A stretch of DNA of 63,959 nucleotides, counting the filler, from Bigelowiella natans CCMP2755 (Eukaryota; Protista; Cercozoa), in assembly GCA_000320545.1 (NCBI GenBank). It is 6 parts of 6 records of this genome, joined end to end, with 100 filler letters (N's around TTAATTAATTAA, not from the genome) between each part and the next. Parts side by side here need not be neighbours in the genome. Positions count along the whole stretch, not along the records: positions 1 to 4,722 come from ADNK01003605.1; 5 more parts are not named here. The stretch is one strand, 5' to 3'. Below the pieces are notes generated by a model, which made no database searches, had not been told where the DNA came from, and saw only the letters and a program-made list of their open reading frames with translations. A program made the translations under genes and the position numbers. This document shows positions 1 through 63,959 of this stretch, piece by piece. Position 1 is the first letter of the stretch; the number at the start of each line of letters is the position of its first letter.

Positions 1-380
1 TAGTCCTCCAGAGCTGTGGACAAGCTAAACAAGCTCATAAAGAGGAAGGATCATGGAGTTGCGAAGGTAGTAGTATTCCTGCTGCTGCATCGACGGTTTC
101 ATGCATGCGGCGTGTGTATGTGCGTGTAAGTGCTATCCTGCTCGGGTTTCGTGCTTATTGTTGTCGTTGTGCGTGCGTGTGCGTGTGTTTGTGCGAATTT
201 TCAGCTCGAGGTCGTTCTCTGTGTGGCCTCTGGGATCCCATCAAAGACGGTATTACTGTTTAGTCGTAGTAGGAGGAGTGGTAGCAGTCATTAGTAGTCG
301 AAGCTGTCTGGAAGTTGTACTTCGCAGCCTCCCAAGACAGGATGGTGTTATTGTTATTGAACGTCGCTGAATGGGCTTTA

Positions 381-427
<47 letters not shown>

Positions 428-968
428 CTGTATCGCGCGCGCGCACACACACACACACACACTCTCGCTCCTCCTTCCTCTTCCTGCTTGTTCCCTCCCC
501 CCTCCTTTTCCCCTTCGCCTAGACGAAGAAAATGGACGGCGCCTTTGTGCTCCAGAGATCACTGACAGAGAACCAGGTAGGAGAGAGATGCTTGGCGACG
601 ACGATGATGACGATGATCATGATGATGCTGAAACGCAGTGCTTTGCGGTGTCTGGTTTGGAGGTTACTACCTCGCTGTTTGTCCCCCCCCCCCCCCCTCC
701 AAAACTTTGGCAAGTAACTTTGCAAATCATGTGTTGCTGCTGTACAGGCAAACTACCTCTACTCCCTCAAAGAGCAGGCCCGTGACATGCGCAAGAAGAA
801 GGTTTTTCCGACATGAAAACTTGGGGGGGGGTGGCGTGTGGGGATCAGCATTATCTCCATTGCTTGATGGTGTGACCAAATGCCGCGACAACCTCATCAG
901 GCACAGGTTGAGCAGGAAGCACGTCGCCAGGAGTTCAAGTTCAGACTAGACGGTAGTGATACGCTTCA

Positions 969-1007
<39 letters not shown>

Positions 1008-1617
1008 TAGTCGTTGTTGTAGCTGTAGTCGTCGGTTAGGGGGGCTGGCGGTGACGTCAACGACGATGGATGTAGTCTATCTCTCGGGGAAAAGGGAGGG
1101 ATTTGTTCAAGTCGATACCAGAGCCGCCCTTAGCTCGCATTCGCTTTGTTTATTTTCGATCTTCTTAGTTGAGGCCGAGAAGGAGGAGCGGGAGGATATC
1201 CAGGTACCAGCCACGGAAGGGGGGGGGGGGGGCAGCGGAGGGGGCAATCGAAAGCATGCACACACCACCCACAGCACGAATAGAAGAGATAATGGCTCAC
1301 ATCCAAATGCCGTCGGAGATAATTGTTTTTCCGATTTAATTCCAAGCCATCCTCACGCACATACATGCGCGCGCGCGCAAAGGCACACATGTTCGTGATG
1401 AGAGCGACCCCGTTTTTCTCCTCTCCTTTTGTTGTTGTTGTTGCGAATCGCCTGGTGTCGATATATTCCCAATTCCTTGCTCTGCACAAAGGCTTCCAAG
1501 TTCAATCACTACCAGAATCTAGCGGAGCCGCCTCCAAAGACGCACCCCAAGCGTCGCGACGAGCCCGCGAGTAATAATAGGGGCCAGTGCGCAGAGGGGG
1601 GATGCTCCCTAATGTAG
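1..1617 (+). CDS. 3' part of a multi-exon hypothetical protein with coiled coil and C-terminal CaaX (CSLM) prenylation motif
   Basis: Short exons with GT..AG borders join into one frame (...ANYLYSLKEQARDMRKKK|AQVEQEARRQEFKFRLD|VEAEKEEREDIQ|ASKFNHYQ...GQCAEGGCSLM*). Introns are microsatellite-rich and the 5' end lies outside the window. Confidence 0.6.
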
Positions 1618-2160
1618 TCAGAAGGGGTGCGGCCAACAGACGACCTTATGCTTTAGCAGCCTTCGTATTATCGCGCTAAGGAGTGATAAAGACTAATGAC
1701 ACCAAGAAACACGGTCCTCTCATCTCAAACATATTCGTTAGTGTTGGGTGGCGGTCTATTCACTATTTGATCGATGGAGTGCCGCGGGCTGCTACCGCTG
1801 CACATGCAGGCAGTTCATCTCGCGTTGTAAAGGCGCACATGTCCTCTCCACTCATTGTAACACTCAATAAATTATACTCATCAACCCCAGAGCGGCTCCT
1901 TCTGGCTGGCCGTCAACAGGCGGTACGGCTTGCTGCATCCGTGGATTATTTACTATCGAACCACAAGCTGTCGCTTTATTGCTAGAGATAAAGTCCTTCC
2001 TTGAGTCTCACGTTACTTCTTCTTGTTGCATGAATGGTTCCAGCTAGCAGGGTTTGCGCGGCCGTGCGCAAGATCATGAGGATGCATTCGCATCGGCAGA
2101 AACATGAGCCACATTCAGTGCAAGCATGCAATGAGCTCGCGCGCAGCAGACTGATGCACC

Positions 2161-2356
2161 ATGCCCCACATTTCATTTCCCATCTGCCGTCAGTGGGGGG
2201 AAATCGCAAAATTTTCATTTCAAAAATCACCTGCTGACGACCTGCTGCTGAACTGAATTGCTAGGATGACATGGCAAAATCACAGGCACATCCCATGTGT
2301 TTTGTGAAAACAATCTTTGTTGAAAATGACATGGCAAAAATCTGCAGCAAAGCATT
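2161..2356 (+). repeat. Left terminal inverted repeat
   Basis: Near-identical to the reverse complement of 4000-4195. Mismatches are transitions apart from a short patch at about 2211-2227 and a 1-bp indel. Confidence 0.9.
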
Positions 2357-2466
2357 GCGTCATCACCCACACAGCAGAATTTCTCATGCATCATGGAATC
2401 AAGTCTCCTTTTCCTCCAGTTCCAGAACACCTGGAAGGACAAATGGGTGCTGGCCGAGCTCCGATT

Positions 2467-3368
2467 TCAGCTGGGGAAAACCATCAACTTTTCCACGTTC
2501 TGCAACTTTCCCATTGGATTTTGCACAGGATTGGCAGGCAAAATCTTTGACGCAGTCTTTGCCTCCACGCGAACTTCCCTCTGGGAGAACAAAAATGAGT
2601 GAACCTGCAATGAACATTCATTGCATTCTGCTTCTTTTTTTTTCTGTTCTGGTTCTTTGATTTCGTGATTGAGCAAACAAGCATGATTGTCATGAACCAC
2701 AACTCTGAAGTTTCGTGGTGATGTGTGCTTGTTGCATTTCTCAGGTGCAAGTTTGTCAACCAAATCATGCATGCTGTCGCAAACGGTTGGTCCCAATTTG
2801 CATTTTTCAAAAAACTTTTTTGTTTCTGTCAATGCAATGGCATCATCCTTTTTTTTCTCTTTTTTTCCTGCAATGTTGCAAAGAGCATCGTGAGCAAGAT
2901 TTTCACACTTGGATTTTTCAAATGAATTTTCGCAAGAGTTCACAATGGCATCAAACACACAAGAGTTCTCTCTGTTGCACCTTTCAGGTTGATGGAACAG
3001 ATCACCAAAAGTTTCAGCACTTTGGTCAATTTCACACTTGAGGCATTTGCAATTCACAGCCACATCGTTGTCATCACTTTTTGCTGTGATTTCCTGATTT
3101 CACCAATTTCGTGTTCACTCAATGATTCATCATCGCACGACCCATTGCAAACAATTTTGATGCAATCACTGCACGTTCCTTTGAAAGCACGAAAAAAAAA
3201 TTGTGAAAAAAGGTGAATCAAGACCGAATCAAAGTTCAGCCTCTTGGTCTGGAGCCAGGTTGCATTCTGTTCTGCTTGGTGGACCATTTCGTGATGTTGA
3301 CAAGAAAGCAGTTGACAAGTGTGACGTTCCTTTGTTGAAATGAAAAATCCATGGCAATGCAATGTCAA
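2467..3368 (-). pseudogene. Frameshifted relic ORF of the TIR element, possibly of Polinton-like/viral origin
   Basis: ORFs 3054-3368 and 2467-3063 abut in different frames. The 198-aa part is K/E/N-rich with 0 Tyr and 14 Cys, and reads like a normal low-GC protein when C/H are restored to Y (KFFEKYKLGLTVYD, DNHAYLLN). Confidence 0.6.
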
Positions 3369-3999
3369 AAAAGCGTGGCATCACTTTGTCCATTGTGAAT
3401 CAACCAAAAGACAGAAATGCTTGTTGGCAGTTCATTCCAAACGTCACTCAAGTGAACACATGGCTTCCATGAGAATGAACCCAATGTCAGGTGAAAGCTT
3501 CAAAGAGGCCCAAGAGAAGCAGAGGGGGGCAGACAGACGGTGGTCTGTTTGGATTCAGTGTTGATGCAGATGACCTGATTGTGCATGCACGCAGTGCAGG
3601 TCACGCACGTCACGCTGGCTGGGGGAAAGTGCCCAAACCACACGCATCACGTGGCGATGCATGGTGCTGCTGGTGAAGCAGATGGTCAGGCTTGCTTCCT
3701 TTGTTGGCACAAAGGAGCCGCGTGCAGCGATGTGCTGCGACTTGCACGTCGCAGGCACAGAACTCGCCTGCACTTGCAGCCTCTTGCCACGTGCTTGTCG
3801 CAGCCTGCAAACGCCCGCAGATCTCTCTGCTGTTGCAGCTGGCCACTGCAAGCAAGCACTTCGCGCGCTGAGTGCAAAGCACTCCAACAAAGATCCAAGT
3901 TGTTCTTCCGTCAGCTACTTGTCTGATGGCTTTCCGTTTTTTGATTTGAACGTTCTCACTTGTTGTTTCAGGTGAGAACAAACTTGCAGTGTTTTCAAC

Positions 4000-4195
4000 G
4001 ATGCTCTGCTGTGGATTTTGCCATGTCACTTTTGACAAGGATTGTTTTCACAAGACACGTGGGATGTGCCTGTGATTTTGCCACGTCATTCTGGCAATTC
4101 AGTTCAGCAGCAGGTCGTCAGTGGGTGAAGTTTTGGAATTTCAAGTTTGCGATTTCCCCCTGCTGACGGCAGATGGGAAACGAAGTGTGGGGTGT
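4000..4195 (-). repeat. Right terminal inverted repeat
   Basis: Reverse complement matches 2161-2356. Confidence 0.9.
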
Positions 4196-4561
4196 GTGTA
4201 GCGCGTACCACTACGCGGGCACAAGTCACGTGCGACAACAAAGGGGTTGTCGCGGATATAGAATATAGATAACGTAGATATTAATACAGCATAGGCACGT
4301 GGGTTCCGGCGGGACTCATGGCAGCACACCGGAAGTGTGCTGCCCCACGTGCGGCGGCATTCGCGAAAGCTTCGCGAATGATTACGCAGTGCACGATTTA
4401 ATAAAAATATAATCTTTAATAAAAATAAACACAACTCTTCAAAAGGAAGCAAACGTGCCTTTCCCCCCCCCTGCCTACTTGTGCACGTAGCGCCTCGGCC
4501 TGTGAACACCTTACGCGCAACAACCTTTGGCTTCCACACACGGGAAACGATTTGACTAACA

Positions 4562-4722
4562 ATGTCACAGCAGCTAGAAGAACAGCAGGACTTTGGCTCG
4601 CAGGCCGTGCAAGGGCACGAGCAGAAACAGAAAGGAAGGGCGATACGGACGCTAAGGAAGAGGAGGAACACCTCCACAGGCACCGCCGGGACCAGCACCC
4701 GGGATAGAAAGCAGATGCAGCA
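4562..4722 (+). CDS. Possible first exon of a hypothetical gene, truncated by gap
   Basis: ATG-initiated open frame (MSQQLEEQQDFGSQ...) after a promoter-like region. No homology recognised. Confidence 0.3.
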
Positions 4723-4822
4723 NNNNNNNNNNNNNNNNNNNNNNNNNNNNNNNNNNNNNNNNNNNNTTAATTAATTAANNNNNNNNNNNNNNNNNNNNNN
4801 NNNNNNNNNNNNNNNNNNNNNN
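4723..4822. other. Artificial contig spacer
   Basis: N44-TTAATTAATTAA-N44, with stops in all six frames. Confidence 0.98.
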
Positions 4823-5081
4823 GTGGGGGGGGGGGGGGGGAAGGAGTGTAGTAGTAGTGGTAGTCGGTGGTAGTGGTAGTAGTAAATCGTAGTAAGAGGA
4901 GGAAGATGGAGAAGGCATGCTGCTGATCGTCGGTTGTTCATTAGATAATAATGATGATGGTAGTGATGATGACAATGGTGATGATAATGATGATGACGAT
5001 TGTGGTCATCAGCGGTAACAACCCTCCCATTTTTATTGATATCGTTCTCCTCCTCCTCCTCCTCCTCCTCCTCCTCCTCAG

Positions 5082-6684
5082 GTCATCGTCCTAGCAGGGA
5101 TATTGAATTTGAGCGTGCTGATTCTCGTATTCTCCATCAATAAAAGCTGGGTGGGTAGTAGCATGATAACTATGCTTAAAAGTACTGCTACTACTAGTAG
5201 TAGTAGTAGTAGTTGTTGTTGTTGTTGTTCTTGCAGTGATTAGTTATGGTGGTGGCAGGGAGTATTAGTTTTACGTTCACTTGCCGTTGCTTGATGACGT
5301 GTCCCTAAAGTTGTGCACACCACCACCACCACCACCGCCGCCGCCGCCATTGTCAATCATTCGAATCGTGTCCATATTCATTAAAAAGAACTCCGTTATT
5401 ATCAGGGTGTTCCCGACCTTCCCTTCGCAATGGGGGACACCGTTGTCGTAGACATGTCGCAGACTTTACTTGGGTTCCCGCTATTGATGCTAGTAGCTAC
5501 CATAGCTCAAAATGGCGTTGAAGGCTCAACCTACTCTCTGATTAACAGCATTAGTGATGCAGGAGGTGAGAGGAGGAGGAGGAGGAGGAGGAGGAGGAGG
5601 AGGAGGAGGAAAATGTGTATGGTTTCGAGACGAGCACTGATATCTGAAGAAAATAGATACGGCAATGACAACATGCTGCAATAAGAACATCTGCAATGGA
5701 GAAGGAGAGTTGTGGTTCTTGTGTGTTAGAGAGAAAGGGCAGGAATGATGGGTTTTATGCGTGTGCACTTCTTCTCATCATATGTCATACCCACTACTCC
5801 TTACACTAAAAAACATCGATCTATCGATCAGGAACCGTAAGCAGCTCCGTTTCCGCACAGCTTATAACGGTTACTATTCAATGATGCAATGAAAAACAAC
5901 TCAGTGGAAGTGATATGCTCGTAGCCATACAAACACAGAGGATGGGGGGCCAAAGGGGTAGATTTATGTTTTCTGATTTTGACTTTACCAGGCCTTTGGT
6001 GTCACACTTGAGGATTTCTCAAATTTATGGAAGCTGCTGCTGTTGTGCTCGTTGTTAAGACTTGCCGCACTGCCCTTCATTCCATTGCTCCCCGAAGTAA
6101 GAATTGTGGAGGATGATGATAGGAGAACGAGGACAAGGAGGAGTACTCTCGTCATCACCGAGGTGATTACGATATAAATGGAAAATAACTTTGAGCGATA
6201 AGCTGCTACTGACATTGTTGTTTATCGTTGTGTGCGGCCAAGGTTCCAAATCCCATTGAGGTTGTTGACGATGAAGAAGAAGTGCCACCTGGGAATGACC
6301 TCCCTCGCAAATATGAACAGAAGGGCCAGATCACAGACGAAGGAGGGGGGGGAGGAGGAGGGGGAGGGGATGATACAAAAGTATCATCGTCGTCTCATGT
6401 GTCCTCTACCGTCTATTCTCACATTACCACTGCGAGTGAGCGATTACAAGCCGAACGACTCGCCAAAGGTTCCTGGTCGGGAGGTTAGTACTCCTATTCA
6501 GTCAGCAGCAATGCGTTAAATTGAGTTTACAGCAGGCTGTGTTCTACTTCGATATCGTGCTACAACGTTGCATGTGTGACCCGTTTCTGATACATTGTCA
6601 GGATTTTTACTGCTGCTCCTGCTTGTTGGAGGAGTAGGTTGGTCAATCGGTACAACAGTCCGTGATATGATAAAAGCGAAATAA
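5082..6684 (+). CDS. Folate-biopterin transporter (BT1/FBT family, MFS), 3' exons
   Basis: Spliced exons GVPDLPFAMGD...LMLVATIAQNGVEGSTYSLINSISDAG|GTVSSSVSAQLIT|AFGVTLEDFSNLWKLLLLCSLLRLAALPFIPLLPE and a final TM exon match the BT1 C-terminal pattern. Confidence 0.8.
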
Positions 6685-7041
6685 AAGTTAAGAAATGTCA
6701 CCGCCACGCCGCGTGTCATCGCCGTATCGTGGACAATATCTAGAGATCTCGATGCTGCATGCGCGCGCGACATCATCAGCTGAAGTTATAAGTAACAAAT
6801 GCGTCAGAATGCTCTAAAGGGCTTATAGACTGCAGCCGTGTGTCTAGCGGTGCATACGTACATACGCTGCGTTACATTCTCACGTTGAGGCATGCGATCA
6901 TGTGCGTACAAGCTATAAGTGGCTATGCGATGCTTTTATGAGGCATTGTCACAAAGCAGCCGGTGGACATTTTGACCCATCTCAGGCTACCGCAAACTGC
7001 TGCTCTAGCATAGCTCTGCTGCATGCTACAATGGTCCATGG

Positions 7042-7237
7042 TAAGACGGATGTAATGAACAATCAATCAAATCTGTTCATAATGGTCATCCTCACATGTA
7101 GCTGTGCAATGCAACGGCTACAGCGCTAATATTGATACTGTTGGTCTCCGCTACGATCATGCACATGTGTTTCATGTAGATGTAATCAAACATCAATGTT
7201 CAAAGCTATGGTCATCCTACAATGTAGCCGTGCAGTG
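7042..7237 (+). repeat. Two copies of a ~70-bp dispersed repeat
   Basis: AGACGGATGTAATGA...GGTCATCCT...ATGTAGCTGTGCAATG at 7042-7111 and a degenerate copy at 7178-7237. Reverse-strand relatives at about 11165-11244, 16672-16741 and 16870-16930. Confidence 0.7.
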
Positions 7238-7623
7238 CCAGTCGTCTAGTACGTGGTGTCGTAAATGTATTTAATTAGACTTGTATACCAGACAAGCTAC
7301 GCTAGCTGCGGTATAACAGCACGATATAGTCTAGCAGTTGTCGTACGTACACATCTTGTACAATCTACCTAGCTAGATATGAGACAGATGCAATGAAACA
7401 GCTAAATTTTTAGTCCAGTCGCACCGCACTATGCACATATTTCGGCCGCTACTTTTCGCATGAGAAAAACCATCTTATAGCGCTGAAGCATGCTTTTGGC
7501 GACGTTTTCACTCGCTGCTCGTTAAGATTCACACGTATATTAATGAAGAAACAACCAGTTGTTCCGCCTCTTATTGCAACAATCTGTGATTTACAACACT
7601 TTCTAAGTGGCTGTATCTCAAGA

Positions 7624-9109
7624 CTACAATTCGCTGTTGAGAGCATCTATCTCAAACATTTTTGCCATATTTTCACCGATCATGGTCTTCACTTTGGCAG
7701 AATAATGACCAATCTTGTGCGACGTTAAGTAAGCGTCTAATCTTGGTAAATATGGAAGAGGTTTCTTGAGTAATTCCTCCTTGGACTTCTTCAACCATTC
7801 CTCTTTACCCTCCATTTCCTCCTTGGATTTGGTCAATTTCTCCTCCTTAGATATTTCATTGCCACTCGTCTCTTCTTCCTTCTTCTGCTCTCTCACTTTC
7901 CTCAATTGCTCTTCAACTGTTGCCTTTTGCTGTTGGATGCTAGCCATTTGCTGCTGTACAGCTGCCAACTGATGTTGGATCTGGTCCCTCACTCTTTTGA
8001 CTCCCTTTTGTGAGGATTTAAACTTTCCTTGGTCTTGTATGAGCTCATCTATACTATTGCTCATTATCTTAAGATTTGCTTCAAAAGGAGCGTCTCCACC
8101 CAGATCCAATCGATCGAACTCACAGCTGTTGATGATGAAGGGATAAAGCAATAAGACCGGGCAAATTTAAGAGACCCTAGAATATAGTAATACTACATAC
8201 CTGAAGCCGTCTTGCTCTTGCATCTCATACAAGAAAGCATGAATCAGATGGGAGTTGTGGACTTTCATCGGGATTTCCTCGAATATGTCGCCTGAGTCGA
8301 TCTTGTGCCTGGCGAAACTAGTAGCAACATCGTCCACTCAGCCAAGAAAATTGTATTGGATCTTCCTCAAACTTAAGACTTACTTTATGTGACTCCAATC
8401 CTTCTTCTTGTAGAACGCCATGAAGTGAGAGCTGAGACGATAGGCCTTGAGGCCAAGGTTCCCTTTGGTGGTTGTATGCGGGTCGTAGACCAACACGACG
8501 CTCTCAGGAATGGCATTCTGGAATTCGTATTGCACGCGGATTGTGTTGCTGGTGATCCATTCTCCAATGAAGGCGGATCGGTACCATCCCACTGTGTTGT
8601 TGTCGACGTTAACCTTATCCAGTAGCTGCATCATCTCCTTAATGAACTCTGTGGTGGATTGGGGGGGGGGTTCAGAACTCATAAGTCTAATCGAAAAATA
8701 CAGCAACCACTAGTTTCTGACATATGTGTTGTTGCCTCACCGTCATAATCTGCTTTGTTTTCTGCCGTTGGAAAAGCGTTCGTCACTTCGAGCTTTCCAT
8801 TCGCCTCGAGTCCCAGTAGCTGTCCGTCTGCGGTTGCGCCACCTTTACTCTCGTTGCAATGCTTGATGATTTGAAGCAGGGCCTGTATTTTACACATTTC
8901 ATCGTAGCATTAGGTATATCATTGTGATTCGAGGGAATGAATAACTTTGACTGAATGATGCTTTCTCAGCTTTCTCAGAAAAAACATTCTTTCGATAGAG
9001 CATATTCCGCATGAATGGCTCGACGGAGACAGAATGGCAACATGATTTTGGAACGTACCAGTCCGTCAACCTGGACCTCTTGCACACCAGGGTGAGTTTT
9101 AGATTCCAT
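7624..9109 (-). CDS. EIF3H: Eukaryotic translation initiation factor 3 subunit H (MPN domain), multi-exon
   Basis: MESKTHPGVQEVQVDGL|ALLQIIKHC...GQLLGL...LEVTNAFP; VNVDNNTVGWYRS; ESVVLVYDP...GNLGLKAYRLS; EIPMKVHNSHLI. Confidence 0.88.
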
Positions 9110-9761
9110 TTTTACTTCCTAGAAAAGGCCAGATGTGATGGAAAGTGCTCAGTGCGGGGGCGGCGGCCTTTTTTCGTGAAATTCCTCAAGATTGAGGCCC
9201 AACATGCCAGCAAATGTATTGTCGTAGATAAGAAATCACCATATTCTACACAAAAGTGTTCGCAGTTGCGGTTGTAAATTCCTGTCAATTTTTATGGGAT
9301 GTTTTGATGTAGTCATATGTTCAAAATCATTGTGATGAGGCCGTTTAGGTGCCGAAGTAGAATGTCAGCTCGATTCAGAACCTACCTAGATGTATCTAAA
9401 AATATTACCCTTATTTTTATCACAAAAATCGCATGCATTCTAAAACTCCGAGGTGCCATATAATTCATATTTCTAATTACTTTAAGACTTCATCGTACTG
9501 AAGACGCAGATATAAAATGCATGATATTTCGTTCCAAGTTTTCCCCCGATAAATTAGACGTTTGATTTTTAACAAAATTGCACTTCATTTTGCCTTCTAG
9601 ATCTCTCCTTCTCCGCCCGAAGGCCGATCCTCGAATTGGCAAGCATAGTGAAAATCGCCTGCATACTCGTAAAGACTTTCTCGTTGAGATTCGAAGTGTT
9701 TCTTTTGGCGCCTTTCCCCCATCCCACTTCCGTATCTCTCACTACTGAAGGGAGTGAAATA

Positions 9762-10466
9762 ATGCCAGCTTCCAAAAAACGAGCAGCGGCAGTCATAGCA
9801 GCCCGCACCAACAAACGAAAAAAGAAAAAAAAGGGGAAGAAGGTATAGCGTACCAGTTTCACAACGTTGAAAAGCTAAATGTGGAGAATGTCCGCTCTCT
9901 TGTCATGTTAACTCGCTCTAATGTACAGTGCCAACAGTTTCTAGCTCTTCTCTTCATAACTAAAATTTTCTGATCAGCGTGCCCCAGGAGCTTTCATTAT
10001 CTACAGCAACAGCATTAGAGAGGACATCAAGGCAGAGTTTCCAGAGCTGAAGGTTAATAAACTCAATTCAGCCTCGATTCGAATTTTCTACGAAATTTTG
10101 TTCCAAACATACTTTTGAAAGAAGTTTCGTCAAAGTCGGAACTATAAATTTCTAATTACAATAACGAGTGGAACCTCTGCCAACTTCGCTTCCCTGTCTA
10201 CTTCGCTCCCTGTCAATCATAAGTATGTTATTTCATCAATAATTAATTAGTTCACCGATATTGGGAAGAAAATTGGGGAAAAGTGGCGCGCACTTACCAA
10301 TGATGAAAGAGACGTATGGAAAAAAAAATCTGAAGAAATTAAATTAAAAATTCAAGCAGAACAAGAGGCTGAAGAGCTAGAAGCAAAGCAAAGACTTGAA
10401 GAAGCTACCACAAATGGATTCTCACGTGATGTAGAGCATGACCTTGGACTTCCTGAGTTGACTTAG
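9762..10466 (+). CDS. Single HMG-box protein (Nhp6/HMGB-like), 3 exons
   Basis: Basic N-terminus, then RAPGAFIIYSNSIREDIKAEFPELK|FTDIGKKIGEKWRALTNDERDVW. Confidence 0.9.
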
Positions 10467-11164
10467 TATGTGGTTTCGTCGCTTAAATATACAAATATAA
10501 TAAGGTCAAAATCCAATGCAAGTATAACTATAAAGCCCTAAGTTAGTTGAGAATCTAGAGCTAACGCCCAATGGAGTCGAAAATTCAATCCAATAAACAG
10601 ATCCGTCCCACTTTATGTAAGTTGTCCCGTACTGAATGTACATCTATCAAGTGCGTAGTTATGAATGGAGTGATTTCAAAGCTACGAGTATGCGGGTTCA
10701 ACTATATTGGATTGCAGGGAATGTGTTCATGCTTTCCTCGTTATCATTACCGCCATTGTGCAGGTGATGTGACGCTATACATAGCATGTGTCGTTATTAG
10801 GTACAGAATCATACGTTTATTCTCTGAGCATGCATGAAATTAAAGGTATGTAAGTCGAATGTTAGTAGAAACAGCGGCTTCGCCACCATATCACATGATT
10901 TGCAGCACATTTCACTGCGAAATCGTTCCGCACATACAGACATCGCCACACGCACAGGCACCCGCACTGTAAACATGCCGCGCTATAAATGCATAAAAAT
11001 GCCAGTTGACCTCATGCACAATTTGACTCTACATGTAGCAGACACAACAGGAATGTGGGGTACACAACTATAGACAACACATCTAACCACAATGAGTGAG
11101 CCCGCTATGCTAGCGCATATTATAGATCTAGAGATAGAGCCACACGAGCATTCTAGCATTGCTA

Positions 11165-11244
11165 CATTGCACAGATATACATAACTAGATAAGGATGGCC
11201 ATTCTAGCATTGAACAAATTCAATCGATAAATTACGTCCGTCTT
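11165..11244 (-). repeat. Copy of the ~70-bp dispersed repeat
   Basis: Reverse complement reads taagacggacgtaat...tgttcaa...atggccatcct...tgtgcaatg. Confidence 0.55.
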
Positions 11245-11824
11245 ATTACATGAACCGACGCTGGCTAGCTGGCAGAGCTAGAAAGTGCCACGCTACGTAC
11301 ACTTTGGCGCGTATGTACGTATGTAATAGACATAGTAATAGCATATATAATATATATATATATATATATATGATATTACGTGTCTATAATAAGGATGTAT
11401 CCGTATCCGCTTATAATATATTAATATGTATACTGCAGACTTGGGATCTGCGATTGTAATGCTGCGGTTGTTGTGTTGCATGTAGAGTAGCGCTACTGTC
11501 AACTTATAATAGCATGTAGTAGCGACACACATATACATGTACACAGCAGCGCAGTATCCACCTCAGTTAGAAGCAGATTGTAAGCAAGGGAACGTGTGTC
11601 TCTTAGGTGACGCGTTGGTGTACATACTATAGCGATGTCGCTGTACATGTTGTATGACGTCTCGTACCGGGTAACGTAGACCAAGAGAATGTATGTACAT
11701 TTTATAACAGCGTGGCGACTAGCCCGAATGTATGATAATAGCGTGATGGCTCGCCTCTTGGCCTCACAGCACATTCTGAGAATATGCAGAAAAGAACGAT
11801 CCGATCGTGTCGCCTCTCAAAGTC

Positions 11825-39643: not shown

Positions 39644-40741
39644 GGAGGGCGCATATGTGGTCCTCTTTCAGAAGAAGAATAGCTGATGCATTTTAAAGCC
39701 GAACGATCATGTTGTCAATGCTCCATTTTCACGATGGGGCATTTTAGCCACTATACGTCAACGAAATTATTGATCACGAATCTTGGTTATACTTCGAGAT
39801 ACCGATTGTTGATATGAAGTATTATTGTCATAATAATAGGCGTTTGGCGTGTTTATAGACAGGATGGGAAAGGCCGAGAATTCTGATGGTGTGTCGTTGG
39901 CGAATGCCATCACATCAACATAGTGAATATCATCGTTATCATCATGCATACACCCTTAGGAGCCAGAGATACACTGTTGTTAGTGACATGGTGTTCTTAT
40001 ACCAAATAGGCCGGCGCGCATTGCTTCTCTGTAGCCTGTTGATGTTCGCTCTCCCGGTCATGTCTTTTCGCCTGTCAGAATGGGCGCTCGCGGCATTACG
40101 GTTGGTATCTTAGATCATCTTCGCAGATCAGTGAATTTCGCATTCTATTACTCATTTCGATGATCACAGGTTTTATGTTTGTTATGTTTTATATTGTGTG
40201 CTGAGAGTTAATGCAGCATACTGCCCTAATCCATGTCCCATTCGATATTTTCCGCATTAGACCTGGCATCTCGACCAGTTCACGTCTGGCGATCTCAGGT
40301 GGGGGCGTGAGATGTCACAATGATGACTACGATGGTGGAGTTACTACAATAATAAGAGTTGGTAGAAGCTATGGGTTCAACAATCCGCAACTCTCGTAAT
40401 CAGAACCAAAAAATGTGAAGTGGAAAAATACTTGTTTTCTTTCATTAGAACTGCTAGAAAAAATGTTATTTTTCCATCTGTAAGCGATGATTTTTAAGTT
40501 GCGGTCCGTTCGTACTACAGGAGTCATAGCTCTTTTGGTGACGAAGGTTTGCGCTCTGAGTTTCATCGTGGTCGCTTACCGTCTTGACGAGGCAGCAGAG
40601 AAGGCTAATGATGCTGAAGAAATTGCAGCTACGGGCAGCGGAGGCAAATCCATAGGAGGAGAAATGGCAAAGAAAGCTCCAAAATTGAATCAGCAAAAAC
40701 AGCAAAATGTTGAAGGGTTGCTTGTGAAAAAAAATCAGTAA
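35570..40741 (+). CDS. Large multi-exon multi-pass membrane protein; weak resemblance to GPI ethanolamine-phosphate transferase architecture
   Basis: Many plus-strand exons with canonical splice sites, several hydrophobic exons in the 3' half, last exon ending at 40741. Start, exon chain and whether this is one gene are uncertain. Confidence 0.45.
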
Positions 40742-41768
40742 AGGTGCATTTCGCTAACCTAGCTCGCCGATGCAGGAAGATAAATTGCTACGCTCCTCGT
40801 TGTGCATGAATTTTCACAACACAACAAAGAATCCCGCGTTTCCGTGTTTCATGAGAATTGAGCCACAATTCATTGCTAGATTGTCTGCGATGTTACTACT
40901 CGTATGGCCAGGTCCATCACTGTTATCACACCTATTCAGCATGGATGAACCTGCTGAATGCTAGAATGCCCCATGTGCACAGATCGAATCTAGGAACGAT
41001 CGAAGAGGGACAGAGGGGACACGCACGCTCCACGCTTGCTAGCTTGCACTGCCTGCGCACATGAACAAGAACAAGAACTGCACCTCCAAAACGTTGCAAG
41101 ACGTTTGCAGTGTGCGAAACGCAGTGCCTCGAACTAGCTTCAGTGAGGACCAACTGGTGAACCAGCTGTGGGTCATTTTCCAAATTGGCAATCTAGCCAT
41201 GCTAGCATGGTGTGTAACAACACAACTGACAATGATGTGGCGGCGACGCAAAGCATCTGCTCTGAGCATGCATGCAGGAAGTGCACGTGCACGCAGGCAA
41301 CGTTGCAGGTTGTTGTCCATTGAACCGTTTGCACGATGTTGTTGTTCATTGTTGCATTTGACTGCCATGAACCTTCATCAACTTGGACCGCGCACGTTGG
41401 AATTGAGCTGCGTTCGATCGCTCGTTCGCTCGTCGTGTGCATCCACGCGTGCATGTGCATTGTCACGCATCGATTTGCACACGCCAGACACCGTGCTGTG
41501 CAGCTGTTCCAAGACAAAAAGGACCCCGCAGATCCAGTGACGGGAACGGATTTGAGGATGGTGCTTGTGATGAGAACCACGTCATTCAGGCAAAAATCAA
41601 TACGAAGAACAACCATAATTGTTCTTCCTAGCACTTTGAGGGGATGATTCATTGTCATTTTCATTCAGCGACATCAAAATATCATGGTATTTCTAAAAAA
41701 ATCCACACATCTACATCTGACAGAGGAGGAGGGAGGCTTCCTCCCTTCACCTGGCAGAGCGAGGGACA

Positions 41769-42536
41769 ATGAGGCTCGCTGCGACGGTGCTGACGCTAAT
41801 GATACTCACCAGTACCCACACAGACCTAGCTGCAGGCACAGATACGGCGGAGCGGCACCTAGTAAACTTTGTACTTCTCGGAGCAACAGGTAACGATGAG
41901 CACCACCTCGAACGATGCTCATCCACAATGATGTTCACATTTTATCATAAATGATGAAGGCGATCTCTCCGCAAAATACCTCTGGACAAGCTTGTGGAAG
42001 CTCTACCAGGATGAGGAAGAGGGGAGAGGAACACGAAGGCTGCGAGTCACCGCGGCTGCCCGTGACGAACCCGAAGCTGGAACGAAAAGGATCCGTGCGC
42101 TCATCCACGTAAAAACGAAGAAGAGAACAGAACGTCTATCGAGATCATTTCTCATAATGTGAATAGATCATTCTTGTATTTTCTTTCCGACTTATACCGA
42201 CTGTTCGGGTCGAACCCAATCCCTTTTGTTTACGGAGAACGGTTTGATTCCAAACGGGGGGGGTCAACAACTTTTCTCACGCGTGCTACTTCTACACAAA
42301 TTCAAGGATGCTACTACGATGTGTGACCATGGGAATGTTGATGACGCTAACCACGACAGCGCCCTCTGCCAAAAAAACAGAGTATGCTATTCAAAGAATA
42401 ATATGTTCGAAGCGCCTACCAATATGCAAGTTGTATAGGGTCTGCTTCTCACTTTTTAAAGCTATTGCCACAACCACCGCTATTATCTGCACAATCGTAA
42501 GCAGTATTGATAACAGCATAGGCATCGTCGTTATCG

Positions 42537-42576
<40 letters not shown>

Positions 42577-43177
42577 TTTCCTTATCATCCTGTTACCAGA
42601 GGGAGTTCTTCTCTGCAGTGTCGTACAGGCAGCTCAAACGGAAAGAGCATTGGATCGAAATGTGTGCCAAGGTAGATGAAGTCATCATCACCTTCTATTC
42701 CACTGCTACTACTACATACTAGCACCGCAACCCGCTCGTTGAGTTTCTCAGTCTACTGAGTAGTCCGAAACTCATCGCCATTCTGGTGATATTGCAATCG
42801 TGAAGTAATACAAGTCATGCCGTTGTCTTCTTCCTCCTTCCTCTGAAGTTAAATCAGACCGATCAGGAGGATAAATGGGGGGAGGAGGTTGCTCGCATTT
42901 TCTTCCTAGCGATTCCCCCCTTCGCCTACCCCGAAGTCGCACAGGCTATCAGAAGCTACTGCAGACCGAAGGAAGGGACGCGACTGCGTGTGGCATTCGA
43001 AAAGCCGTTTGGATCTAGCCTTGAAAGTGCGTCGCGACTTCAGCAGCAGGTCACACATCTGGATACTATTTTCTTAATAATATAGAGGGGGGGGGGGATG
43101 AATTCATGTCCCGGAGTTTCTCCACTGCTGAACCAGCGCCAATCCTTTCCTCCCTCCCTTCCTCCTCCCTTCAAATG

Positions 43178-43219
<42 letters not shown>

Positions 43220-43623
43220 TATTTATTTATATTATTGTCCCCTTCCTTCTTACGCAGGTAACTGAAGGGTTTGCAGCGGAGGAAGTGCTACACATCGACC
43301 ATTATCTGGGCAAGGTGGGCAAGAAGAGAGAGAGAGAGAGAAAAGCGAGATATAAGAGCACACGCCAAATCATGAGTGTCCCTTATGAAATGGCCACTAC
43401 TAGTTTGAACACCGAATAGGTCATCGTCGGTATTTTCAATCAGTACCGTAAGATTTCCTTCCTGACTTTTCCTTGCTCGAAAGGCCAGATGATGCAAAAT
43501 TGACGCTTGTGAATGAGAGCACAAGCTTATGCACACCTTGGATTTTTCCTCCTGGATCTATCTCCCCTTGCTACTGCTTCTACTACTACTACTGCTGCTG
43601 CTAGTTTTCTCTTCTTTCCCACA

Positions 43624-43670
<47 letters not shown>

Positions 43671-43764
43671 CAGGCTGTGGTGCGGGATCTTCTCAGGCTT
43701 CGTAGACAGAGCCCAAACCTTATAGATGAGAAGATCGACGCGGGGTGAACATATTAGAATTCTA

Positions 43765-43828
<64 letters not shown>

Positions 43829-43922
43829 TATCGTTCTTGCTGTGATACCCTGCCCTACCTGCAGCCGTTTGTCGCGTGTGGACATTGTCATAAGGGAGAG
43901 CATTGATTCGAAAGGGAGAACC

Positions 43923-43960
<38 letters not shown>

Positions 43961-44515
43961 TCATGTGCAAGCGCCTGTCTGTGTGTTGGGGAGGGGGGGT
44001 GGGGGCTCCACGAAATAGCAATCAATTAGTATGCATCCATCGCTGCAAGGAATCTCGAGAAATACTTCGATCTTACTCGGTCTCTTTTTATTTGCCTCCA
44101 CTTCTGAACTCTTACTTTTGGGTTTTTTTTTCTAATTCTTACTCTACTTTGGCATCGTCCGCTGTCGCTGCTACGACTTCCATGCGTGTGTGCTCACTAA
44201 AGCATTCGTGTATAATAAAAAATAGTGATATTAGTAATAATAATAACAATGATGATGATGATGATGATGCGCGTCTTTTTTCAGCTTCTACAACGACAAT
44301 GGGGTCATTCGAGACGTCCTACAGGTAAGGTTGAAGATGTACGTGTGAGGTGAGCGTAAGGGGGGGGGGGGGCAAAATAAGAGTCGTGCGTGCTGCATGA
44401 TGAGTGTAAGTAATACTACAACTCTATTATCATCATCATTATTGAGTCTTTTGTTGTGACGGCGTTAGAATCATGCTACTGAGCTACTCTTGCTCGTAGC
44501 AGCCCCTCTGCCCAA
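41769..44515 (+). CDS. H6PD: Hexose-6-phosphate dehydrogenase-like (G6PD family) with signal peptide, 5' part truncated by gap
   Basis: MRLAATVLTLMILTS...VNFVLLGATG|DLSAKYLWTSLWKLY; RIFFLAIPPFAY...CRP...LRVAFEKPFG; IDHYLGK; KGRTS|FYNDNGVIRDVLQ|NH. Confidence 0.88.
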
Positions 44516-44601
44516 GGGGGGGGGGGGGGGAAAGGGTTTCCAGGGACTGGGGAAACAAAAAAAGGGGGAAAAATGCCCCCCACTTTCCCTTCCCCCTGGT
44601 C

Positions 44602-44633
<32 letters not shown>

Positions 44634-44756
44634 TGGGGCGGGGAGGGGGGATAAAAAAAAAATATTTTTTTTTGGACAGCGGTGACCACATTTTGTTAGG
44701 GTAAGGGGGTGGGTGGCCCGCAGATTATTTAAATAATTTCATTAATTTTTCTCTAC

Positions 44757-44856
44757 NNNNNNNNNNNNNNNNNNNNNNNNNNNNNNNNNNNNNNNNNNNN
44801 TTAATTAATTAANNNNNNNNNNNNNNNNNNNNNNNNNNNNNNNNNNNNNNNNNNNN
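44757..44856. other. Artificial contig spacer
   Basis: N44-TTAATTAATTAA-N44. Confidence 0.98.
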
Positions 44857-45069
44857 GATGGGGTCAGGGGGGTCCTTTTTTTTTTTTTTTTTTTTTTCCG
44901 GCTGGATATCCCCATTGCCAATCAAACCCCTTGAGGGAGGAGGGGGAAAACCGCTTTTTTTTTCTCCCCAGGAAATTTTTTCCCCCTGGAAACCATACTT
45001 TATATATATATATATATATTTATATATAATATACTCCCCCCCGGGGTAAACCCCCCCCCCCCCCCCCAA

Positions 45070-45182
45070 CTCTCTTTGTCCTGTACTACGAGAGTTGAAT
45101 GACCTCCTCGACGTAGGCCCTTCTCCCCTGAGAAAGGGGAATCAAAAAGACAATATACATATATCAATGATCCGATAGCAAT

Positions 45183-45219
<37 letters not shown>

Positions 45220-45574
45220 TGAGATCTGCCGATGTTGTCGGGGTGGTATTCAAACCTGTTGTTCTTTGCGCTAGCCCCGCTTTGTGTTTCCTTGAAAGTA
45301 AAAACAACAATTCCAACAACAATTCCAACAACTATTCCAACAACAACAGCAACAACTACTACTACTTTCAGACGTGCATAAAGGGAGGAGAGAAGGACGA
45401 GGATTGCATGTAGGTGTCCGTCTCTCCCATTTCTCAACCATTACATCTTCTCCTCCTGTTTTGGTGCTATCTTCTGCCTTAAGCGCTTTCTCAATCAACG
45501 AAGTCTTTGCCCCCACAAAGTAGGCCATAATCTCCACAGATCTTCCACAACAACATGTGTAGTCATTTCACACG

Positions 45575-45631
<57 letters not shown>

Positions 45632-46088
45632 GGAGAGGAGTAGAGCTATTGCATTGGTTGTGATGGTGATAGCAATCGTGAGCAGTGCTGCTGGTGAGAG
45701 TGCGAATTAAGATCTTTTAAGTGTCCAAATACACTCGTAGCTGGTTGGCTCTAATAATAACACGATGTTTGCCGGCCCCTTCCCCCCACCCACTACCTTT
45801 GGTTGTGCTCCTTCTTCTCTCCTCCTTCTGCTCTGCCAGCACCGCCCATAAACGTGTTTACTGGCACGTGAAGCTTTACAGTCTTCTCGTATACCTGGAA
45901 TCGTGCAGGGTTATGTATATATATAGATACATATGTATATATTTTCTATATTAGATTTCCGTTTCATTGTATTTGTTATTATCATTATCACTGCCGTGAT
46001 TGTCATCATACGCATATGATTATATCATCTGCACTCGTGCATTCATCCTGGAAGAAGAAGACGAAGAATCGAAATATTGCAGCTCTAT

Positions 46089-46163
<75 letters not shown>

Positions 46164-46412
46164 CACCCGCTTCATCTCCGAAATTCTATTGTGAGACTCG
46201 ATTCTCATACGTTCCCGCTGAGAAGATAGTAGCAACCATATGACGACGATGATGATGATGATGACCGATGTTGATGACAATTGTGACTAATACGAACATG
46301 ATGCAGACAGGATGGAGAGGTAAAGTAATCTTCCAAATCTGACAAGGAGATTTAAAATCCACCTTCTCTGCCTTAACCCGCCTCTCCCTCCCTCCTTTAC
46401 AGTATCATCATT

Positions 46413-46444
<32 letters not shown>

Positions 46445-46967
46445 TGTCATCATCAGCGTCGTCATCAAGAAAAGAGCGAGCGAGAGAGAAAAGCGGCACT
46501 CACATCAATAAGGAGGTCTCTGACTTTGATACGGCAATGTCCTAGAGGATTCTTGTCAAACTTTTCAGAATCCCACACCTGTTTAATTGTATTATTCCAT
46601 CAGACTGGCAGAAGAAAATGAAAAGGAGGGAGGGAGGGAGGGAGGGAGGGAGAGAAAGAGAAATCACACGCGGATAAGGAAGATAGACAAACGGAGACGT
46701 GTTACAACTTTCAGCTCAATGAATGAATCTATCCAGCCTCCCCGTTTAATGACCTTACTCTGATGAAATGATATCATGATGACATTAGCAAATCAATGAA
46801 AGAAGATGGGGAAGAAGAGTAGCAAAGAGAAAGACGAAAGGGAAATCAGCTCAATGCTTAGCAATATGAGGAAAGGGGGGGGGGAGGGGGGGAGGGGGCA
46901 TGCGAGAAGCAAGCATAGCGTTGAAATTCAAGAGACATAAGTAGATCCAACACATATATTACATATG

Positions 46968-47000
<33 letters not shown>

Positions 47001-47110
47001 TTTTAAATACACATATAGCACACGACCGGCAGCTGGAAAGCAAACCATTCTCTGAAGTTTGGATGGTTTGAGTCCTTTATCACCTTTGAATACCTTCGTC
47101 GCAGCAGCAA
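45070..47110 (-). CDS. Internal exons of a gene with a probable C2 domain
   Basis: Exon at about 46505-46579 encodes VWDSEKFDKNPLGHCRIKVRDLL. Other short exons have canonical splice sites. Confidence 0.5.
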
Positions 47111-47318
47111 GCAGCAGCAGCATCCACAAACAAAACAACAACAGGACGAAGCAATGTGATAGAGAGGCCGTTTGTTAGCTTCTATGATTTGGTGGGTAGC
47201 AGTAGCAGCAATGATACTTGCAGTGGTAGCAGTAGTAGTTAAAAGAAGAAAGGGAGAGATAAATCATGCAGGGTTCTTTAAACAAACGGACATTTCTGGA
47301 AACTACTCCCCCCCCCCA

Positions 47319-47418
47319 NNNNNNNNNNNNNNNNNNNNNNNNNNNNNNNNNNNNNNNNNNNNTTAATTAATTAANNNNNNNNNNNNNNNNNNNNNNNNNN
47401 NNNNNNNNNNNNNNNNNN
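47319..47418. other. Artificial contig spacer
   Basis: N44-TTAATTAATTAA-N44. Confidence 0.98.
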
Positions 47419-47518
47419 TCATCATCATCACCATCATCATCATCATCACCATCACCATCACCATCATCATCATCATCATCATCATCACCATCATCATCAT
47501 CACCATCATCACCATTAC

Positions 47519-48185
47519 CAAGATATGGTTTGAGCGGCTCCGATATGCCCTCACCTAGACACACCATTAAGATTCTTGTGAAAGCCAAAACGCGCTCGAT
47601 CGATTCATTCATTCTACAACAAGCGTCGCACGCTGCTGCTGTATCATTGGAACTACTACTACCACTACTACTACTACTACCTCTGATGGTATAGATTCGT
47701 CAAAGGTTGAGTCGGCAGGTAGCAGAGGAATGTGAGGACATTTGAAAAGGCTACGGCTGGGCACATGAGCGGGATTCGATATGAGCTGAGAATAATTCCA
47801 TAAGAGGCTGAGGTGCTTGCGTATGATTAGCAAGTGCAAAGAAGCCTTACCTGGGCTTTGAGCGTTGTGAATACGTTAGTCATTCCTGGTGATGATGATG
47901 GTAATAACGATGAATTCATGATTAACACATGCACACACATACACACACACAAACTCACACACATCATCATCATCATCATCATCGTCATCATCACCATCGT
48001 CATCACTAGCCTCCTCCTCATCGTAGTTAATAGCGCTACTAGTTACGATCGAGATTATGACCTCCTTCATCAGCATCTTGCATCTCCCTAGGAAATCGTA
48101 TTATTCTGCCTCTGTCTCCACCTTCTGTAACTGACAGCATATAGCATACCAAACACACGCTCTGTGTGTGCGTCGCGATTATGTA

Positions 48186-48218
<33 letters not shown>

Positions 48219-48361
48219 CGTATATACTCTCCTTACGGATGATTTGTAAGGTGACCGACTCAATCTCACTATCATCTTCACACAGCAGCCTGACTATCAT
48301 TACCATCGTCCTCCTGATTGGACGCTGCGAACCAATTCTCGTAGCGCACGTGCTTCAATAC
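47519..48361 (-). CDS. Internal exons of a hypothetical gene
   Basis: Short GT/AG-bounded exons (LKHVRYENWFAASNQEDD, GMTNVFTTLKAQ, ERVLAFTRILMVCLGEGISEPLKPYL). Confidence 0.4.
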
Positions 48362-48476
48362 CTTCAACAAGAACGTAAATTATCATCATCATCATCATCA
48401 CCATCATCATCACCACCACCACCACCAGCACCTACAAATGATGACAACAAGCGATGTGCCTATACCATGTAATATC

Positions 48477-48517
<41 letters not shown>

Positions 48518-48639
48518 GTCTTTGATCTTCTAGAAGATATGAAGAAAACCGCACGTAGCATGCATGTATTATGGTGATGATGATGATTTTGCTGATATGC
48601 GTGCCGCCCTTATTCCTCTTGCACTTCCGACTTCCCCCC

Positions 48640-48739
48640 NNNNNNNNNNNNNNNNNNNNNNNNNNNNNNNNNNNNNNNNNNNNTTAATTAATTAANNNNN
48701 NNNNNNNNNNNNNNNNNNNNNNNNNNNNNNNNNNNNNNN
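48640..48739. other. Artificial contig spacer
   Basis: N44-TTAATTAATTAA-N44. Confidence 0.98.
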
Positions 48740-48760
48740 GGTCATCATCCTAGCAACGAT

Positions 48761-48791
<31 letters not shown>

Positions 48792-50050
48792 CTAAGTGCC
48801 CAAATGGCAAAAAGCATGCGAAAGAAGAGGAGGGGGGGAAGGGGAAGGGGAAGGAGGAGAAGAAGGAGGAAGAGGGGGAGGAGGAGGAAGAGGAGGAGGG
48901 AGGGGGGGGAGAGAGAGATTCCACGGTGCTGGAAATCCGTTCAGATAGACTCGTGCGCAAGGAGGAAAAGGACCCGAGCAAAGGGGAGCCGGGTGCATGG
49001 CCACAGCAGCCGCAGCAGCAGCAGCAGCAGTCGTTGGGCAGCAGCAGCACCAGCAGCGGAACGAGCGCCGACCTCATCTCGCTCCTGGAGCAATTCGAGA
49101 GCAGCGCTCTCGCCGCCCGCCGCCGCCGCCGTTCCAATGGCACCCTCTCGGCGGCCAGCTCGAGGATGATGAGCAGCAAAGCGAGCAGCAGGTCAAGCTT
49201 CGTAGACGATATGGAATTCGAGTACCCCGTCTGCTGCGGGCTGCAGCGCCGCGACTCGAGTCAGGAACACTTCCTCAACTGGAGGGACCGACTCGCCACC
49301 ACCCTGTGCGTTCTCCTCATGCTCGGGTGCTGGCTGCTTATCGCGCTGCTGGGCGCTGGCTTTGACGACTTCGACTTCAACCTGGACGTTGTCCTCGTGA
49401 TCGTCCTGGCCTGGGCCCAGGACTTCATCTTCCGCACGGTGGTAATGCTGCTGGTCAACGTCCTCCTCTTCGCGCCGCTCTGCTGCCTCCGCTCGTCCCC
49501 CCGCCCGGGGGAGGGGCACCAAAATACCGGGACGCCCTCAAGGGCCACAGTCGACAGCAAGCTGCCTTGGAGCACCCTCCCGTCTACGCATCAGCCGCGC
49601 GCGGAGGATCGGAAGAGGGGGGGGAGCCCGGCAGTGAGCATCAAGTTCCGAGCGGAGAACCTGGGCTTCAAGTTCCTGCGAATGAGAGTGACCGAGATCG
49701 TGCCCGGGTCGCAGGCTGAAAGGCTCGGTGTGAAGGTGGGGTGGAGAGTCCGCAAGGTGCAGAGCGAACCCGTTTTCACCGACGCGGACCTTGCGAGCGC
49801 CTTGCTCGACTGCCACAAGACTCAGCCGAAGTTTCGAGTGCAATTCGAGGTTGACAACGGCGCCGCTCATGCCGATGCTGCTGTGGATGGCGCTGCCGCC
49901 GGCAGCGCCATCCAAACACACCGTTCCTCGCTTATTGGCGGGGTAGCTTCTACTGCTGCCCTGCAATCGTCACAACCGCAGCTCCCTCTCGACGTTAATG
50001 CTTCCATTGCGAGCGGCCGAAGTCGGCAAGGGTCTATTCCGCCGATGTAA
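48740..50050 (+). CDS. Last exon of a membrane protein with two TM helices and a C-terminal PDZ domain
   Basis: GC-rich ORF; TM segments LATTLCVLLMLGCWLLIALLG and VVLVIVLAWAQDF; PDZ pattern LGFKF...VTEIVPGSQAERLGVKVGWRVRKV. Confidence 0.75.
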
Positions 50051-51366
50051 ATAATTGCATGCTTGTAGATGCTCGCGGCTTTTTCTTAGTGCGCTGTGGG
50101 CGTGTTCGCAATGGCACGGTGGTATCTTGGAAGGGGTATGAGAATGAGGACGTCAGCGTGTGCGTTTCTATACAGTAAGGGAAGGTTTAGACATGGCATT
50201 TAAAGACGGTTAGACGGGAGCACGCTGATAATACACATGTCGATAGATATTTCGGCGTGCGCAGTCGTATGCCGCTAGTATCGTGGTCAGGATGTAGCAC
50301 TCTAGAAATCACAAGTAGTATGATGGTGACACCATGCTAGCATGTCTCGATGTCGTAGATGCGGACATGACTAGATGACTAGACGATGAATGATGCAGAA
50401 TCTTTGGATGCTTCATTGTGCCTGCTAGCCTGTACATGTAAACGGTCGCTCCCGCTGCTAGCCCGGCCAGCACACGACCAAGATGTAGCTAGCTTAGCTA
50501 GCTAGCTAGGCGTGCGAGAATGATGTGAGAAAGCTTGAAAGTGGCAAACTGAAGCTACCAGCTAGCTAGCTAGCAACAACACTGCTAGACTGTGTTCTTG
50601 TTGCAGCATGCATGACACATCGGACGCTTGCTAGCTTGTCTGCATGGTGTGTGGCGTGGCTCTCCATCGCTGCTATTCTAGCATTGTTCATTTTGAAATC
50701 GTGTAGTCCATGTTGCACAATGAAATTCTGCGTTGCTAGTGGCACCACTTGGGTTGTTATTTGTCATGGCGCACATGCTAGCGTGGCATGCTGCATGGCT
50801 CAGCTAACTAAAAATCTAACAATTGCATTTGTGTCAGCATGCATGCACTCATCACATCGCTAGATCGCTTGCATGCTATGATTCTCATTCAACGATCATT
50901 CAAGCAAGAACGTGAGAGTCACCGATCCTCTGAAACCTCATTGTCACACGACGAAGATTGGTCTTGATTCTCATCGATGTGCATCACATCACTAGCAGCC
51001 ATCACGTTGACAAATTATGACAAATTACCAAAATTGCCATGACATGTTTGAAACTTGACATGCCGGTCAATTGACGACTAACAACTTCTCCAACTCGTAG
51101 ATTGATCCAAAGTGTGAATTCCCTGGTAATTTCTCAAAAAAGAAAGTCGCAGCACTATTCTCACGCACATGAAACACACACAAAAATGAAGGTGGTGTGC
51201 GCTATTCGCTTTCCAACTACATAGTAGTCATGTTAAATGGAATATAGTGTCACATATTAGGCAAGAATGAGTGAAAGAGGGGCCTAGTAACCCCTGCGCG
51301 TCTCCATCATCTGCCCTATCTCCTTCGTCTCTCTTCGCCTCCTCCACCACTACCACCGCTCAGCAC

Positions 51367-53757
51367 TCACATGGCCGCGTGGAAGGTGCGCGAGATGACA
51401 TCTTGCTGTTGCTCCTTTGTTAGTCGATTGAAGTGGACGGCGTACCCCGACACTCTAATCGTGAGATTTGGGTACTTTTCCGGGTTCTCCGCCGCATCGA
51501 TTAGCATCTCTCGGTTCAGGACGTTGACGTTGAGGTGCTGCGCGCCGTCCTGGAAGTAGCCGTCGATGAGCGACACGAGGTTGCTCTCGCGATCGGGCTC
51601 GTTCTTTCCGAGCGCGGAGGGGATGACGGTGAAGGTGTTGCTAATCCCGTCCATGCAGGAGTCATAGCTCATCTTGGCGACGGACTTCAGCGAGTTTATG
51701 CAGCCGGAGTTGTCGCGCCCATGCATGGGGTTGGCCCCAGGTGCGAAGGGCTCTCCCTTTATGCGCCCGTCGGGGGTGCTGCCCGTCTTCTTGCCGTACA
51801 CCACGTTGCTGGTGATAATGAGGACGGAGAGCGTGTGCTCGGAGTCTCGATACGTCGGGGTCTTCTTGAGCTCGCCGGAGAAGGCGTCAAGGAGGTCTCG
51901 AGCGATCTCGTCCACCCGGTCGTCGTTGTTGCCGTAGGCCGGGAAGTCGCCCTCTACCTTGAATTCGGTGGCGATGCCCCGCTCGTCGCGGACGGGCGTC
52001 ACCTTGGCGTACTTGATCGCCGAGAGGGAGTCGGCGGCGGAGGAGAGCCCGGCCACCCCGAAGGCCATGAAGCGCTTGACCTCGCTGTCGTGCAGGGCCA
52101 TCTGCAGGCTCTCGTAGGATGCGCAGCGGTGACAGTTGCATCACGTTCATCGTGTTGACGTAGAGCTCCGCGAGCCACTCGATGGCCGCCCGGTAGCGCT
52201 CCATGACCTCCTCGTACCGCAGGACGCCGCCCCCCGCCCCCTCGGAGACGGGGGCGAACCTCGGCCCGACCTGCGCGCCGGAGATCTCGTCCACGCCCTG
52301 GTTGATAGCATACAGCAGGAGCTTGGCGAGGTTGCAGCGGGCCCCGAAGAACTGCATCTGCTCGCCGATGTTCATCGCGCTCACGCAGCAGGCGATGCCG
52401 TAGTCGTCGCTGAACCTCGGTCGCATGAGATCGTCGTTCTCGTACTGGATGCTGCTCATCGCAATGGAGCTCTGCGCGCAGAACCGCTTGAAGTGCTCCG
52501 GGAGCCGCTCGCTCCAGAGGATAGTGAGATTGGGCTCGGGGCCTGCGATGGAAGCAAAGGCACGCGAGTGTTAGGCAGTGGAAGGCAGTTGGGGGGGGGG
52601 ATTCATGCTTGCAATGAAAAAATATAACAATGACAATAATGACGATAATAATAGTAGTAGCGATTGTGACCTGGGCCGAGATTGTAGAGCGTCTGGAGAA
52701 TTCGATAGCTCGTCTTTGTGACACGGGGCTGGCCTTTCTCGTCAAGTCCACCAATGACCAATGTGATCCATTGCGGATCGCCGGCAAAGAGTTCGTTGTA
52801 CTCCGGGGTGCGGAGGTGACGCACAAGGCGCAGCTTGATCACGAAGTCGTCGATGATCTCTTGGGCATCGCTCTCACTGAGCACGCCGTTCGCAAGGTCT
52901 TTCTCGAAATACTCGTCGAGAAAGCAATCTACTCGTCCAAGTGACATAGCAGCTCCGTCCTGCTGCTTGATAGCTCCTAGGTATGCGAAGTAGAGCCACT
53001 GAGTAGCTTCTTTGGCGTTCTCAGCTGGCCTCATGATGTCAAATCCATAACCCTCCGCCATTTTTACTAATTCCTTCAGAGCTTTGATCTGCTCCGCTAT
53101 TTCCTCCGCCAGCCTAATTGAGTGCTCATCCATCTTTCCGCCGAGGTTTTTCTTGTCCAGTATCTTCTGATTGATAAGGTGACTGACACCATACTTTGCT
53201 ACGCGCCTGTAGTCCCCAATAATGCGCCCTCTTCCATAGGCATCCGGGAGTCCCGTGAGGATCTTGTATTTACGCGCCGTTTTCATTTCGTCCGTGTACA
53301 CGTCGAATACGCCTTCGTTGTGCGTCTTACGATATTTCCTGAATATAGCCTCCGTGTCCGGGTCGAGCGAATACCCGTAGCTCTCCAGGGCGCTCTTCAC
53401 CATGCGCAAACCCCCGTATGGTTTGATCGATCGCTTCAAGGGTTTGTCGGTTTGGAGGCCAACAATCACTTCGTTCTCCTTGTCGATGTATCCGGGGGGA
53501 AAGGCGTTGACGTCGGAGGGGATTTTGTTGTCCACGTCCAAAATCCCGTTCTTGAGCTCTTCCTTGCAGAGGTCCAAGCACTGCCCCCAAACCAGTTCAG
53601 TCCTCTTTGTGGGACCCTCGAGGAAGGAAGAGTCGCCGCTGTACACTTGGTAGTTTCTGCGTGCCATCCTGCACAGGGCGCTGGAGGCCAGCGGGGCCAT
53701 GCGCTTCGCGATGATGGAGGCTGCTGGTGCAAGCCGTCTCAAGCTTGCTTGAAGCAT
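51367..53757 (-). CDS. PFL: Pyruvate formate-lyase with mitochondrial-type presequence; one intron (52543-52670) and an apparent frameshift near 52120-52140
   Basis: [30 protein letters not shown], catalytic [14 protein letters not shown], glycyl-radical [10 protein letters not shown]. Confidence 0.97.
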
Positions 53758-55420
53758 TGCCTGTCTCAGTGGTAGGTTCTTGTTGCGTTGTCCCTTTGTG
53801 TTCTGGTAGTCCGTTTGAGTTTTGGGGGTGGAGGACGATTCGCAAGAGCACTCGCTGCTTTTACCTCCCGCACGGAGACTGTCGCAGGTATAAATAGGGT
53901 GGTAATTTTGATCAGAATAGCCCAAATCATCTCTCTTTGTACATTTTCTGGGGAAATCGCCTTAGGTCATCCACCATCCCCAAGAGAGTACCCACTTGGA
54001 CGACGCGACGTCGCCAGGATGCAAGGGGGGTAGCCACATTTACACTCCACATTTTGTTCTATTTTTGTGTTTAATAATAAAATGGGAAAGAGGAGTTTTA
54101 AACGGATTGTTAACAATAGGAAAAAATGGACAGGTTGTTACGCGTGCCGATGGCTAGGAACGGAATTTGGCAGATTTTTGGTCATACGTGGACGAAAACA
54201 GGGGGAAAGTCGGAATTTCCCCTCCAAGTTTCGGGGGTTTTATTCAGTACGAATTTGGAACGTCTAATTTCCTTCTCTAAATTCCTCCTTGTTCATCTCA
54301 AGTTCAGTCGGGCGATTTTTTTGTGTTCGCCATCCAAATCAAATCAGTGAAGCGAGAATCCCACGGCATTTCCCTTTCTGCGACATTCGGTCGTTGAGAA
54401 GAAAACTGGCCTCTTGAATGCTCCAAGAAGACAAAATCCAAAAGTGTGCATTTGGTGCACGCAAGAATGGGGGTGGGCAGCAGCCGATCCAAGTGCTCTG
54501 GGAAAAAACGACAAGCCGCTTGGAGCGAGTGCGGAGATGTGAAAGATGGAGATCGATTGCGTCGATTTACAAAAGTCAGATGCTTGACGTCCTGTCCTTG
54601 ATGGAGGAGATTGTTGGTGCGTGGCTAGGCCCTCACATCATTGAGCCAGGTCTTCGACTTGCAGTCAGCATAGGTTTATTCTCCACTCTAGAGAGCTGCA
54701 AGGAATCGCTGATGCTTGTGGAATCACTCTCAAATCTACAATCTCCTTGACGAAATCATTGCTGCCCGTCGTCAATCGAGTGTTTCAGTGCGATGCGAAT
54801 CTGTTTCTAGCATCATCTGAAACGGGATGAATTTGAAATGTAATAATGTCCATAGATTGATGATTTCTATATTTGTCATAAAGAAGCAGCATTTGCTAAC
54901 GCAATCATCACGTCCGCCTCTGCTGCAGTCATGCACTTGCGACATGTTTACGTCACGTTGAGCAGTGCTTGCAATGGGCTTGATCGTGTGCCACATGGGT
55001 GTAGCAGCATGACAAATCGTGCAGTGTAGTAGGCCAGGTAAAATTGCCATGCGTGCGAAGCACACAAGCATGTGGATGCATGACTGGTCAGCGCGCCATC
55101 CGCATTACACGTCAACATGTACAGCCAATGCGACACAGGCGCGGCGTGAGGACATATAGCTCGTACCGCTTGTGCATACTTTGTCATGCGCCAAACTTGC
55201 AAAGATGGCATGTCCCAATAGTGGCTGCAGTCATTGTGTGCTAGTGTGTGTGGATGAGATGCGACATTCATCGGCGGACACCACGCACATGTCTATTAGG
55301 ATGCATGTGGTGAAGGGTTGTCAATTGCACTTAGGTTGACATTGCTGGCACAAACTAAGTGTTTTGCGCATCATTGCTGGCAGTGTGCAGACACCGTGAT
55401 GCAGTTCACGTGCACTGTTT

Positions 55421-55736
55421 CTACTCGTCCTCACCAGCTCCAGCGACCTCAAGGTCATCGTCTATCCCTAATTCGTGAGAGAATTTGAAGTTTAGGATGA
55501 CGAGATTCAACGATAGACAGGGTCTCGGTTACATGGAGGAAATGAAACTTTGATTAAGTGAAGTGAAGTGAACAGACGCACAAACGTGCGTGTGAAATGA
55601 AACTGTCGTAATTCTCAGAAGCATGGGTATTCACGAACAGTAGAGGTCACGATCGTGCAAAGAACCATGCTCTTTTACTACTTTCTGGTCATCACTAGTG
55701 TCTCTACGTTACGCTCCCAGTATTATTACTATAACA

Positions 55737-55772
<36 letters not shown>

Positions 55773-56832
55773 ACCGACACTATCACTACCTGGAATGTAG
55801 ATAAGCTGAACGTCTGCAATGATATCAGATCTCGGCGGCACGGCAGGCTTGCCAACCTTCGACTTGACACCGTTGGGGAAGGAGAGCTTTCCTGGGATGT
55901 AAAGCCTACGAATCCCCCCCTTCTTCATGGTCGAGAGACCTTCATCGAGTCCAGGGATCACCATGCCGGTCCCGACCCTGTGTGAAGATGAAAGAAACGA
56001 GTAAGAGGAACTATGATAATATTGAAAACGCATGGCCAGTTATGTACAAAGATAGAATACTCTATCCAGCCTACTGATTTTAATGAGGAAGAATTGACAG
56101 GGTGGCTGGAGCAATCCAGTAGAAGTTGTACCATATTTACATGCGACAGTAGTTGTGGGTCACGACCTGACATCGAGGGGCCTTCCTGGAGCATCGAAAG
56201 AGCTGAAAAATTCCTTTATACCGTTGCCAGTATCGATTTTTAACGAATAATGAACGACAACGTCAAAAGCCTTGGGCGGGTATTCACCCTCTCCCACCTT
56301 AATGTCACGGTACCTGAAAGATGAGCGAAGTACGAACACACGCGCTCAAAAAGAAGGCACATAACTGCTAGATTGATAGGTCGGACTATGTTCGAAGGGA
56401 AATCCGTCAAAAACGAATCTCCGAAAAGTCACCCAGAAAAAAAGTCAATTGTTTTCGATTAAGCGTCGTGTCTCACTGGAGGCCTGATCTTGTGGTTTGC
56501 AAGGGAACGTTGCCAATGCTCTGATCGCATGCGTCGTCGCAAAGTGGGCTGGCTCCGCTCTCTCTGTTGGATGAAAGAGCAGAGAATCCAGTCGCGGCTA
56601 AGAGACCAAGTGCCACGGATCGTCTCTTGCTGGGTATCATCCCTTGTCCTTTTGCCCTCGTACCCACACATCGGCGAACGGCTGGTGTACGCGCAGCTGT
56701 GCCTGTCGCAGCTAATCCAAGACTTTCTCCACCCCGACCTTGTGGCGATGATGATAGAGCCACGTATGCCAGGGTCGCGGCGCCAGTGAAGGCGACGAGG
56801 GTTTTGAGGAGGGAGGAGGGGGGGGGGCTCAT
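55421..56832 (-). CDS. Thylakoid-lumen FKBP-type peptidyl-prolyl isomerase with signal + transit + Tat leader, multi-exon
   Basis: TRSGLQ|YRDIKVGEG; RVGTGMVIPGLDEGLSTMKKGGIRRLYIPGKLSFP...DVQLIYIP|GIDDD. Leader has a hydrophobic segment, an R/A/T-rich region and KRRSVALGLLAA. Confidence 0.92.
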
Positions 56833-57142
56833 CCTTGTCGCCGCTTTTGTGGTGGACGAGAATCGAGCGGAGACTGGTAGAAACCCCGAGAAACGAATGC
56901 CATTATCCTTCAGCGACATGTCCATCTCTACCGGCTTAAAAAAGGACCAAATCCCAGGACGTCTCGGTACGTTTGATAGAATTTAAAGTTGTCGCAGGAT
57001 AAAATTCGCGCTTGATGCCCAGCAAAAGAAGCGAAGAGAACGAGCGTTGGCTGGCAGAGCCGAGTACTCGCGCCCGCAAGAGAAAGGGGTAGGAGAAGGA
57101 GGAGGGGGAGGAGGAGAAGAAAGATCGTAACCAACCCAAGCG

Positions 57143-57826
57143 ATGGGCTGTCAGGCAGAGAGCGAAGGGAGGCGGGGGGAGAAGATCCAGAGTGCACGGG
57201 CGCAAAGGAGTCGGATCCGAAACCTGCCCTTCGCAGTAGTTCTTGCCGTCGCCGGATCCATGCTCCTCCTCTCCCCTCCCCCTGCGCGCCGAAGAATGGT
57301 CAGGCTGGACGCAAATGCCTACGGTGGGTACTTAGTGCATTGCTGGGATCGGAAGGAATGAGAGGGGGAATCAGTTGGCCTTTGCCATTCTCCGCTAACA
57401 CTACCTCTGTTCGGCCTCACAGGCTCTCACATGCAAGGCCACGACGACCACCACTTTGTAGACGAAGACGATCTTATTGATGACGATCATTTCTGGGAGC
57501 AGAAGATCACGAGGTAGCAGCCTCGAGAGAACTAGGAAGAACGGCCGCACATACGGAAAAGGCGCAGCGTTTCGTGTTGTACGTCAGTCAAGACGGACGA
57601 GGGAATTTCACTGAAAAGACGATGCGTGTAGGGGATTGTGTTAATCTCCGCAGTAGGGGGGGGGGGGGGGAGGGGCGTGTTGAGTGCTAGCTTGATTGTG
57701 GTGACTGTGCTCGTAATTTAGTATGATGGCCCGAGAAGGAGCTCGTAATGCAGATCAAGCAAATGAAGTCAATCGCGTTATGACGACATTCAAACTCAAG
57801 TATTTGAACATAAGCTCGCACACACA

Positions 57827-57858
<32 letters not shown>

Positions 57859-57876
57859 TACACATACACATACACA

Positions 57877-57912
<36 letters not shown>

Positions 57913-57913
57913 C

Positions 57914-57944
<31 letters not shown>

Positions 57945-59274
57945 CTGTTTCCGGGCGCACAACAGAACTGTCAATAAAGTATCAATTTGCTTGCCCAAAA
58001 CAGTCCCTTCGAGATCCTGAACGTCCGATTCGATGCTTCAACGAGGAACATATCAGGGACTTATCGCAGGGTGAACGCGCAGCAGTAGCAGCAGCAGCAG
58101 CAACAACATATGATTTCTTCCTTGTTTTTCAGTGTTCGTGCTCAGACTACACCACCCTCACGCATCGTCGTTATCGTCTTTGTCCTCACTGTTTACAATG
58201 GCCATTGGCTCATCTTTCTCCCTTTCCTCAAATCGCTTCGACTACATATTCGAATTCGTATCAGTTGGCAGCTCTAATCCATCCTGACAAGTGCTCGCAC
58301 CCGGCGGCGAGGGAGGCATTCGAGCGGGCGAAGGAAGCGTAATCATTAACGATGATGACGAGCAGCATGATGATGGTGGTGGTGATGGTGACCCCCTGAC
58401 CTCCTGGCTGAAATGGCGCGTTTTCCTTCTTGATTGATTTCCTTTGCATCGGACGACTTCCCACGCGGATTTGACGCGAAATGCTGACTTTTCCACCCCC
58501 CAGCTACGACATCCTGAGAAGCAACAAGACGGCGCACAGATTCCGATTCATGACCACGGGAATAAAGGTAGGAACGAATCAAACAGTGCATGCACACATG
58601 TGCACGCACGCACGCAAGCACGCACACAAAACACGACGGCCTTGGGTAGGCCGGCCCTGCCCCCCCATCACATCGAATAACCGAAAACAACCGAACGGAT
58701 ATCTACCTCCCCCCCCCCCCCTTCGTCAGAAAATCATGTTGGAGGAGAAAGAGGCGGAGCTGCGCAAGGCAGGGGTCGGGGGATCGTTGGTGGAGGACCT
58801 TCTGGGCGACCCGAAAGACGCAAAGGTGGGTTCCATGATGCGGTTTTAGTACTTAGATGCGCGTGTGAGGGCTGGGTTGTCGCAGCTTTGAGCTTTTCCG
58901 TGTTGTTATAGTACAGCGTATCATACCTCATCATGCTCTGCCATGCTCTTACTTGGAGAAGACCTTCTCTTATCACCGTTTTTTGCGTTCGTTCTCCATC
59001 CCCCCCCCCCGGCAGGAGAGGCAAATCAAAGCCGACGAGATAGCGGATCGGCTGAACGAGTGGGAGCGCTCGACGGGGTTTCACAAGGAATGGAAACGCC
59101 GGGCGCGGGAAGCGCTAGTCCAGTTAATCAATCCATTAACACTCGAACGCGACGAGTATCATCATCGTCGCCGCACCACACCACGACGATGGCAGAACGC
59201 CCTTATATACCCGTCGCCGTGCTGCAATTGCTTATGTTCATGCGGACCTCCACGCGCCCAAGCTTCACCATACA

Positions 59275-59315
<41 letters not shown>

Positions 59316-59378
59316 GATAACCGACCTGAAAAACAGCTTTGCCACGATTTTCTACCAGAGCACACATCATCATCATCA

Positions 59379-59409
<31 letters not shown>

Positions 59410-60414
59410 TCGTCGCTGCAATCTCCGCTGTCACCGCGTTCTTACCCCCACCCATCCTCTCGCTTCTATACTGACTATCTATCAAACAGGGCCGAGTGGA
59501 GGGTTCAGCGGCATGAGGACTACTACGCGGGCGCGGCAGAACGGAGGAAGTTGATCGAGAGGGAGCGGGAGGAAAAGAAGCTCATCGCGAAGGAGGAGAG
59601 AGAGAAATGGGAGAAACACCGCGACGAGCGGATCAAGTCCTGGCACCTTTTCCTGAGAACCGAGAAGGAAGAAACAGAGCGCCGCCGTCGGAGGGTGGGG
59701 CGAGTTTTATCATCAGCATCATAATCATGATCATAATCATAGTCATCATCAACGACGATGACGACGACGCGACAAACCATAGCAGCGCTGCTCGCCTCAT
59801 CCTCGTCAGTTGGCAGAGCACTTCGCGCCTTCGAGTTTCCCCGATCTCCCTTCTTCTTCTTCTTCCTTTCTTTCTTTCTTTTTCTGGCTGTTGTTGTTGT
59901 TTGACACACCGCGATCGCCTATCATCAGGCCCCTGTCGATAGCGCCGACGATCAATCTGAAACGATCGACTCCGAGATGGGAATCGCCAAGATACCGTAA
60001 ACATACAGATCCCTCCCTCCCCAACGCCCCAATCGCCTAAAAAAAAGCACCCGAGTATGTCGGAGGAGAAATTTCGAGCTCACTCTTACATGAGCGAGCC
60101 GCGAAAACAAAGCCGTTTTGCCCTTTCTTTTTCCTTTTTTTTTTTTTGCGGTTGTACGCGGCGGCGGCTGCCACGAGCGCCGTCTGGCACGGGTAAATTT
60201 CCCAACGACTTTTTCCCCTACTGACCGCGCATTCTTCGGAGGGAAATCATGCCAAACGCGAATGCCCCCCTGAGTTCCGCTCGATGACGATGTCAGGTAT
60301 GAGTACCCAGACGAGGGGCCGAGAGAGAGGTCGCAGCTGATGACGACCTATCTCATGGAGGACTTCGATGCAAACTCGAACGATGTTGACGAGATGGGAG
60401 CGGCGGCCATCTGA
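57143..60414 (+). CDS. DNAJC8/Spf31-like J-domain protein with hydrophobic N-terminal extension, multi-exon
   Basis: NEVNRVMTTFKLN|PFEILN; LAALIHPDKCSHPAAREAFE (HPD motif); WEKHRDERIKSW. Start codon uncertain. Confidence 0.85.
57819..57943. repeat. Compound intronic microsatellite (CA)n-(TA)n-(GA)n, representative of dozens in the window
   Basis: Directly visible; many introns carry (CA), (TA), (GA), (CAT), (TAG) or poly-G/C tracts. Confidence 0.95.
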
Positions 60415-61366
60415 GGTGAGGAAAAGGCGATCGAAGGCAATTCTCTCGCATAATAGACCATGTATTAGTGTGTCTATCATCCGCTTTCCGCTGCGCTTGG
60501 TCGCCGAGGGAGTGCACGCCGCCTCCTGTCCGCCGTGCTGAGCACTATCTAGACCACACGACACGTTCGGGTGGCTCATGCTCCTCCATTTCATTGATGC
60601 ATGCTAGCATGACAAACGTCACGCAAGTTTCCATTTCATTAATAGTTCTGGAATTTTCAAATTTCTTGTAGAGCATCATTTATTCTTATGGTGAGGTGAT
60701 TGTGCTCTGCATAGCTAGATATAGCGCGCGCTCGCCTGCACAGCTAGACAGGATGTGGCAGCGTGTATACGTGGCATGACGAGCTAGCAGAGCGATTGGT
60801 TTTTTCAATAAACGAATAGCACAAGCAAGAGCATCGGATTTATTAGCATCGCGTATATGTAGTAGCCTGCTGTATAAAATATTGATTCACTTACCCTAAT
60901 TTGCTAGTCATTAGCTGTTAAAAACAAAGATTTGAATGGCATGGGCGCGGTGTCGGTTATACTGGAGCATGTGACAATGGAATGCACACGGACGGATGAA
61001 GATCTAAATGTCCGCATGCGTGCACTACTCTAGCTAGCTAGTTAGTACTACGCACAGCGCGTATTGCATCCCGATGAAGTAATGCCCCACTCATATCATG
61101 CTAGATCGAATTCAATAGATTTTGTTAATTTGCTGTCAAACTTATACGCACTGAGATCACCATTGACCTGTCGTACGTGTACGACATTAATATGGCACTC
61201 TAGGCACCCGATCTTCGTACGTCATCACAACACATGTGCTGCATCATCATGCATGGTGGGTACCTTGATTATATTCCGATTGCGGGGTTCATTTAGCACT
61301 GGATATATTACGCCAGATGTAGGCATGCGTGCCGCACACGTTTAATTAGAGCATATACCGCAAAGC

Positions 61367-61405
<39 letters not shown>

Positions 61406-61476
61406 CCTATGTATCACAGGTGCAGCATTATTAGCCCTTCCCCCTCCCCACCCTCCCCCCTTCGCAATCATCATCC

Positions 61477-63959
<2,483 letters not shown>

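What the first reader, a model, noticed from the sequence alone, without database searches (positions are those of the whole stretch)
2047..4198. Candidate undescribed genome-defence system: targeted TpA->TpG/CpA (A-to-G) hypermutation of a mobile element, a mirror image of RIP
Seen: by eye only 2 TpA dinucleotides remain in 2152 bp (2262 in CTAG, 3916 in CTAC), although the region has plenty of A and T and on the order of 100 would be expected. TG, CA, CATG and TGCA are abundant and CpG is retained. The zone coincides with a TIR element, stops sharply at the right TIR (TA returns at 4199) and extends about 110 bp past the left TIR. Genes, intronic (TA)n tracts and rDNA in the same window keep TpA. 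Established: fungal RIP does the opposite (CpA->TpA) on repeats and can leak into flanks; adenine deamination reads out as A->G, and TadA-type deaminases prefer a 5'-T. Inference: a repeat- or heterochromatin-guided DNA adenine deamination (or modified-adenine mutagenesis) pathway acts on both strands. I know of no described system of this kind but cannot search the literature. No candidate enzyme is in this window.
Basis: partly seen in the sequence, partly recalled or inferred. Interest (0 to 1): 0.95.

Follow-up and report, generated by a model that had tools for sequence, protein, structure and literature searches.

The report
TpA-erased remnant of an integrated virus
A 2.15-kb inverted-repeat-bounded remnant of a polinton-like virus in a eukaryotic genome has had almost every TpA converted to TpG or CpA, the end state of a TpA-specific hypermutation of foreign DNA first reported in a 2026 preprint on the alga Bigelowiella natans.

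Summary
Window 2047-4198 holds 2 TpA where about 154 are expected; none of 2000 shuffles gave fewer than 123. CpA and TpG are in excess, and both borders are sharp.

The zone is a decayed foreign element. It has roughly 220-bp terminal inverted repeats (TIRs; 2164-2386 and 3973-4192). Inside is a frameshifted 575-bp fragment of the large SF1-helicase gene typical of polinton-like viruses (PLVs).

Comparison with two relatives that still carry TpA fixes the direction of change. At 26 sites where both relatives have TA, the window has TG 13 times, CA 11 times and TA never. A-to-G affects 50% of adenines after T, against 4-9% after other bases. The two TIR arms disagree as TG versus CA at 4 sites, so the changes happened after insertion.

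"Undescribed" is out of date. bioRxiv 10.64898/2026.01.13.699255 measured this signature on integrated viruses in Bigelowiella natans.

The enzyme and the guiding signal remain unknown. I could not identify the source organism. The "leak into the flank" is more likely part of the foreign DNA.

The parts
2047..4198 (.). TpA-erased zone: 2 TA against ~154 expected, with CpA and TpG in excess and CpG partly depleted
   Evidence: In 1-kb bins, 2001-3000 has rhoTA 0.04 and rhoCA+TG 1.69; 3001-4000 has 0.01 and 1.72.
2164..2386 (+). Left terminal inverted repeat arm. It begins CCCCACA. The surviving TA at 2262 lies opposite CA in the other arm.
3973..4192 (-). Right terminal inverted repeat arm. It disagrees with the left arm as TG versus CA at 4 dinucleotides, and as CpG versus CpA/TpG at 3 sites.
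   Evidence: In the simulation, P(>=4 such sites by random substitution) was 0.0004-0.006.
2266..2339 (+). Two copies of the subterminal motif ATGACATGGCAAAA, 60 bp apart. They are mirrored in the right arm at 4014-4028 and 4074-4088.
   Evidence: D12, D14, I10
2596..3170 (-). Pseudogene fragment of the N-terminal region of a polinton-like-virus large SF1-helicase protein. It matches residues ~186-350 of P0058 and ~180-368 of P0002. There is a frameshift near 3094-3095 and no tyrosine codon is left.
2047..2163 (.). TA-free, GC-rich (57%) segment outside the left TIR, with CpA+TpG enrichment of 2.0. Probably part of the foreign DNA rather than mutated host flank.
   Evidence: (P of zero TA by chance ~0.003)
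3451..3900 (.). TA-free, GC-rich (57%) internal segment of unknown origin. No homology was found.
2262..2263 (.). Surviving TpA number 1 (in CTAG)
3916..3917 (.). Surviving TpA number 2 (in CTAC)

Best explanation
Window 2047-4198 is an old, non-functional remnant of an integrated polinton-like virus (a "transpoviron-like" element). It is bounded by ~220-bp inverted repeats and lies between two host genes. After integration, a host process changed essentially every TpA into TpG or CpA. That is an A-to-G transition at adenines preceded by T, on either strand (equivalently T-to-C at thymines followed by A). The process ran to saturation and stopped at the edges of the foreign DNA. This is the long-term end state of the TpA-restricted hypermutation of integrated viral DNA measured in mutation-accumulation lines of Bigelowiella natans.

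Shown here: the depletion, its direction, its context specificity, its strand symmetry, its timing after insertion, and the viral origin of part of the element.

Inferred: that the chemistry is DNA adenine deamination to hypoxanthine, read as G (an ADAT2/TadA-like enzyme is the preprint's candidate); that the process serves as a genome defence; and that some mark of foreign or silenced chromatin sets the borders.
For: 1. Depletion: 2 TA against 154 expected, with the CA+TG excess (about 189) roughly equal to the TA deficit (152) plus the CG deficit (47). Shuffles never fall below 123 TA.

2. Direction: at 46 TA sites of the related transcript L013, the window has TG 20, CA 19 and TA 0. At 77 TA sites of the environmental virus L002 it has TG 30, CA 21 and TA 0. 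At 26 sites that are TA in both, it has TG 13, CA 11, TC 1 and CG 1.

3. Context: the A-to-G fraction per ancestral adenine is 0.50 after T, against 0.04 after A, 0.09 after C and 0.09 after G.

4. Protein level: tyrosines in L002 correspond to Cys or His in the window. The window ORF has no Tyr, whereas family members carry 2-9%.

5. No selection: window-specific changes fall evenly over codon positions (22:18:25), and the gene fragment is frameshifted and truncated.

6. Timing: the two TIR arms differ as TG versus CA at 4 dinucleotides, and the surviving TA at 2262 faces CA. By chance, P is 0.0004-0.006.

7. Not a family trait: 12 related loci have TA o/e of 0.56-0.90.

8. Foreign origin: the ORF's relatives are 1200-1480-aa proteins with a C-terminal SF1 helicase. 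In L002 this gene sits next to a Pox_A32 packaging ATPase. PMC5499653 describes this layout for PLVs, including those integrated in B. natans.

9. Precedent: preprint 10.64898/2026.01.13.699255 reports 230 of 231 new mutations in two integrated viral regions as A-to-G or T-to-C, all at TpA. It also reports 124 TpA-depleted, CpA+TpG-enriched clusters. The window's two full 1-kb bins pass that paper's thresholds.

10. The same signature appears in transcripts of an MMETSP culture: a partly depleted PLV helicase and a Tyr-free reverse-transcriptase ORF.
Against: - Only 575 of the 2152 bp can be polarised against relatives. For the rest, the mutational origin rests on composition and on the TIR comparison.
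- No second copy of this TIR family was found, so there is no family consensus.
- The source organism could not be identified, so identity with the B. natans system is inferred from the signature and the type of element.
- TpA is its own complement, so the data cannot say whether A or T is the base attacked.
- No enzyme is in the window.
- Raw reads were not available, so a base-calling artefact at modified TpA sites is not formally excluded.
- The precedent is a single, not yet peer-reviewed preprint.
- Non-TpA A/T sites also show some A/T-to-G/C change (4-9%). This may be ordinary drift towards host composition or looser specificity.
Confidence: 0.85

Rival explanations
1. The outcome is the same but the chemistry differs. 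The attacked base is the thymine of TpA, for example oxidised by a TET/JBP-type enzyme to 5-hydroxymethyl- or 5-formyl-uracil. That product mispairs with G and gives T-to-C. No adenine deaminase is involved.
For: TpA is self-complementary, so TG and CA outcomes in near-equal numbers (13:11; 222:234) fit either base as the target. From my own knowledge, not tested here: thymine hydroxylation with a TpA preference is known in some protists, and 5-formyluracil can mispair with G.
Against: There is no evidence for such a modification in this sequence or in the preprint. The preprint found an ADAT2-like candidate with the residues linked to DNA editing. Base-excision repair of modified T would be expected to give a broader spectrum than nearly pure transitions.
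Confidence: 0.2
2. Sequencing or assembly artefact. TpA sites in this silenced region carry a modified base that the base-caller reads as CA or TG, and the true DNA still has TA.
For: An artefact would also give a random TG/CA choice per site and sharp domain borders. No reads were available to me.
Against: The element shows independent decay: a frameshift, truncation to 575 bp of a gene of more than 3.6 kb, and 17% residual divergence from L013 after collapsing TA, TG and CA. The preprint confirmed TpA mutations with Illumina reads and Sanger amplicons. Transcript assemblies from another data set show the same signature.
Confidence: 0.05
3. Intrinsic composition kept by selection. The element avoids TpA to escape a TA-targeting nuclease or TA-specific transposon insertion, and was already TA-free when it arrived.
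For: Avoidance of short motifs is known in mobile elements and viruses. Only one copy is available here.
Against: The TIR arms differ as TG versus CA and as TA versus CA, so the loss came after the arms were last identical. Changes are spread evenly over codon positions in a broken gene. All relatives keep TpA. The 24 of 26 single-transition outcomes fit mutation better than selection, which could use any substitution.
Confidence: 0.03
4. RNA-level hyperediting. An ADAR-like enzyme, which prefers a 5' U, edits double-stranded transcripts of the element, and the edited RNA is then copied back into DNA.
For: The neighbour preference (U before the edited A) and the editing of both strands resemble ADAR action on dsRNA. 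The TIRs could form dsRNA.
Against: The element is a DNA-virus or TIR-type element with no reverse-transcription step. The depletion covers the whole element, not only the parts that can pair. The arms diverged in place. In the preprint the mutations accumulate in place in single-copy genomic DNA. From my own knowledge, ADARs are a metazoan family and their neighbour preference is not absolute.
Confidence: 0.03
5. The 117 bp left of the TIR (2047-2163) is host flank into which the hypermutation leaked, as RIP can leak.
For: The segment lies outside the recognisable inverted repeat and has no detectable homology.
Against: CpA+TpG enrichment is 2.0, an excess of about 15 dinucleotides, whereas host-like sequence would have offered only ~6 TpA. 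There is no gradient: 1930-2046 has rhoTA 0.88. There is no matching leak on the right side. GC is 57%, the same as the internal segment 3451-3900.
Confidence: 0.15

Closest known systems
TpA-restricted hypermutation of integrated viral DNA in Bigelowiella natans (Mettrop et al., bioRxiv 10.64898/2026.01.13.699255, 2026)
   Same: Same signature: TpA to TpG/CpA only, on both strands. The target is foreign DNA integrated in a nuclear genome. TpA depletion is coupled to CpA+TpG enrichment, and the window's 1-kb bins pass the paper's thresholds. The paper also finds transposon and reverse-transcriptase domains among TpA-depleted genes. It proposes the same interpretation (defence, possibly an adenine deaminase).
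   Different: The paper's two actively mutating regions are far from saturated: the giant-virus region has TpA rho 0.45, and the virophage region is TpA-rich. Here depletion is essentially complete (0.01). The unit is small (2.15 kb, below the paper's 3-kb cluster definition). It is bounded by inverted repeats and derives from a polinton-like virus helicase. The organism of the window is not established.
Repeat-induced point mutation (RIP) of fungi
   Same: Context-specific transition hypermutation that inactivates mobile or duplicated DNA in place. It has regional borders and leaves a dinucleotide signature.
   Different: The direction and context are opposite. RIP is C-to-T, mainly at CpA, and creates TpA; here TpA is destroyed and GC content rises. 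RIP needs duplication and a sexual cycle. The preprint's main target is single-copy and mutates during clonal growth.
APOBEC3 (C-to-U on DNA) and ADAR (A-to-I on dsRNA) antiviral hyperediting in animals
   Same: Deaminase-type, neighbour-dependent transition clusters on viral or repeat sequences. ADAR prefers a 5' U, which matches the TpA context.
   Different: Those enzymes act on replication intermediates or RNA, not on integrated double-stranded chromosomal DNA over many generations. The families are animal-specific. No such enzyme is identified here.
Polinton-like viruses and the "transpoviron-like" elements integrated in B. natans (Blanc et al. 2015; Krupovic, Yutin and Koonin 2016, PMC5499653)
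   Same: The fragment comes from the hallmark large protein with a C-terminal SF1 helicase. The element has terminal inverted repeats, is integrated in a eukaryotic genome, and has related copies that are transcribed.
   Different: Only ~575 bp of the helicase gene's N-terminal part survives. There are no capsid, ATPase or helicase-core genes. The rest of the element has no recognisable origin.

Membership tests
TpA-directed hypermutation of foreign DNA (B. natans type) | [quoted passage not shown] | tested here: met
   bin 2001-3000 gives 0.04 and 1.69; bin 3001-4000 gives 0.01 and 1.72. The paper's cluster rule needs 3 consecutive bins. Only 2 full bins fit in this 2.15-kb zone.
TpA-directed hypermutation of foreign DNA (B. 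natans type) | Substitutions are A-to-G/T-to-C and restricted to TpA | tested here: met
   24 of 26 securely ancestral TA sites became TG or CA. A-to-G is 0.50 per adenine at TpA, against 0.04-0.09 in other contexts.
TpA-directed hypermutation of foreign DNA (B. natans type) | The target is integrated viral or other foreign DNA | tested here: met
   PLV helicase fragment. TIRs.
TpA-directed hypermutation of foreign DNA (B. natans type) | Both strands are affected (TpG and CpA outcomes) | tested here: met
   TG:CA is 13:11 at polarised sites and 222:234 overall. There is no strand clustering (runs test z = 0.67).
TpA-directed hypermutation of foreign DNA (B. natans type) | A locally elevated mutation rate is measured across generations | not testable with these tools
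   This needs mutation-accumulation or population data. With only 2 TpA left, the locus would now be almost silent.
TpA-directed hypermutation of foreign DNA (B. natans type) | The host is Bigelowiella natans | tested here: inconclusive
   The last-exon ORF of the flanking gene found nothing. The window's ORFs are not in the protein collection. The related transcripts come from an unnamed MMETSP culture. A search for the sample identifier in papers found nothing.
Fungal RIP | C-to-T at CpA, producing TpA excess and AT enrichment in repeats | tested here: not met
   TpA o/e is 0.01, CpA 1.84 and TpG 1.58. The polarised changes are A/T to G/C.
Polinton-like virus (complete element) | Large SF1-helicase fusion gene plus a capsid and packaging module | tested here: not met
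   Only a 575-bp fragment of the helicase's N-terminal region is present. Other ORFs have no Pfam hits. The window holds a remnant, not a complete PLV.
Non-autonomous TIR DNA transposon (MITE-like) | Terminal inverted repeats, a target-site duplication, and many copies | tested here: inconclusive
   TIRs are present. No clear duplication flanks them. TAGC occurs at both borders of the TA-free zone (2045-2048 and 4199-4202), but this could be chance. No other copy was found in the accessible collections.

The most novel reading that the evidence does not exclude
The window does not come from Bigelowiella natans. TpA-directed hypermutation then exists in at least one further lineage. The unnamed MMETSP culture, with its Tyr-free reverse transcriptase and half-converted PLV helicase, could be the same lineage or yet another. 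In that reading the process runs to complete erasure with borders sharp to within a few base pairs at the edges of small elements. That would imply a guide that recognises the foreign unit itself (small RNA or a chromatin domain) rather than a diffuse regional effect.
Probability: 0.3. Interest if true: 0.7.

Novelty: new member of a known kind. Interest (0 to 1): 0.5.

Why it matters
A mutational defence that erases one dinucleotide from invading DNA and raises its GC content is a recently recognised counterpart of fungal RIP and animal APOBEC/ADAR editing. So far it rests on one preprint.

This locus is independent, sequence-only support for it, and it adds three details:
- The process can go to completion (152 of ~154 TpA gone).
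- It acts on a small inverted-repeat-bounded remnant of a polinton-like virus.
- Its borders coincide with the foreign DNA to within a few bases.

Such saturated relics are easy to find by a TpA scan. They could be used to map how widespread the system is and what defines its targets. The enzyme is still unknown.

Tried and rejected
- Pfam on 10 window ORFs and Rfam on the whole piece: nothing relevant.
- Homologue search with the element's longest ORF: one hit only. The same search with that hit returned only itself.
- IMG/VR scan with P0001: no relative found.
- IMG/VR scans with two TIR patterns, written with R/Y so that ancestral TA would also match: no match.
- Metagenome scan with a family alignment: only distant relatives at 27-35% identity, all with normal TpA.
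- Organism identification failed by four routes: the last-exon ORF of the left gene searched by reference, exact look-up of nine window ORFs, a paper search for the JGI sample identifiers, and cluster members that carry only an "mmetsp" transcript label.
That joined step was left out.
- The preprint's supplementary tables were searched for a 4722-bp scaffold. Only gene identifiers matched.
- Blanc et al. 2015 (PMC4586850) is not held.
- Aligning with TA, TG and CA collapsed to one state, to look for further homology inside the element: the known 575-bp match rose from 75% to 83% identity, but nothing new appeared.
- Strand-clustered (processive) editing was tested with a runs test on TG/CA order and not found.
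- Rejected readings: RIP (wrong direction), intrinsic TA avoidance, ADAR-type retro-copied editing, and leakage into host flank. Reasons are given under the rival explanations.
Full report
**Observation**

The piece is 4722 bp. In 2047-4198 (2152 bp; A 547, T 608) there are exactly two TpA, at 2262 and 3916, where base composition predicts 154.5. In 2000 shuffles of the zone the mean was 154 TpA and the minimum 123. CpA (234, o/e 1.84) and TpG (222, o/e 1.58) are in excess. CpG is moderately depleted (o/e 0.59), so "CpG retained" is only partly right.

The combined CA+TG excess (about 189) is close to the TA deficit (152) plus the CG deficit (47). The flanks are ordinary, with TpA o/e 0.83 on the left and 1.07 on the right. 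Their longest TA-free gap is 100 bp, against 1654 bp inside the zone.

**Anatomy**

Inverted repeats are real. The arms 2164-2386 and 3973-4192 have an outer ~180 nt that is 85-89% complementary. Each arm carries two copies of a 14-15-nt motif spaced 60 bp apart. No ORF in the element hits Pfam, and nothing hits Rfam.

The longest ORF (2467-3063, minus strand) has one relative in the 5.8-billion-protein collection. This is P0001, from a JGI record of an MMETSP culture transcriptome. tblastn shows that window 2743-3170 (minus) matches P0001 residues 186-325, with a frameshift near 3094-3095. A longer isoform from the same sample (L013, 3600 nt) extends the match to window 2596-3170.

A full HMMER scan with P0001 found 56 relatives. 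Many are 1200-1480 aa with a C-terminal superfamily-1 helicase (Viral_helicase1, AAA_30, UvrD_C_2). The closest, P0002, lies on a 10.7-kb environmental scaffold (L002) directly upstream of a Pox_A32-type packaging ATPase. This large helicase protein is the signature of polinton-like viruses (PLVs). PMC5499653 states that the "transpovirons" integrated in Bigelowiella natans are such PLVs and that some of their genes are expressed.

The window therefore holds a 575-bp broken fragment of a PLV helicase gene inside an inverted-repeat-bounded unit. The rest of the unit (2387-2595 and 3171-3972) has no detectable homology. This holds even after collapsing TA, TG and CA to one state. One part of it (3451-3900) is GC-rich at 57%.

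The unit sits between what look like two host genes on the plus strand. The left one is a model with five small GT-AG exons (532-1617) and an AATAAA at 1866. Only its last-exon ORF was searched, by reference, and it found nothing.

**Direction and specificity of the change**

Relatives keep TpA. Twelve related loci have TpA o/e between 0.56 and 0.90, and family proteins have 2-9% tyrosine, against none in the window ORF.

In a codon alignment of the window, L013 and L002:
- At 46 TA sites of L013, the window has TG 20, CA 19 and TA 0.
- At 77 TA sites of L002, the window has TG 30, CA 21 and TA 0.
- At the 26 sites where both relatives have TA, so that the ancestral state is secure, the window has TG 13, CA 11, TC 1 and CG 1.

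Per ancestral adenine, counting both strands, the A-to-G fraction is 0.50 after T. After A, C and G it is 0.04, 0.09 and 0.09. A fraction of 0.50 means that one of the two adenines of each TpA was converted, so every TpA dinucleotide was destroyed.

Window-specific changes are spread evenly over codon positions (22:18:25), as expected for a dead gene. TG and CA outcomes alternate without strand clustering (runs test z = 0.67).

**Timing**

The two TIR arms, which must once have been near-identical, differ as TG versus CA at four dinucleotides. The surviving TA at 2262 faces CA in the other arm. Random substitution gives four or more such sites with P = 0.0004-0.006. Four discordant sites imply about eight converted TpA in ~190 bp, which is what a normal TpA density would supply. 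So the TpA loss happened in place, after insertion.

Three further arm differences are CpG versus CpA/TpG. Together with the CpG o/e of 0.59, this suggests ordinary methyl-cytosine decay as well.

**Borders**

On the right the zone ends 6 bp after the TIR, and three TpA follow within 15 bp.

On the left it begins 117 bp before the TIR. That segment has no TpA (P about 0.003 at flank density). Its CpA+TpG enrichment is 2.0 and its GC is 57%, whereas the preceding 117 bp are normal (rhoTA 0.88). The TG/CA excess there (about 15) is larger than the ~6 TpA that host-like sequence would have offered, and there is no gradient. I read it as part of the foreign DNA, for example a longer left end or an older insert, rather than leakage. 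An empty site would be needed to decide.

TAGC stands at both borders of the zone (2045-2048 and 4199-4202). This may be a target-site duplication or chance.

**What is known**

A full-text search found one directly relevant paper, bioRxiv 10.64898/2026.01.13.699255. In mutation-accumulation lines of Bigelowiella natans:
- Two integrated viral regions (a 186-kb giant-virus insert and a 25-kb virophage insert) mutate about 1000 times faster than the rest of the genome.
- 230 of 231 new mutations there are A-to-G or T-to-C, and all of these lie at TpA.
- The process is active only in some lines.
- The genome holds 324 TpA-poor coding sequences enriched for transposase and reverse-transcriptase domains, and 124 clusters of TpA-depleted, CpA+TpG-enriched 1-kb windows.
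- An ADAT2-like protein is proposed as a candidate DNA adenine deaminase.

The window's two full 1-kb bins pass that paper's thresholds by a wide margin. The claim that no such system has been described is no longer true.

**What I could not settle**

The organism. The window's ORFs are not in the protein collection. The related transcripts carry only a JGI sample number and an "mmetsp" label, and the sample number appears in no held paper. The type of element and the signature fit B. natans. I put that at roughly 0.6-0.7, but it is an inference.

The chemistry. TpA is its own complement, so adenine deamination and thymine modification predict the same pattern.

The guide that sets the borders is also unknown.

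**Verdict**

This is a new, saturated example of a recently described kind of genome defence, not a new kind.

Noticed in passing
L014:1-1400 (JGI 3300017207, Ga0186406_100841): This transcript joins the 3' part of the PLV helicase (identical to L013 2057-3600) to a GC-rich ~1.2-kb segment. That segment has only 6 TpA in its first 995 nt (o/e 0.09-0.18). On the minus strand it encodes a 352-aa tyrosine-free ORF with a reverse-transcriptase domain (RVT_1, E 3e-7). So a TpA-erased retroelement lies next to viral DNA that keeps its TpA, in an unnamed MMETSP culture.
   Followed up: partly
L013:1-3600 (JGI 3300017207, Ga0186406_100434): This transcribed PLV helicase gene is broken into several frames and is only regionally converted. 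In the first ~1200 nt, TpA o/e is 0.39-0.50, and 41-53% of L002 TA sites are TG/CA. In the remaining 2400 nt, TpA o/e is 0.76-1.02 and about half of the TA sites are kept. Where L002 has Tyr, L013 often has His while the window has Cys, so the hits were independent in the two lineages. A chimeric transcript assembly is an alternative explanation for the step.
   Followed up: partly
window 2045-2048 and 4199-4202: The tetranucleotide TAGC stands exactly at both borders of the TA-free zone. This may be a 4-bp target-site duplication of the whole 2049-4198 insert, or coincidence.
   Followed up: no
window 2047-4198: CpG is also depleted inside the zone (o/e 0.59, against 0.86 and 1.08 in the flanks). 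Three differences between the TIR arms are CpG versus CpA/TpG. This suggests cytosine methylation of the element in addition to the TpA process.
   Followed up: partly
window 2047-2163 and 3451-3900: Two TA-free segments are 57% GC. That is too GC-rich to derive from an AT-rich PLV by TpA conversion alone, and neither has detectable homology. The erased unit is therefore a mosaic of sequences of different origin.
   Followed up: partly
window 380-460, 680-700, 820-830, 965-1010, 1215-1232: The introns of the left flanking gene model carry long simple tracts: (CT)n followed by (CG)n(CA)n, C15, G9-14 and (GTA)n. The model's exons are very short (35-54 nt: 532-576, 748-801, 901-952, 1169-1203). 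The exons were identified by eye and were not joined or verified.
   Followed up: no
window 4296-4382: The right flank holds CACGTG...CCACGTG inverted motifs around a GC-rich core. It also holds a doubled palindromic octamer, TTCGCGAA AGC TTCGCGAA. These are followed by an AT-rich stretch and an ORF starting at 4562 that runs off the piece. This may be a promoter region of the next gene.
   Followed up: no
L003 (ENA ERZ4903328, NODE_155671): An environmental contig encodes a 93-aa protein 78% identical to the N-terminus of P0001 and has normal TpA (o/e 0.80). Free or unmutated relatives of the transcribed PLV therefore exist in nature.
   Followed up: no
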